A stretch of 64,000 bases of DNA from Eledone cirrhosa (lineage: Eukaryota). How positions within the stretch are numbered: position 1 is the stretch's first letter; every line of letters starts with the position of its first letter. The position numbers were made by a program, and so were the translations under genes. The notes beneath the pieces are model-generated. The model had not been told where the DNA came from, ran no database searches, and saw nothing but the letters and a program-made list of their open reading frames with translations. This document shows, piece after piece, positions 1 to 64,000 of this stretch. The stretch lies in assembly GCA_964016885.1 (NCBI GenBank), contig OZ024753.1, positions 7,254,001 through 7,318,000 on the forward strand. Reading direction: 5' to 3'.

Positions 1-318
1 CAGCTGGCAACAATGTGGCTTCCATCCTCGATCTTTGTTTTACATAGCCTACATTTATTGTCAGCTGCTGGCCCTCCTCTTTTGTGCAGCAGATATTTGG
101 TAGGGAGTTCTTGTTCCTGTATTGCATAGAGATATCCCTCAAGGTGTGATGTCATAAACTTGTCGGAACTCCATGCCAGGCTTTTTGAGTGGTTTATCCC
201 CTCTATGGTCTGTGTTTTACGCCTCAAGTATCCATGCACAACTTTTTCTGTAAATTGGTCAATTTTTTTATCTTGTTTGAACATTGAATAGGATCTTCCG
301 ATTTCTCTGGGTGAGATG
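1..318 (-). mobile_element. R4/Dong-like RLE non-LTR retrotransposon fragment, running off the window edge
   Basis: Manual minus-strand translation is open: ...VHGYLRRK...SLAWSSDKFMTSHLEGYLYAIQEQELPTKY...NKCRLCKTKIEDGSHIVASC. This matches the CCHC knuckle region that precedes the RLE endonuclease. The 5'-truncated end abuts (TATG)n. Confidence 0.75.
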
Positions 319-510
319 TATGTATGTATGTATGTATGTTTGTATGTATGTATGTGTATATATCTATATATATATTCGATATATGAATATATCAAGCCTC
401 GCCTTTTACGATCATTTAGCTGCACATAGATTGTGTTTCATTTGGTAGAACAGTATACTACTCATCCAACACCTATGATGTAAATTGTGTGGTCCATATA
501 TGCCCATATA

Positions 511-802
511 TGAACTCAGAGCTGTACGGGAGCCTCCCAAAAGTCAGCTCAAAAGTGACACAGAGGGGACTGAGGTTAGCTGGACATGCTCACCGACATC
601 CAGAGTTGACATTGTACTCAGTACTCCTTTGGGAGCCCCTACATGGACACACTAGAAGAGGAAGACCAAGGTTAACGTATGTTGATGCCCTAAGGACAGA
701 AACTGGTCTGTTGGAGACGCAGGACATGGCAGCGATAATGAGGGGACAGAGACCGCTGGAGAGAACTCGTCCATGGATCTCGGGAATTTTACCCGCCCTA
801 GA
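511..802 (+). mobile_element. RTE-clade LINE 3' fragment (family 1) with 15-bp TSD
   Basis: RLAGHAHRHPE...GRPRLTYVD motif. TSD ATATATGCCCATATA at 496-510 and 803-817. Confidence 0.85.
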
Positions 803-1026
803 ATATATGCCCATATAGCAACAGCAATAAGGGCCCAAACCAATAAATTAGGATCATTGACAGGAATAGAGGAAAACCATTGTAACCAAGCAGACAAATC
901 CCAGCAACACCAGCAGCAGCAACAATAGCAATCAACAAAGCCATCGATGTAAGGAAGGAACCTCCCCCCCCCCCCTATCACTTCACCACCAACTATACAC
1001 ACAACAACCACAACCCCAGATCAAAT

Positions 1027-1425
1027 AACTGTTTCTATTTTTGGCACGAGGCCAGCAATTATGCCAGTGTATTACTGGTACGTACTTTATTTTATCGACC
1101 CCGTAAGGATGAAAGGCAAAGTTAACCTCGGCAGGATTTGAACTCAGCCCGTAAAGGGACGTAACTCTATCTTGAAAAGCATGCCGTCTGACTCTAATAA
1201 TACTGCCAATCCGCCCCCCCCCCAAAAAAAAAATCAAATAACTGTTTCTATTTTTGGCACAAGGCCAGCAATTATATCAGTGCATCACTGGTACTTTATT
1301 TTATCGACCCCGTAAGGATGAAAGGCAAAGTTAACCTCGGAATGATTTTAACTCAGACTGTAAAGGAACGTAACTCTATGCTGCAAAGCATGGCGTCTGA
1401 CTCGCTACTGATACTGCCAATCCAC
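1027..1425 (-). mobile_element. Two tandem copies of tRNA-derived SINE family 1
   Basis: About 190-bp unit with A box TGGCAGTATCGG, B box GAGTTCAAATCC, body GCCTTTCATCCTTACGGGGTCGATAAAATAAAGTACCAG and (ATT)n tail. About 30 full or partial copies in the window. Confidence 0.85.
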
Positions 1426-1915
1426 TGCAAATCAAACAAAACCGACACTACGGGATCGCCACCAACACCAACTCCACTGGAGGCTAACGACACTAACGCC
1501 AGCATGAAACTGACTGACACCAGGCACGAACACAAACACCACCAACACCAACAACACCAACATCAATCAAACAACATAAACGACGACAAAAACAACAATA
1601 CCATTAGCAAAACAAAAAAGAAGCACAAGAACAACAAAAATAACAAAAGCGACAACAATAACAGCAACAACAATACAAAATGAAAGATCATCAGCGATTG
1701 AAGAATTGCTAGTCAAAGAACAAATAAGTCAATTATAGAAAGTAGCATAATTTAATATTTTATTCGGCCATTGAATTAAACAACTTTTTTCTTGTCTGAG
1801 GAATATAGAAAACACACGAGGATTTGGAAATAAGCCAACCGTAGGTCTGATATTTGAGAATAACTCATCTCTCCGTCAATGTTTCCCCGTGTCTCATACA
1901 CGGACACACACACAC

Positions 1916-2603
<688 letters not shown>

Positions 2604-3467
2604 AGAGTATTGAAGTTTGCTTGAAGCATTGTGGAACAATAAGTAAATATTTATAAGTCGTTTGGAAGCCTCGACAATGCAAATGGGTAAATCTCCGGGT
2701 AACAAGGTCCGGTGGTGGAGAGAGAGAGATGTAAGTGGGTGTACGTTGAGATGCGTGGTGTGTATAAGATGTGTGAGATGTGTAGAATGAAGGGAAGAGT
2801 AAAAGAATAAAAATAATAATAACAACACAAGAGAGAGAGAGTTACCTTGGGAGAGATTTAATAGTCCCTATATATTTCGGATTCACATCCATCAACTGGG
2901 GTTTTTTCCGGGGAGGGGGAAAAGGTTGTCTGTCGGATAACTCGGAACGCGTCTTTCGCTGTTTGTTGATTTGAATATATATATATATACACTGTAGTAA
3001 AAGTTTGGTAGAAATATCCAAGGGCAAGAGCACTCAGTCTATAGGACGAGTTTAATACGTACATTCATATATATTTTTTATTTGAGGGAGGGGGGGGGGG
3101 GGCGTTTTGTTCCTTTATTCTTTTGTATTTTTATATTTATCTCTTTTCTTATCCCTGTATTTTTGTACTTTTTTTATTATTTTGTTTTTATTAATTTCTT
3201 ATTGTTTCTGATCATGCTGAGTAATACCCTCACTCATCTCTTGCTACCCTCTCCCAACCTCTTTATCATCTATTGCACCATTTAAGTGATACATTTTTGG
3301 TGTAATTTAAACATTTTAAAGAATTTTTAAGACATTTTATGACATTATGTGCATCATGTATTCTGTCTTCTTCCATATAGCGCTGGCCTCGGGACCCCCC
3401 TGCTAGTCCTTTAACCCTGTTCTGGTGATCCAGCTCGATGGAGCATGCAACTACTGATATACTCATG

Positions 3468-3526
3468 TTTATAGGCTCTGATGATTCCTGCCATGGTGTA
3501 TGGATGAAACACTGTTAGCTAATAAA
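3468..3526 (+). ncRNA. Type I minimal hammerhead ribozyme
   Basis: TTTATAGGCT-CTGATGA-stem II-GAAA-CACTG-TT-AGCTAATAAA. Stem I is 9/10 paired. Confidence 0.6.
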
Positions 3527-3561
3527 TCAATGTATTTCTAAGCACTCTTTGGTTATTCCTA

Positions 3562-3611
<50 letters not shown>

Positions 3612-3691
3612 TGCATCTTTTTTATTGGTTTCTTGTTTTCATCATCATGACCATCATCATTATCTTCATCACTATCTATATTTTCTATCTT

Positions 3692-6600
3692 TCACTTCAT
3701 CTTATATTCAGAAACTAACAATGCTAGAGACTGGCCAAGTAGTACTTTCGTGAAGGTATCCTTTCCCCACAGCCAGTAAGTTAACATTTCTCCAATGCCT
3801 TTTACTTTTATCATGCCTCTTGCTTCCATAGTATATCCCCCTAAATCTTCAAGTATCCTGGCTGTAACCTCACTCATATGAATTCGAAGATCATAACAAT
3901 TGGATTCCATCCTGGCAGCTGTGTTCACCGTATCTCCAAACAAACAATACCTAGGCATAAGTTTGCCTACCACGCCACCTACTACAGGGCCAGAATGTAT
4001 TCCACATCGTAACTGTAAAGTAGATTTTGGCATGTGCGGTATTTCAAACGTTGTCACCATAGACATCAAATCCAAAGCCATGGTTGCAATTTCTCCAACA
4101 TGGCGGTTCTCATTCTTCCCCGGGGAGACCACTGACCACCATATTCGAATCAGTTATAGTTTCCACTTTATAAACATCGTAATCATCGAGAATTCGATCG
4201 AAGGCATTATAAGTCTCATTCAACAATTCCACAATCTGTAATGCCTTACTGTCTTTGCATATATTAGAGAAATTGGCGATATCACTGAAAAATACTGTGA
4301 CGCAATCAAAATATTCCGGATCGGTTTTGTTTCCATTTTTTATTTCGTCTGCTACTTTCGCTGGAAGCATGTGACTAAGTAGCTGTTCTGCTCTAGCTTT
4401 GCTCATTTCAAGTTCTTGTGTTCGTTCGAAAACAACTAATTCTAAACTGTTAGAATACGTTTCCAACAGGCTAATCAAATTGTCTATAAGCTCACCTTTC
4501 CTAGGATATATGTTTTTAAGTCTTGTATAAATTTTATGGAAAACAGGCCTTGCTGAAGGTTTCACGTGCCAACAGTCCTCGATCAACTTCCGAAATGATG
4601 AATGCGTCTGAGGTTGTGGTGGAAAGAGGTCGTATTTTGTTATTGGTCTTGTATAGATCATTTCTTCTCCAATATCTTTCCAAACTCGTCGGGCCATCTT
4701 CTTTCTTTCATGTCTTATTAGACCCAATATTGAAGACGCTGTTAAAAATTGTAGTTCATACACATAAGGAAGTTCTCGTGTAATGATTTCGCATGCGACT
4801 ATCGCGTATGAATAAACATCTCCTAGCGGCGTCCCTCCTTTAACTTCATCTAAACATGACACGTTTAATAACAATTCTGGAGCTGTCTAAAAAAGTTCGT
4901 TTGAAACAGGCGTTGTTTCATCCGGGATTCTGTGCTCTCCAAATCGAATGTAATGTGCCCCAAATCCGCTCAGACGTACACACCAACGGATATCTACTGA
5001 ACAATTCGAAGATTTCAATCGGCCATGTGACTTAATTTGTGAGACGTCGTGTAGGAATTCATAAACATTATTCAATACGATTCCTTTGTAACGAACTACT
5101 ACTATTTGGTGCCAATTCCGCTGTTCCAAGGCCAGAAAAACCGTGTCTACAATACTGTTTTCACTCCAGCAGACTCTGTTGAAAAAGCGATATGTATCCC
5201 TGTTTGAAAACTCATTATCTGTGTTAACTGTTGAAATAAATGGCAAATGTGCTTTCAAAAGTAATGGGTTCATGGCTCTGGTGATCTCTGCTGGCAACGT
5301 ACTGATAATTAAACGTACCGTGTCATAACGCATGGAATTAATACCGGAAGTCATATTCATTAAGCTTTTATATGCAGTAGATCTTTTACGTCGACTGATT
5401 TCACATTTAACAATATCCCCTATCTTTTTAATAGGAAGCTTTTATGCCACTGTTGACGTGATTCGTAGCTAAACGAATGAATGAGTTCACGTGAGATTCA
5501 ACATTTTTCTACGTGCCACTGCCCTCAAGTTCCCCGAAGTGCACAATTGTTAAATTTCCTCGGACACTAAACACCGGAGTTGTATAGGAAGCATTTTCAT
5601 AACCTGTAGGGTGCACTGTTATTTGTACTTTTTCTGTTATCTTGCAGATTGCTATATGTATTAAAACAAATCCCTTATTTAAATTTGGAGAGCTTTCACG
5701 AATCATACAAACTCCAGCTGGTACAGATATAAAAGATAATTTCAATTTTGAATGTCTCCCAGAAAAGATACGACGTCCATCGAGATCTACTGCTTTCAGT
5801 GAAAATACCCCTGGTATAGAGAAACCTAATAATATAGGAATAGTTTTTGTTTTGGGATCTCTCAGCATATTCCACCTCTCCTCTACATTGCGCGCGGGCA
5901 CCAATCTCGCTAGCCGTTGTTCTCTGGATCGCATTCTGGATGTGAAAGTCGTAGGTAAGATGGAAATTCGTTCAAAAACAGAGGAAGGGGTGTACATTCT
6001 ATATTTTTTGTCACTGGAAACATGTCAAATTAAAATCCATACAGCAAGTTGGACAACGTGGAATTCTAGAATAAGGATCACGTGACATAGTCATTGTTAG
6101 ATTCAACCGAAACAGGTTAACAGACTCAAGAATTCGAATATTTGTAAAAACAACTTTACCCATCTCAGCCCGTTTCCGAACCAATCGGTCCCGGGTGTGA
6201 GATGTATCAAAGCGTCATCAGTGTCCAACGTAATTTCTGATTCAGCTAAAATATTTTCTCTTTCTCTGTTGGCGTAAAATTTCTTATAAGCGTAGGGTAC
6301 TGTTAATATAACATATGCTACCGAATCAAGGCCTTCCGTTACAGGATGGTCATAAATATCACGAATTTCGGCTTCAAAATGGAAGTTACGGTTTGCTATA
6401 ACAGAACAAGGTGGCTGTTTCGTAATGGTCAAGTGATGTGCAGGAGTTGTTATACGGATGGGATAAGTATCTAGTTTTATCTTATACACCAGTATCTCAA
6501 TTCTTAATATTCGATTGTTGGGCGGTAATGTTGAATGCTGATGGTAAATCTAGTCAATGATAATTTCTTGGTCAATCACTTCAACGTTCAGTTGAATTTT

Positions 6601-6976
6601 AGAGTGCTACTGCATAATCTCTGTTTAATCGCTCTGGATAGTTAAGCCACCATGCTGATTTCTGACACAACATACCTCCATTTTCTGCCCAAGTGTCCGA
6701 TACACTTTTGTTTTTGAGTTTTTTAATATCTAATAATGTCACGCGTGCTGTTATATTCCTTGAGTTCGGCTTAGGATCTGTTCCGTTCACATATTTCAAA
6801 TATACAATTATTGGTTTGCTAATAGTTTGATTCAATAGAACAGAGTAATAGAGCTGACGTGGATCGGAAGGAATGTTTTTTGGAAGCCTATAATTTTCTT
6901 TAAATGTTAGCATGTACATACCGTAATGAGAAGGACAGATACCTAATAGGATAAAAATAAACCGCAGAGGTGTCAT
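3692..6976 (-). pseudogene. Decayed intronless paralogue of the receptor guanylyl cyclase
   Basis: ORF pieces 6599-6976, 6103-6489, 5509-5997, 4887-5360, 4110-4874 and 3692-4132 are collinear with the intact gene (WAENGGMLCQKSAWWLNYPER, HLTITKQPP, SHGRLKSSNC, MPRYCLFGDTVNTAARM). They are broken by several stops and frameshifts and by a large internal deletion at 5060/5061. Confidence 0.9.
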
Positions 6977-7027
6977 CCTTCTACACTGTTATTTTCGAAG
7001 TATTGTAAGTTTATATCGTGAATAAAA

Positions 7028-7346
7028 CCTATCCTGGAAACGACATCCCACCTTGTCTAAAATCTATGGCAAACTCCCTCGAGCCTCTGCCCTTCTAAAA
7101 TCCCGGAGAGCTCAATTTGCTGGCCACTGTCACCGTGCCAGCAATGAAATCATATCCGCTCTCTTGCTCTGGAACCCTGACTCCAGCCTGACTAGGAGTA
7201 GGAAGCTGTCATTCCCTGACGTTATCTCTAGGGATACGGGAATCAGTAGACAGGACCTGGGGGCAGCGATGGGGGACAGGGAATTCTGGGGCATGAGAGT
7301 GAGATCCATCATCTCGACAGTAGTCGACGAGTGATAATGATGATGA
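7028..7346 (+). mobile_element. RTE-clade LINE 3' fragment (family 2)
   Basis: RRAQFAGHCHRA...LLLWNP motif and (TGA)n tail. Inserted about 50 bp upstream of the pseudogene ATG. Confidence 0.8.
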
Positions 7347-7769
7347 TATCGTGAATATATTTTCATTTCGGTGTTTAGAAATGGCCTGTCTATGGTAAAT
7401 ACTCTCAAGCGAACATTTCCAAGCACTGGCTGCATCAATCTGAGCAGAAAGAACGAAAGAAATAGTCACATCTCTCATTTTATTCTTTGCGTGGATATAG
7501 ATATGTGGTTGCGTTTGTGCGTGTATGTTTCTGTATATGTCTTTGTGTGAGGTGTGTGTGTGTGTGTGTATGTTCCTGCGTGTGTGTTTTTGTCTGTGTG
7601 TTTGCGTTTGTGCGTGTGTTTGTTTGTGCATATGTGTCTTTGTGTGCGTACATATCTGTGTGTATATGTGTCTACGTTTGTGTGTGTGTGTGAGCGCGCG
7701 CGCGTTTTTTTAAATTGATGTAGCATGTCGGAATTGTTAAAATATGCGTTTCGCAAACATTAGGTCCCT

Positions 7770-8211
7770 GGTGTAATGCCACAGTGTGGCATGTTGGGTA
7801 AGAGGGATTTACCGCAGCCGTGTTTCCCCGGTGTAATTCCACAGTGTGCCATGTTGGGTAAGAGTGATTTACCACAGCCTTGTTTCCCCGGTGTAATACC
7901 ACAGTGTGCCATGTTGGGTAAGAGGGATTTACCACAGCCTTGTTTCCTGGTGTAATACCACAGTGTGCCATGTTGGGTAAGAGGGATTTACCACAGCCGT
8001 GTTTCCCCGGTGTAATTCCACAGTGTGCCATGTTGGGTAAGAGTGATTTACCACAGCCTTGTTTACCCGGTGTAATACCACAGTGTGCCATGTTGGGTAA
8101 GAGGGATTTACCACAGCCTTGTTTCCTGGTGTAATACCACAGTGTGCCATGTTGGGTAAGAGGGATTTACCACAGCCCTGGTTTCCTGGTGTAATGTCAC
8201 AATGTGCCATA
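7770..8211. repeat. 59-60 bp minisatellite, about 7.5 copies
   Basis: Unit GGTGTAATACCACAGTGTGCCATGTTGGGTAAGAGGGATTTACCACAGCCTTGTTTCCCC. Confidence 0.95.
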
Positions 8212-8214
8212 TCA

Positions 8215-9220
8215 TCCCCTTCCATCATCTACTGTCTTGCTCCGGGAAAATCTATCTAAAGCGAGGTTCTGCCAGTCTTCTCCGATATTTTCATCTTTTT
8301 CAGTGTGCTTTTAATACAATCCCTATGCTTCAACTTTGGTTTGTGCGGTGGTCATTTACCTTCGACCAGCTTATCATACAGGAACTGCCTTGGGTTACGA
8401 TCCTCATCCATTCTCAGTACATGACCACACCATCTTAATCAATGTTGAAATATGAAAGACTCTATACCGGTACATCGACTATATTCGAGGAGTCCAGTGT
8501 CACTCAAGTACATTTTCCAGTGGATGCCCTGTACACGTTGAAGACACTGTTGCTGAAAGTGTTCCAGCCTTTTGGGGTGTCTTTGGTAAGTGACCCAAGT
8601 TTCAGATGCATACAACAAAGAGGAGAAAACACAAGCATTATAAACTTTCAACTTTGCCTCATGCTTTCCAGATGCATCACTTACCTTCTTGATTCGGAAG
8701 GAGATTTCTTCATCCAGAGTATTTGTCATATTCACAGTGTTGCCAAGATGCATAAACATATGACCAGAGACACTTATGTTTGGTGTAGAGTAAGTTTTGC
8801 CTGGTGCAGATTGGTACAACATCATAGACATTTTCAGACTGATTGTTAGGCTCAATGCACCGCATGCTTTCGAAAAAGATTCATGAGATGTTGCATGTCA
8901 CTCTCAGAATGAGCGACAACATCTCAGTCGTCAGCTTACAGGAGTTCATGTATCAGCGATGAAAATATTTCGTTCTGACATCAAACCTTCTTATATTGAA
9001 CATGTTACCTGTTGTTCGATATTTAATGTAGACCCCGTGTGAGCAAGCTTCAAAAGCCATCAGGAAAACCATAGCAAAGACCAACGCAAACAGAGTCGGT
9101 GCCCAAATATCTCATTGCTTAACACCATTTTCAACCACAATAGGATCATGGGAGGTTACCACTCATTTTAACAGTTAACTTCATTCCAGCATGGAAACCT
9201 CTCATCACAGAGTACAATCT
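8215..9220 (-). mobile_element. Degenerate RTE/BovB-like LINE RT fragment
   Basis: GVKQ..APTLF, LL*ADD, LTISLK and KLKVYNACVFSSLLYASETW motifs, interrupted by stops. Confidence 0.75.
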
Positions 9221-9590
9221 GTCATCATCATCATCATTCGTCGACTACTGTCGAGATGATGGATCTCACCCTCATGCCCCAGAATTCTCTGTCCCCCATC
9301 GCTGCCCCCAGGTCCTGTCTACTGATTCCCGTATCCCTAGAGATAACGTCAGGGAATGACAGCTACCTACTCCTAGTCAGGCTGGAGTCAGGGTTCCAGA
9401 GCAAGAGAGCGGATATGATTTCATTGCTGGCACGGTGACAGTGGCCAGCAAATTGAGCTCTCCGGGATTTTAGAAGGGCAGAGGCTCGAGGGAGTTTGCC
9501 ATAGATTTTAGACAAGGTGGGATGTCGTTTCCAGGATAGGTTTTGCGCTCTCATTAAGAGGCGGGTATATGTGCCATCCAATCTCCTCTT
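9221..9590 (-). mobile_element. RTE-clade LINE 3' fragment (family 2)
   Basis: Near-identical reverse complement of 7028-7346, extended by DGTYTRLLMRAQNLSW. Confidence 0.8.
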
Positions 9591-10213
9591 GGTTCGGGTC
9601 GTCGGCTGTTAAACCGGCAACATGACCAAGCTTGCTTGGTGAGGAGGGTAATTTTGGACACCCTGCGGTATAAAAAACAACACTCATCAAAGAATGCCCT
9701 GACAAAGGTTTGGGGTCCTTCACTCCTAGTGGTTTAACCGCGCGATCAGGTATCCAGCCCGATTATTTCTATGTCCCCGCGCATATATATATATACCTAT
9801 GCATACATATATATATATACATACATGAAGATGGCTGCCCTCTCGTTATCGAGTATGGCCATTGCACGATATTACATTAATAATAATTATCAATTAATGC
9901 TATCGTGCAATGCCTTTGAGTGAAGATTTTTTTTTAGTGACGAAAGACTGTGCACTGAGCCAATTCCACTCTCTGAGCGACAGTAGCTATAACATAATTA
10001 CATACATACATATGTACGTAAATATGTACGCATTCTGTAAACATAAATGTATGCAGGCCCGACAGACATTTGAACAATTTCAGAATATTACGACAGCAGA
10101 TTAACGCATATATGTATACAGACTGTATATAAAGATAGTGTATATATATATATATATATATGTTTCTATACACACACATATATACATATACACGTATGCA
10201 TGTATGTATATAT

Positions 10214-10259
<46 letters not shown>

Positions 10260-10488
10260 ATAATAATAAATTTGAAGACAAAAATCCCAAGAGGGCTCGA
10301 TAACGATAAATATATATCAAATATATAAGAACCGTAGAGCAAATATTTATTAAAATAACAGATTAAAGTTTAAACAAAGAATCGCTGTTTTCACCCTTAA
10401 TGGAATCTTCTGAAACTAACAAAGTCAATCTGTAAACGCAGAAGGGTGAAAGCAGCGATTCTTTGCTTAAACTTTAATCTGTTATTTT

Positions 10489-10524
<36 letters not shown>

Positions 10525-10784
10525 GATCTAGTGAATTCACTTACAAAATATTAAAATGTAACCACTTGTATCAAATCAATATACACGGCTTCTCTGCTCC
10601 ACTTCGCTTTCAGAATACTGTGTCCCTGATATTTCCATTCGCCAAGATAGTCTTAAAAATATACGTACATTAAAACATAACGGCTGAATGCATTCAATCT
10701 ATACGCAAATACACACACGTGCACAGAAACACCCATACACTCACACACACTAATATATATATATATATATAAAAGGAACGATCG

Positions 10785-10987
10785 ACTTTCGTCAAATCGG
10801 ACCGAGGGAACAATGTTTCCGTTGGTCTTTCCAATTGCTAATACTATCTATCGGTCGCAACTCCAGGTCGAAAGAGCAACGTGAAATAAAGTGTCTTGCT
10901 CAAGGACATAACGCATCACCTGGTCCAGGATTGAACTCACAACTTTACGATTGCGAATCCAATTCTCTAACCACTCAGCCACACGCA
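10785..10987 (-). mobile_element. tRNA-derived CORE-type SINE (family 2)
   Basis: Minus-strand GTGGCTGAGTGGTTAG (A box), GAGTTCAATCC (B box) and CORE-like TGTCCTTGAGCAAGACACTT. Confidence 0.75.
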
Positions 10988-10988
10988 T

Positions 10989-11065
<77 letters not shown>

Positions 11066-11075
11066 TTTTTAAATA

Positions 11076-11151
11076 ACAGATAAAAGTTTAAGGAAAGAAT
11101 CGCTGCTTTCACCCTTAACGGGATCTTCTGAAACTAACAAAGTCAATCTGT
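11076..11151 (-). ncRNA. Hammerhead-like motif with CAGAAGA core (family H2); also at 10358-10433 (-) and 44402-44462 (+)
   Basis: Family consensus: ACAGATTGA-bulge-AGTTT-CAGAAGA-TCCCGTTAAGGGT-GAAA-GCAG...TTGC-TT-AAACT-TTAATCTGT. Confidence 0.5.
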
Positions 11152-11915
11152 AAACGCAGAACTGGATATTTCAAAAAACGTTGCAACCGGGGGAAGGCAG
11201 GAAGACGATACTTTGGTTCGTGGAAACGTTCGCTGTCAAAGAACGGGAAAAAACGAATAATACGTCATTAATAGGAGCAGTGAAAAACAATTACGCGCAA
11301 AGACAGAACCACGTTTATGGTATAAAAGAGGTCGTAGACTAATGTTCTCTTAGGTGGTGCATAGAGACGTTATCTGGCAATGAACGAAAAAACGAAGATA
11401 ATAAGTCATATGTGGAGCGTGGAGAACAATAGCACGCAAAGACAAAACCACGTAAATGGTATAGCAGAAGTTGTAGACTAAAATTCTAACTAGGAGACCA
11501 AATGAATCTCCGCTACAGAGTTAAGAACAAAGTAAATAAATACAATACAGAAGTAATAGAAACAAATAAATACATACGCGCAAACAGATACGTACATACA
11601 CAAGCATACGCAAAACCTTAGCATAGGTATACAAAACCACGCACATATAAATATGTGTGTGTGTGTGTGCTTGTGTACAAATAAATAAATAATTATATAA
11701 ACGTATATAAGTAAATAAATACGTATATAACAAGCTCACACACATACCTACAAATAAATACACGAGTGTTCGGAGACGTAAGTCAACTAAAACAAGAAGT
11801 ACACATATACACACACCCACCATACGTACGAACCTGCATACTCACGCAGACGCAAACCTCCCGCATACACATAGCCAAACCCTAAATACCAGAATATGTA
11901 TTTTATTATTATTAC

Positions 11916-12034
<119 letters not shown>

Positions 12035-12487
12035 GTCTGTGTATGTGTGTGTGTGTGTGTGTCTGCAGACTTACACATATATATACATAGATATGAGTGT
12101 GTACATAATATATATGTGCGTACGTATGCATAGTTACATTTATGTATAAGCTGTGTTAGGGCGAGAATTAAAATAGTAATTTTATATATACACACACATA
12201 TACTTCAATCTAACTTTTTTCTTACGTCAGAGACGCTAGCATCTAAGAAATATTACTAAATTTGAAATAAGAAGAACGTTTATCAGTAAAGGTCAAAGAT
12301 GAAATCGTTGTTGCGTTTAAGAAAGGCATTGACTGTTTACTTTTCAACATTTTTTCTTTTCTCCGATTTGATTCCATAAACGCTAAATCTGCTTTTTAGT
12401 AGTTCACGTTGTAATGGAAAAATTACAATGCTATAATCGACAAATGAGAGTTACAGTGGATTATATTAATGAAAAATCCAAGGAAAT

Positions 12488-15400
12488 ATGGCTGTTGCAT
12501 GTTTCTTTTTTATATCTACGTTGATGCTTGTGACTGGACAAAACATATCATTACAATTTCAACAGGATTACCATCCTCCAATGACACCGTCTGCTGATGC
12601 TAAAGAATGGAATTATTCAGTACCACTCAACCAAATCATATTCAGGCCTATAATTGTGTTAATTGTTTCAAACCATACACTTGTTACAAACGGGGATGTG
12701 TTAAATTCGATGGCGACAGTAAACTCTTTACCTCATCCGCCATCTAATAACGACAGTTGGGCAGAGAGTGGCGGGGAATTATGTCAGAACTCTGCTTGGT
12801 GGCTGGAATATCCGGAGCGCTACAACAGACAACAAGCCAAGGTTCGCTGCGTATCACCTCAATCGCCTTCTCTTATGAAATCACCAATTTTTAAAGGAAA
12901 GATTATAATCGATAGGATTTACCATACGCATACCTTAGTGCCTCCAACCAAACGAATTCTAAGGATCAGCATACCGGATTATGAAATATCAATTGATACC
13001 AATCCTTTCAGTGTTACAAAGCCTGCGAACCATTTAGCAATAACGAAACAGCCACCGCTAAGTGTTTTAGCTAATCACGATTTTGATGTTGAGGTGGAAA
13101 TCAGAGGCGATGATGATAAACTTCTTCGAGATGGTATTGATTCTGTTGCATATGTTCAAATGTCAATTCCTTATAATTATAAATTATTTTATGCGGACCG
13201 AGAACGGGAAATGTTACTTGCTTCAAGTGAAATTCGTCTGCAAGGAGAGAATGTAATTACTGATTTCAAAACTCAAGATATGATATTTCGTCAAAGAGCA
13301 ACAAATGGTCAGGTAAATTTTACCGGTGTTCGTATTTTAGATATTGTAGATGATTTACAGTTAAATATTACGTTAACCATGGGAAAACCTCCATGGGAAA
13401 GAATTCCTGCTTGTCTAGAATGCTTCACTGACATAGAACTTGCAAGACGGCTTGTAAATAACAGCAAGTTTATTACATTCAAGCGACTAACACCGGAAGA
13501 AGAAGAAAAGATTCTACCGATTAGTTTCACGAGGAATTTTACTGTTATAGCTCAAACTGTGGCTAAACTTGTAGAAACCAAAAAAGTACAACGGATGTTT
13601 GTTCTTTCGACGAATAATGAAACCGGTCTAATCGATGCTTCTATTGCTCATCCTATAATAAATGGTATTTGTATTGATGCATTAGATTCGTCAGACCGTC
13701 ACATCTATTCAGGCCCAAATTCAAAGATGTCTTTAACTGTAGAAACAGATCCAACGGATATACCATTTCTAATTGATAAATCGACGAATATGATCGAAGG
13801 ACATAGTAGTGTGTTTGTATCAATAGGTGTATTAACCGACTCTGTCAGATTGAAAATATATTCTAAAAGGTACAATGTTTCTTATTTAAGTCCCGCCTTT
13901 CGTATAATAGGGAACATCACAATTGGACATTTTGGTCGCATTCAAGGCAATGCCCCTGAAAGTGGTATGGACTCACATATCAATACTTTCATCCGATTCG
14001 CCATAAACGATGTTAACAATGGCCTTATTGTCCCGAAGTTAAGTAAGAAAGGAATACATTTGAATTTGCGAACGGTTAACATTCCACTAGAACAATACCC
14101 AACCAACATAAAGCTTAGAGGTGGGATACATAATTCCTCTAATATTCGTTTTGCTATAATTTCAGTTCCTGATACTATATCCAAGTCTTTAGCGAAGCAT
14201 AATATTCCATTTATTAGAACAGGTACTTCCACAGAATTATCCAATAGTCATTTAAACCCCCATCATAATACGATATCTTGGTCAGATGAAACAATATGGG
14301 ATTCGGCGTTTCAGGCTATCAAAGAAAGACTTTGGACTGATATTCTCATAATTAAATATGAAGATATTAATTTACCTGACATATTCTATTCTATGGCTGC
14401 CAAATACAACATTAGCATACGTTATCGTTTTACTATTAAACAGCTAAAATATGTAAGCCCTAGGTATATTAATGATGGACTATTGCTGCACAGAATGAGG
14501 CAGATTAGTGAAACTAAACTTAAAATATTCTTTCTATTTGTGCCAGCCCACATACAGCCTATCGTCCTTCGAGAAGCCTATCTCGCGGGCCTTTCTTCCT
14601 TGAATGGATTCCAATGGATTTTATTCGGAAAGTATGCAAACGCGTTTCCTTTTGAAAACCAGTCTGTTTGCCGTCGTAAAATGGAATGTACATTAGCATT
14701 TTCTGGAACGTACCTTTATGTTCCGACCTACAATGTATCAGGTTACCAAACAGAAAATTGGAAACGAGTCCTAAATTATTACTTTAAAGAAGACCGTGCA
14801 CTTCACAGAGGTGTAAATATTGCTTATCATCCATTTGAAGAAGGCGCACTAATGGGATTGGGTTATGATGCTGTGCACCTTTATGCGAAAGCTCTCTTGA
14901 CACTAATTGAGAAAAATCAGATAATGAAATCTCAATTATTTACTTTGATTTTGCGTGAAATTACTATAGATGGACTAACCGGTAAAATACATTTAGATCA
15001 CTATGGAAACAGGATTGGCTTTTTCAGCTACCTAGCCCAAATTAACCCAATGCCACGTTGGCCTCATATGCCGAAACAAAATGTTTTAACGTTTGTTAAG
15101 TGTATAATGAGGATGGAAGATGGTATCCAATTAGAAATTCCTTACCAGACAAGAATGGTTTCACGCAATAATTCTATGGCAGCTTTATTTTCCACCGAAG
15201 GGCAGATATATAACACTAGACGATACATATCTTTCTCGGGAATGGTTGGACTCAATACACAAATGATGATGCCAGTAGAGGAGGAACCATGGCCACCGCG
15301 CATTATAATCCGGAAAGAATCTGTACTCGCACCTTACGCATGTAATTTTAAATGTGGTGACAAATTAAAAGATCCTAATAATGTTAATGTTTTTGATCGA

Positions 15401-17506
15401 GGCGAATGTATGCCAAATGGTAAATGCAAATGTTTTGATGGATATTTTGGAAAATCCTGTAAGAACGCCATGTGCCAATGCAAATATGGTGTATGCTTTA
15501 ACCGCACTTACTGCATTTGTCATAAAGGCTATAGTGGAAGTATATGCGGAAAGCCATTTTGTGCCTTTTGTAAACATGGTGTATGTGTAGCATATAATGT
15601 GTGTAAATGCAACAGTGTTTTTTATATTGGTAAATTTTGTGACGCTCACATTTTTAGCATCTTTGTGCCATTGATTTTGGGAATTATTCTTATGATTGGT
15701 TTGTCATATTTCTTCATATCAATAAAAGAACGAGAGTACAATACAGAAGCCAAACAAGAATGGCTGGTTGATTGGAACTCAGTGGACCAACATGTAACGA
15801 CAGTTGTGATCGGGCACAAAGGAGGAACTAGCAAAAAGGTTGCAATTTATGAATGGAAAGAACAGAACTGGTATATTAAGAGAATACCTAACAGGACAAT
15901 CCCTCCAGATGATAAAAAGGTTATTTCAGAAATGCTACAGTTAACAAAATCAAGGCATTATAACCTCATCCAATATGGAGGGTGTTGTTTGACATACCCT
16001 AATGTCAGCTTATTTTTGGAAGTTGCTGATAAAGGTAGTATTACAGATATTCTTGCTAATGAAACTTTTGAGATAGGATGGGAGTTTGGATTTTCATTTT
16101 TAAAGGATATATGTTCTGGCATGGAATTTTTGCACGACAAATCCGAAATAAAATCTCATGGACGTCTAAAATCTTCAAATTGCTTGGTTGACAAGCGCTG
16201 GACTGTACGCCTCTCAGGATTTGGTGCACCGACTATTCGCTACGGCAACTACAGAATTAGAGACAATCAAGAATTGCCTTCATTAATAGAACTCTTTTGG
16301 ACTGCACCCGAACTACTGGGGGATAATACAACTCTAGATGGCATCAAATCTGGTACACCGCAAGGAGATGTTTATTCATTTTCTATCATCGCCTGTGAAA
16401 TAGCCACAAAAGCAAGTCCATACAGTTATGAATTACAATATTTAAATGAAAAATCTATTTTAAACCTCGTCAGAAATACATCAAATCCGGCAAATAAACA
16501 TATACGTCGTGTATGGGAGAATATTGGTGGTGCTAAAATGATTTTTGCGAGACCTATTTTGAAGGAACATCTATTACCACACAGTAAACTTTCCAGAAAA
16601 CTGTTTAAAAAAATGCTTGAAGAATCTTGGAATGAAAAAGCAACATCAAGACCGACTTTCAGTAAACTTGGTTTCATTCTGAATCAAATGCACCCCATTA
16701 AAGGAGAACTTATTGATAAATTAATCCACCTATTAGAAACTTACTCTAATAATTTGGAAGTGATAGTAGTAGAAAGGACCAAAGAATTAGAATTGAATAA
16801 AGCTAAAGCGGAGCAATTACTGAGCCAGATGTTACCAGTAAAAGTAGCCAATGAGTTAAAGCAGGGTGGTAAAGTAATGCCTGAATTATTCGAATGTGCT
16901 ACAGTATTTTTCAGTGATATCGTGAATTTTGGCCGAATATGTAGAGAAAGTAAACCAATGGAAATAGTTGATTTTTTAAATGAGATTTATAATGAATTTG
17001 ATGCAGTCTTAGATGATTATGATGTTTATAAAGTAGAATCAATCTGTGATTCTTACATGGTTGTAAGCGGTATACCCGAGAAAAATGAAGATCGTCATGC
17101 TGGAGAAATTGCGACCATGGCTTTAGATATGATGTCACATGTTACTGGGCTCGAAATTTCTCACATGAGAAGTAAAGCACTCCAATTACGTATCGGAATG
17201 CATTCTGGCCCGGTAGTAAGTGGAGTGGTGGGGAAGCTAATGCCTAGATATTGTCTTTTCGGAGACACCGTGAACACTGCCTCTAGGATGCAATCTAGTT
17301 CTTACGCCTTACGTATTCAAGTGAGCGAGAACACTGCAGCACTTCTCGTAGCTTTAGGTGGATATAAATTAGAATGTAGAGGTAAAAGAGATGTGAAGGG
17401 GCGTGGCATTATGACAACGTACTGGTTGTGGGGTAAGGACACATTTGCAAAGGAACTTCCAGATCTATCACTCGCAGTGCCTCTTACAGAACACAAGTTC
17501 AAATAA
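12488..17506 (+). CDS. Single-exon receptor (transmembrane) guanylyl cyclase with Ig-like, ANF-receptor/PBP1 and EGF-like ectodomain
   Basis: 1672-aa uninterrupted ORF. Signal peptide MAVACFFFISTLMLVTG. ANF-receptor-like motifs (FAINDVN, YDAVHLYAKAL, GLTGKIHLDHYGNR). Three EGF-like Cys repeats (aa ~974-1051). TM helix IFSIFVPLILGIILMIGLSYFFISI. Kinase-homology domain (HGRLKSSNC, WTAPE, GDVYSF). Dimerisation helix (YSNNLE..V.ERT). Cyclase motifs FSDIV, KVE..D, MPRYCLFGDTVNTASRM. Confidence 0.95.
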   Translation: MAVACFFFISTLMLVTGQNISLQFQQDYHPPMTPSADAKEWNYSVPLNQIIFRPIIVLIVSNHTLVTNGDVLNSMATVNSLPHPPSNNDSWAESGGELCQNSAWWLEYPERYNRQQAKVRCVSPQSPSLMKSPIFKGKIIIDRIYHTHTLVPPTKRILRISIPDYEISIDTNPFSVTKPANHLAITKQPPLSVLANHDFDVEVEIRGDDDKLLRDGIDSVAYVQMSIPYNYKLFYADREREMLLASSEIRLQGENVITDFKTQDMIFRQRATNGQVNFTGVRILDIVDDLQLNITLTMGKPPWERIPACLECFTDIELARRLVNNSKFITFKRLTPEEEEKILPISFTRNFTVIAQTVAKLVETKKVQRMFVLSTNNETGLIDASIAHPIINGICIDALDSSDRHIYSGPNSKMSLTVETDPTDIPFLIDKSTNMIEGHSSVFVSIGVLTDSVRLKIYSKRYNVSYLSPAFRIIGNITIGHFGRIQGNAPESGMDSHINTFIRFAINDVNNGLIVPKLSKKGIHLNLRTVNIPLEQYPTNIKLRGGIHNSSNIRFAIISVPDTISKSLAKHNIPFIRTGTSTELSNSHLNPHHNTISWSDETIWDSAFQAIKERLWTDILIIKYEDINLPDIFYSMAAKYNISIRYRFTIKQLKYVSPRYINDGLLLHRMRQISETKLKIFFLFVPAHIQPIVLREAYLAGLSSLNGFQWILFGKYANAFPFENQSVCRRKMECTLAFSGTYLYVPTYNVSGYQTENWKRVLNYYFKEDRALHRGVNIAYHPFEEGALMGLGYDAVHLYAKALLTLIEKNQIMKSQLFTLILREITIDGLTGKIHLDHYGNRIGFFSYLAQINPMPRWPHMPKQNVLTFVKCIMRMEDGIQLEIPYQTRMVSRNNSMAALFSTEGQIYNTRRYISFSGMVGLNTQMMMPVEEEPWPPRIIIRKESVLAPYACNFKCGDKLKDPNNVNVFDRGECMPNGKCKCFDGYFGKSCKNAMCQCKYGVCFNRTYCICHKGYSGSICGKPFCAFCKHGVCVAYNVCKCNSVFYIGKFCDAHIFSIFVPLILGIILMIGLSYFFISIKEREYNTEAKQEWLVDWNSVDQHVTTVVIGHKGGTSKKVAIYEWKEQNWYIKRIPNRTIPPDDKKVISEMLQLTKSRHYNLIQYGGCCLTYPNVSLFLEVADKGSITDILANETFEIGWEFGFSFLKDICSGMEFLHDKSEIKSHGRLKSSNCLVDKRWTVRLSGFGAPTIRYGNYRIRDNQELPSLIELFWTAPELLGDNTTLDGIKSGTPQGDVYSFSIIACEIATKASPYSYELQYLNEKSILNLVRNTSNPANKHIRRVWENIGGAKMIFARPILKEHLLPHSKLSRKLFKKMLEESWNEKATSRPTFSKLGFILNQMHPIKGELIDKLIHLLETYSNNLEVIVVERTKELELNKAKAEQLLSQMLPVKVANELKQGGKVMPELFECATVFFSDIVNFGRICRESKPMEIVDFLNEIYNEFDAVLDDYDVYKVESICDSYMVVSGIPEKNEDRHAGEIATMALDMMSHVTGLEISHMRSKALQLRIGMHSGPVVSGVVGKLMPRYCLFGDTVNTASRMQSSSYALRIQVSENTAALLVALGGYKLECRGKRDVKGRGIMTTYWLWGKDTFAKELPDLSLAVPLTEHKFK

Positions 17507-19101
17507 ATCCCGCTGAGCCGACAGTCAGATATATACCAACATATATATGTGAAGAATATGTATAGACAGACACACATATATACACACCCACGCACTCATA
17601 CACATGCGTGCGCGTATAAACGTTGTTCAGAAATTAATTCAGGTTTTTCAACAATGATTTTACACCCACATATCTAATTCCAGGATAAACTTTATTAACC
17701 GAAATAAAAGCCATTACAAATGACAATTTTTGCCAACAGTAACTTCGAATTCTCAAGTGCTAGAGGCGATGAATTCTTTAAAAGTTTACTTTACAACTAA
17801 TCCGTTGTAGAAAACATTTCCTAATAAGAAGTTGTCAACAAAATGTCTGAAAATGTCTAAATATGATTGGGGAAACATCCGGGTTTTATATTAAATAAAT
17901 CAGAGAGTCGTTTCCTAATTCGTTCAACAACCATAGCGTTGAATGTGCAATTAATAATCGAGCAGTGTCAAACTCTATCTTAAATAAACTAGTGTTTTAC
18001 AAGCAAAACAATATCTATAAATAAATGGGCCAATCTGTATTATTGATAAAAAAATTATCTAAAACTCTACCCTACAATACTTCTATCTCAATAAACCAAT
18101 ATTACTATATTCCTATAGATCGTAAAGCACACAATTTAACAAACTAATTTGTCACCAAACTGCCACGGACTTACATACGTCAACCACAAAATATATTTAC
18201 ATATACCTCAACAAATCGGGAGATTCACGAAGCTAATGAATGAAGAACTGTACTTCAACAATCAAAAGCCCTACAAATCTATAATAATAATAATAATCAA
18301 TAAATAATTCAACAAACAAATTACACCACTAATTAGTCGAATAGCAGTGACAAACTTTAATGATTTTTTTCTGTAATGAGAAACACAACCATAAATGCAA
18401 TCTCCGGGAAAGCCAAGAAATGAGAGAACTTTCCACATTGTAATAGGCGTTATATAGTAGGTCATATATTTCTAACCGTTAGTAAAAGTATCAACAGAAC
18501 AATATATATTCTGCTATCCTCTATTATAATGTGATTCATATTGGTTCATAATATAAGGGTATGGTTGCACAGAGCCAATATTTGCAAAGTAAAAAAAGTT
18601 TACATACGATATCCATCTTCTTCACAAATGGCTGTGATCACAGCTTCGCATTTCTGCTGACTCTAAGTTATAGGGCTTGAAATGGGAGGAAATTGTCAAA
18701 GCAATGAACTAAATGGAACGTATTTCTCCCCCCATTAATCTAAAGTTCTTACTTCAAGTCATGCTGAGTGGACAAAAGGAAAATGACTTAATTACTATTT
18801 GTTGATTTAAATGGGATTTTGCTCATCCAAATATGTGGCCCATGTGATGATAGTAGATGTGTTTTTTATAATTGTTTACCTAGTGTTAAGTGTCCGCCTT
18901 AATGACACATAGTACCCTGTTGATAATTGTTTCTATTGACTTTTTTCTGTTTTCTTTGCTTTTCTTGTGTTACTAATACCACCTATTTTTGCAACACATT
19001 GTATATAGTATTAAAGAATATTTTTCCCTAATCATCATGAATTATTAAATGATATTTTATTAAGAAATCTAATCTACATATTAACCTATCTACCCATATA
19101 A

Positions 19102-19150
<49 letters not shown>

Positions 19151-20033
19151 TATATATATATAAATATAGTAATAATAATAAATTTGAAGACTAAAATCCA
19201 AAGAGGGCTCGATAAGGATAAATATATATCAAATATATAAGAACCGTAGAGCAAATATTTATTAAAATAACAGATTAAAGTTTAAGCAAAGAATCGCTGC
19301 TTTCACCCTTATATATATAATATATATATAATAAATATATATATATAAATATATATATATGCACTCACATATATATATATATATAAATATATATCATTCG
19401 GTTATTTGTCGGAGATTTCTTCATAGGAGCCTTTATTCTTATAGCTTGGTCTAATTGATTTTTTATATGGTTAATTATACTAATTGGGAGAGGAAATGGT
19501 ATATATTATATCTAGTGATTCTATAGACATATTTTATGATATATAGCTCTGATTATTCAATTTAATTTATTAATTTCTCATTGAGCCACAACGTGACCAG
19601 TTGCAAAACACATATATATCTACGACTTTTTATATATATATTTAAATCTTTATATATATAAATGTAAGTATGCATGTATACGTACATACATATGTGTCAG
19701 TGTTGAACAAAAAGGTGACGTGGTTGCCTTAACACCGTATGGCATAAATTCAGGCTGTTCAGTTTGTTTACAAACGAACAAAGCGACGTTATAATAAGCG
19801 CCGCTAAACTGATACGTGCATATATGTATGTGTACCTGTATGCATATGTATGTATATATGTATATATATATATATATATGTGCATGCTACTGTATGTCTG
19901 TATACATATATGTATGTACGTATACATGCATACTTACATTTAAGTAAGTGCCATACAAAGAGTGAGAAATGAAATTTCGTTTTCATTTTGTTTCAATTTA
20001 TATATATAAATATATATATATAGACACACACAT

Positions 20034-20065
<32 letters not shown>

Positions 20066-20293
20066 TTATTTATATATATATTTATTTATTTATATATATT
20101 TATATATATCTACTTCGGAGATTTGATTCTGACTCAGTGTTCTTTCTATTTAATTGCTAACCTGTAGGTGTTGTTTTCCATACAGTAACGGTTAAACTCA
20201 CATGTAATAATTCTTTACACACATCTCACTGTGTAACACACTTCTCTCTGTGTAATATATTTGTATATATCTCTATATATATATATTCATTTA

Positions 20294-20415
<122 letters not shown>

Positions 20416-20439
20416 CGCGTGTGTGGTTGTGTAGGTAAC

Positions 20440-20630
20440 ACGGTAAAAAGCTTCCAGTCCATACTGTAAATGTGGTTGGTGTTAGAAAGGGCATCCAACC
20501 GTAGAAAAGCTGCCAGATAGTCCTATATGAGCGAGACACGGTCGCCCGATCAATCTTACTTCAAATGGGACAATTCCTGTCTAACCCATGCTAGCGTGGA
20601 AGACAGACGTTAAACGATGATGATGATAAT
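20440..20630 (+). mobile_element. SINE/RTE-type 3' tail ending in (GAT)n
   Basis: GGTTGGTGTTAG.AAGGGCATCCA...ACCCATGCTAGC.TGGAA...ACGTTAAACGATGATGAT. Related pieces at 60460-60733, 24100-24250 and 31086-31150. Confidence 0.6.
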
Positions 20631-20751
20631 GATCATGATTTAGGTAATTCCGAAGAAAAAACAGAGGAAAAAAGAGTGATATATATATATAGAACAGAGC
20701 TATTTAATTAGAAAGTGGACAACACAATATATAACTACTCCATACAGACAA

Positions 20752-20815
20752 ATGTCTGATGAACGATCTAGACGTATATTAATACTGTCTAGGGACCTGA
20801 AACCTTTGGTAATGT
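20752..20815 (+). ncRNA. Type I hammerhead-like motif inside a short inverted-repeat element (20701-20851)
   Basis: CTGATGA, stem II CTAGAC/GTCTAG, GAAA-CCTTTGG-TA. Stem I is weak. Confidence 0.45.
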
Positions 20816-21014
20816 AGTAGTAATATATTGGTGTTCACTTCCTAATTAAATATATATATATAAGCAAAGAGATATTTAATTTGCTGGTAGTTCAACAAAT
20901 TTATTTATAACAGATTCGAAGCACTCGACAGTTAATAACATAACTATCCAAACAAAACCTGAACCGATATGGTCTGGTTTCTCGGGTATGTCATTATTTA
21001 TAAAACAAATTTTG

Positions 21015-21077
21015 CATTTCATCTGATGAGAGCGTACCAAAGTTTTTTGGTACCCTTGAAATATATATAATAAAATA
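21015..21077 (+). ncRNA. Type I hammerhead ribozyme (family H1)
   Basis: CATTTCAT-CTGATGA-GAGCGTACCAA/TTGGTACCCTT-GAAA-TATATA-TA-ATAAAATA. Two mismatches in stem I. Confidence 0.65.
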
Positions 21078-21117
21078 AATATGGTTTTATAAATATAGTT
21101 TTCGATTTATTAATATC

Positions 21118-21236
<119 letters not shown>

Positions 21237-21240
21237 AATG

Positions 21241-21323
<83 letters not shown>

Positions 21324-21394
21324 GGTTATACTTGGGGAGGGTCATATTTGTGTAATATTGCCAGAATTAATAACAGAACATATATATATATATG

Positions 21395-21474
<80 letters not shown>

Positions 21475-21478
21475 AATA

Positions 21479-21534
<56 letters not shown>

Positions 21535-21602
21535 TATTAACTCATATTGACACCCCGCATTTTAACAAGCTCAAAGTATAAATACTGAGCATTATATAAT
21601 AA

Positions 21603-22732
21603 TACTAGCAGAATGGCCCGGCGTTACTCGGGATTTGCTCTAGGCTTCTTATATATTTGATATATATTTATCCTTATAAATACGTTTATTTATAATTTGT
21701 TATTGTGTATGCAAAAATATCTGTACACGAATATATAATTATATATATATATATCTATATATCTAAAACAGAGAATCTCTGTCTGTCTGTCAGCTCACTA
21801 AAACTTGAGAACCACCCAACCGATTGTTTTCAAACTTTACACATGTAATACTTATGGTCCTGTGAGTGTTTTGAGCAAAACATATTTCAAATTTTCAATG
21901 CCCTAGGGACCGCATTAGGCGATTTAGCGATCCTTCTCTATAATTCTTAGTCTTTCTTTTTAGATAGATACATAGATATAACGTTGCGTCCTTATAATAT
22001 ATGTCTGTATGTCAGCGTCTCTCTCTCTCTCCCGCTATCCCCCACTTTTAGTCTGTCTGTTTCTTTCACTCTCACTCTTTCTCTTTATAACTCACTCACA
22101 TTAATACTAAAGGGTTAAGGTATTGTTCTCAAAATAAATAATATTAAATCTATGAAAATAATATAGTATATATAGAGTAATGTAAATTCTAAAGGGTTAA
22201 TTCCATCAGACCATGTGATGGAGTTTATAATCACTCACGCACACATACACACTCACGCATGCAAACGCACACAAACTCACACACACACACAATAGTTATT
22301 CCACTGTCATGTATCTTTGACGCATACAACTCTCAAAAGACGGCGTCTGTCACTCTCTCTCTCTCCCGCTATCCCCCTCTTTTAGTCTGTCTGTTTCTTT
22401 CACTCTCACTCTTTCTCTCTGTAACTCGTTCACATTTCTCCCCTCTATCGAAAAACGCTGTGACGAATGGGGAGAAGGAGGAGTAGAGAGCCACTTCTTC
22501 ACTTCGCCTCTCCGTTTCTTTCTCTCCCCTCTCACTCCCTCATTATGTACAGACATTGGCCACTTCACAAATTCGATCCATAGGTCAGAATAATTTAAAT
22601 TTTTTTTATCAAAACACTTCCCAGGCCATACGGGTTACATGTGTAAAGTTTGAAAAACAACGGTTGGGTACTTCTCGAGTTTTAGGAAAACAGACACACA
22701 GACAGACATCCTCTGTTTTATATATATAGATA
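21603..22732. mobile_element. Helentron/HINE (DINE-1-like) non-autonomous elements, nested or inverted
   Basis: Starts TACTAGCAGAATGGCCCGGCGTTACTCGGG (hairpin) and ends CAGACAGACATCCTCTGTTTTATATATATAGAT. An inverted copy of that end lies at 21755-21900 and another at 43970-44075. Confidence 0.55.
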
Positions 22733-22876
22733 TGTAGAAATAAACACAGTAAAAGTTGAGTGTAATAAGGCTATCATTTCTAGCATATCCACTCACAGCA
22801 CGTATAGCGTGCAACCCACGAGGTCTATTATTTACTCCTGTGAGTTATTGTTAAATGTGTTTTGTTTCATTTGATC

Positions 22877-22970
22877 TTATCTCTTGCTGACGAAAAACCT
22901 ACGGATTATCTGTTACAAACACAATTTTCAGGGCGAAACAGATTAAATCTCTAATCTGTCCGAGATATGA
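22877..22970 (+). ncRNA. Type I hammerhead ribozyme with full stem III and GUC site
   Basis: CTGACGA at 22887 and GAAA at 22935. Stem III ACAGATTA/TAATCTGT is perfect, with GTC at 22958-22960. Stem I is 9/10 paired and stem II is decayed. Confidence 0.6.
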
Positions 22971-23102
22971 AATGGTTATTGATACGGTCTGTATATAAAA
23001 TGATATATCTTACTGTATGTTTCAGGTTAAATATATAAAACAACTGTAGTATTCTCTACCCTCGTAATTTTAGACACAGAATTTACTGTTTATTTCTACA
23101 TA

Positions 23103-23162
<60 letters not shown>

Positions 23163-23593
23163 GCGAGAATCGTATTTCGGCTTTGGAAATTAGGGAAAAA
23201 CAATTTCCGAGATGTGTGGCAAGCGCTCAATAACTCTAACGAACCAGAGCTACAACCTATATATATATATATATATTTCGTTTCTGAATTTGTTTAGCAA
23301 GATTCTTTATCTGAAAACGTGTGTTGAAACCGATATTGTTATACTTTGGGAGGGTCATGTTGCCAATAAGAAACACACGCACCAGTTGTTTTCACTTCAA
23401 TTTATTATAATAAATTTATAAATTTAGGAATTTATAAATTTCCGGTTGGTTGGTTGGTTCCACAACCAGATGGTTGTTTATATATTGTCAATGTTCTTTC
23501 GTCACACATTCTGTGACCTCTTCAGTGACTGGGGATTCCTTTCTTTGTTTTTTGTGCCTCTCCTTTGTTCTGCCCTACGCCATCTTATTTTTC

Positions 23594-23653
<60 letters not shown>

Positions 23654-23839
23654 TTGTTGGTTCACCACTGGATAGAATTGGTCATTCCGTATGGTCAATC
23701 TTGATGTAATATTATGGAGAGTACTCAACGTAGTGCAGTTCACTCGTCTTCGTTTGTGTAGTTGGTGGTGCTAATACGGAGTTTATTATAAATAAAATAA
23801 CAGGAGGCTGGACTGGTGTAAATCCTTGAAAAGTTTATT

Positions 23840-23897
23840 ATACTATTATGATTTCAATGACCGGGTTCCATATGAATCCGGTGATATCATCAGGTAT
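23840..23897 (-). ncRNA. Type I hammerhead-like motif
   Basis: ATAC-CTGATGA-TATCACCGGATTC/GAACCCGGTCATT-GAAA-TCATAA-TA-GTAT. Confidence 0.5.
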
Positions 23898-24633
23898 TCG
23901 AAATATAACAAAGGAACATATAAAATCTATTATATATATATATATATATATACATATATATAATTTTTCGGCTCTGTTTAACTACATTGAGCTATATCCT
24001 TTTACTGTCATTTCTATAATACGAAGAGGGTGTTTAACTCCAACACGCTCCAGTATTTTAACCTTTATATATATATATATATATATTTATGTATATATAT
24101 ATAATCATCGTTTAACATCCATTTTCCACGCTAACATGGGTAGGATATGACGAAGGACCGTGACATGTGGAGGAGAGATGCTGTCCTAAATAGGACCCGT
24201 CCCACCCTTGCAAACAGAGAAAAGCGGACGTAAAATGATGATGATTATGATGATGATACAGACACACATCTGCACATGTGTGTGTGTAATTTATTCTACT
24301 GCAACAAGAACAACATAAACATAACACATGTTTTACTAAGTGATCAAAGAAATATGCCTAGCAGATATTCGGACTCGTCGCCATATTGCAATGGCAAACC
24401 TTGTTTATTCAACGTAAAAGGGTAACTAGAAAACAGGATGAAAGGATACTCCGAGATAAGGATTGAGTGATTATACTCTCTGTGTGAAATCCAAGGAAAT
24501 TAAGCTGGTTGGATTGAAAATGTCTGAGAAATAAGGGAGAGCTAACTAGAAAAATTACCATGTTTCTTCCAAAGATTTACCTTTGCGTTTTACCTCTAAT
24601 AACAATCTAGATATGCTAAGAATACAGGTAAGT

Positions 24634-24825
24634 AATTGTTTCTACTTATGGCACAAGGCCAGCAATTATCCCAGTGCATTACTGGTACTTTATTCTATCG
24701 ACGCCGTAAGGATGAAAGGCAAAGTTAACCTCTGCAGGATTTGAATTCAGACCGTAAAGGGTCGTAACTCTATGCTGCAAAGCATGGACACCGACTCTCT
24801 ACCGATACTCCCAATCCACCACCCT
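24634..24825 (-). mobile_element. tRNA-derived SINE family 1
   Basis: Same consensus as 1027-1425. Confidence 0.85.
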
Positions 24826-24959
24826 CAGGTAAGTAATGCTACAATACTTTACTAAATATAAATTTAAGGAAACCTTTGAAGGGATATTTAAAGAAATAGA
24901 AAGAAAGTAACGTCTGAACAAGTATCCTCTATTTCCAACTAACTTACTCTCCGTCACTG

Positions 24960-25100
24960 GGTCCCAGCCGACAGGATGTAGAATACATTGCCCCGAAGGA
25001 CGGCGAGGGAGACGCGCTGGAACACGCCCTTCCTCTCGCGGGGCTGGCTCGCACCTGCTGGCGGTCAACACTACTCTGATAGCAGTGAGTTATGACGTTA
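24960..25100 (-). mobile_element. CRE-like non-LTR 3' fragment
   Basis: Minus-strand FQRVSLAVLRGNVFYIL. Confidence 0.5.
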
Positions 25101-25570
25101 TCCCTTATCCTTGCAACGAGAAATTTATGCACCTGTTGATGAAGACTACGTTTGTGTTTCACGAGCGATGGCCTATTGCGTATGCCAACTGATATAGTCA
25201 GCTATAAATTGACGGAAGCATTACAGTTTTGGGCGATATGCCTTGTGGTAGTTATTCCGGACCCTTATGTCAGGGTTTCTAGATTACCACACAAGGTCAA
25301 TTGAACTTCTGGAAGTTTTAACGGCCAAAGACAAAGCTTTGAGATATTTATTCTGGCTATTAGTGTTCTTAGTTTCAGTATAAACATTCGCCTAGGTTCA
25401 CGAAATCACCTGACCTTTAGCTGACTTTATTTGAGTGCATTCTCTTGAAAATATTCGAGTCAGGTTATCGATTTTAAAATAAATTCCAACTTCCATTCCT
25501 CCCTCTGTACCAGCAATCTAGGGGGCCTCTGAAAAGTGTTTTGAACAATACAATTCTTCACTGACAAAAT

Positions 25571-25864
25571 GAGGCATGGGCAACGTTTTTCGAGAAGCGG
25601 GCCGCATGAGATATGGCTCATCATTAGGCGGGCCGCAAGCGCTAATTTACATTCGTGCCCACATTAAAAACAAAGGACAGTAACTCAGGTTGTTTTGATT
25701 TGTTTCTTCAGAATTCGTACACGTTGTTTTCCTCGATCGTAAAAATGATAGAAAGATAAATTACGACTGAAAAGTTGGAGTAAAAAAAAATCAGAAAGAT
25801 TTCACTTAGGTGACTTAGGTGAGCCATTCAGAAAGCTTCGCGGGCTGCAGGTTGCCCATGACTG
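25571..25864. mobile_element. hAT (Charlie-like) MITE
   Basis: TIRs GAGGCATGGGCAAC and GTTGCCCATGACTG, subterminal GCGGGCCGCA motifs, and an imperfect 8-bp TSD GACAAAAT/GACTAAAC. Confidence 0.75.
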
Positions 25865-26014
25865 GACTAAACCATGAAAGTCAGAATTTGGATCTAATAC
25901 AAAGATTGAAGCGGTGGATTCTTGTTTGATGATGGACATTCCAGGAAACTCCTACTCTTCCCCCAAGCACTTATGTAGATTAATGTAGTGTATAAAATAG
26001 TTTCCTGCAAATAT

Positions 26015-26862
26015 AATTGTTTCTACTCTAGGCACAAGGCCAGCAATTTGAAGGGGAGGAGAAAGCCGATCAAATCGACCCCAGTGCATTAAGGGTGGGA
26101 AAAAAATGTTAACCTCGGAGGGATTTGAACTCATACCGTAAATGGACATAACTCTATGCTGCAAAGCAAGGTGTCTGACGCTCTACCAATCCACGCCCTA
26201 ACATAATGATTTCTAGTATAGGCACAAGGCCAGTAATTTGGGGAGAGGGGACAGTCGATTAAATCGATCCCAGTACGTGTCTGGTACTTTATTTTATCGA
26301 CCCCGTAATGATGAAAGCAAAGTTAACCTTGGCGGGATCTGAACTCAGGCCGTAAAGGACCGTAACTCTATGCTGCAAAGCATGGCGTCTGACCCTCTAC
26401 CGATACTGCCAATCAACGCCCTTACATAATTGTTTCTTCTTTTGGCACAAGGCCAGCAATTAGCCCAGTGCATTACTGGTACTTTATACACTGGGATAAT
26501 TGCTGGCCTTGTGTCAAAATAGAAACAATTATATTAGGGCCTGGATTTGCAGTATCGGTAGAGGGTCAGACACCATTCTTTGCAGCATAGAGTTACAGGC
26601 CTTTACTGTAACTCTATGCTGCAAAGCATGGTGTCTGACCCTCTACCGATACTGCCAATCCAGGCCCTAATATAATTGTTTCTACATTTGGCACAAGGTC
26701 AGTAATTATCCCAGTGCATAACTGGTACTTTATAGTACCGATCCCGTAAGGATGAAAGGCAAAGTTAACCTCGATGGGATTTGAACTCAGAATGGCAAGG
26801 GCCGTAACTCTATGCGTCAAAGCATGGCGTCCGACCCTCTACCAATACTGCCATAATACGCC
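26015..26862 (-). mobile_element. Cluster of SINE family 1 copies, including an inverted piece at 26488-26605
   Basis: Repeated SINE consensus. Confidence 0.8.
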
Positions 26863-27659
26863 TAAATCAGATTAGAACCTGTTACCAATGTGCGTGTTAT
26901 ATATAATCTGATACACATATTATTTATGAAGTTACGAAATATCGCCTATGCCGCTTAAGTCAATAGAAACCAAATATACTTTCAAAAGAGAACAAACGGT
27001 AAAAAAAAAAGGTACAATACTAAACAACAGCCATAAGAACAACCCCGACAACAATAGCAGCTGCAACATCATCAACAAAATTTACAATAACAACGACAAA
27101 TATTTTACAACAATAGACAATACACAAATCAACAATAAAAACATAATACCAGCACAACCAAGAAAAACACTTAGAAAATATCCGCATCTACTTGTTTATA
27201 ATACATAAGTTCAATAATTTTATCTTCTCTATTAATCCAGCGATTGGATTATTCAGTTTTATGAATCCAGCTGAAAATGAAAAGGTTGTATTGGAGAGAT
27301 GGTATAGAGTTTACGTATCGTTCTATGGAACATGGTGGAATTCTTTACTTATAAAAGGAATATGGAATATCCTTTTGTATTGCGTTAGCATTGTTCTATG
27401 TGTTCGCTCTAAAGAAATACAATCGCCATCATTGATGTTATGCTGTTGTGGTCTTATAGATGGATCATAGCAATGTTAATATCACAGTCATATTGTCACT
27501 GTTCACGACCATTACGAGAGAGAGACTTGTATAGGACTATAGAGAGGAGGGAGGGGGGTGAGATCAAGAGAGTGAGAGCAAGAGAGACGGGGGGACGCAT
27601 AATTAAAGAGAGGAAAATGAAGAGGTATATTCTTATACAGAGATAGATACACACAAAGA

Positions 27660-27676
27660 AAGAAAGAGAGAAAGAA

Positions 27677-27712
<36 letters not shown>

Positions 27713-27761
27713 TGAGAGAGAGAGACAAAGAGAGTGAGAGACAAAGAGAGTGAGAGACAAA

Positions 27762-27803
<42 letters not shown>

Positions 27804-28230
27804 GAGAGAGAGAGACATAGAGAGAGAGAGTGAGAGAGAGAGAGAGTGAGTGACAGAGAGAGAGACAGAGAAAGTGAGTGAGAGCGAGAGTGAGTGAGAG
27901 CGAGAGAGACGGGGAGAGAGGGAGAGAGAGAGACGGAGAGAGAGGGAGATTGAGAGACGGAGAGAGAGGGAGATTGAGAGACAGAGAGAGAGGGAGATTA
28001 AGAGACGGAGAGAGAGGGAGAAAGAGAGACAGAGTGAGAGAGACAGATACAGAGCGAGAGAGAGGAAGATGCATGATTGAATAAAAAAGGGGGAAAATAA
28101 AGTTTTATTCTGATAGAGAGATAGAGAAAGAGGGAGAGAGAGAGAGAGAGAGAAGGACAGGGATAGAGAGACAGAGAGAAGGACAGAGTTAGAGAGAGAG
28201 AGAGAGAGAGAGAGAGATAGGGAGAAAGAC

Positions 28231-28276
<46 letters not shown>

Positions 28277-28292
28277 ACAGGGAGAGAAGGAC

Positions 28293-28352
<60 letters not shown>
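27660..28352. repeat. (AG)n-derived purine tract
   Basis: Directly visible. Similar tracts at 38525-38915 and, CT-rich, at 45280-45905. Confidence 0.9.
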
Positions 28353-28353
<1 letters not shown>

Positions 28354-28718
28354 CATGATCGGAAATTGAAGAGAGATGTGAATTGAACGATTGATAAAAA
28401 GATAGAAAGAGGAATGAAACGACTAGGAAGGAGAGATAGATGAAGTTTAGAAGCGAGATGAGATAATTAGAGAGAATAACGATGTCAGAGAAAGAAATAC
28501 GCTGATGAGGGGTAAAGACATTGAAATGTGTAAGGGCAACATGAAGTGCAATGTAAGGAATGAGAAGAAAGAGAAAAGTGATGACAAACGCGGGAAATGA
28601 AAGAATAAAATGAAACAAAATGAACTTAAGGAATGGAAAAAAAGTGGGGGGGGGACTTTCAAGGGATCATCTATATATAATATAAAAGATGTTTATCGGT
28701 TGAATCACACGAAAACTA

Positions 28719-28772
<54 letters not shown>

Positions 28773-29277
28773 TAAATAAATACGCACACAAATATATACA
28801 CACACATCTAAAGAGAGCGATAGGCTGTTATAGAGAGAGAGATACAATTAAAGTGTTAGATATTCAGAGAGAGAGAGAGAGAGAGAAAAAGAAAGAGAGA
28901 GAGAGTAACGTCCCACAAAAGTCTAGAAACGGCTTAAACTATAGATCGTTTGATTTATAGGAAGGTTTAACAATATATTACATTAGCTTTTATAAAGTAG
29001 TTTTAGTCTTTGATTTTACAGAACAAAGAAAAATTTATACTATTTGAAATTAATCTATCCTTCAGTTTTTATCCATATACAGACCGTACTAACGAAGCAA
29101 CACTTCAGAAGCAATGTCATGCAGTATATTGCTGTGTTTGAGATGACATCCTTTGAAAAAGATCATACCGTCTATGGTTATTTCACAACATTTAAAATCC
29201 AAGGCCAATGCAACCATTTAATTGGCAGTTTACTCACCCAGCCCAATAAGGAAGTTTAATGATTATTATTATCGGTA

Positions 29278-29648
29278 GAGGGCGGTGGATTGGCAGTATC
29301 GGTAGAGGGTCTAACGCCATGCTTTGCAGCCCAGTTACGTCCCTTTACGGACTGAGTTCAAATCCCGCCGAGGTTAACTTTGCCTTTCATCCTTACGGGG
29401 TCGATTATATAAAGTACCAGTAATACACTGGTGTTAATTGCTGGCCTTGTGCCAAAAGTAGAAACAATTATTATCGGTAGAGGGTCCGACGCCATGCTTT
29501 GCAGTAACGAGTTACGCCCCTTTGTAGTCTGAGTTCAAATCCCACCGAGATTCACTTTGCCTTTCATCCTTACGGGGTCGATAAAATAAAGTACCAGTAA
29601 TGTACTGCGGTAATTGCTGGCCTTGTGCCAAAAGTAGAAACAATTATT
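29278..29648 (+). mobile_element. Two tandem SINE family 1 copies
   Basis: A box, B box and body consensus. Confidence 0.85.
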
Positions 29649-30217
29649 TTCTATCAAATTGTTGGTTGTCAAAATTAGGGTGTGTCCTCGAGGACACCTT
29701 CGGCGCCGGGAAATACGGTAATCTACTGAGCATAAGATCCATCAAGGGGCAAAGACTAACTTCTCCGGAGCTGAGGTCAAAAGGGCAACTTAAGTACGCA
29801 TGTGTGACAAGACCTCTGGGGCAGCAAAAAATTCTGCCCAAAATGTTAATAGCATTTAATAAAGAAAAGGATTTCGCTGGTTGACTCATGTGGGCCTGGT
29901 GGAATGGGTTTTTGGACAGACACAAGAGATATGATAATCGCGATTGATAATTGCAATTTTCAATAGGGGAGAAAAGAGAAATTATTCTAATTATAGAGGA
30001 ACTTTCTTGTTAAGTCTTCTCAATAAAGATTATGTGTTTGACAGAGAGATGTAGAGATATAGTCAAATTCAAGATAGCTGACGAATATTGAGGTTTTCGT
30101 CCTAGACGAAGCGCATAGCCGACTAAACATATACGCCACGACAAGACTCCGTGATCGTGTGAGTATCTTGTTATAAATCTTGGAGTGTTCCGTCCGTTCG
30201 TTCATACCTTTTACATA

Positions 30218-31038
30218 TATGGTGGCTGCTAACTCGTTTTCGAGTACGGCCACTACTCTATATCCATGTAGGAGGGCCACTACTTTATATCCATGTAGGA
30301 GAACCCCTACCGATGCGCTGAACGAGTGTGACTTTTTAGTCCAGCCAGCGACTTGAAAACTCAGGTTCAAACACTACACTTGTGACAAATATTGACACAT
30401 AGTGTTGGGCCCATGGTACCATGTGACAACAAGTGCAGAGAGATCTCCAGATATAAAGCAATGCCTGTGCCGTGAATATATATACATATATACATACATA
30501 CACACCCACACATTTATGTTTGTAAATAAGTGTGTGTGTATATATATATATATATATATTTGGATGTATGTATATATATATATATGTGTGTGTGGGTATG
30601 TATAAAAATATATATATGTATGTATATATATATATATATATATGTGTATGTATGTATGTATGTATGTATGTATGTATATATATATATATATATAACACCT
30701 GCAACTCTGATGGTATCCAATGATGTTGACTTGTTCTTCTTTTTGGTAAATATCATCTTGGTTAAGAGAGTGGGACTGGCTTTGTGCAGTGCCTTTGCTC
30801 ACTATAAAAGCTTCACGGCACAGGCATTGCTTTATATCTGGAGATCTCTCTGCACTTGTCGTCACATAGTACCATGGGCCCAGCGCTATGTGTCAATAAT
30901 TGTCACAAGTGTAGTGTTTGTACCAGAGTTTTCAAGTCGCTGGTTGGACTAAAAAGTCACACTCGTTCAGTGCATCGGTAGGGGTTCTCCTACATGGATA
31001 TAAAGTAGTGGCCGTACTCGAAAACGAGTTGGCAGCCA

Positions 31039-31042
<4 letters not shown>
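30218..31042. mobile_element. Inverted pair of a dispersed element around a (TA)/(TATG) tract
   Basis: 30218-30475 (+) mirrors 30812-31042 (-). A third copy lies at 37537-37870 (+). Confidence 0.65.
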
Positions 31043-31083
<41 letters not shown>

Positions 31084-31170
31084 TATCATCATCAATTTAC
31101 GTCCGCTTTTCCCTGCTTTCAACGGTTGGACGGGTCCTATTCTCCACTTGTCACATACACACACACACAC

Positions 31171-31255
<85 letters not shown>

Positions 31256-31614
31256 AAAATCAATGACATGCGTGCGTACATATGTGCGAAAGGCTAAGCA
31301 ATTGTCATTGGCAGTGCACCAACAACTAGCACGAAGCTGCCATCACCAGCATGCGATACGTGAGTAACATTGACACATATTAATATTGCTCGAAACATTT
31401 GCCCTGAGCAAAATCTACCTGGCTTTCTCTTTTAACGAGATTCTCGGAGATTCTCTTCAGACATATTTACCTTCTAGCTAAATCATTTCCAACGCTGTCT
31501 GCCAACCTCTAAGTAATTCTGACAGAAATATTTTCAAATTTATTATTTTTGTTGGTATTCAGCGTTTCGCTCTTTTGTGCCAATATTATGCTGCCTTTCA
31601 CAGCATAGCAACAT

Positions 31615-33185
31615 GAAGAAGAAGAAGAAGAAGAAGAAGAAGAAGAAGAAGAAGAAGAAGAAGAAGAAGAAGAAGAAGAAGAAGAAGAAGAAGAAGAAGA
31701 AGAAGAAGAAGAAGAAGAAAAAGAAGAAGAAGAAGAAGAAGAAGAAGAAGAAGAAGAAGAAGAAGAAGAAGAAGAAGAAGAAGAAGAAAAGAAGAAGGAA
31801 AATAAGAAGAAGAAGGAAAAGAAGAAGAAGAAGAAGAAGAAGAAGAAGAAGAAGAAGAAGAAGAAGAAGAAGAAGAAGAAGAAGAAGGAAAAGAAGAAGA
31901 AGGAAAAGAAGAAGAAGGAAAAGAGGAAGAAGGAGGAAAAGAAGAAGGAAAAGAAGGAGGAAAAGAAGAAGAAGAAGGATTAAGAAGAAGGATTAAGAAG
32001 AAGAAGAAAAAGAAGAAAAAAGAAGAATAAGAAGAAAAAGAAGAAGGAAACGAAGAAGGAGAAGAAAAAGAAGAAAAAGAAAGAGAAGAAAAAGGAGAAA
32101 AAGAAGAAGAAAAGAAGAAGGAAAAGAAGGAAGAGAGGAAGAAGGAGGAAAAGAAGAAGAAGGAAAAGAAGAAGGAGGAAAAGAAGAAGAAGGAAAAGAA
32201 GAAGAAGGAGAAGAAGAGGGAGGAAAAGAAGAAGAAGAAGGAAAATAAGAAGAAGAAGGAAAAGAAGAAGAAGAAGAAGAAGAAGAAGAAGAAGAAGAAG
32301 AAGAAGAAGAAGAAGAAGAAGAAGAAGAAGAAGGAAAAGAAGAAGAAGGAAAAGAAGAAGAAGGAAAAGAGGAAGAAGGAGGAAAAGAAGAAGGAAAAGA
32401 AGAAGGAGGAAAAGAAGAAGAAGGATTAAGAAGAAGGATTAAGAAGAAGAAAAAGAAGAAAAATAAGAATAAGAAGAAAAAGAAGGAAACGAAGAAGAAG
32501 AAAAAGAAGAAGAAAAAGAAGAAAAAGAAAAAGAAGAAACAGAAGAAAAAGAAGAAGGAAAAGAAGAAGGAAAAGAAGAAGAAGAAGAAGGATTAAGAAG
32601 AAAAAGAAGAAAAAGAGGAAGAAGAAAAAGAGCAACAACAACAACAACATCAGCAGTAGCAACAGCAGCAGCTTTTTCGTTAGGAACATCATTGGCCATG
32701 CTCTTTCTTGCTCACCATCCCCCTTCTCTTCCTTCTCACCACCACCACCACCACCAACATCATCATTATCATCACCATCACCATCACCAACATCATCAAT
32801 ATCACCACCACCACCATCACCGCCATCACCACCACCACCACCATCATCATCATCACCATCACCACCACCATGACCGCCATCACCACCACCATCATCACCG
32901 CCATCACCACCACCACCATCATCACCGCCATCACCACCACCACCATCACCGCCATCACCACCACCACCATCACCACCACAACCATCATCGTCACCAACAT
33001 CATCATCATTATCACCATCACCACCATCACCGCCATAACCACCACCACCATCATCATCACCACCACCACCACCATCACCACCATCACCACCACCATCATC
33101 ACCGCCATCACCACCACCACCATCATCACCGCCATCACCACCAACATCATCATCATCACCACCATCACCACCACCACCATCATTA
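31615..33185. repeat. (AAG)n tract followed by (CAC/CAT)n triplet tract
   Basis: Directly visible. Source of spurious poly-K/R and poly-H/T ORFs. Confidence 0.95.
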
Positions 33186-34131
33186 TTTTACGCTTTCGTA
33201 ATCCTTATTTGTAATTATCACCATTAACTTCTTCGTCCTCCTTCACACATCTTCATAATCACATGCATACATACACACACACACATGCACCCATGTATAT
33301 ACACATATACATATGTACATGTGTATATACATATTTACACACTTTTGGATGGCCGTTGACCCTTATGAGTTCTTCCGCCCTTTGTCAGGTTTTGTTTTTT
33401 TGTCCTGCAGGGTGTCCAAATTCACCCTCCTCACATACATACATACACACACACATATACATACACGCACACATGTATACACACACACACGCATACATAC
33501 ACACACACACACATGCACCATACATGCACGCATGCATACATACACACACACACACGCATACATACACACACACACATACATACATATACACATACATACA
33601 TACGCACATACAGCTTGTCATTTTCTTAGATGTTTAGATGTCATATGTGAAATCATTGGCTGTTCTTTCTAGCGATTAACCGAGTGCATGCTTCCTATGA
33701 CGTCATGGTTCTACCCCCTGCGCTAGGCCCCACAGCCAAGATACCTGAACATATATATTGACAAAACTCCATTCCTGTCCACCCTGTGTGAAGACAAGCA
33801 ACTCGAACTGACACTTGTGCTGTGGATATTACTTGCTTTAGGTTAAGTTTATCGACAGAATAGATGTGTGTTAAATTAATTGTCTCCCTTGTAGCCTTTA
33901 CATATCCTTAAGAAGGTTGTCAGGAGCTTCACTGGCAAAATGAACGACATTAGAGAGAAGCTGTCGTCCCGATAAATGCCACTCAACAGACAATTTCTGT
34001 CTGTAATGATAGAGGTCGCTTCAAACGTTATTGATACCGGTATGTACCTGTCTTCTGACGTCATCGAATATAATAGAAGGGACAGAGGAAACGAATAGGA
34101 ATTCTAGTATGTATGTATGTATGTATGTATG

Positions 34132-34162
<31 letters not shown>

Positions 34163-34609
34163 TGTATGTATGTAGGTCTGTATGTATTTATGTAGGTATA
34201 TATGGCGGTAGGTATAAATCTATGTAGGTATGTATGTATGTATGTATGTATGTATGTATGTAGGTAGGTAGGTATGAGTATGTGTGCATGTATGTGTGTA
34301 AGTATGTATGTATTTATGTATGTAGGTATGAGTATGTGTGCATGTATGTATGTATGTAGGTATGAGTATGTGTGCATGTATGTGTGTAAGTATGTATGTA
34401 TTTATGTATGTAGGTATGAGTATGTGTGCATGTATGTATGTATGTAGGTATGAGTATGTGTGCATGTATGTATGTATGTATGTATGTATTTATGTATGTA
34501 GGTATGGATATGTGTGCATGTATATATGTATGTCGGTATATATGTATATATGTATGTAAGCATGTATACATGTAGGTAGGTATGTAAATTTGTATATCGG
34601 TTGGTATGA

Positions 34610-34672
<63 letters not shown>

Positions 34673-34841
34673 CATGTATAAATGAATGTATGTATGTATG
34701 TATATGTGTATATGTGTGTATACATGCAAGTATATACCGATAATATTATGTAGGGTGGTTTCGTATTAAGAAGTCGTCAATATTTCTAGCCATATTAAGA
34801 CTTTAGTCGTTTGTGTGCAAACCATGCTAAATATACATCTA

Positions 34842-34904
<63 letters not shown>

Positions 34905-35003
34905 ATACGTATGTGTGTGTGTGTGTGTGTGCGTGTGTTTGTTTGGGTGTGTGTGTGCGCGCGCGCGTGTCCGTTCAGGAATCGAAATATGCATCGATGT
35001 GTG

Positions 35004-35042
<39 letters not shown>

Positions 35043-35456
35043 ATGTATATATGTGTGTGTGTGCACATGTGCAAACCTATATGTGTATATCTATGCACAT
35101 ATGCTAACCTATATATGTATGTGTATGTGTGTGTGTGTATGAGTGAGCGTGTGTGTGTGTGGTGTGTGCCCAAGTATATGTTTGCGTGGATGTGTGTATA
35201 AGAATTACTATGGTAAATGATACCGAGTTAGACAAATACGACCATTAGAATGACAAAGAGATGCTATGACCCCCTCCCCCTCTTCCGCTTAATCCATATA
35301 ATCCAAGAAACCTAATTCCTCTCGAACATATTACCTTTCAGCTATTGTCTTGTGGCATTATACTCAAGGTTACGTACTGACACTCTCCCAACTTCTCTCT
35401 ATCACTCTCGCTCACCAGCGTTTTCTCCAGCTATCTCACAATATATCTTATATATA

Positions 35457-36651
35457 TACTAGTATTAAAGCCCGGTGTTGCTCGGGGTCATTAAGTTACC
35501 AAAGTTAGGTTGCACCATCCATTTTATGGCAGCACTTTTTTGTCTGCCAGGCACTGGGTGAATGAATTGCAGACCTGGAAGCAGGAGCTGCGCCAGCAGT
35601 GACAATTGTAGTTTCGCCTATGGATATTATCTCTGTGCAAAAAAGTGTTGAAATTTATTGTTTCACAGTAATTGCGCAACACGCGCGTAGACGATGCCAG
35701 CCGAACAACAGAGCTGCAATGGAGTTGTTCTGCATGGTTGTCTGTGTGTTTTCTAAATTTAAGACAGTAGGGAGTGGTGTGATATGGAGGAGAGTTAGCT
35801 GCTGTTTCTAGCAAGTTTAGTGACCTCATAGAAGATATGTTTTCTAAATTTAAGACAGTAGGGATGGGTGTGATATGGGGGAGAGTTAGCTGCTGTTTCT
35901 AGCAGGTTTAGTAACCCCATAGCGGATATGTGTTTTCTAAATTTAAGACAGTAGGGAGTGGTGTGATATAGGGGAGAGTTAGCTGCTGTTTCTAGCAGGT
36001 TTAGTGACCTCATAGAAGATATGTTTTCTAAATTTAAGACAGTAGGGAGGGGTGTGGTATGGGGGAGAGTTAGCTGCTGTTTCTAGCAGGTTTAGTGACC
36101 TCATAGAGGATATTATTGTTTATCATTATCTATAAAAGGCAGATTGTTGTTGTTGTTGTTGAAGTGAGTGTGTGTTTGTATGTGTTTGGAAAAGAGGTTT
36201 TTAAAAAGATTTATCGCTTGTTGTTGAATAAATGTATCTGTTGCTTTTGAATAATTGTCGTTTCGTATGAAATGTAATAATTTGAAGTATAAAAGAGAAA
36301 GTAGCAAAATGTGTGGGTTGTAGATAGAGGTCAGCAGATGATATGACAGAGTAATACGGACACTATCACCATCAAGCTTGGAAAGAGAAAGTAGCAGAAA
36401 GTATAAAGTTGTATAGATTTTGAATGGTAGTGGAAAGAGTTTAGTAGTTTAAATGATAGAGAAAAATCGTAAAATATTGAGTTTTATCTATTTTTTGCGT
36501 AATTGTGGGTGAAATTGAAAAAATTATCTGTACCAAGACGCAATCGAAACTATTTCGAATACTGAATTGTAAATTTCAATTGAAGAAATTCTATATCGTA
36601 GATTTCTATAAGAAAGGAGCATGACCACACACTGAGCTTTATAGATTATGA
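35457..36651. mobile_element. HINE-like element carrying an internal tandem repeat
   Basis: Starts TACTAGTATTAAAGCCCGGTGTTGCTCGGG and ends TTTTATAGATTATGAT. Confidence 0.5.
35745..36112. repeat. About 92-bp tandem repeat, 4 copies
   Basis: Unit TGTTTTCTAAATTTAAGACAGTAGGGA...GTTTAGTGACCTCATAGAAGATA. Confidence 0.9.
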
Positions 36652-36788
36652 TACACAAATACACACACACGCACACACAGACACATATATATATATACAT
36701 ATATACGTAAGCGCTTGTCTATAGAAATGGCTGACAAAATAGCATGCATCATGTACATAATTGTATGTGAGAATGTAAGCATGTATAC

Positions 36789-36862
<74 letters not shown>

Positions 36863-37019
36863 CAAAGGAATTGTGGTAAGGAACCAGATGGACTATAACG
36901 CACCAGAGTACTCAATAATTAGGGTGGTAGAGTGGCTAATAGAAAAGAGTATGACCCCCGACGGCAGAGCTCCAGCCGTCGAAACGGCTTGAGCTCTGCT
37001 GTCGTGGTCATACTTTTTC

Positions 37020-37056
<37 letters not shown>

Positions 37057-37058
37057 AC

Positions 37059-37092
<34 letters not shown>

Positions 37093-37871
37093 ACTGTATT
37101 TGTGGGTATATATGCCTATCTATGCATGTCTGTGTATATATATATATACATAGGTATGCATGTGCCCAAACCGAGTGTATGCAGCATGTTGGGTTAGGAA
37201 GTGTTTTCGTGAGATATGCATACAAATGGAGATTGTATGCAAATGTAACTTGTACAGCCTGGCACGTTTATATACACTCATATATACTTATATATACATT
37301 CATATATACTCATACACTCACATATATACATACAGTCACATATACACATATATACATAGTCACATATGTGTATATGTGACTGTATGTCCAGAAACAGCCG
37401 TCGAAACGGCTTGAGCTCTGCCGTTGTGGTTAAACCTTTTCCTAATATCCACTCTACTACGCTAAGTATTGAGTACTCTGGTGCGTTATGGTCCAACTGG
37501 TTCCTTACCACACCTCCTTCGTTATATATATATATATGGTGGCTGCCAACTCGTTTTTGAGTACGCCACTACTTTATATCCCTGTAGGAGAACCCCTACC
37601 GATGCGCTGTCGAGTGTGACTTTTTAGCCCAGCCAGCGACTTGAAAACTCTGGTACAAACACTACACTTGTGACAATTATTGACACATAGTGCTGGGCCC
37701 ATGGTACCATGTGACGACAAGTGCAGAGAGACCTCCAGATTTAAAGCAAAGCTTTTATAGTGAGCAAAGGCACTGCACAAAGCCAGTGCCACTCTCTTAA
37801 CCAAGAGGATATTTACCAAAAAGAAGAACAAGTCAACATCATTGGATACCATCAGGGTTGCAGGTGTTATA

Positions 37872-38078
37872 TCAGAGTTTTCCTTCTCCTAGAATTCTGC
37901 CTTGACAAAGGCTAAGGGGTCATCTCTCCCGGTGATTTTGGATGGCCATTGACTCTTAAGAGCTCCTTTGCCCTTTGACAGGTTTTGTTTTTAGTCCTGC
38001 AGGATGTCCAAAGTCACTCTCCTCACCAAGAAACATTGGTGGGGTTGCCAGTTTAGTCGCCAACGACCCGACCATTGG
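37872..38078 (-). mobile_element. Dispersed repeat resembling an RTE 5' region
   Basis: Related copies at 9590-9720 (+) and 33345-33433 (-). Contains CTAGGAGAAGGAAAACTCTG. Confidence 0.45.
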
Positions 38079-38309
38079 ACATATATATATATATATATAT
38101 ACACATATATATATACCATGTATATATATATATACACACATACATATATATACGCTCATACTTATATATGTACATTCAAAAATTCACACATGCATAAAAT
38201 GCATTCATGCAAACAAACATACATATATACATGCGTGCATGTACACAAACATATATATATACATACATAACTGAAAGAATAAATGCTATATATATGTTTT
38301 TACTTTAGT

Positions 38310-38480
38310 CACAGGGCCAGGAATTTGAAGGGAGGAGGGAATCGATTAACACCAGTGCGTGACTGGTACTTTATTTTATCGAACCCGTAAGGATGAAAGG
38401 CAAAGTTTACCTCGGCAGGATTTGAACTCAGAATGTAAAGGACCATAACTCTATGCTGCAAAGCATGGCGTCTGACGCTT
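38310..38480 (-). mobile_element. SINE family 1
   Basis: Consensus match. Confidence 0.8.
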
Positions 38481-38644
38481 TGTATTGTAAGAAAGTGCGA
38501 AAGGAAAAATAAAATATGAGAGTCAGAGAGAAAGATTGAGAGAGAGAGAGAAAGGGAGTGAGAGAGAGAGAGAAAGGGAGAGAGAGACAGAGAGAAAGGT
38601 AAAAGGGAGAGAGAGAGAGAGAAAGGGAGACAGAGAGAAAGGTA

Positions 38645-38681
<37 letters not shown>

Positions 38682-39057
38682 GAGAGAGAGACATAGAGAA
38701 AGGTAAAAGGGAGGGAGAGAGAGAGAGAGAGATTGAGAGAAGGAAAGAGTGATATAGAGATATATACACACAAAGTGAGAAAGAGAGAGAGTGTGGCATA
38801 ATTGAAGAAAAATGAAGAGGTATACTTTTATACAGAGATAGATACACTCAAAGAGAGAGAGAGAGAGACAGACAGACATATAGAGAGAGGGAGAGAAAGA
38901 GAGAGAAGTATAAGCAAGAGAGCGTAAGTAAGAGGTAAATTATACACGAGAGAGAGAGTAGCAATAGACGTTAAAATAACGCTGGAAGTAAGAAGTCGTA
39001 AGATCGCTTAACTGGAAATTTTAAACGTGAGGTCGCTTTTCCGAAACATAAGCGTTA

Positions 39058-39620
39058 ACGGCGGCAAAGCATAGAACGTCAGACGTCATGCCTTTGCAGC
39101 ATAGAGTTATGGCCCTTTACGTTCTGAGTTCAAATCCCGCCGAGGTTAGATTTGCCTTTCAGCCTTACGGGGTTGATAAAATAAAGTACCAGTAATGCAC
39201 TGGGGTAATTGCTGGCCTTGTGCCAAAATTAAAAACATTATCATATTGGATTGGCAGTATCGGTAGAATGTCAGACACCATGCTTTACAGCATAGAGTTA
39301 TGGCCATTTACGGTCTGAGTTTAAATTTCACCGGGGTTAGCTTTGCCTTTTATCCTTACAGGGTCGATAAATAAAGTACCACTAATGCACTGGGGTAATT
39401 GCTGGCCTTGTGCCAAAATTAAAAACATCATATTGGATTGGCAGTATCGGTAGAATGTCAGACGCCATGCTTTACAGCATAGAGTTATGGCCATTTACGG
39501 TTTTGAGTTTAAATTTTACCGAGGTTAGCTTTGCCTTTCATCCTTACAGGGTCGATAAATAAAGTACCAGTAATGCACTGGGATAATTGCTGGCCTTGTG
39601 CCAAATGTAGAAACACTTAT
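39058..39620 (+). mobile_element. Three tandem SINE family 1 copies
   Basis: Consensus match. Copies 2 and 3 share private variants, suggesting tandem duplication. Confidence 0.85.
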
Positions 39621-40101
39621 TGATAACAGTTGGGATCTATGTGGGTTGGCTGAAATGTTCATAGGCTGAAAAAATTCAGCGGTTGATCAAGATACTCTCA
39701 TGGAATGACCACGAGGTTTATTTTTCAACATAGTCCCTAGGAAGCACAACGCAGTTATTAATAGGAAGAGTTGAAATTAATATAGGGGTGGGTGACAGCA
39801 ACACCTCTCTATTCACCTTCACCTTCCTTTTCAAGTTAGATTTGAAAATGTCGAAGAAGGCTTCGCTTTACGAAAACAGCCCGTCCTTCCCAACCAAAAG
39901 AAGGTGATGGAGAGATCTGCAAGATGGAATCCGTCAACAGTTGGAACCTTCCTACTAGTGATAACAGTTGTTAGACATAACACCACAAGGAAACATTGCA
40001 CGGACACTGAACGAGAGTGTGCAGAAGGGTTTTATTGCTGAGCGCACTTTCTCGAACATATCTGTTGGACAGCCCTTCCGCATCTGTAGAGTTTGTCTCG
40101 A

Positions 40102-41944
40102 ACAAGTTGCCAGAGTATATGGCCACAAGTTGCCAGAGTAGATGGCCACAAGTTGCCAGAGTAGATGGCCACAAGTTGCCAGAGTATATGGCCACAAGTT
40201 GCCAGAGTATATGGCCACAAGTTGCCAGAGTATATGGCCACGAGTTGCCAGAGTATATGGCCACGAGTTGCCAGAGTAGATGGCCACATGTTGCCAGAGT
40301 AGATGGCCACATGTTGCCAGAGTAGATGGCCACAAGTTGCCAGAGTATATGGCCACAAGTTGCCAGAGTAGATGGCCACATGTTGCCAGAGTAGATGGCC
40401 ACATGTTGCCAGAGTAGATGGCCACAAGTTGCCAGAGTAGATGGCTACAAGTTGCCAGAGTAGATGGCCACAAGTTGCCAGAGTAGATGGCCACATGTTG
40501 CCAGTGTAGATGGCCACAAGTTGCCAGAGTAGATGGCCACAAGTTGCCAGAGTAGATGGCCACAAGTTGTCAGAGTAGATGGCCACAAGTTGCCAGAGTA
40601 GATGGCCACAAGTTGCCAGAGTAGATGGCCACAAGTTGCCAGAGTAGATGGCCACAAGTTGCCAGAGTAGATGGCCACAAGTTGCCAGAGTAGATGGCCA
40701 CAAGTTGCCAGAGTAGATGGCCACAAGTTGCCAGAGTAGATGGCCACAAGTTGCCAGGGTATATGGCCACGAGTTGCCAGAGTAGATGGCCACAAGTTGC
40801 CAGAGTAGATGGCTACAAGTTGCCAGAGTAGATGGCCACAAGTTGCCAGAGTAGATGGCCACATGTTGCCAGAGTAGATGGCCACAAGTTGCCAGAGTAT
40901 ATGGCCACAAGTTGCCAGAGTAGATGGCTACAAGTTGCCAGAGTAGATGGCCACAAGTTGCCAGAGTAGATGGCCACATGTTGCCAGGGTATATGGCCAC
41001 AAGTTGCCAGAGTAGATGGCTACAAGTTGCCAGAGTAGATGGCCACAAGTTGCCAGAGTAGATGGCCACATGTTGCCAGAGTAGATGGCCACAAGTTGCC
41101 AGAGTAGATGGCCACAAGTTGTCAGAGTAGATGGCCACAAGTTGCCAGAGTAGATGGCCACAAGTTGCCAGAGTAGATGGCCACAAGTTGCCAGAGTAGA
41201 TGGCCACAAGTTGCCAGAGTAGATGGCCACAAGTTGCCAGAGTAGATGGCTACAAGTTGCCAGAGTAGATGGCCACAAGTTGCCAGAGTAGATGGCCACA
41301 AGTTGCCAGAGTAGATGGCCACAAGTTGCCAGAGTAGATGGCCACAAGTTGCCAGAGTAGATGGCCACAAGTTGCCAGAGTAGATGGCCACAAGTTGCCA
41401 GAGTAGATGGCCACAAGTTGCCAGGGTATATGGCCACGAGTTGCCAGAGTAGATGGCCACAAGTTGCCAGAGTAGATGGCTACAAGTTGCCAGAGTAGAT
41501 GGCCACAAGTTGCCAGAGTAGATGGCCACATGTTGCCAGAGTAGATGGCCACAAGTTGCCAGAGTAGATGGCCACAAGTTGCCAGAGTAGATGGCCACAA
41601 GTTGCCAGAGTAGATGGCTACAAGTTGCCAGAGTAGATGGCCACAAGTTGCCAGAGTAGATGGCCACATGTTGCCAGAGTAGATGGCCACAAGTTGCTAG
41701 AGTAGATGGCCACAAGTTGCCAGAGTAGATGGCCACATGTTGCCAGAGTAGATGGCCACAAGTTGCCAGAGTAGATGGCCACAAGTTGCCAGAGTAGATG
41801 GCCACAAGTTGTCAGAGTAGATGGCCACAAGTTGCCAGAGTAGATGGCCACAAGTTGCCAGAGTAGATGGCCACAAGTTGCCAGAGTAGATGGCCACAAG
41901 TTGCTAGAGTAGATGGCCACAAGTTGCCAGAGTAGATGGCCACT
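40102..41944. repeat. 23-bp minisatellite, about 80 copies
   Basis: Unit AAGTTGCCAGAGTAGATGGCCAC, highly homogeneous, with no spacers. Confidence 0.97.
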
Positions 41945-42161
41945 TGGAGAGGAACAAGAAACATTCCAGGCACAACTACATGGTCGGTCATCTTATAACA
42001 AAAAGTCCTTTCATAAACACACACTGATACGCAAACAGATACACATACAAAAAAAAAAGTATCGAGTGCTGACTTTGGTTCCCTCACCAGTTTTCTTCTG
42101 ATTTACTAAACGTGTGTGTGGTGTGTGGTGTGTGGGCGGTGGAGGGTGTGATTGTGGGGCG

Positions 42162-42252
<91 letters not shown>

Positions 42253-42375
42253 CGTGTGCGTGTGCGTGTGTGTGTGTGTGTGTGCGTGCGTGACCACAAT
42301 AATTATACATCGCACAATGCTTCGTTGCAGACTGCAGTTGCTACCTTGAAACCAAAATATATCTTAAATATATAT

Positions 42376-42420
<45 letters not shown>

Positions 42421-42422
<2 letters not shown>

Positions 42423-43050
42423 AGGGCGGGTAAAATTCCCGAGATCCATGGACGAGTTCTCTCCAGCGGTCTCTGTCCCTCATTATCGCTGCCATGTCCT
42501 GCGTCTCCAACAGACCAGTGTCTGTCCTTAGGGCATCAACATACGTTAACCTTGGTCTTCCTCTTCCAGTGTGTCCATGTAGGGGCTCCCACAGGAGCAC
42601 TGAGTGCAATGTCAACTCTGGATGTCGGTGAGCATGTCCAGCTAACCTCAGTCTCCTCTGTGTCACTTTTGAGGTGACTTTTGGGATGCTCCCATACAGC
42701 TCTGAGTTTTTCATCCTCAGTGTATACTGATTAATGTTCAGAGCCATCTTCGGCATTCTCGTGTAGCACCCATCCACCATCTGAGTGGGTTTCTTGGTCA
42801 GTGTCCAAGTCTCAGACCCATACAGCAGCACAGACTCCACTACATCAATGAAGAGGCGGATTTTCAGGTCTTCACGATGGTCCGACTTCCACACCGATCT
42901 CAATCTGTGGCTTTGCTCTTCCTCTCAACCACATCAACTTCCGTATTCCCAATCTTTGCTCCAAAATACAGGAAGTGCTCAACCAATTCTAGCGGCTTCC
43001 CGCCTACATTAGTGATCCCCTTTGGCTTCTCAACATTCTCTACCAGATAT
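42421..43050 (-). mobile_element. RTE-clade LINE 3' fragment (family 1)
   Basis: LLYGSETWTLT...LRLAGHAHRH...GRPRLTYVD. Ends CCGCCCTAG followed by (TA)n. Confidence 0.85.
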
Positions 43051-43140
43051 TTATATATATATAAACACACACGCATATATATATATATACATACACAACT
43101 ATATATAGAGATGACTATATACATAGATAGATAGATAGAT

Positions 43141-43241
<101 letters not shown>

Positions 43242-43520
43242 CATATGAGAGAGGGAGAAGGAGAGATAGATCGATAGATAGATAGATAGATAAATAAATA
43301 TAAATATTTCAAGAGATATTGCGAAAGCGGCATATAAAATGTGTATAAAAATAAGCGTAAAGATATTCATTCTAGGAATACAGTTCGTGAGAGACATGAT
43401 ACTATTTTAATATACCAAAGCAGTCACGATGTGCAATTACATATACACACGAAACAATGTGGATATTACCGAGGATATGTATCTTTAAGATAGTTCGCCA
43501 CATGCATATGCGTATGTGTA

Positions 43521-43779
43521 CAGGGCGGTCCAGAATCCATGACTCACTTAATTATTTATAGATCTATTCTATTAAATAAATAAACAAAATCTCTGAGGCA
43601 TATTTAGAAATAAAAATATAAATTAAGAAACCTGCTAAGCATATTAAGAAATAGAAGTATGAATTAAGAAACCTGCTAAGCATATTAAGAAATAAAATAA
43701 TAAATTAAAACAATACAATAACAATAAGCATGTTAAGAAATATAACTAACAAGCGAGTCATGAATTCTGGCCCACTCTG
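43521..43779. mobile_element. Tc1/mariner-type MITE
   Basis: About 29-bp TIRs CAGGGCGGTCCAGAATCCATGACTCACTT and AAGCGAGTCATGAATTCTGGCCCACTCTG, with TA on both flanks. Confidence 0.8.
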
Positions 43780-44109
43780 TATATGCGTGCATCCGCCTGA
43801 ATTTCGTGAATTTCTCTCTGATTTTTAATCTGCGTGAAATGTGTTGATTTATAATTAGATTCATACACATTTAAATATTTAGATATTAGATGATTATATA
43901 ACCCCGACGCTAGTACGCATGCAGATGCTCTATGTCTCCTGTTATCAAAGTTAAATATAACAGCCCGCCATCTATATACGTATATATAAAACTGAGGATG
44001 TCTGTCTGTGTGTGTGTGTGTGTGTGTGTATGTGTGTCTGGATCCAGGAATAACTTGAACCGTTAAGATCCTATTCCTGGGTATGTCAATGTTTATGAAA
44101 CACACTTTG

Positions 44110-44170
44110 TATTTTACCTGATGAAAGCGTACCAAAGTTTTGGTGCCCTTGAAATATATATAATAGAATA
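44110..44170 (+). ncRNA. Type I hammerhead ribozyme (family H1)
   Basis: TATTTTAC-CTGATGA-AAGCGTACCAA/TTGGTGCCCTT-GAAA-TATATA-TA-ATAGAATA. Confidence 0.65.
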
Positions 44171-44308
44171 GATATGGTTTTATAAATATAGTTTCCATTT
44201 ATTTAATATCATTGAATATTATACTCTAGAAAAAACTTGTCGAGTGCTTTGAATCAGTTATAATCGTTTATATTTGTGGAATTTACAACAAATTAAATAT
44301 CCCTTTTG

Positions 44309-44370
<62 letters not shown>

Positions 44371-44553
44371 TAACAGATTAAAGTTGAAGCAAAGAATCGC
44401 TGATTTCAGAAGATCCCGTTAAGGGTGAAAGCAGCGATTCTTTGCTTAAAGTTTAATCTGTTATTTTAATAAATATTTGCTCTACGGTTCTTATATATCT
44501 GATATATGTTTATCCTTATCGTGCCCTCTTTGGATGTTAGTCTTCAAAGTTAT

Positions 44554-44645
<92 letters not shown>

Positions 44646-44968
44646 CTTTCATGTCAAACATTTTTGTCGCACTCTCTGCGAACTGGTCCCTGGCGCATTT
44701 CCACTTCAGCACTATTGTAGTTTTCGTTATACATTGTTAGTGGCCTGCTATTGATGTCGAGAGATGTTTACGGTCCATGCGCCATGTTGGTTTCATTGTA
44801 AGATTTCTGTCAATTATTAAGGTGTAATGTAGTGCTGTTTCTCATTAAAAATAACCATGATTTATGTTCATACCAGAGCTCTAAGCATAATACTTTATAA
44901 GTGTCAGATATGACTACTAAATGAGAGAGTTCGAATGTAAGAGGTTGAGATTGATGGATAGGATAGGC

Positions 44969-45000
<32 letters not shown>

Positions 45001-45030
45001 AAGATACAAGATAGATAAATACATAGATAG

Positions 45031-45127
<97 letters not shown>

Positions 45128-46100
45128 ATAGTGTATATGACTGAGATATGTTATTACTTCCGCTAGGTTGATTTACATCTCAGTACATAGTCGTTAATAC
45201 TAGCCCAACCTATCTGGTGGCCAATTTACTTAGTTATATATTTTGGTTCTTGTTTACAAACATCATTTCGGGATACATCTTTACTCTCCCCTCCTATCCT
45301 TTCCACTTCTCTCGCCTCTCTTCTCATCTCCTCTCCTTTCCACTTCTCTTCTCCCCCTCTTCTCGTCTTTTCTTCTCTCCTCTCCTTTCCCTGTCTCATC
45401 TTCTCTCCTCTCCTCTCTAGTATCCTCCCCTCTCCCCTACTCACCTCTTCTCGTCTCTTCTTCTTCCTCTCCCTTCCCTCATCTTGTCTCCTCTCCCCTC
45501 CCCTCCTCTCTCCCCAACTCACATCTCCCTTCTCCTTTCCCTTCCCTCATCTTGTCTCCTCTCCCCTCCTCGTTTCTCTCTTCTCCTCTCTCCCCTCTCC
45601 CCTACTCACCTCTTCTCGTCTCTTCTTCTTCCTCTCCCTTCCCTCATTTTGTCTCCTCTCCCCTCCCCTCCTCTCTCCCCTACTCACATCTCCCGTCTCC
45701 TTTCCCTTCCCTCATCTTGTCTCCTCTCCCCTCCTCTCTTCTCTCTTCTCCTCTCTCCACTCTCCCCTACTCACCTCTTCTCCCTTCCCTCATCTTGTCT
45801 CCCCTCCTCTCCTGCCATCTCTGTCTCCACTCTCCCCTATTCACCTCTCGTCTCCTCTCCCTTCTCTCATCTTGTCTCCTCTCCCCTTCCCTCCGCTCTT
45901 CCCATCTCTTATATGTTATTGTTTGCTGTTCTACTTTTCATGGCAATCGCTGGGATTGTTGTTTGTTTTGCAGTTGATGTCTTCATTAACAACGTCAATA
46001 ACTTCATCACTTGACCTTGTCAGGAATGAAAGATCGATAATCATCATCATCATCATCATCATTAAATTATTATTAGTGTTATTATCATTATTATTACCAT

Positions 46101-47145
46101 TAGGGCGGTGGATTGGCAGTATCGGTAGAAGGTCGGACGCCATGATTTACTGCACAGAATTACGTCCCTTTACGGACTGAGTTCAAATCCCGCCGAGGTT
46201 AACTTTATCTTATCGACTCCGTAAGGATAAAAGGCAAAGTACCAGTAATGTACTGGGATAATTGCTGGCCTTGTGCCAAAAGTAGAAACAATTATTATTA
46301 TTATCATTGTAAAACCCCAATGTCCGTGAATTTGTACTGTCCCCTACATGTCGGACCTTGTGGCCAATAAATGAAATCATTATGTCAAACATTGATACCA
46401 CTAGAAAGAGAGAGAGAGATAGAGAGAGTGTATGTGTGTGTGGGAGAGAGGGTGTGAAGGAGAGAGTCAGAGAGAGAGAGAGAGAGATATAAGACAACAT
46501 AGAGAGAGGAAGAAGTTGTCAACATGTCAACAAGACACCATTCTAGCGAAGGAAAATATAAATATTTCGAAAAAATAAAAAAAAAAGAGAAACAATATCG
46601 TTATTAATTGTTTCTACTTTTGGCACAAGGCCAGCAATTACCCCAGTGTATTACTGGTATTTTATTTTATCGACCCTGTAAGGATGAAAGGCAAAGCTAA
46701 CCTCGGCGGGATTTGAACTCAGAATCGTTATTAATGATATTGTTTCAGTCTTAAAACAGTGAAATGGTTGACACAAGCAACACCAACAATAACAACAACA
46801 GCACTATTAATAACAACAACAACGAAAAAAGCAGCGATAAAGTTGAGAAAGACAATCTCAAAGACAATGACAACAATAACCACAACAACAATAACCAGAA
46901 CAACAATAACCACAACAATAGTATCAATGAAAACAACAATAATGATTTCTACTAAAGACACAAGGCTAGTAATTTTGGGGGAGGGGAAGTCGATTAAATC
47001 GACCCCAGTGCGTGACTGGTACTTTATTTTATCGATCCCAAAGTTAACTTCGACGGGATTTGAATTCAAATCATATAAAGGGCCGTAAATCTATGCTGCA
47101 AAGCATGGCGTCCGACTCTACCGATACTGCCAATCCATCGGCCCT
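46101..47145. mobile_element. SINE family 1 copies (46101-46300 +; 46605-46725 -; 46942-47145 -)
   Basis: Consensus match. Confidence 0.8.
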
Positions 47146-47179
47146 AACGAAAACAACAACAATAACAACAAAATCCACA

Positions 47180-48400
47180 CTGAACAATAGGACCCAGAAA
47201 ATTTCTTTCACCTGTGCTATCAAGTCATCGTTTAGAAAACTAAACTTTGCTGAGGATGAATTATAAAAAGCAAGGAGTCTTGTTGAAAGCAATGGCCATA
47301 TCGTCAGTCTCAAGACTCTTATGGAAATGATCCAACATACGGTACATCGAACTGTGACATACCATATTATTGGATTAAAAAGTAAAAAATTGAAAGAGCC
47401 ACAGAAGCTCAAATCCAAAAGTCTTTGGTGACAGTTTGGACCCAAAATATTTATATTCAAAGAGCTAGAAATTTCGGCACGGTGGAGGTGAGATTTAATA
47501 CAGAAGAAGAGGCAAAATCTCACTCCCTCAAGCCCCTACAAAGTGAGGAAATTCTGCTAATCCCATTCTACTGTGGAATGAGATTGGTAAAAATCAAATT
47601 AAACAATATACCACCGGAAATAGATATTTCTTGGCTATTGGCCGCCGTAACGGAAAACATTAAGGAGAACACAAAAATCCTTGATGTTTACCAAATAAGC
47701 AAGGACAATTGTCAGGGGTGGCAGTGGAAATTTTACTGCAAACCACTCAAAAAAGTGTAGTGCCATCCCTGAACATCTACACCTTTCAGGCGGTATGATA
47801 TTACCCATAGAAGTTGAAGGGAGAAAAGCTAGATGTCATATCTGCCTTTCCACAAAACACCTGAGAGCATTATGCCCTTCTCTAAAACCAAACATAAAGA
47901 AACCTCCGCTCCTACCAACACCAAAAACCACAACAACAACAACTAAAATTAGAAGACAAACAGCAAATGAAACAACACCAACACCAGTAGCAGCAGCACC
48001 AGCACCGCCAAGTCCAACAAAGAAAAAGATGACACCAACAACATCAACAGCACCAACACCCATTGAAGACATTCCAATCCCTGGCGATACACATGACACG
48101 TGGCAAATAGTAAGTGCTCCCAAATAAACAAATAAATAAAAGGGTGAATTCTCCGTCTTCGCCCTCAGAAAAAGAAGGCGAAAGAGCAAAAAAAAAAATC
48201 CAAAAAGCCGAAAGGCAACATCCCCCAAAACCACATCCCCATCACCAATACCACCACCACAAACACCCACACAGCCAACATTACAACAATCACCACACAC
48301 ACAAACAACATCTCAAGCAAAACCTAACCCGCACCCAGAACAACAAAAAAGATACAAACATGAGGCACTACACAGCAATTGACTCAAACAATACAAAACT
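47180..48400 (+). mobile_element. L1/Tx1-like ORF1 remnant
   Basis: RRM-like segment followed by a CCHC knuckle (CHICLSTKHLRALC) and a T/P-rich tail. Frameshifted. Confidence 0.6.
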
Positions 48401-48481
48401 TTTACATTACTGACAACACAACACCACAATCACACCAACGATTTTACAAAACCAGGAAAAATAGCATTACCCCAAAACATA

Positions 48482-48690
48482 CTTCCGTCAAATAGGACCG
48501 AGGAAACCAAGTTTCCATTGGTCTTTCCAATTTATAATACCATCTATCGATCGCAACTCCAGGTAGAAGGAGCAACGTGAAATAAAGTGTCTTGCTCAAG
48601 GACATAACGCATTGCCCGGTCCAGGAATCGCACTCACAACCTCACAATTGTGAACCCAATCCTCTAACCTCTCAGCCACGCGCCTTCACT
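48482..48690 (-). mobile_element. CORE-type SINE (family 2)
   Basis: Similar to 10785-10987. Confidence 0.75.
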
Positions 48691-48870
48691 GAATATACAC
48701 ACACATTTAAAAACCAAATTCCCAGATTCGATTGGAGACTTCAGGGGAACAATCTCCAAACGAATCTACAGACATTTCGGCTTTTGAGCCAACCCCAACT
48801 AAAAAAAAAAATGGAATTACTATCCTTCCCCCCCAAATTCTAAGGTAACTGGCCTCACTCAAAATCAATC

Positions 48871-49990
48871 ATGGCCTCACTTAAAATAGGCAGTATGAAT
48901 GCATGGGGAATGGGGTCGTCCTGGAAACAGGGGCACTTGCTCAATGACCTCAGGTCACTAGACATAGATGTGGTGGCCATTAGCGAGACCAGAGTTTCCG
49001 AGGCACGAACCTCCGCATCCATTTTCGGTGGCTACGAGGTGTTTGCATCTCCAAGCCGTCCAGAATCTGGAGGCGGTGTTCCCGTGTTGTTCCGGGCCCT
49101 GAGGGTAAATTGGTGGTGCTGGACCTGACCAGCGGCAAAGGGCATGCCTTCAGGTTAGTGGCTGTCTATGCTCCAACAAGGACAGGACGAACTGATTTCT
49201 TCCGACGTCTGGAAACCTTTCTGGGGACGTCTCGCTCTTTAGTCTTATTATTAAAAGATCTGGTCTGGGATCTGTATGGACGTCCTTCTTCCCACCAAGC
49301 AGCTGGAATGTCGTCAAGCACTCACAGCCCTCTACCAATTCGTCACTGTGATCGCTGAAAAATCCACTTTGATGATCCATAAAGGATTAATGACGGGAAA
49401 AAGTGGCGACTTTCTTTTAGAGATTATGGGTGTCAAATGCGATCAACTAGCTACTCCTTTCTGGAGAGCTTTTATCCCGGGGCCAAATGATAACTACCAG
49501 AAATTCCTGACCTTGCATGCTACGGAGTTTCATAACCGGTTTGAGATAAACTCGAGAGATTCGGAAGTTCCGCCAGCCGAACTTGTCAGAGATGTGCTCA
49601 GGTCAACGAAACCGTCCCGTAAGATCTCATCCAGTGCTCAAGCATTGTTGACATGTGGATTTATGTAGAACAGCTGTTCTCGAATGTGGGACGGATCCTG
49701 CTACCAGTTGAGTTCACCTTGAAAATCACCCCGCCGTCATCCATTAGCCGAGAAGGGCAGGAAGATTCTATCTGCCATGCTTCCATGGCTAAAAATTGTT
49801 GAATGGTGGGCGTGACTGAAAGGCCTGAAGACACTTTCCTTTCAGGTTAATCCTTCGTTAAATTTTTCAGGTTTCATTTGATGCAGAATGTCAGGTAGAG
49901 AAGGAAGTACTGGATAGAGAGGTACGGACATGTCAGGTAGAGAGGGACGGACATGGTCCGAGTGAACTCGCCTGCTCTGAGGACTGGGGC
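48871..49990 (+). mobile_element. L1/Tx1-like ORF2 remnant (APE endonuclease plus an internally deleted C-terminus)
   Basis: SLKIGSMNAWG, DVVAISET, GGGV and FRLVAVYAP endonuclease motifs. The distal part resembles 53780-54100. Confidence 0.7.
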
Positions 49991-50004
49991 ATGGATTGTG
50001 CCCT

Positions 50005-50455
50005 AGAGTTAAGAGTAAGCATGGTTTTTCTGTTATTTTTCCATGAGTAAGCCTTGAAGGTCGCCCTGGGGAGTGGGAGAAGGTACTTGACCTAGTGGTA
50101 AGGGTAAGCGTGTCTTTTCTGTTATTTTTCCACGAGTACGCCTTGGAGGTTTACTCAGACTGGGAGAAGGCCTTGGCGGTAGTGACAAGCATGGCTTTTC
50201 TATAGTTTTTCCACGATTAAGCCTTGTAGGTCTGCCCTGGGGACTGGGGAAAGGTACTTGACCTAGTGGTAAGGGCAAGTGTAGCTTTTCTATAGTTTTT
50301 CACGAGTAAGCCTTGGAGGTCTTCCCAGGAGACTTGGGAAAGGCACTTGACCTAGAGGTAAGGGTAAGTGAAGCTTTCCTGTGTGTTTTTTTCACGGGTA
50401 AGCGTTGGAGGTCTGCCCAAGGGACTGGGAAAATTTACTTGACTTACTGGTAATT
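50005..50455. repeat. Diverged tandem repeat of about 80-90 bp, about 5 copies
   Basis: Recurrent TTTTCCACGAGTAAGCCTTGGAGGT...GACTGGG.AAGGTACTTGACCTAGTGGTAAGGG. Confidence 0.75.
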
Positions 50456-51217
50456 ACGAATAACACTTATAAGTCTCGTCTCTAATGAGTGATTTTCTTT
50501 GTTATAATTTTAATTGTGGTTGTTGTTGTTGTTATTGTTATTGTTGTTGTTGTTGTTGTTGTTAATATGTATTAAACAGTTTAATTTTACTTTACATTTC
50601 ATATTTCATTTTTCTTTTGTTTTTGTTTTTGTTTTTTCTTTTAGAAATTTAAATTATGATGAATGAACCATTTCACTTGACTTCATTAAAATTCTCCCTT
50701 CCAATTGTTGGTTTGTTGGTGGTTTTGTTGTTCTTGTTACTGTTGCTGATGATTTGATGGCGGTGATGGTTGTGGTGGTGACGATGGTTGTAGGGGCGCC
50801 GGCGGCGACGGCGGTGGCGGTGGTGGTGTTTTTTGTGGTGGTGACCATGGTTATAGGGGAGGGGTGGCGGCTACGACGGCGGTGGTGGTGTTTGTGGTGG
50901 TAGTGACCATGGTTATAGGGGCAGCGGCGACGGCGACGGCGGTGGTGGTGGTGGTGTGGTGTTGCTGGTGCCGATGGCTGGTAGCGGCGGCGGCGACGAC
51001 GGCGGCAGTGGTGGTGGTGTGTGCTGGTGACGATGGTGGTGGTGATGCTGGTGGTACCGTCGACGACGGCGGTGGTGGTGGCGGTGGTGGTGGTGGTGGT
51101 GGTATTGCTGCTGGCTCAAGAAATATTTTAGGGCGGGGGTGTGAGGGTGGAGGTTATATTATGGTGGCTGAGGTATTAGTAGTGGGGACGATGGTAATGG
51201 CGAGGTTAGTATTTGTG

Positions 51218-52712
51218 ATAATTGTTTCTACTTTTGGCACAAGGCCAGCAAACACACCAGTGCATTACTGGTACTTTATTTTATCGACCCCGTAAGGATG
51301 AAAGGCAAAGTTAACCTCGGCGGGATTTGAACTCTGAACATAAAGGGACGTAACTATATGCTGCAAAGCATGGTGTCCAACCCTTTGCAGAAATTTATTA
51401 TATGTCAATAATAATTGTTTCTACTTTAGGCACAAGGCCAGCAAACACCCAGTGTATTACTGGTACTTTATTTTATCGACCCCGTAAGGATGAAAGGTAA
51501 AGTTGACCTCGGCGGAATGAATAAACATGTAGGGGACAATACAAAGACAGGGACAGTGTGTGTGTGGGGGGGGGGGGCGGTTTACAATAAGATTGAGTAG
51601 AAAGTAAAAAGAAAAGAGTAAAAAGTAACAATAATAATAATTGTTTCTACTTTAGGCACAAGGCCAGCAAATACCCAGTGTATTACTGGTACTTTATTTT
51701 ATCGACCACGTAAGGATGAAAGGCAAAGTTAACCTCGGCGGGATTTGAACTCAGAATGGCAAGGGCCGTAACTCTATGCGTCAAAGCATGGCGTCCGAGT
51801 CTCTACCGATACTGCAATGGCGATGGTAGTGTTTGTTTTGAGAGTGTGGAGAAGGGGACGGACGACGGAGGTCGGAAATGGATTCACTTTATTTTTTTAC
51901 ACTTTTTAAACAGTATTTTGGGTTTATTCATTTACAATCTATTTTCGTGTATAAACTCATTAAGAGACATTATGATTATTATTGTTATTGTTGTTGAGGT
52001 TGTTGTTGTTATGTATTTATTCATTAATCTTAGTCGTTGGTTTTTTTTTATTACAGATAAATCGTTAACATTAAAATAAAATACTATTATCAAACCCACA
52101 TTTTTATTAACAAAGTTATTCTGCGGTGGATTGGAAGTATCAGTGGAGGGCCACACGCCATGCTTTACAGCATAGAGTTACGTCTCTTTACGGGATGAGT
52201 TCAAATCTCGCCGAGATTTGCCCTTTATCCTTACGGGGTCGATAAAATAAAGTACCAGTAATACACTGGGAAATTGCTGGCCTTGTGCCTAAAGTAGAAA
52301 CAATTTATTATTGATATATAATAAATTTCTGCAAAGGGTTGGACACCATGCTTTGCAGCATAGAGTTACGTCCCTTTATGTTCAGAGTTCAAATCCCGCC
52401 GAGGTTAACTTTGCCTTTCATCCTTACGGGGTCGATAAAATAAAGTACCAGTAATACACTGGGAAATTGCTGACCTTCTGCCAACAGTAGAAACAATTAT
52501 TATTATCGTTACAATGTCGGCCCTCGTGGCCAATGAATGAAATCAGTATTGTCATTATTACATCATTATTTTTTGGGGTCGATAAAATAAAGTACCAGTA
52601 ATACACTGGCGCATTGCTGGCCTTGTGCCAAAGTTAGAAACAATTATTTTTTATACATTATCATTACTATTATCAGTATCACGATCAACATTATCCTCAC
52701 CACCACCACCAC

Positions 52713-52757
<45 letters not shown>

Positions 52758-53222
52758 GGAAAACTGGGAGAGGGCACTTGCGCTTGTGGTCAGGGTCACC
52801 GTGGCTTTTTTAATGAGCTTTCTCCACGAATGTCCCTCGGAAGTCACCCCCCCCCCCCCCCCTAATGGGGAATTTTTCATTGTTTATTTCTTTGTTACAT
52901 CCTCTGTTTTTTTTGGTTTTTTGTTTTTTTTTTACCCGCAGAAATGCCCATTTGTACCGTCCTGTACCGCCCTGTACCGTCCTGTACTGTCCTTAATGTT
53001 ATACTTTATGTCAACCCTTGTGGTTAATAAAGAAAGCATCGCAGTATTGGTAGAGGGTCGGACGCCATGCTTTGACGCATAGAGTTACGGCCCTTGCCAT
53101 TCTCAGTTCAAATCCCGTCGAGGTTAACTTTGCCTTTCATCCTTACGGGGTCGATAAAATAAAGTACCAGTAATGCACTGGTCAATTGCTGGCCTTGTGC
53201 CAAAAGTAGAAACAATTATTAT
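51218..53222. mobile_element. SINE family 1 cluster (three minus copies, then four plus copies)
   Basis: Consensus match. Confidence 0.8.
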
Positions 53223-53498
53223 TATTAGTAGTAGTAGTAGTAGCAATAGTAGTAGTGGAGGGAGGGGGGGGAAGTAGAATTGTGTTATTGGTTATTTAAA
53301 ATTGTTGTTATTTGTATTAGTTTATTATTGTAAATATAGTTAGTTATCATTTTGCTGACACATCTTGTGTGTGTATATATATATATGTATATACATACAT
53401 ATATATACATACATATACATATATATACATACATATACAAATATATACATACATATACAAATATATACATACATATACATATACATACATATACATAT

Positions 53499-53532
<34 letters not shown>

Positions 53533-53649
53533 ATACATATATATACATATATATATACATACATGTATATATATGAGTGTGTGTGTGTGTGTCTGCGTGT
53601 GTGTATCTATCTATCTATCTATATATCCCTATATATCTATCTATCTATA

Positions 53650-53698
<49 letters not shown>

Positions 53699-53769
53699 GT
53701 CTGTGTGTGTTTATATTACTACATTTCTTCTAGAATTTTCTCATTATATTTGCGTTTCTACTTTACGTT

Positions 53770-54410
53770 AGCATTGTTCTGCATTGTAGGACTGCGTGTA
53801 GGACTGATCCGGTTATCGACTGAGTCCATTGTGCAGATGGTCTCGCGGTCTTCCTTCGAGGAGGAAGGGCAGGCGGTTTTCATCTGCCTGGTGGCCATGG
53901 CGAAAGAGATTGTGTGGTGGACAAGGTTAAAAGGATTAAAGACAAACACTTTCCTCTTCGGCGAATCCCTGATTAACTTTTTCAAGTTTCACTTGAAGAG
54001 GAAAATCAGGGTGGAGAGGCAAGTGCTGCTTTCTAGCAAGTTTGTTGAAGGTGGGTGAATGTAGCGAGAATGGTCCGAGTGAAAGGGACCCCTCTGAATA
54101 TACGTCTGTAGTTTGAGAAATGGAAAAAATTGAGAGAGGGCGCTTGCCCTGGTGGTCAGGGTCGCCGTGGTCTTTTGTATGGTTTTCGCCACGAGTAACC
54201 CTCAGAGGTTTCGCCCCTATTGGGGAATTTTTCATTGTTTCATTTTTCAATTTTATTGTTTATATATATATATATATGTTTCTATGTCCTTTTTTTTTTC
54301 TTTTCTTATATAAATAATAAAAATATTTACACGCACAAAACCCACATCGTACCGTCCTGTACCGTCTGTAATGTTTTTCTTGATGTCAGCCCTTGTGGCC
54401 AATAAAGAAA
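53770..54410 (+). mobile_element. L1/Tx1-like 3' end and 3' UTR
   Basis: [19 protein letters not shown]...[14 protein letters not shown], then a T-rich UTR ending AATAAA. A related 3' UTR lies at 52756-53035. Confidence 0.55.
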
Positions 54411-54732
54411 TCATTATTATTATTATTATTGCCCCCGCGTGTCGGCCCTTGTGGGCAATAAATGAAATCATTATTATCTGTTTATATATATATATATATT
54501 TTTTTGTCTTCGCCTATTATTATTGTTAATGATGTTAATAATAATAATGACGAAGCTGAAGAAGCTGATGATGATGCTGATATTGTTATTCCTTGAATCT
54601 CAGTCATTGATGTTGGTTAACTGGAAAGTCCGTTGGATTGAATATCAAGCCACTACCTGCAGCCTCAGATATTCAGGACGTATCGGAGGGTTCTTGCCGT
54701 TCCAAGCAAGCATGCCTTTTGAAGCGTTCCAA

Positions 54733-54786
<54 letters not shown>

Positions 54787-54881
54787 GTTTTGTTTCTGTT
54801 TATATATATATATATTTTTTTTGTCTTCGCCTATTGTTATTATTGTTAATGATGAAGCTGATGAAGCTGATGATGATATTG

Positions 54882-54920
<39 letters not shown>

Positions 54921-54934
54921 TTTGTTTTGTTTTT

Positions 54935-54996
<62 letters not shown>

Positions 54997-55088
54997 ATAT
55001 ATATTTATTTTGCCTTCGCCTATTGTTATTATTGTTAATGATGAAGCTGATGAAGCTGATGATGATGATGATGATGATGATGATATTG

Positions 55089-55136
<48 letters not shown>

Positions 55137-55728
55137 TTTGTTTTGTTTTTGTTTAAATATATATATATATATATATGTATATATGTGTATATATATTTAT
55201 TTTGTCTTCGCCTATTGTTATTATTGTTAATGATGAAGCTGACGATGATGATGGTGATATTGGTGTTGTTGTTGTTGTTATTTCTATACGCGTATTAAGA
55301 AGACATGTTGGGATGGATGTAGGAGAGTTCTAAATGGGCAACTGGGAAGAATTCTTGGCGCCACAGTTAAAGGAATGGCTGCTTAGTGAAGTGTAGGATG
55401 ATTCCGATTATGGATTTATTTTGGCCTTTTAGTCTCAGTGCATGAGTGTGTGTGTGTGTGTGTGTGTGTACGTGTTATGTCTCTGTGTGTATGTGTTTGT
55501 CTGTGTGTGCGTTTGTGTGTGTAGGTTTCAGAGAGAGAGAGAAAAAGAATGAGAGAAAGAGAGACACACACACACAGAGAGATTCATAATGGCTGTTTTT
55601 ATATTTTCTCCAATCATTGTTCGTTATATATATATATATATACACACATCTATAAACATCTATATATATATACACATATATGTTTGTGTATATCTATCTT
55701 TATATATCTCTGTCTGTCCGTCTCTCCC

Positions 55729-55853
<125 letters not shown>

Positions 55854-55914
55854 GCGAGAGAGAGAGAGATGCGTGTGTGTGTATGTGTAACGAAAATATC
55901 AACAAAAGGAGCAC

Positions 55915-56007
<93 letters not shown>

Positions 56008-56327
56008 TATACACATATATATAAATAGTTGTTTGCATTGCTGTCTTAACGACAGAGAGATGGAAGTCTTTCTGCAACGGTACTGCTGTTTGCCTTGCTA
56101 CCCCATTCGATATCTTCTATATTTAGTCTTTCGTCCTTAATGTTGTTGCTGTTATTGCATTGTTTTTCTTGGAGTATCTTTGTTTTGGTTTGCTTCGGAC
56201 ATTTCTCAAATCGATCCCTAGTCTTTCTATAGTTATAGGGAGTGCCGTGATGAATCGATAATCAATAACAAGCCCTCCACCCCACAGCATATCGTACAAC
56301 ACCTTGCAAGCACATATTATATATATT

Positions 56328-56515
56328 GCGGTGGATTGGCAGTATCGGTGGAGGGTCGGACGCCATGCTTTGCAGCAAAGAGTTACGGCCCTTTATGGTC
56401 TGAGTTCAAATACCGACGAGGTTAACTTTGCCTTTTATCCTTACGGGGTCGATAAAATAAAGTACCAGTAATGCACTGGGATAATTGCTGGTCTTGCGCC
56501 AAAAGTAGAAATAAT
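56328..56515 (+). mobile_element. SINE family 1
   Basis: Consensus match. Confidence 0.85.
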
Positions 56516-56531
56516 TATATAGGGTAAACGC

Positions 56532-56582
<51 letters not shown>

Positions 56583-56856
56583 CACACACATATATAGAGA
56601 GAAAGAGAGAGAGTGAGCGACAGAAACAGACATATATATAAAGATAGATACTCACAAACATATATGTGTATATATTTAGATGTTTATAGATATACATATA
56701 AGAATATATGTAAATATATATATATGCAAAAGTTTTATTTAAAATTGTTGGGTTACAACGAGTAAATATTTTATAACTGATATAAAGCACTCAACAAGTT
56801 TTAGAGTAGATATACGATATTAAATAAATGGAAACTATATTTATAAAACCATATTG

Positions 56857-56921
56857 ATTTCATTATACATATTTCAGGGATACCATATTAAAAATATGGC
56901 ATGCCTTCTTCAGATAAAATA
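56857..56921 (-). ncRNA. Type I hammerhead ribozyme (family H1, inverted twin of 57007-57072)
   Basis: Reverse-complement copy with an intact core. Confidence 0.75.
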
Positions 56922-57006
56922 GAATATATAAACCAACTTTTTTAAATGGAAGTTGATCAATATTTTATGGTACGTCAAATTTATTTATAAAACTGCTTAT
57001 ATATTG

Positions 57007-57072
57007 TATTTTATCTGAAGAAGGCATGCCATATTTTTAATATGGTATCCCTGAAATATGTATAATGAAATA
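57007..57072 (+). ncRNA. Type I minimal hammerhead ribozyme (family H1)
   Basis: TATTTTAT-CTGAAGA-AGGCATGCCATATT/AATATGGTATCCCT-GAAA-TATGTA-TA-ATGAAATA. Confidence 0.8.
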
Positions 57073-57109
57073 AATATGGTTTTATAAATATAGTTTCCAT
57101 TTGTTTAAT

Positions 57110-57184
<75 letters not shown>

Positions 57185-57245
57185 TGTGTGTGCGTGGGTG
57201 TGTATGTGTCAACATTACAACTCGTCCTTTTTATTATTATTATAA

Positions 57246-57385
57246 TTATTTCTGAAGATGGCATATATAGGTGAAGATGTATATATATCTCCTCTGATAA
57301 TTTGTAATATTTTTTTTACATAGATCTTTAACATAATATACATTCCAACACACATACACATATCCCAGAAACGTTCGTAAAATGA
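57246..57385 (+). ncRNA. Type I hammerhead-like motif with long stem II
   Basis: TTATTT-CTGAAGA-TGGCATAT...ATATCCCA-GAAA-CGTTCG-TA-AAATGA. Confidence 0.55.
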
Positions 57386-57440
57386 AGATTTTTTCACTAT
57401 ATGGAACCTGTTCTTTGTTTTTATTTCATACTTTTTATTA

Positions 57441-57507
<67 letters not shown>

Positions 57508-57900
57508 AACCAGTAAGACCCCGACGGCTGAGCTAAAGCCGTTTCGACGGCTAATTCTCCGGCAATTAGCTGTCGAAACGGCTTGAGCTCAGCCGTCGGG
57601 GTCTTACTGGTTCCTATTACCCACTCTACTACCCTAAGTATTGAGTACTTTGGTGCGTTATGGTCCACCTGGTTCCTTACCACATTTCCTTCGTTATATA
57701 TATATATATGTATGTATAACAAAGAGGGTGTGGTAAAATACCAGGTGGACCATAACGCACCAGAGTACTCGATACTTGGGGTAGTAGAGGACCCTGACGG
57801 CTGAGCTCCGGCCGTTTGGACAGCTAGATCCTCCTTACTCTCACTGTGGCAAAATTCAAGAAATTTTCTCAACATGGGATTGCAAAAAAGAATTTGATGT

Positions 57901-57968
<68 letters not shown>

Positions 57969-57979
57969 AGAGAAGTAGT

Positions 57980-58560
57980 AATGATTTCTAGTATGGCCAT
58001 AAGGCCAATAATTTTGGAGAGGGAAAAGTCGATTAAATCAAAACCAGTGTATTACTGGTACTTTATTTTACCGACCCCGTAAGGATGAAAGGCAAAGTTA
58101 ACGTTGGCGGTATTTGAAAGCATGATGTCTAACGCTACTGCCAACCCACCGCCCTGGAGTGAAGTAGTAATAATTGTTTCTACATTTTGGCACAAGGCCA
58201 GCAAATAACCCCAGTACATTACTGGTACTTTATTTTTTTCGATGAAAGGCAAAGTTAACCTCGGCGGGATTTGAACTCAGAATGGCAAGGGCCGTAACTC
58301 TATGCTGCAAAGCATGGCGTCCGACCCTCTACCGATACTGCCAAGCCACCACCCTTATGCTGAGAGTAATAATTGTTTCTACTTTAGGCACAAGGCCAGC
58401 AATTACCCAGTGCCTTACTGGTACTTTATTTTATCGACCCCGTAAGGATGAAAGGCAAAGTCAACCTCGGCGGGATTTGAACTCAGATCGTAAAGGGACG
58501 TAACTATGCTGGAAAGCATGGCGTCCGACCCTCTACCGATACTGCCAAGCCACCACCCTT
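57980..58560 (-). mobile_element. Three tandem SINE family 1 copies
   Basis: Consensus match. The last two share a flank (CCCTTATGCTGAGAGTAATAAT). Confidence 0.8.
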
Positions 58561-58889
58561 ATGCTGAGAGTAATAATAATAACTATGTCTCTTAAAGAAT
58601 TCAGAGTGTGAAGAACTGTTGAGCGTATAACCAATCTATGAACACAATCTTCGATTAAGAAAAAAATAAATAAAGGGGAAACAAAGGGAAAGAATTAAAA
58701 AGGGGGATTGTCTGGTTTAAAGAATACTGTCTTTGAGCTTAGACTTCATCTGACATGACTTGGTAATTGAAAAAAGTATATTTAGAGAAAAATACATAAC
58801 GATACAGAATGATACAAGCTAATTAAATGTCTAAAAACACCTGACTGATAAAATGACAAGTAAGTCAATCATATTTGGTGCACCCCCCC

Positions 58890-59280
58890 CCCCCCACACA
58901 GCCCCGGCGGAAAGATTGGAGAAGGCGTTTCCCCAGAGGAGACGGCGAGGGAGATGCGCTGGAAAAGCCATTCCAACTCGCGAGACTCAAACCTGCGGCT
59001 GGCCAGCTCAGCGCCTATGGTGGTGAGTAGGGAGGTAGCCCTAGGGCCGAGAACAACAGAAGTCTCCACTGCAAAAGAGAGAATAAAAGAGAAAAATAAA
59101 GAGGGAAAAGAACGGGAAGGGGATGGACTGGCAAGAGCTCTGGTGTCGCAGAAGAGAGGTGGTGAGGGTAAAGGGGAGAGTGATTGGGCTATGGGCCTAG
59201 GGCAAGAGGGCAGAAGTGCTGCGTACCGCTGACATTACGGCAAAAGCATTCCCCGCGGGTGATAGCCAGTGACACCTACT
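58890..59280 (-). mobile_element. CRE-like non-LTR 3' fragments
   Basis: VETSVVLG...WLFQRISLAV..GNA and a second VSLAITRG.NAF. Both match the typical CRE-clade C-terminal motif. Confidence 0.6.
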
Positions 59281-59689
59281 ACAACAGCCACCCAACTGAG
59301 CTGGGATTGAATTTGCTCTTGTTGCTGATGTGGTTGTTATTGTTGTATGTGTGTACTTTTATATCCATATAGTTTTAGTTAAATACACAGTTTATGCTGA
59401 ACTTTCATCCCAGATGGATTGCCAGAAGACGGTTATTTTGTTTTGAGTGTATGTTTCGTCTATTTCGTTTATTTAAAAAATATTTTAAGATCTATCAGAC
59501 ATTAACTTTGAAGGTAAGAATATATAATCTTTCTTATTTGTCTAAATATATATATAGAGAGAGAAATTGCCTCGAAACCACTAGGTGTATCTGAGGAACT
59601 TGCGAATCCAGAGTCAGGTTCGATCCACAAACAGATCGCACTTCGAGCTGTTCGCCGGAGAAACAATTGTAATACGTAATAAATATATT

Positions 59690-60113
59690 GCTGTAGAGGC
59701 GCCTGTGCTGCTGTACGGGTCTGAGACTTGGACACTGACCAAGAAACTCACTCAGATGGTGGATGGGTGCTACACGAGAATGCTGAGGATGGCTCTGAAC
59801 ATTAATCAGTATACACTGAGGATGAAAAACTCAGAGCTGTATGGGAGCCTCCCAAAAGTCAGCTCAAAAGTGACGCAGAGGAGACTGAGGTTAGCTGGAC
59901 ATGCTCACCGACATCCAGAGTTGACATCGCACTCAGTGCTCCAGTGGGAGCCCCTGCATGGACACACTGGAAGAGGAAGACCAAGGTTAACGTATGTTGA
60001 TGCCCTAAGGACAGACAATGGTCTGTTGGAGACGCAGGACATGGCAGCGATAATGAGGGACAGAGACCACTGGAGAGAACTCGTCCATGGATCTCGGAAA
60101 TTTTACCCGCCCT

Positions 60114-60115
<2 letters not shown>
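59690..60115 (+). mobile_element. RTE-clade LINE 3' fragment (family 1)
   Basis: Near-identical to 42421-42850 in the opposite orientation. Ends CCGCCCTAG followed by (AT)n. Confidence 0.85.
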
Positions 60116-60193
<78 letters not shown>

Positions 60194-61194
60194 GAAAACG
60201 AAGAATCAGTGATGCATCCGAACTCAATTTATTACGTATTACAATTGGTCAATGATAAACATTGGTCAATGATAAACATAGGTCAATGATACAATTTGGT
60301 TGCCAAATAAATTAACTATGCAGATATAAAAGATACAGAAGCGAAAACCAACCCAAACCAAATATATACATATTTATACTCTGTATTATATATATATAAT
60401 ACAGAGTACTCGACCTCCCATGGGTACAAGCTGAAGCATAGAGATAATATGCCCCCACACCCTCCCACTGTAAAGTGGTTTTGGAGGTGACACGGCAAAA
60501 AAGCACCCATCCCACACTGTAAAGTGGACGTGTAGGCGCCACGGAAAAAACCACCACATCACTCAATGTAAATGAGGTTGGTGTTAGGAAGGGCATCCAG
60601 CTGTAGAAATCAAGCCAAAATCAGTTCCTGTATGAGCAAGGCATGGTGAGCCGACCAGACACTTCTCACAACAGGACAACCCGTCTAACCCATGCTAGCA
60701 TGGAAGAACGGACGTAAAATGGTGTTGATGATGATATATATACATATATATATGGTTTGGGTTCGTTTTCGCTTCTGTATGTTTTATAGTTAATATATTT
60801 GGCAATCAATGTTTATCATTGACCAACAGCTAAAAATACAGATATAAATATATATAGTCTATCAAAGTTATTTCGTCACACATCTGCGACGTCATCAGTG
60901 GTACTATTATGTTTCCCACCATTTTTATTTAATTTATTTAATTAATTTTAATAAAAATGGCGTCGACTTTACAATACAGTGGGAGGAAACAAAATAGTAC
61001 CACTGATGATATTGCAGATGTGTGACGAAAGAACTTTGATAGACTATATATATATATTTATATATGTATTTTTAACTGTTTGTCAATCAATGATAAACAT
61101 TGATTGCCAAATAAATTAACTATGGAGATATAAAAAATACAGAAGCGAAAACCAACCCAAACCAAACAAGAGTGTGTTCTGTTATTATCTCTAG

Positions 61195-61195
<1 letters not shown>

Positions 61196-61289
<94 letters not shown>

Positions 61290-61392
61290 TATATATATAA
61301 CTATATATAGTATATATATAAATAAATATATATGCATATATATAAATAAATATATGTGCATATATATAAATAAATATATATGCATATATATA

Positions 61393-61429
<37 letters not shown>

Positions 61430-61522
61430 TATATATAAATAAATATATATGCATATATATATATATATATATATATATAGTATATATATAAATAAATATA
61501 TATGCATATATATATATATATA

Positions 61523-61558
<36 letters not shown>

Positions 61559-61578
61559 TATATATAAATAAATATATA

Positions 61579-61617
<39 letters not shown>

Positions 61618-61731
61618 TATATATAAATAAATATATATGCATATATATATATATATATATATAGTATATATATAAATAAATATATATGCATATATATATA
61701 TATATATAGTATATATATAAATAAATATATA

Positions 61732-61774
<43 letters not shown>

Positions 61775-61794
61775 TATATATAAATAAATATATA

Positions 61795-61826
<32 letters not shown>
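61196..61826. repeat. Compound (TA)n minisatellite
   Basis: Repeats of (TA)nGTATATATATAAATAAATATATATGCA. Confidence 0.9.
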
Positions 61827-61830
<4 letters not shown>

Positions 61831-61859
61831 AAAGAATAGAGGTGTAACGCACAAGTTAT

Positions 61860-62119
61860 TATATATTGGTAAACGGAATAGAAAATGCTGACAAATTGTT
61901 CACAGTTGAAAAATGGTTTAATTAGGAATAAAAGAGTATTAGTGATTGTATGGGTTAGTATTCAGTTGTGGTTTTAAGTTTTTAAGTTTTTACCGGTAAA
62001 AACTTAAAAACTTAAAACCACAACTGAATACTAACCCATACAATCACTAATACTCTTTTATTCCTAATTAAACCATTTTTCAACTGTGAACAATTTGTCA
62101 GCATTTTCTATTCCGTTTA

Positions 62120-62129
<10 letters not shown>
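61860..62129. repeat. Perfect 270-bp spacerless palindrome
   Basis: Centre ACCGGT at 61992-61997. Arms are complementary over 135 bp. Confidence 0.9.
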
Positions 62130-62160
<31 letters not shown>

Positions 62161-62180
62161 TATATATAAATAAATGTATA

Positions 62181-62255
<75 letters not shown>

Positions 62256-62280
62256 TATATATATAAATAAATATATATGC

Positions 62281-62316
<36 letters not shown>

Positions 62317-62404
62317 GTAGGAGGTGAGTTTTATTGTAGTACAATAAAGCAATGCAGATATCGGATAAGAAGCACTCTACAGTTTGTAGGACTGGAGTAT
62401 ACAT

Positions 62405-62741
62405 AATATATAAGATCAAAAGATGGTTAAATGAGTTCCATGTATTTTATTATGCGCATTTCAAAAACAAATATCATCATGCAATAACATTTGTGTTTTC
62501 ATCAGATAAAATAGGAGGACATGATATGAAGGTTAAAAAACACTTGTGGATAGTGCAGTTTTAAATCAACATATGTTGATTTAAAACTGCACTATCCACA
62601 AGTGGTTTTTAACCTTCATATCATGTCCTCCGATTTTATCTCTATGAAAACACAAATGTTATTGCATGATGATATTTGTTTTTGAAATGCGCATAATAAA
62701 ATACATGGAACTCATTTAACAATCTTTTGATCTTATATATA
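62405..62741. repeat. Near-perfect ~335-bp spacerless palindrome containing a hammerhead in each arm
   Basis: Centre CATATG at 62570-62575. The right-arm core is mutated to CTCTATGA. Confidence 0.9.
62443..62513 (-). ncRNA. Type I minimal hammerhead ribozyme (family H1)
   Basis: TATTTTAT-CTGATGA-stem II-GAAA-TGCGCA-TA-ATAAAATA. Perfect 8-bp stem I, palindromic stem III ATGCGCAT and an AUA site. Confidence 0.8.
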
Positions 62742-63711
62742 TATATGTATATATATGTGTGTGTGTATGTAAATGTAACTTTGATGGCAGAAATTTGAAG
62801 TATACAGGCATGTTTTTTAAGCTTCTCATAAAATCTGTAGCAATCTACACAGCCTGATTGACTCCAAAGTCCCCAGCAAGTCACCCACCCACTAGTGATT
62901 AAGAAAACCCCAAAAGAATCTATCTTTTTATATCAACAACACACTACTTTCTATCCACAAATCTGTAAGTACTTAAAAAAAAAATACTTAACTATTTTTA
63001 TTTTGTGTAACTACAAATCTTTCCCTAAAGCAATAAGTTCTGTACTAACACATATTCACTTGATCTGGAAAACATCATATGTAACTACATAATTTATATC
63101 CAAGTGTGTACAAGTACATATTTCTAATACAAACACAAATTTCTCAGTATTGAAACATATATTCCTATACAAATTATACTACATACTTCTCTCTCTCTCT
63201 GAATATTCTCAAAGAATCAGGGAACCTACACACTCACAAACTCACAAGGAGTAAACAATAAATAAAATAAAATATAGTCACACCAGAATGACTATGGTAC
63301 TCAACAAAAATCCAAACAAAACTGGTCTGAGAATGAAATAGATATAATAAACGCATGTAACAGCCTTACCTAAAGGAAGATATAGGTGCTTCATGCCTGA
63401 ATTAAGTTGCTAAGAGGACAGTTCATCTTTTAAAAACTCAATCAGAACAGCAGATTCAAGACAAACTAAAACAAATTGAAGTTACATTTGAATTAATTAA
63501 CAGATATTCTGATAAATCTTCTTTTTTTTTTTGCAGAGCTCAAAACCAGATGTCAATTCTATCCTGGTCACACAAGTTGTAATCTCAAATTGAATAAAAC
63601 ATGCATAGCAAGTACATGAAATCTACAGTCTGGTAAAAGTGTTGGAACACACAAGGGCAGAACTCCCACTGTCATCGCCTCCATCTCTCTTGCCCGCCCC
63701 ATCTCTCTATA

Positions 63712-63832
63712 TAATTGTTTCTACTTTTTGGCACAAGGCCAACAATTACCCCAGCGCATTACTGGTACTTTATTTTATCGCCTCCGTAAGGATGAAAGGC
63801 AAAGTTAACCTCGGCGGGATTTGAACTCAGAA
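63712..63832 (-). mobile_element. SINE family 1, 5'-truncated
   Basis: Consensus match. Confidence 0.8.
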
Positions 63833-63841
63833 TGACAGAAT

Positions 63842-64000
63842 GGAGGCACATGGCTTAGTGGTTAGAGCATTGGGCTTGCAATCGAAAGGTTGTGAGTTCA
63901 ATTCTCAGACCAGGTGATGTGTTGTTTCCTTGAACAAGACACTTTATTTCACATTGCTCCAGTTTACTCAGGTGTAGAAATGAGATGATAGGGACTGGGG
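63842..64000 (+). mobile_element. CORE-type SINE (family 2-related)
   Basis: TGGCTTAGTGGTTAGAGC (A box), GAGTTCAATTC (B box) and CCTTGAACAAGACACTTTATTTCAC. Confidence 0.75.

What the first reader, a model, noticed from the sequence alone, without database searches (positions are those of the whole stretch)
12488..17506. Intron-free 5-kb receptor guanylyl cyclase CDS
Seen: signal peptide through cyclase in one reading frame, free of repeats despite a TE-saturated neighbourhood, which suggests purifying selection. Established: animal receptor guanylyl cyclases normally have many coding exons. Octopus chemotactile receptors are a precedent for intronless, clustered, lineage-specific sensory genes. 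Inference: a retroposition-derived or intron-purged receptor family, possibly sensory or reproductive.
Basis: partly seen in the sequence, partly recalled or inferred. Interest (0 to 1): 0.7.

Follow-up and report, generated by a model that had tools for sequence, protein, structure and literature searches.

The report
Intron-free half-site octopus receptor cyclase
This octopus-type gene encodes, in one unbroken 5-kb reading frame, a large cell-surface receptor of the cGMP-making kind from an old, little-studied family, and it likely works as a mixed pair with an equally intron-free sister gene that has lost the opposite half of the enzyme's active site; its signal and tissue are untested.

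Summary
In detail: window 12488-17506 (+) is one open frame of 1,672 codons, from signal peptide through three Ig-like domains, a Venus-flytrap domain, EGF repeats, one membrane helix and a kinase-homology domain to a guanylyl cyclase. Ten of ten other guanylyl cyclase loci fetched from this genome are split by introns. The family is not octopus-specific: bivalve and centipede members exist, and their database models hint at introns. This genome holds only three copies, all intron-free: this gene (type A), a dead neighbour in the window, and a type B gene on another contig. Type B has lost the Cys, Asn, Arg and Lys that one subunit gives the active site but keeps the other half intact and is highly conserved. 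Type A keeps those residues but has altered the opposite half (phosphate loop, glycine before the second Asp). The bivalve protein has both halves. Best reading: an ancient loss of introns, then a duplication that split a homodimeric receptor into an A/B heterodimer with one active site. Pairing, activity, ligand and tissue are untested. Repeat-freeness is no evidence of selection: the dead neighbour is as clean.

The parts
12488..17506 (+). Intact intron-free CDS of a receptor guanylyl cyclase, type A1, 1,672 aa
12488..12538 (+). Signal-peptide-like N-terminus, aa 1-17
   Evidence: sequence; matches the start of O. bimaculoides P0006 and of family members; no signal-peptide predictor was run
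12539..13909 (+). Three tandem Ig-like beta-sandwich domains, about aa 18-178, 179-356, 357-474; no Pfam family
   Evidence: AlphaFold model pLDDT 86.7; Foldseek and VIA-align matches to many Ig-like folds, best Z 9-10, none standing out
13913..15097 (+). Venus-flytrap (ANF receptor, periplasmic-binding type I) domain, about aa 476-870; likely ligand-binding part
   Evidence: Pfam PF01094 E 1.4e-14; model matches mGluR, GABA-B and LivK folds, E about 1e-17
15341..15640 (+). Cysteine-rich stalk with three EGF-like repeats, aa 952-1051; 18 cysteines invariant in 18 of 18 aligned rows
15650..15718 (+). Single transmembrane helix, about aa 1055-1077
   Evidence: hydropathy peak 2.63 at 1055
15821..16669 (+). 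Kinase-homology domain (HGRLKSSN motif), aa 1112-1394
16700..16858 (+). Dimerisation helix; position 1437 is N or K in type A but E in type B and the bivalve
16883..17428 (+). Guanylyl cyclase domain, aa 1466-1647; all eight named catalytic residues present (D1477, D1521, R1568; E1517, C1589, N1596, R1600, K1637)
16916..16933 (+). Altered phosphate loop after the first metal Asp: D-I-V-N-F-G where canonical cyclases have D-I-V-G-F-T
17045..17050 (+). Cys in place of the canonical Gly before the second metal Asp (C1520-D1521)
17252..17287 (+). Intact Cys...Asn...Arg stretch (1589-1600), the half that type B has lost
3692..6976 (-). Dead, also intron-free paralogue (type A2), divergently oriented: 4 in-frame stops, 6 frameshifts and a 583-codon deletion that removes half the flytrap domain, the EGF repeats and the membrane helix
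12383..12399 (+). Splice-acceptor-like pyrimidine tract and AG about 89 nt before the ATG; possible 5' UTR intron, untested
   Evidence: sequence
17502..17708 (+). Two AATAAA hexamers (17502-17507 overlapping the stop; 17703-17708); use untested
   Evidence: sequence

Best explanation
This is an intact, intron-free gene for a single-pass receptor guanylyl cyclase with an Ig-like/Venus-flytrap/EGF ectodomain, and it likely supplies one half of the active site in a mixed dimer with its type B sister gene, which would supply the other half. Shown: the architecture; three intron-free copies in this genome; type B lacks Cys, Asn, Arg and Lys of one half-site and keeps the metal and phosphate half; type A keeps the former and has changed the loop and glycine of the latter; the bivalve protein has both. 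Inferred: the ancestor was a multi-exon homodimer; the coding introns were lost once (retrocopy that replaced its parent, or reverse-transcript-mediated loss) before the A/B duplication, which predates the Argonauta-Octopus split; later DNA duplications made A1, A2 and C; an outside ligand would close the flytrap domain, turn the dimer and switch on the single A/B site to make cGMP. Most likely setting, on weak grounds: sperm or testis (about 45%), then sensory cells (about 30%).
For: Residue roles: monomer A gives two Asp and one Arg, monomer B gives Asn, Arg, Lys, Glu, Cys; a P-loop-like site after the first Asp binds phosphate (PMC2576301, passages). Site table: 10 of 10 A-type rows have G1480 as N or D, T1482 changed and G1520 as S or C, while keeping E, N, R and K/R (10 of 10) and C (9 of 10); one of 10 has also lost the second Asp. 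8 of 8 B-type rows lack C, N, R and K; 7 of 8 keep D-G-F-T, G-D and R. Controls: the bivalve, GC-A, GC-C and the multi-exon genes of this genome are canonical (G-D 10 of 10; D-G-F-T 6 of 6 where covered). The B cyclase domain is more conserved than that of A1 (97% vs 83% own genome to O. vulgaris; 87% vs 79% to Argonauta), which a dead domain would not be. A and B are the only intact family members found in this genome, and both types occur in O. vulgaris, O. sinensis, O. bimaculoides, Argonauta and unnamed ENA records. A, B and C group together against bivalve and centipede rows (FastTree support 1.000; 96% bootstrap on the cyclase region). Precedent: ODR-1/DAF-11 (PMC5225109, passages).
Against: Type A keeps all eight named catalytic residues, so the standard test predicts an active homodimer; the loop and glycine changes are not shown to disable it. 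Type B could pair with one of the other canonical receptor cyclases. Rows in the site table share ancestry and are not independent events. Dead members persist as full-length frames in the family (clade C, P0011, Strigamia), so ectodomain or scaffold roles without catalysis are real options. Introns in outgroups are inferred only from skips and odd insertions in gene models. The C-clade placement is unstable in the cyclase-only tree (56%). Long exons are not unique among cyclases here (open frames of 515, 531 and 896 aa). No co-expression or activity data.
Confidence: 0.58

Rival explanations
1. Type A is an ordinary homodimeric receptor cyclase with a tolerated variant loop; type B is a separate pseudo-cyclase or pairs with another cyclase.
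For: All eight catalytic residues are present in the window protein and both Asp are kept in 9 of 10 A rows. Asn or Asp can often replace Gly in loops (recalled).
Against: The changes in A fall on the half-site that B preserves, and T1482 varies freely (G, C, A, S, D); no canonical control shows them. B's half-site is invariant in 7 of 8 rows.
Confidence: 0.25
2. One reading: a lineage-specific, expanded family of sensory receptors made by retroposition, like octopus chemotactile receptors.
For: Intron-free copies, tandem arrays in O. vulgaris, O. bimaculoides and Argonauta (adjacent accessions, fused gene models), fast ectodomain (47-56% identity between A1 orthologues against 72-90% inside the cell).
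Against: The family reaches bivalves and a centipede; only two intact genes here; no intron-bearing parent found; copies arose by DNA duplication of an already intron-free gene.
Confidence: 0.1
3. The family was always intron-poor, so nothing was lost; or the proteins act mainly as non-catalytic adhesion or decoy receptors.
For: No genomic DNA of non-cephalopod orthologues was seen; clade C, P0011 and the centipede protein lack catalytic residues yet are full length.
Against: Exon-sized skips and hydrophobic insertions in Sinanodonta (-82, -54 aa), Strigamia (+35, -35 aa) and Saccostrea (+34 aa) models, and two fragments that cover the same 873-1036 stretch; strict conservation of complementary catalytic halves in A and B.
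Confidence: 0.07

Closest known systems
Receptor guanylyl cyclases GC-A/NPR1 and GC-C
   Same: Flytrap ectodomain, one membrane helix, kinase-homology domain, dimerisation helix, class III cyclase with Glu/Cys guanine residues (best PDB hits E 5.5e-77 and 5.5e-73).
   Different: Ectodomain about 1,040 aa with three Ig-like domains and three EGF repeats; intron-free CDS; altered phosphate loop; those receptors are homodimers.
C. elegans ODR-1/DAF-11 obligate heterodimeric receptor cyclase
   Same: Each monomer is said to provide essential catalytic residues to a single site (PMC5225109, passages).
   Different: No orthology tested; here the two halves trace to one duplication whose unsplit form survives in a bivalve, and pairing is only predicted.
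Soluble guanylyl cyclase alpha/beta and adenylyl cyclase C1/C2
   Same: One active and one dead site from complementary monomers (PMC2576301). B resembles alpha/C1, A resembles beta/C2 (the sGC motifs are recalled, not aligned here).
   Different: Membrane receptor with a ligand-type ectodomain; A still has both metal Asp, so the split looks incomplete on the A side.
Sea urchin sperm resact/speract receptor cyclase
   Same: Database label 'speract receptor-like' for the O. vulgaris models; same intracellular layout.
   Different: Its ectodomain is about 60 kDa (PMC4137060, passage), about half this one; the label is automatic and no orthology or sperm expression was shown.
Octopus chemotactile receptors (recalled)
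   Same: Intron-free coding regions and tandem copies in octopods.
   Different: Unrelated protein class; this family is old and has few copies.

Membership tests
Receptor guanylyl cyclases | Signal peptide, ectodomain, one membrane helix, kinase-homology domain, dimerisation helix, cyclase domain in that order | tested here: met
Receptor guanylyl cyclases | Guanine-specifying Glu and Cys and six catalytic residues | tested here: met
   E1517, C1589, D1477, D1521, R1568, N1596, R1600, K1637
Receptor guanylyl cyclases | Ligand-regulated cGMP synthesis | not testable with these tools
   needs an assay
Canonical homodimeric receptor cyclases | G-F-T loop after the first Asp and Gly before the second Asp | tested here: not met
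   N-F-G and Cys in the window protein; canonical in GC-A, GC-C, the bivalve and all covered multi-exon controls
Obligate heterodimeric receptor cyclases (ODR-1/DAF-11 kind) | A partner with the complementary half-site exists in the same genome | tested here: met
   type B at G000:C2 (L005:7428-2362, minus strand)
Obligate heterodimeric receptor cyclases (ODR-1/DAF-11 kind) | Each subunit is inactive alone | tested here: inconclusive
   predicted for B (four residues lost); A keeps all eight named residues
Obligate heterodimeric receptor cyclases (ODR-1/DAF-11 kind) | Co-expression and physical pairing | not tested
Retrogene | Coding region lacks introns that relatives have | tested here: inconclusive
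   intron-free here; introns in orthologues only inferred from gene-model skips
Retrogene | Intron-bearing parent elsewhere in the genome | tested here: not met
   ectodomain searches gave 3 matches each, all intron-free copies; these searches score only the best candidates, so short exons of a distant parent could be missed
Retrogene | Poly(A) remnant and target-site duplication | tested here: inconclusive
   none seen by eye downstream; not expected after so long
Sperm chemoattractant receptors (resact/speract type) | Expression on sperm flagella and binding of an egg peptide | not testable with these tools
   no RNA run listed; label is automatic

The most novel reading that the evidence does not exclude
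Cephalopods turned an ancient, undescribed Ig-flytrap-EGF receptor guanylyl cyclase into an intron-free obligate A/B heterodimer by splitting the catalytic site between two duplicates, independently of nematode ODR-1/DAF-11, and this pair is the cGMP chemoreceptor of cephalopod sperm, with fast-evolving tandem A copies setting ligand or species specificity and dead C copies acting as modulators.
Probability: 0.22. Interest if true: 0.8.

Novelty: new variant of a known kind. Interest (0 to 1): 0.55.

Why it matters
The intron-free frame alone is a modest curiosity. The useful result is that a homodimer-to-heterodimer transition can be tested directly: the unsplit bivalve enzyme and both cephalopod halves are in hand, and each is a single exon that can be amplified from genomic DNA. 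It also warns that testing the window gene alone may give a false negative. The family's ectodomain (three Ig-like domains, flytrap, EGF stalk) was not found described in the papers searched, and it offers a concrete candidate for an orphan cGMP receptor in cephalopod sperm or sense organs.

Tried and rejected
Expression: no RNA holder listed; three runs of one sample, laid as contigs on the gene, covered 1 of 30 bins and showed nothing. Complex prediction of the A and B flytrap domains was not available, so there is no verdict. dN/dS between orthologues could not be computed (no orthologue DNA); the window gene against the pseudogene differs at 21, 17 and 51% of codon positions 1, 2, 3 in the cyclase, which reflects past constraint only. 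Metagenome locus scan: 68 pattern matches, 0 relatives. ESM Atlas: N-terminal part best 0.88, Ig-like leads only; bivalve protein gave generic receptor cyclases. No solved structure stood out for the Ig-like region. A bacterial promoter scan is irrelevant to an animal gene. O. sinensis gonad paper PMC11202624 (passages and one supplement searched): no gene-level hit; the GO term guanylate cyclase activity was not enriched (p 0.53); it lists a male-biased cGMP phosphodiesterase, which does not bear on this gene; the supplement held may be incomplete. Squid sperm paper PMC5636881 (passages) and oyster kinome paper PMC4883820 (passages) do not describe this family in what was seen. PMC1435932 and PMC9687970, passages only, added nothing on it. 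A recalled paper on an octopus sperm-attracting peptide is not held and was not read. Literature searches; two searches gave 0 papers, the others none whose listing concerns this family; most subscription journals are not covered. Rejected: repeat-freeness as evidence of selection; 'speract receptor' as an identification; the earlier notes' claims about Hydra-like and single-celled members (unnamed rows P0039 and P0066 may be such, not verified).

Full report
Observation. The window holds one open frame from 12488 to 17506 on the plus strand, 1,672 codons, with a stop 15 nt before the ATG. Shuffles give at most 171 stop-free codons in 300 trials. Pfam and hydropathy give, in order, a flytrap (ANF receptor) domain, EGF repeats, one membrane helix, a kinase-homology domain, a dimerisation helix and a guanylyl cyclase. 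The first 460 residues have no Pfam match; an AlphaFold model (pLDDT 86.7, 18 sequences) folds them into three beta-sandwiches that match many Ig-like folds at Z 7-10 with none standing out. A model of aa 18-971 (pLDDT 81.1) matches mGluR, GABA-B and LivK flytraps. Alignment to five relatives shows no insertion over 17 aa, so no in-frame intron is hidden.

Is it unusual in this genome? A search with the cyclase domain gave 38 matches. I fetched 10 of the other guanylyl cyclase loci; in 10 of 10 the domain is split into 2-4 pieces kilobases apart. Some further matches (C6, C17, C26 and others) were not fetched. Against this, two adenylyl-cyclase-like open frames of 515 and 531 aa and an 896-aa frame of another cyclase-like receptor show that long exons occur in cyclase genes here.

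Neighbourhood. A second copy lies at 6976-3692 on the minus strand, head to head with the gene. It is intron-free and dead: 4 stops, 6 frameshifts, a 583-codon deletion. It is closer to the A2 type (67-78% in the intracellular part) than to the window gene (59-67%). A1 and A2 types carry adjacent accessions in O. vulgaris and Argonauta, so the linkage is old. No further copy was found in 60 kb upstream, 20 kb downstream or 99 kb around the C2 gene.

Family. Three own-genome searches with ectodomain parts or a full-length relative found the same three loci: this gene, the pseudogene and a full-length intron-free gene on C2 (1,688 aa, 37% identical). These counts are lower bounds. Database searches gave octopod proteins with automatic names (speract receptor-like, gcy-4-like, ANP receptor-like), several of them fused models of tandem genes, and a bivalve protein of the same architecture, Potamilus KAK3576183.1. 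An ectodomain profile against 1.84 billion representatives gave 41 hits at E up to 1e-30, many EGF-only; of the 150 listed I examined 21 whose best stretch or score pointed beyond the EGF repeats, and looked up names for 9: Sinanodonta, Saccostrea, Argonauta, the centipede Strigamia, and five unnamed ENA, JGI or Logan records. So the family is at least protostome-wide by these names. Trees place A1, A2, B and C together against bivalve and centipede rows (FastTree 1.000, rooted on two unnamed distant rows; cyclase-region tree with six multi-exon outgroups, 96%; unrooted careful tree). Unnamed ENA rows of both A and B type branch deeper than Argonauta, so the A/B split is older than the Argonauta-Octopus split. 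Long branches (bivalve, centipede, C) make exact placements unsure; no one-clade test was run.

Intron history. All three copies here are intron-free, so the simplest history is one loss before the A/B duplication. That outgroups have introns is inferred, not seen: their models show exon-sized skips and hydrophobic insertions (Sinanodonta -82 and -54 aa; Strigamia +35 in the kinase and -35 in the cyclase; Saccostrea +34), and two unnamed fragments span the same 873-1036 stretch. No parent with introns was found, so retroposition with loss of the parent and in-place intron loss cannot be told apart. Acceptor-like tracts before the starts of both A1 and B leave room for a 5' UTR intron.

Active site. 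Each cyclase site is built from two monomers: one gives two metal Asp and an Arg plus a phosphate-binding loop, the other gives Asn, Arg, Lys and the guanine-reading Glu and Cys (PMC2576301, passages). The bivalve protein has all of them. In 8 of 8 B-type rows Cys, Asn, Arg and Lys are replaced, while 7 of 8 keep the other half unchanged (P0011 has lost both Asp). In 10 of 10 A-type rows Glu, Asn, Arg and Lys/Arg are kept (Cys in 9 of 10), while the loop Gly is Asn or Asp, the loop Thr is G, C, A, S or D, and the Gly before the second Asp is Ser or Cys; one row has lost that Asp. Rows left out as partial, fused or near-duplicate: P0002, P0006, P0008, P0012, P0019, P0021, P0023 (P0002 also shows the Asp-to-Ala change). 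Controls are canonical: GC-A, GC-C, and the multi-exon genes (G-D 10 of 10, D-G-F-T 6 of 6 where covered). Over aa 1401-1650, 21 bivalve residues are kept only by B and 22 only by A among 5 B and 8 A rows. The B cyclase is more conserved than the A1 cyclase between the same species (97 vs 83%, 87 vs 79%, 87 vs 77%) although it should be inactive as a homodimer. Four C-type rows are degenerate in both halves. The rows share ancestry, so these counts describe one or a few events held by selection, not many.

Mechanism. Most likely the window protein (beta-like) pairs with type B (alpha-like) through the dimerisation helix to form one complete site; ligand binding to the flytrap domains, held out on EGF stalks and capped by Ig-like domains, would be relayed through the kinase-homology domains to that site (relay by analogy with known receptor cyclases, recalled). 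B's need for a partner is a strong inference. That A is the partner, and that A needs B, is weaker, because A keeps all eight named residues. I give the heterodimer 0.58. Tissue and ligand are unknown; the lean towards sperm rests on the sea urchin precedent (PMC4137060, passages), the faster ectodomain and the recalled tendency of intron-free copies to be testis-expressed, none of it specific.

Known and new. It is a member of the receptor guanylyl cyclases, fails the loop test for a canonical homodimer, and works, if right, like ODR-1/DAF-11 (PMC5225109, passages) and soluble cyclase alpha/beta. Ten literature searches listed no paper on this family; coverage excludes most subscription journals, and supplements other than one were not seen. 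Two earlier AI notes on the C2 gene reach the same half-site reading; my note of it came first, and they are not independent support. Verdict: real, a new variant of a known kind, interest 0.55.

Noticed in passing
L021:7051-4361 (G000:C1, minus strand): An 896-aa open frame with a PBP_like_2 (phosphate-binding-protein-like) ectodomain, membrane helix, kinase-homology domain and a degenerate cyclase domain: a second long-exon receptor pseudo-cyclase of a different ectodomain type.
   Followed up: partly
L019:5047-6642 and L020:5025-6572 (G000:C28): Two open frames of 531 and 515 aa that look like the second and first halves of a membrane adenylyl cyclase, each in one exon, about 160 kb apart.
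   Followed up: no
L006:7800 to L009 (G000:C2, about 10 kb upstream of the type B gene): A minisatellite of more than 20 kb with an 18-nt unit that reads open in several frames.
   Followed up: no
window 7035-7340 and 8230-9580: LINE-like fragments between the two paralogues, including a near-identical stretch present twice in opposite orientation (about 7030-7340 and 9230-9540), and a 60-nt tandem array at 7765-8210.
   Followed up: no
window 40102-41943: Tandem array of a 23-nt unit, 80 copies, 96% matches.
   Followed up: no
window 42421-42924 and 59585-60115: Two near-identical LINE reverse-transcriptase 3' fragments on opposite strands; the same element occurs in L020.
   Followed up: no
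database proteins P0002, P0003, P0007, P0013: O. vulgaris models of 1,866-3,279 aa are fusions of neighbouring tandem genes, so copy number and structure of this cluster are mis-annotated in public data.
   Followed up: partly
database proteins P0017, P0018, P0022, P0023, P0026 (clade C): A conserved full-length subfamily with both halves of the cyclase site degenerate; no copy found in this genome.
   Followed up: partly
L023:6449-8254 (G000:C27): A multi-exon receptor cyclase whose last exon reads on into about 600 aa of low-complexity, Q/D/H-rich tail.
   Followed up: no

Follow-up and report, generated by a model that had tools for sequence, protein, structure and literature searches.

Octopod receptor guanylyl cyclases with an Ig-like, Venus flytrap and EGF ectodomain and a possible active site shared between two subunits

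The window analysed here, 64,000 nucleotides on contig C13 of the 3.0-Gb Eledone cirrhosa genome (OZ024753.1, positions 7,254,001 to 7,318,000), holds an intact gene for a receptor guanylyl cyclase within repeat-rich DNA, hereafter type A (Table 1). We regard the gene as intronless because an O. vulgaris model can be aligned with it over its full length (1,669 columns, 61% identity); unlike it, the other receptor cyclases of the Eledone genome were matched exon by exon. The nearest named relatives of its product are octopod proteins (47–61% identity). The domain order is signal peptide, three beta-sandwich domains, Venus flytrap domain, three EGF repeats, one membrane helix (the only one by hydropathy, starting at about aa 1055), kinase-homology domain and cyclase, with Pfam placing ANF_receptor at aa 563–843, EGF at 964–1053, kinase at 1112–1394 and cyclase at 1466–1647. 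This is the layout of a receptor guanylyl cyclase, the signal peptide being called by hydropathy only, and the protein belongs to that class, with cGMP synthesis predicted. Elsewhere in the window, short frames that we take to be LINE retrotransposon fragments lie at 420–815, 7026–7331, 8442–8897, 42424–42924, 47074–49665 and 59585–60112, with another at L007:8837-9442 outside it, and minisatellite arrays at 39958–41800 and 7675–8166 give repetitive open frames.

Table 1. Features of the type-A gene and its neighbouring paralogue, in window coordinates.
Feature	Position	Strand	Evidence
Intronless receptor guanylyl cyclase gene, type A, 1672 aa	12488..17506	+	ORF, Pfam, alignment to O. vulgaris model
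Likely signal peptide, aa 1-17, cleavage site inferred	12488..12538	+	Hydropathy; similar start in O. bimaculoides P0005
Ig-like domain 1, aa 19-179, C99-C121 loop differing between types A and B	12542..13024	+	Model; STAT 1uus Z 8.1, rmsd 2.9 over 107
Ig-like domain 2, aa 180-356, two inserts, one holding CxxC 309/312	13025..13555	+	p65 6ggr Z 9.2, rmsd 3.2 over 110
Ig-like domain 3, aa 357-475	13556..13912	+	SbsC 4uid Z 8.5, rmsd 2.6 over 93
Venus flytrap domain, ~aa 476-951, low-confidence insert near end	13913..15340	+	Pfam ANF_receptor E 1.4e-14; structure matches
Three short EGF-like repeats, aa 952-1053	15341..15646	+	Pfam; sequence likeness; Cys pattern
Membrane helix, ~aa 1055-1077	15650..15718	+	Hydropathy 2.63
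Kinase-homology domain, HGRLKSSN, without catalytic Asp	15821..16669	+	Pfam; alignment
Guanylyl cyclase domain	16883..17428	+	Pfam; alignment; catalytic positions
Type-A paralogue, pseudogene	3692..6976	-	Head to head with intact gene

Genome searches, whose counts are lower bounds, found at least one intact type-A gene, at least one broken type-A gene and at least one gene of a second type, B, in Eledone. The paralogue that the initial annotation had invoked does exist in the window, but its pseudogene status had been missed: its matched segments carry five frame changes and two stops, and about 580 codons (the rest of the flytrap domain, the EGF repeats and the membrane helix) are gone. Short-read contigs from three runs of one sample agree with the pseudogene except for the base at 4122, which is absent in 2 of the 3 runs. 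An assembly error as the source of the broken copy was mostly rejected on these contigs, the sample being perhaps the assembly's own. The type-B paralogue is intact and intronless, and lies on a different contig, C2 (G000:C2, L007:2363-7429, minus strand); its 1,688-aa product is 37% identical to type A. Both types also occur in O. vulgaris and Argonauta, where A is multi-copy on one contig each and B was found once. The O. vulgaris models P0001, P0002 and P0009 (1,866–2,485 aa) fuse adjoining type-A genes, a sign of a type-A tandem array on one contig.

Three beta-rich, Ig-like units had been proposed ahead of the flytrap domain, and AlphaFold2 and fold searches agreed on them at the proposed boundaries. 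The model of the N-terminal ~460 aa, built on an alignment of eight sequences, consists of nearly nothing but strands (pLDDT 77.7, pTM 0.68); that of the whole ectodomain scored 61.9 and 0.47. Structure searches cut the N-terminal model into aa 19–179, 178–357 and 355–475, so that the predicted fold is indeed one of three separate sandwich ranges, and each range of this predicted model matched Ig-like sandwiches (Z 7–9, rmsd 2.4–3.2 over ~95–110 residues) from STAT, Rel/velvet, GH2 stalk domains, SbsC and filamin. Further matches were BbgIII 7nit for domain 2 (Z 8.7, rmsd 2.5 over 99) and GH2 6qub for domain 3 (Z 9.2, rmsd 2.4 over 95), and FdeC covered all three units (Z 9.9, rmsd 13.3). Each unit is thus predicted to be an all-beta sandwich of the Big_1/filamin type, and since Z scores of 7–10 stand barely above those of unrelated beta proteins, the models fix the fold class, not the family or function. 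The last residues of the unit-ending motifs TNPFSV, TRNFTV and SPAFRI lie at aa 176, 353 and 473 as claimed, on their own a weak signal, and the quoted stretches of unit 2 were located at aa 182 (HLAITKQPP) and 271 (ATNGQVNFTGVRI).

Antibody-type Ig domains carry a core disulphide between strands B and F, whose cysteines lie ~55–75 residues apart. In our alignment the V/C/I-set core disulphide is absent, the conserved Cys pairs lying 22, 3 and 21 residues apart. The pair at aa 426/447 of Ig-like domain 3 (~13763 and 13826) is kept in 9 of 10 proteins and lost at both positions in the window gene, and this joint loss supports a disulphide there. The WAExGGxLCQxSAWWLxYPER insert, described by the initial annotation as conserved in the paralogue, is present there, but it is specific to type A, type B having a different loop after LCQ.

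That the units are repeats of one another was only partly upheld. Unit-versus-unit likeness was not significant on eight sequences; on 27 rows (without P0007, one of the eight original rows), units 2 and 3 reached an HH probability of 92.6 (score 44 versus 15 for the best of 25 column shuffles) and units 1 and 3 reached 47.9 (30 versus 17), whereas units 1 and 2 gave only 2.4 (20 versus 15, best of 25 shuffles). The likeness of unit 2 to bacterial Ig-like repeats was supported. A profile of 20 repeats of a JGI protein, P0010, scored all eight family members at 11–22 bits, against 6.2 for the best of 1,600 shuffles, and its match fell on unit 2 (81 columns, probability 91.7); units 1 and 3 were barely above shuffles. 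Ig-like domain 2 is accordingly a relative of the ~104-aa unit repeated in tandem in large unnamed proteins: of the 150 best-scoring rows in the full profile search, 128 belonged to multi-repeat proteins that align with the beginning of unit 2. One of ten such proteins looked up names an organism, Bdellovibrionales, and gene transfer from bacteria is not claimed. Atlas leads from the N-terminal units to Big_1/filamin/SMCHD1-type Ig-like repeats scored 0.79–0.88, all below 0.9. The units thus resemble such repeats of FdeC, intimin, SbsC, GH2 stalks and P0010 in predicted fold and in the profile of unit 2, and differ from them in their long family-specific inserts and in having no Pfam match: Pfam gave none on aa 18–475 (eight members searched, with a copy that may predate Ig_SMCHD1). 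A PDB sequence search with the same residues likewise found nothing.

The flytrap domain and the three EGF repeats that had been read ahead of the membrane helix were borne out by Pfam, by structure matches and by 18 cysteines at aa 952–1051, which are the same in all 10 aligned proteins and form three six-Cys repeats. By sequence the EGF repeats are nearest to WIF1 and HHIP. The flytrap model (aa 474–951) matched GABA-B 7c7s (Z 24.5), NPR-C 1yk0 (23.1) and NPR1 (22.6), which are effectively tied. With GC-A/NPR1 (PDB 9bcl, 9bcv) and GC-C (8fx4), the window protein shares a flytrap domain (Z 22–23 against NPR1/NPR-C), one membrane helix, kinase-homology domain, coiled coil and cyclase, and these two give the best matches of its cyclase (E 4e-68 and 3e-65). 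Unlike them, it adds three Ig-like and three EGF domains: the ectodomain, put at ~1,050 aa by the initial annotation, came to about 1,040 aa with six domains besides the flytrap, and is not the flytrap-only ectodomain of the NPR type. A chloride motif, S(x)nGPxC, is given as an NPR-type flytrap feature in PMC5225109; GPxC was found in the flytrap of 0 of 14 proteins, four matches lying in the EGF repeats instead. Judged by sequence, the window protein is a receptor guanylyl cyclase but not of the NPR type.

The initial annotation had proposed a new ligand or adhesion-coupled cGMP signalling. An adhesion- or contact-coupled cyclase, in which the Ig arm rather than the flytrap is the main sensor of a cell surface or matrix, would accord with the likeness of the three Ig-like domains to stalk domains of intimin, FdeC, S-layer proteins and filamin, and with their conservation between types, Ig domains 1–2 (33–39% between A and B) being at least as conserved as the flytrap (24%). 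The closest folds, however, are mostly structural stalks or transcription-factor domains, a lectin or adhesion tip was not found, and the flytrap is whole; we consider this reading improbable.

Besides the 128 repeat proteins, the best 150 profile rows contained 22 family members. Twenty new family members were looked up, of which four were named. An octopod-only family, suggested by word-index searches, was overturned by this profile search, which found bivalve and centipede members. The taxonomic range, a matter raised by the initial annotation and pursued here with the N-terminal region, extends beyond octopods in molluscs and to a centipede: the freshwater mussel Sinanodonta has Ig-like domains 2–3, flytrap, EGF, and kinase in a partial model, the bivalve Tegillarca an Ig2–3 fragment, the snail Gigantopelta an Ig1–2 fragment, and the centipede Strigamia (T1JDE2) the whole layout. 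Six ENA/Logan records (P0035, P0047, P0061, P0064, P0122 and P0155) form a distant subfamily of Ig1–2 fragments, apparently exon pieces. Database models of O. vulgaris, Argonauta, O. bimaculoides and Strigamia T1JDE2 named 'speract receptor-like', 'ANP receptor 1-like', 'gcy-4-like' or 'guanylate cyclase' share the family and layout; the names were assigned automatically on the cyclase part alone and leave the 460 N-terminal aa without annotation, and among these models are several fused or partial ones.

The A and B clades separated with support of 100/100. In a tree on 206 intracellular columns, octopod A, octopod B and Strigamia grouped together (98.8/99), apart from three ordinary receptor cyclases found in the Eledone genome; P0001, P0020 and P0005 were left out because that region is missing from them. 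With catalytic columns masked, the best tree put the centipede outside A plus B (82/84); in the AU test, grouping the centipede with B was retained (p 0.23) and grouping it with A was rejected (p 0.014). From this one arthropod, the Ig–flytrap–EGF layout is probably as old as protostomes. Its persistence bears on a further possibility, that the ectodomain serves only targeting or assembly while the dimer relays signals from other receptors. The ectodomain of ODR-1 is reported to be dispensable (PMC5225109), and the flytrap is weakly conserved (24% between A and B). A ~1,050-aa ectodomain with the same domain order from octopods to a centipede nevertheless counts against a mere targeting part, and we judge such a relay highly improbable.

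The cyclase domains of the two types differ in their active sites. According to three papers (PMC2576301, PMC6005667, PMC3591389), each site of a class III cyclase is assembled from two subunits: one contributes two Asp, an Arg and the phosphate loop that follows the first of these Asp, and the other contributes Glu, Cys, Asn, Arg and Lys. In the window cyclase all eight catalytic positions are present, the Glu/Cys pair for GTP and six others (D1477, E1517, D1521, R1568, C1589, N1596, R1600 and K1637), and the glycines of two motifs are altered: GFT reads NFG and IGD reads ICD. Type A as a whole (6/6) keeps C, N, R and K and reads N/D-F-G/S/C/A in place of GFT and I[S/C]D in place of IGD; at the GFT position AC5 has ANFS in its C2 half, resembling type A. 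Type B (4/4) keeps D, E, D and R, its GFT and IGD motifs are intact, and C, N, R and K are lost. The other cyclase exons of the Eledone genome are canonical (GFT 5/5, IGD 4/4, C/N/R 5/6, the sixth being of the soluble-alpha type). The four B and six A sequences are close kin, so that each pattern counts as one event, not as ten. For an obligate heterodimer one would look for a partner without N, R and K but with both Asp, which all four type-B proteins are, and for another subunit without metal-binding Asp, which type A is not, as it keeps both and only flanking loop residues differ.

That the metal- and phosphate-binding half is canonical in B, where C, N, R and K are lost, and that its loop is altered in A, points to an A/B heterodimer. 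We therefore favour, with odds slightly better than even (roughly 0.52), a reading in which the window gene encodes the A subunit of such a dimer and B would contribute, to a single shared site, the half that binds metal and phosphate. By class III cyclase chemistry, B would be inactive alone and the A/B pair would hold one complete and one dead site. Against this stands a rather unlikely alternative in which A is an ordinary active homodimer and B a catalytically dead decoy, scaffold or inhibitor. A has lost none of the eight catalytic side chains and may thus be active as a homodimer, and dead-looking relatives exist: P0013, an A-derived ENA record of 1,678 aa whose cyclase is altered on both halves, is probably a pseudo-enzyme, and the Strigamia model P0027 looks damaged on both halves, its E/D exon being absent from the model. 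These two mean that catalytic loss need not imply partnership, and the location of A and B on separate contigs likewise tells against a pair. A pure decoy, however, has no clear need of the metal- and phosphate-binding half, which in B is canonical and highly conserved while that of A is altered in every sequence; cyclase-domain identity is 87–98% within type B versus 77–83% within type A.

Known cyclases offer partial parallels for the heterodimer. C. elegans ODR-1/DAF-11, called the first obligate heterodimer, has each cyclase giving part of one catalytic site, as set out in PMC5225109; the passages on this pair mention no Ig or EGF domains, and the heterodimer is demonstrated there and predicted here. 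Mammalian receptor cyclases, unlike the dimer predicted for the window family, are homodimers with full sites according to the same paper. B has the alpha/C1 pattern and A carries the beta/C2 set, a division known from soluble guanylyl cyclase (alpha/beta) and adenylyl cyclase (C1/C2); unlike in those, A also retains the two Asp and the Arg that belong to the alpha side, and the protein is a membrane receptor with no haem domain.

In the receptor guanylyl cyclase family, a ligand signal passes via the membrane helices and a kinase-homology brake, as described in PMC5225109 and PMC1435932. On that pattern, A and B would pair through the coiled coil and the ectodomain. A ligand bound by the two flytraps would make the membrane helices rotate via the EGF stalk and lift the kinase-homology inhibition, so that the single A/B site closes and cGMP rises. 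The Ig arm, furthest from the membrane, might help to capture a large partner, protein or surface-bound, which is the weakest part of this scheme; the type-specific loop of Ig-like domain 1 could tune specificity, and a multi-copy A combined with a single-copy B might vary it. More broadly, and only tentatively, a protostome-old Ig3–flytrap–EGF3 family may have become an obligate heterodimer in cephalopods, with one conserved B and a tandemly multiplied, variable A forming a cGMP receptor of combinatorial make-up that responds to protein or surface-bound cues and whose outer arm is a bacterial-type Ig repeat.

The initial annotation had suspected an undescribed architecture, and no description of the layout was found in the literature searched, a scope that excluded subscription journals, bioRxiv supplements, InterPro and CDART. 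The part available of a coral sperm cyclase paper (PMC6787079) concerns a 1,049-aa protein and has no mention of EGF or molluscs; by term search, the family is not mentioned in the text and supplement of an O. sinensis gonad paper (PMC11202624), and the supplements of a study of O. maya testis (PMC6341066) do not mention it either. A sperm role, resting only on automatic names, was not adopted.

Receptor guanylyl cyclases are usually described as flytrap-only receptors, nearly all of them homodimers. In the present family the ectodomain is far larger, is conserved across molluscs and in an arthropod and includes an unannotated Ig-like domain, and the family would be a second, sequence-predicted case of split active sites in receptor cyclases. 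A search for ligands calls for expressing A together with B, not A alone, and both genes are single-exon. Two further loci of the Eledone genome, G000:C28:9925974-9926609 (L018) and C28:9763045-9763485 (L020), hold adenylyl-cyclase-like frames of 531 and 515 aa and are perhaps intron-poor cyclase genes as well.

What the first reader, a model, noticed from the sequence alone, without database searches (positions are those of the whole stretch)
56816..57112. Family H1 hammerheads: palindromic mini-stem III and a conserved pyrimidine mismatch at pair 4 of stem II
Seen: stem III is an 8-nt self-complementary or nearly self-complementary sequence that varies between copies (ATATATAT at 21015 and 44110, ATATGTAT at 57007, ATGCGCAT at 62443, ACGTTCGT at 57246, ATCATAAT at 23840). 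Stem II sequences differ widely, yet all six have a C.C mismatch at pair 4 (C.U at 62443). Established: minimal hammerheads with palindromic stem III self-cleave as dimers. Inference: structure is conserved over sequence, and the mismatch may mark a tertiary or protein contact. Here two copies point away from each other in a ~115-bp-arm inverted repeat.
Basis: partly seen in the sequence, partly recalled or inferred. Interest (0 to 1): 0.75.

Follow-up and report, generated by a model that had tools for sequence, protein, structure and literature searches.

The report
Penelope hammerheads keep an unpaired cytosine
This is a cut-down, back-to-back insertion of a known kind of jumping gene whose hammerhead-type RNA motif, predicted to self-cut, occurs tens of thousands of times in this genome and nearly always leaves one cytosine unpaired, likely a contact point that nobody has tested.

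Summary
Both hammerheads are the 3' ends of a Hydra-clade Penelope-like retroelement (PLE), inserted head-to-head into (TA)n with the tail on one arm only, a published PLE layout. Of 74,043 family copies genome-wide, stem II pair 4 is C.C in 45,081, C.U in 23,277 and C.purine in 3,098; most listed C.purine copies belong to two amplified C.A subfamilies. So the rule is an unpaired 5' C, not a pyrimidine mismatch. It persists across families whose proteins are about 50% identical while neighbouring pairs covary. It is absent from the hammerheads beside marine relatives and from 25 published Hydra-clade hammerheads. Stem III is self-complementary in 96 of 100 copies, as known for dimer-type PLE hammerheads. 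The inverted pair cannot be the dimer, since the copies lie on opposite strands. Arm ends fall just before one of two conserved hairpins. Cleavage and the C's role are untested, and a key paper (Lunse 2017) could not be read. This scan noted both the mismatch and the twin hairpins before, on other DNA of this genome.

The parts
56725..56931 (-). Long (tailed) arm: PLE 3' end from 18 nt upstream of the hammerhead core to the distal end site
   Evidence: 92% identical over 230 nt to the tailed arm of L031
56930..57113 (+). Short arm: PLE 3' end from 85 nt upstream of the core to the proximal end site
   Evidence: 97% identical over 211 nt (TA run included) to the 3' end of ORF-bearing copy L220
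56930..56931 (.). Head-to-head junction with a 2-nt overlap between the arms
   Evidence: alignments
57007..57072 (+). Type I hammerhead: stem I 57007-57014/57065-57072, core 57015-57021, stem II 57022-57052, GAA 57053-57055, stem III 57056-57063, predicted cut 57064/57065
57025..57049 (+). Pair 4 of stem II: unpaired C 57025 opposite C 57049
56856..56921 (-). Second type I hammerhead: core 56913-56907, stem II 56906-56876 (C 56903 opposite C 56879), stem III 56872-56865, predicted cut 56864/56863
56725..56814 (-). PLE tail, present on this arm only; in tandem copies it runs on into the 5' UTR and ORF
56786..56807 (-). Hairpin module 1 (RCUC ... GAGY-RCU); the short-arm end corresponds to a site a few bases 5' of it
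56771..56782 (-). Strand b, complementary to a strand after module 2 in tandem copies
57114..57178 (.). (TA)n target microsatellite, right flank (left flank about 56700-56724)
21015..21077 (+). Related hammerhead, C.C at pair 4
44110..44170 (+). Related hammerhead, C.C at pair 4
62443..62513 (-). Family B hammerhead, C.U at pair 4; tailed arm of a second inverted pair whose plus copy (about 62640) has a damaged core
57246..57385 (+). Long-loop family hammerhead, C.C at pair 4
23838..23899 (-). Hammerhead of another family, U.U at pair 1 and C.C at pair 4, poor stem III palindrome
59585..59677 (+).

Best explanation
The locus is a doubly 5'-truncated, head-to-head insertion of a Hydra-clade Penelope-like retroelement, and the C at stem II pair 4 is kept unpaired in one PLE lineage, likely as a docking point (for the element's own protein or for helix I) that would help hold the predicted dimer-type ribozyme off until the RNA-protein particle forms. 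Shown: element identity, arm and tail layout, conservation of the C, covariation round it, palindromic stem III, arm ends beside twin hairpins, copies spanning the cut site intact. Inferred: two reverse-transcription starts, one 5' of each hairpin, primed from the two strands of a cut in (TA)n, give the two arms, which join by microhomology; the template must be uncut or re-ligated at the hammerhead; two hammerheads of a tandem transcript (or two RNAs) pair through stem III to cut; the open C is read by a partner. The inverted pair itself is inferred to be a dead by-product: a transcript would carry one sense and one antisense copy and fold into a long hairpin.
For: Same-subfamily copy L220 carries RT and endonuclease upstream of a sense hammerhead; intact 799-aa ORF in family B shows DKT, CxCX5C, CxxC/CxH as listed for Hydra. 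Pair 4 of 74,043: C.C 45,081, C.U 23,277, C.purine 3,098, 5' base not C 2,595 (sum 74,051, 8 double counts). Of the first 100 C.purine rows about 69 are one C.A subfamily, 8 a second, 4 point C-G and 2 deletions (counted by eye), so no amplified Watson-Crick subfamily appears. Over 24 stem II types seen twice or more, pair 4 was C.C 16, C.U 3, U.C 2, C-G 1 (another family), G-C 1, A.C 1 (the last two loci picked as exceptions), while pairs 2, 3, 5, 6 were paired in 24 of 24 with 3 to 5 pair types each. Mismatch families share 47-57% protein identity between the deepest groups and form one branch (SH-aLRT 84). The 5' C stays while its partner changes three ways, which favours recognition of the C. 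A PLE hammerhead needs its protein to cut and uncut RNA is the insertion template in vitro (PMC11167929). Of 30 divergent pairs 22 had one short and one long end, 3 like ends, 5 unscorable. No excess of truncation at the cut site.
Against: No cleavage, binding or expression data (searches gave no usable RNA). No conserved partner base in stem I across the families. One family (1,654 pattern matches) has U.C, so the 5' C is not absolute; its protein was not found. Both arms of L218 share a repaired G-C pair, so such a template inserted at least once. Relatives without the mismatch move well: none among the hammerheads beside 77 metagenome loci except two weak chance-level hits, none in 25 published Hydra families. 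The endonuclease-only tree leaves the long-loop family unplaced. Families share descent, so copies are not independent trials.
Confidence: 0.5

Rival explanations
1. The mismatch is a plain thermodynamic brake or hinge: any non-pair three base pairs from the core would loosen stem II and slow cutting, or ease reverse transcription through it.
For: Partner may be C, U or A; U.C occurs. Predicted pairing of pairs 1-3 is 0.01-0.03 in L034 and 0.61-0.84 in the window copy, against 0.43-1.0 in the natural G-C copy L218 (the copies differ at other places too). Inserted copies span the cut site intact.
Against: The 5' base is C in 96.5% of 74,043 copies across deep families; a pure brake could use other mismatches or positions. 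Long stems without a mismatch exist in relatives.
Confidence: 0.27
2. The mismatch is a neutral relic inherited from one ancestor and never repaired.
For: One origin fits the RT+EN tree; most Hydra elements lack it; a repaired copy inserted (L218).
Against: Loops and stem I are unalignable between families, pairs 2, 3, 5, 6 swapped with compensation, and the partner changed to U and to A but in no amplified subfamily to G.
Confidence: 0.1
3. The C is conserved for a DNA- or cDNA-level reason (promoter or endonuclease site), not for the RNA fold.
For: pLTRs hold promoters in other PLEs (PMC6765202 passage); only the 5' base is nearly fixed.
Against: G.U pairs on the sense strand at pairs 1, 2, 5, 7 show the RNA strand folds; bases on either side of the C vary; the partner avoids G over loop lengths from a few to about 90 nt.
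Confidence: 0.08
4. The two divergent hammerheads are a working unit (dimer pair, retrozyme or MITE-like element).
For: Divergent pairs are very common and arms are near-identical.
Against: The copies are on opposite strands; arm lengths and spacers vary from 0 to several kb and often hold ORF pieces; one arm has a tail; the layout is the published PLE inverted 5'-truncated form (PMC8557442, PMC4209133).
Confidence: 0.04

Closest known systems
Hydra-clade EN+ Penelope-like elements and their hammerheads (Craig et al. 2021, PMC8557442; passages, section 11, supplement part 2 of 59 and two supplement searches seen), including Hydra-1_Obim
   Same: RT plus C-terminal GIY-YIG-type endonuclease with DKT, CxCX5C, CxxC/CxH; (TA)n target; 3' hammerhead without a fixed G10.1-C11.1; inverted 5'-truncated copy; one-sided tail. 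The hammerhead of my locus L157 reads the same as the Penelope-1_NV row of their File S2.
   Different: None of the 25 Hydra families in File S2 shows a pair-4 mismatch; most list a 9-10 nt stem III; here stem III is 8 nt, stem II 11 bp or longer, the tail about 85-135 nt and elements 3.7-4.4 kb.
PLE minimal hammerheads (Cervera and de la Pena 2014, PMC4209133; main text parts 1-2 of 4, supplement parts 1-2 of 3 seen)
   Same: Type I, long helix II, small palindromic helix III, dimer model, pairs on opposite strands 100-700 bp apart, high sequence variety.
   Different: Their consensus has an extra base after A9 and G10.1-C11.1; here pair 1 is A-U, G.U, C.A and others. None of the 56 rows of their Fig. 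S3 shows a pyrimidine or C mismatch at pair 4 as read from the text dump.
Poseidon PAc of Anolis (Frangieh et al. 2024, PMC11167929; parts 1-2 of 4 seen)
   Same: Two internal RT start sites defining the tail; hammerhead upstream of them; AT-rich target; hammerhead cuts only with protein.
   Different: Different clade; ORF starts inside the hammerhead; start sites in one AC-rich stem-loop, not before two repeated hairpins; no mismatch described in what I read.
Dimer-cleaving small hammerhead variants (Lunse, Weinberg, Breaker 2017, PMC5785218)
   Same: As cited in PMC6765202 (passage): short palindromic stem III, dimer cleavage, PLE association.
   Different: Not held; whether it shows this mismatch is unknown to me.

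Membership tests
Type I hammerhead ribozyme | Core CUGANGA, GAAA, UH with three helices, open at stem I | tested here: met
Type I hammerhead ribozyme | Match to an Rfam hammerhead model at gathering score | tested here: not met
   only a tRNA-like hit in the window
Type I hammerhead ribozyme | Site-specific self-cleavage | not testable with these tools
   no raw RNA reads; no truncation footprint at the site
PLE minimal/dimer hammerheads (PMC4209133) | Small palindromic helix III, unstable as monomer | tested here: met
   96 of first 100 rows self-complementary (by eye); monomer hairpin +2.4 to +4.8, duplex -2.2 to -10.5 kcal/mol for six of seven 8-mers
PLE minimal/dimer hammerheads (PMC4209133) | Extra base after A9 and G10.1-C11.1 pair | tested here: not met
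   pair 1 is A-U 12, G.U 4, C.A 5, U-A, A.A, G-C 1 each over 24 types
PLE minimal/dimer hammerheads (PMC4209133) | Located in the pLTR/3' end of a PLE, sense to the ORF | tested here: met
Hydra-clade PLE (PMC8557442) | DKT motif; CxCX5C linker; CxxC and CxH either side of E and N; no CCHH | tested here: met
   read from ORFs against section 11 and alignment rows, by eye; DKT seen in family B, not covered in the truncated L220
Hydra-clade PLE (PMC8557442) | N-terminal RWK motif | tested here: inconclusive
   family B reads RW followed by T or I
Hydra-clade PLE (PMC8557442) | Insertion into (TA)n, 3' hammerhead | tested here: met
Hydra-clade PLE (PMC8557442) | Placement in a tree with published Hydra proteins | not tested
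   published proteins were not available as tool sequences; indirect link through L157 = Penelope-1_NV hammerhead
Hydra-clade PLE (PMC8557442) | Generally under 3 kb | tested here: not met
   unit 3.7 kb in L213, 3.9 kb in L042; a tendency, not a strict trait
Non-LTR retrozyme | Non-coding tandem monomers each with a hammerhead | tested here: not met
   no tandem monomer here; subfamily has ORF-bearing copies
MITE | Equal terminal inverted repeats round a fixed-size element | tested here: not met
   unequal arms, tail on one side, spacers from 0 to several kb

The most novel reading that the evidence does not exclude
Hydra-lineage PLE RNA is a protein-gated machine: the unpaired C marks a site where the element's RT-endonuclease dimer clamps and switches the hammerhead, the palindromic stem III brings two element ends together, and the twin hairpins set two RT starts on the two strands of one cut, which explains the one-tailed head-to-head insertions. 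Natural C.C, C.U, C.A, U.C and rare G-C variants give a ready series to test what PLE hammerheads are for.
Probability: 0.2. Interest if true: 0.75.

Novelty: new variant of a known kind. Interest (0 to 1): 0.43.

Why it matters
What PLE hammerheads do is open: they cut poorly alone, one needs its protein, and insertion in vitro does not need cutting (PMC4209133, PMC11167929). A base held unpaired next to the core through deep divergence is the kind of feature that could reveal the missing partner or brake, and more than 70,000 copies supply natural variants. The element class, the dimer idea and the inverted layout are known, so the gain is a testable handle, not a new system.

Tried and rejected
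Rfam gathering scan: no hammerhead hit. DNA search of the genome with the 121-nt arm: empty because common words are skipped, uninformative. Pfam on two ORFs: nothing useful; GIY-YIG in 2 of 36 aligned homologues. PDB sequence search: nothing relevant. RNA: no RNA holder listed; seven guessed-RNA runs laid, none covered the hammerhead; run X22 may be the source sample and is not counted. I first labelled the ORFs Nematis from memory; dropped after reading the Hydra definition. In the tree I attached ORFs L239 and L241 to the U.C family; they proved 85-90% identical to other families, so those two labels are wrong and the U.C family's protein is unknown; the tree is the quick one (careful search unfinished) and was not rebuilt. 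A pseudoknot reading of the tail was replaced by two nested hairpins plus a joining helix. An alternative stem II register with a bulged first base fails in the GGAC and TGGC types. No conserved G partner for the C was found in stem I or just downstream (by eye). Footprint of cut RNA: about 5-6 of 30 inspected loci (of 315 matches) were true truncations at the cut site against 4 of 10 (of 125) at a control site 8 nt downstream, so no excess; small samples. Literature searches that found no description of the mismatch or of twin hairpins; Lunse 2017 not held, and unread supplement parts may bear on this.

Full report
Observation. The window is AT-rich, microsatellite-dense animal DNA from a 3.0-Gb genome; an octopod is likely (a named homologue is from Argonauta; earlier notes say the same), which I did not establish. 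Two type I hammerhead motifs lie back to back: plus strand 57007-57072 and minus strand 56921-56856. A scan that does not demand the mismatch gave 57 hits in 674 kb and 0 in reversed DNA. Rfam misses them.

What it is. A pattern fixed on the core and the 3' flank matches 74,043 places, often as divergent pairs 0.1-5 kb apart. Longer pairs enclose RT and endonuclease coding sequence, with the hammerhead sense and about 1-1.7 kb downstream of the ORF. L220 has the same stem II as the finding and is 97% identical to the plus arm. The proteins show DKT, a CxCX5C linker, and CxxC and CxH round the conserved E and N, the traits given for the Hydra clade of Penelope-like elements (PMC8557442 section 11; alignment rows; compared by eye). 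The Hydra lead came from earlier notes; I had first said Nematis from memory. The insertion runs 56725-57113 inside (TA)n: a plus arm starting 85 nt before the core and ending at the near end site, and a minus arm starting 18 nt before the core with a tail of about 90 nt, joined over 2 shared letters. An inverted 5'-truncated copy and a one-sided tail are published PLE features (PMC8557442 passages; PMC3846280 passages), and hammerhead pairs on opposite strands 100-700 bp apart were reported in PMC4209133.

The mismatch, genome-wide. Of 74,043 copies, pair 4 is C.C in 45,081, C.U in 23,277, C.purine in 3,098; the 5' base is not C in 2,595. Among the first 100 C.purine rows about 69 are one C.A subfamily and 8 another; 4 are point C-G and 2 arise by deletion (counted by eye). 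Among the first 100 non-C rows most are scattered U.C changes and roughly a tenth are G-C. So no amplified subfamily with a Watson-Crick pair 4 was seen, and the partner may be C, U or A: the conserved thing is an open 5' C. Families with unrelated flanks share it: GGTC (7,836 matches) and a long-loop family (8,493) have C.C in the copies inspected; one family has U.C (1,654). Across 24 stem II types seen at least twice, pairs 2, 3, 5 and 6 were paired in all 24 with several pair types, pair 4 in 2; that sample includes loci I chose by family. Pair 1 is loose (C.A, A.A, U.U occur), as in other Hydra hammerheads.

Its limits. Other PLE hammerhead families of this genome (6-nt and 9-nt stem III types, TTCCAAAC with 59 matches) have pair 4 paired. 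Of 77 metagenome loci with proteins 30-39% identical, 42 gave 54 hammerhead-like hits against 9 in the reversed control; all hits with a full CUGANGA core and a stem II of four pairs or more had pair 4 paired, two weak-core hits showed C.C or U.U, and three-pair stems cannot be scored. None of 25 Hydra families in File S2 of PMC8557442 or of 56 rows in Fig. S3 of PMC4209133 shows it, though their descriptors may have excluded mismatches. In a quick RT+EN tree the C-mismatch families form one branch (SH-aLRT 84) with identities down to 47-50% (two rows were mislabelled by me and belong to paired families); an endonuclease-only tree needs one or two origins. Both arms of L218 share a repaired G-C, so repair does not block a single insertion.

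Stem III. It was unconstrained and is self-complementary, G.U allowed, in 96 of the first 100 rows. A scanner that required 3 of 4 pairs found 134 of 142 complete. The central pair changes with compensation across families, which matters only in a dimer. As a monomer the hairpin costs +2.4 to +4.8 kcal/mol; the duplex gains 2.2 to 10.5, except for the 23893 copy. This is the known dimer design (PMC4209133; PMC6765202 passage). The two copies here cannot be partners, being on opposite strands; partners would be the two hammerheads of a tandem unit, 3.7 kb apart in L213, or two RNAs.

How the pair arises. In tandem copies hammerhead, near end, tail and ORF start are contiguous. This stretch holds two copies of a bulged hairpin (RCUC ... 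GAGY-RCU), each followed by a strand that pairs with the other. In 29 of 44 metagenome loci with enough upstream DNA there are two GAGYRCT in the 170 nt before the ATG (11 have one, 4 none; 0.065 expected); the following strands pair better than shuffles at p at most 0.05 in 22 of 29. Insertion ends fall a few bases 5' of hairpin 1 or hairpin 2 in four families (one end type only in the 9-nt family's five copies); of 30 distinct divergent pairs 22 have one of each, 3 like ends, 5 unscorable. With the two internal RT starts and two-strand cutting shown for PAc (PMC11167929), the inferred route is two starts on the two sides of one cut. Every arm crosses the hammerhead cut site intact, and truncations are not enriched there, so the template is uncut or re-ligated. 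I saw the hairpins before finding that earlier notes of this scan had them; those notes are not independent support.

Mechanism of the C. Best reading (0.5): an exposed C read by the element's protein or helix I, gating a ribozyme that must stay off during copying. Shown: conservation and covariation. Inferred: contact, gating, cleavage. A pure brake (0.27) fits the free partner and the weak predicted pairing of pairs 1-3 but not the fixed C. Neutral descent (0.1) and a DNA-level role (0.08) fit poorly.

Novelty and score. The element class, dimer hammerhead and inverted layout are known. I found no printed description of the open C or the twin hairpins, but Lunse 2017 was not held and most supplement parts were unread. 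The scan noted the mismatch before on other DNA of this genome. New variant of a known kind; interest 0.43. Also seen: part 1 of 5 of 10.64898/2026.07.22.740005 and passages of PMC6962438, neither bearing on the mismatch.

Noticed in passing
window 56771-56807 (-); L213, L042, L201, L087; metagenome loci L124-L200: Twin bulged hairpins plus a joining helix between hammerhead and ATG, conserved across Hydra-type elements; insertion ends fall just 5' of one or the other. Also visible in the published Hydra-2_Amil tail.
   Followed up: yes
G000:C1 e.g. 26896728-26896771 (L216), 13231947-13231997 (L217): In the long-loop family many head-to-head junctions lie within 0-60 nt of the hammerhead core, several at the same palindromic point in stem I, a possible copying stall or microhomology hotspot.
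   Followed up: partly
G000:C1:13736341 (L297) and many others: A subfamily of roughly 2,000 copies with a short 8-pair stem II and C.A at pair 4, the most compact natural variant for assays.
   Followed up: partly
window 59585-59677: Hammerhead family with U.C at pair 4 and often C.A or A.A at pair 1; no ORF found beside the copies inspected, may be non-autonomous; this copy is followed by LINE-like sequence.
   Followed up: partly
window 62315-62735: Second head-to-head pair (family B) with a perfect palindromic junction; the plus copy has a damaged core.
   Followed up: partly
window 56969-56977: A splice-donor-like GGTAYGTCA motif 20-45 nt upstream of the core is kept in several subfamilies but not in family B.
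   Followed up: no
window 57505-57620 and 57620-57800: GC-rich near-perfect hairpin element with further inverted parts, recurring elsewhere in the genome; not identified.
   Followed up: no
window 39964-about 42100: Tandem array of a 23-bp unit, 81 or more copies.
   Followed up: no
window 56326-56518, 1238-1430, 24633-24820, 63851-63908: Dispersed repeat of about 190 bp that looks like a tRNA-derived SINE (recalled), and a weak tRNA-like Rfam hit.
   Followed up: no
L032:1395-3791: Uninterrupted 799-aa ORF of family B with an asparagine-rich insert before the zinc-finger linker; copies 97-100% identical, so the family is young.
   Followed up: partly
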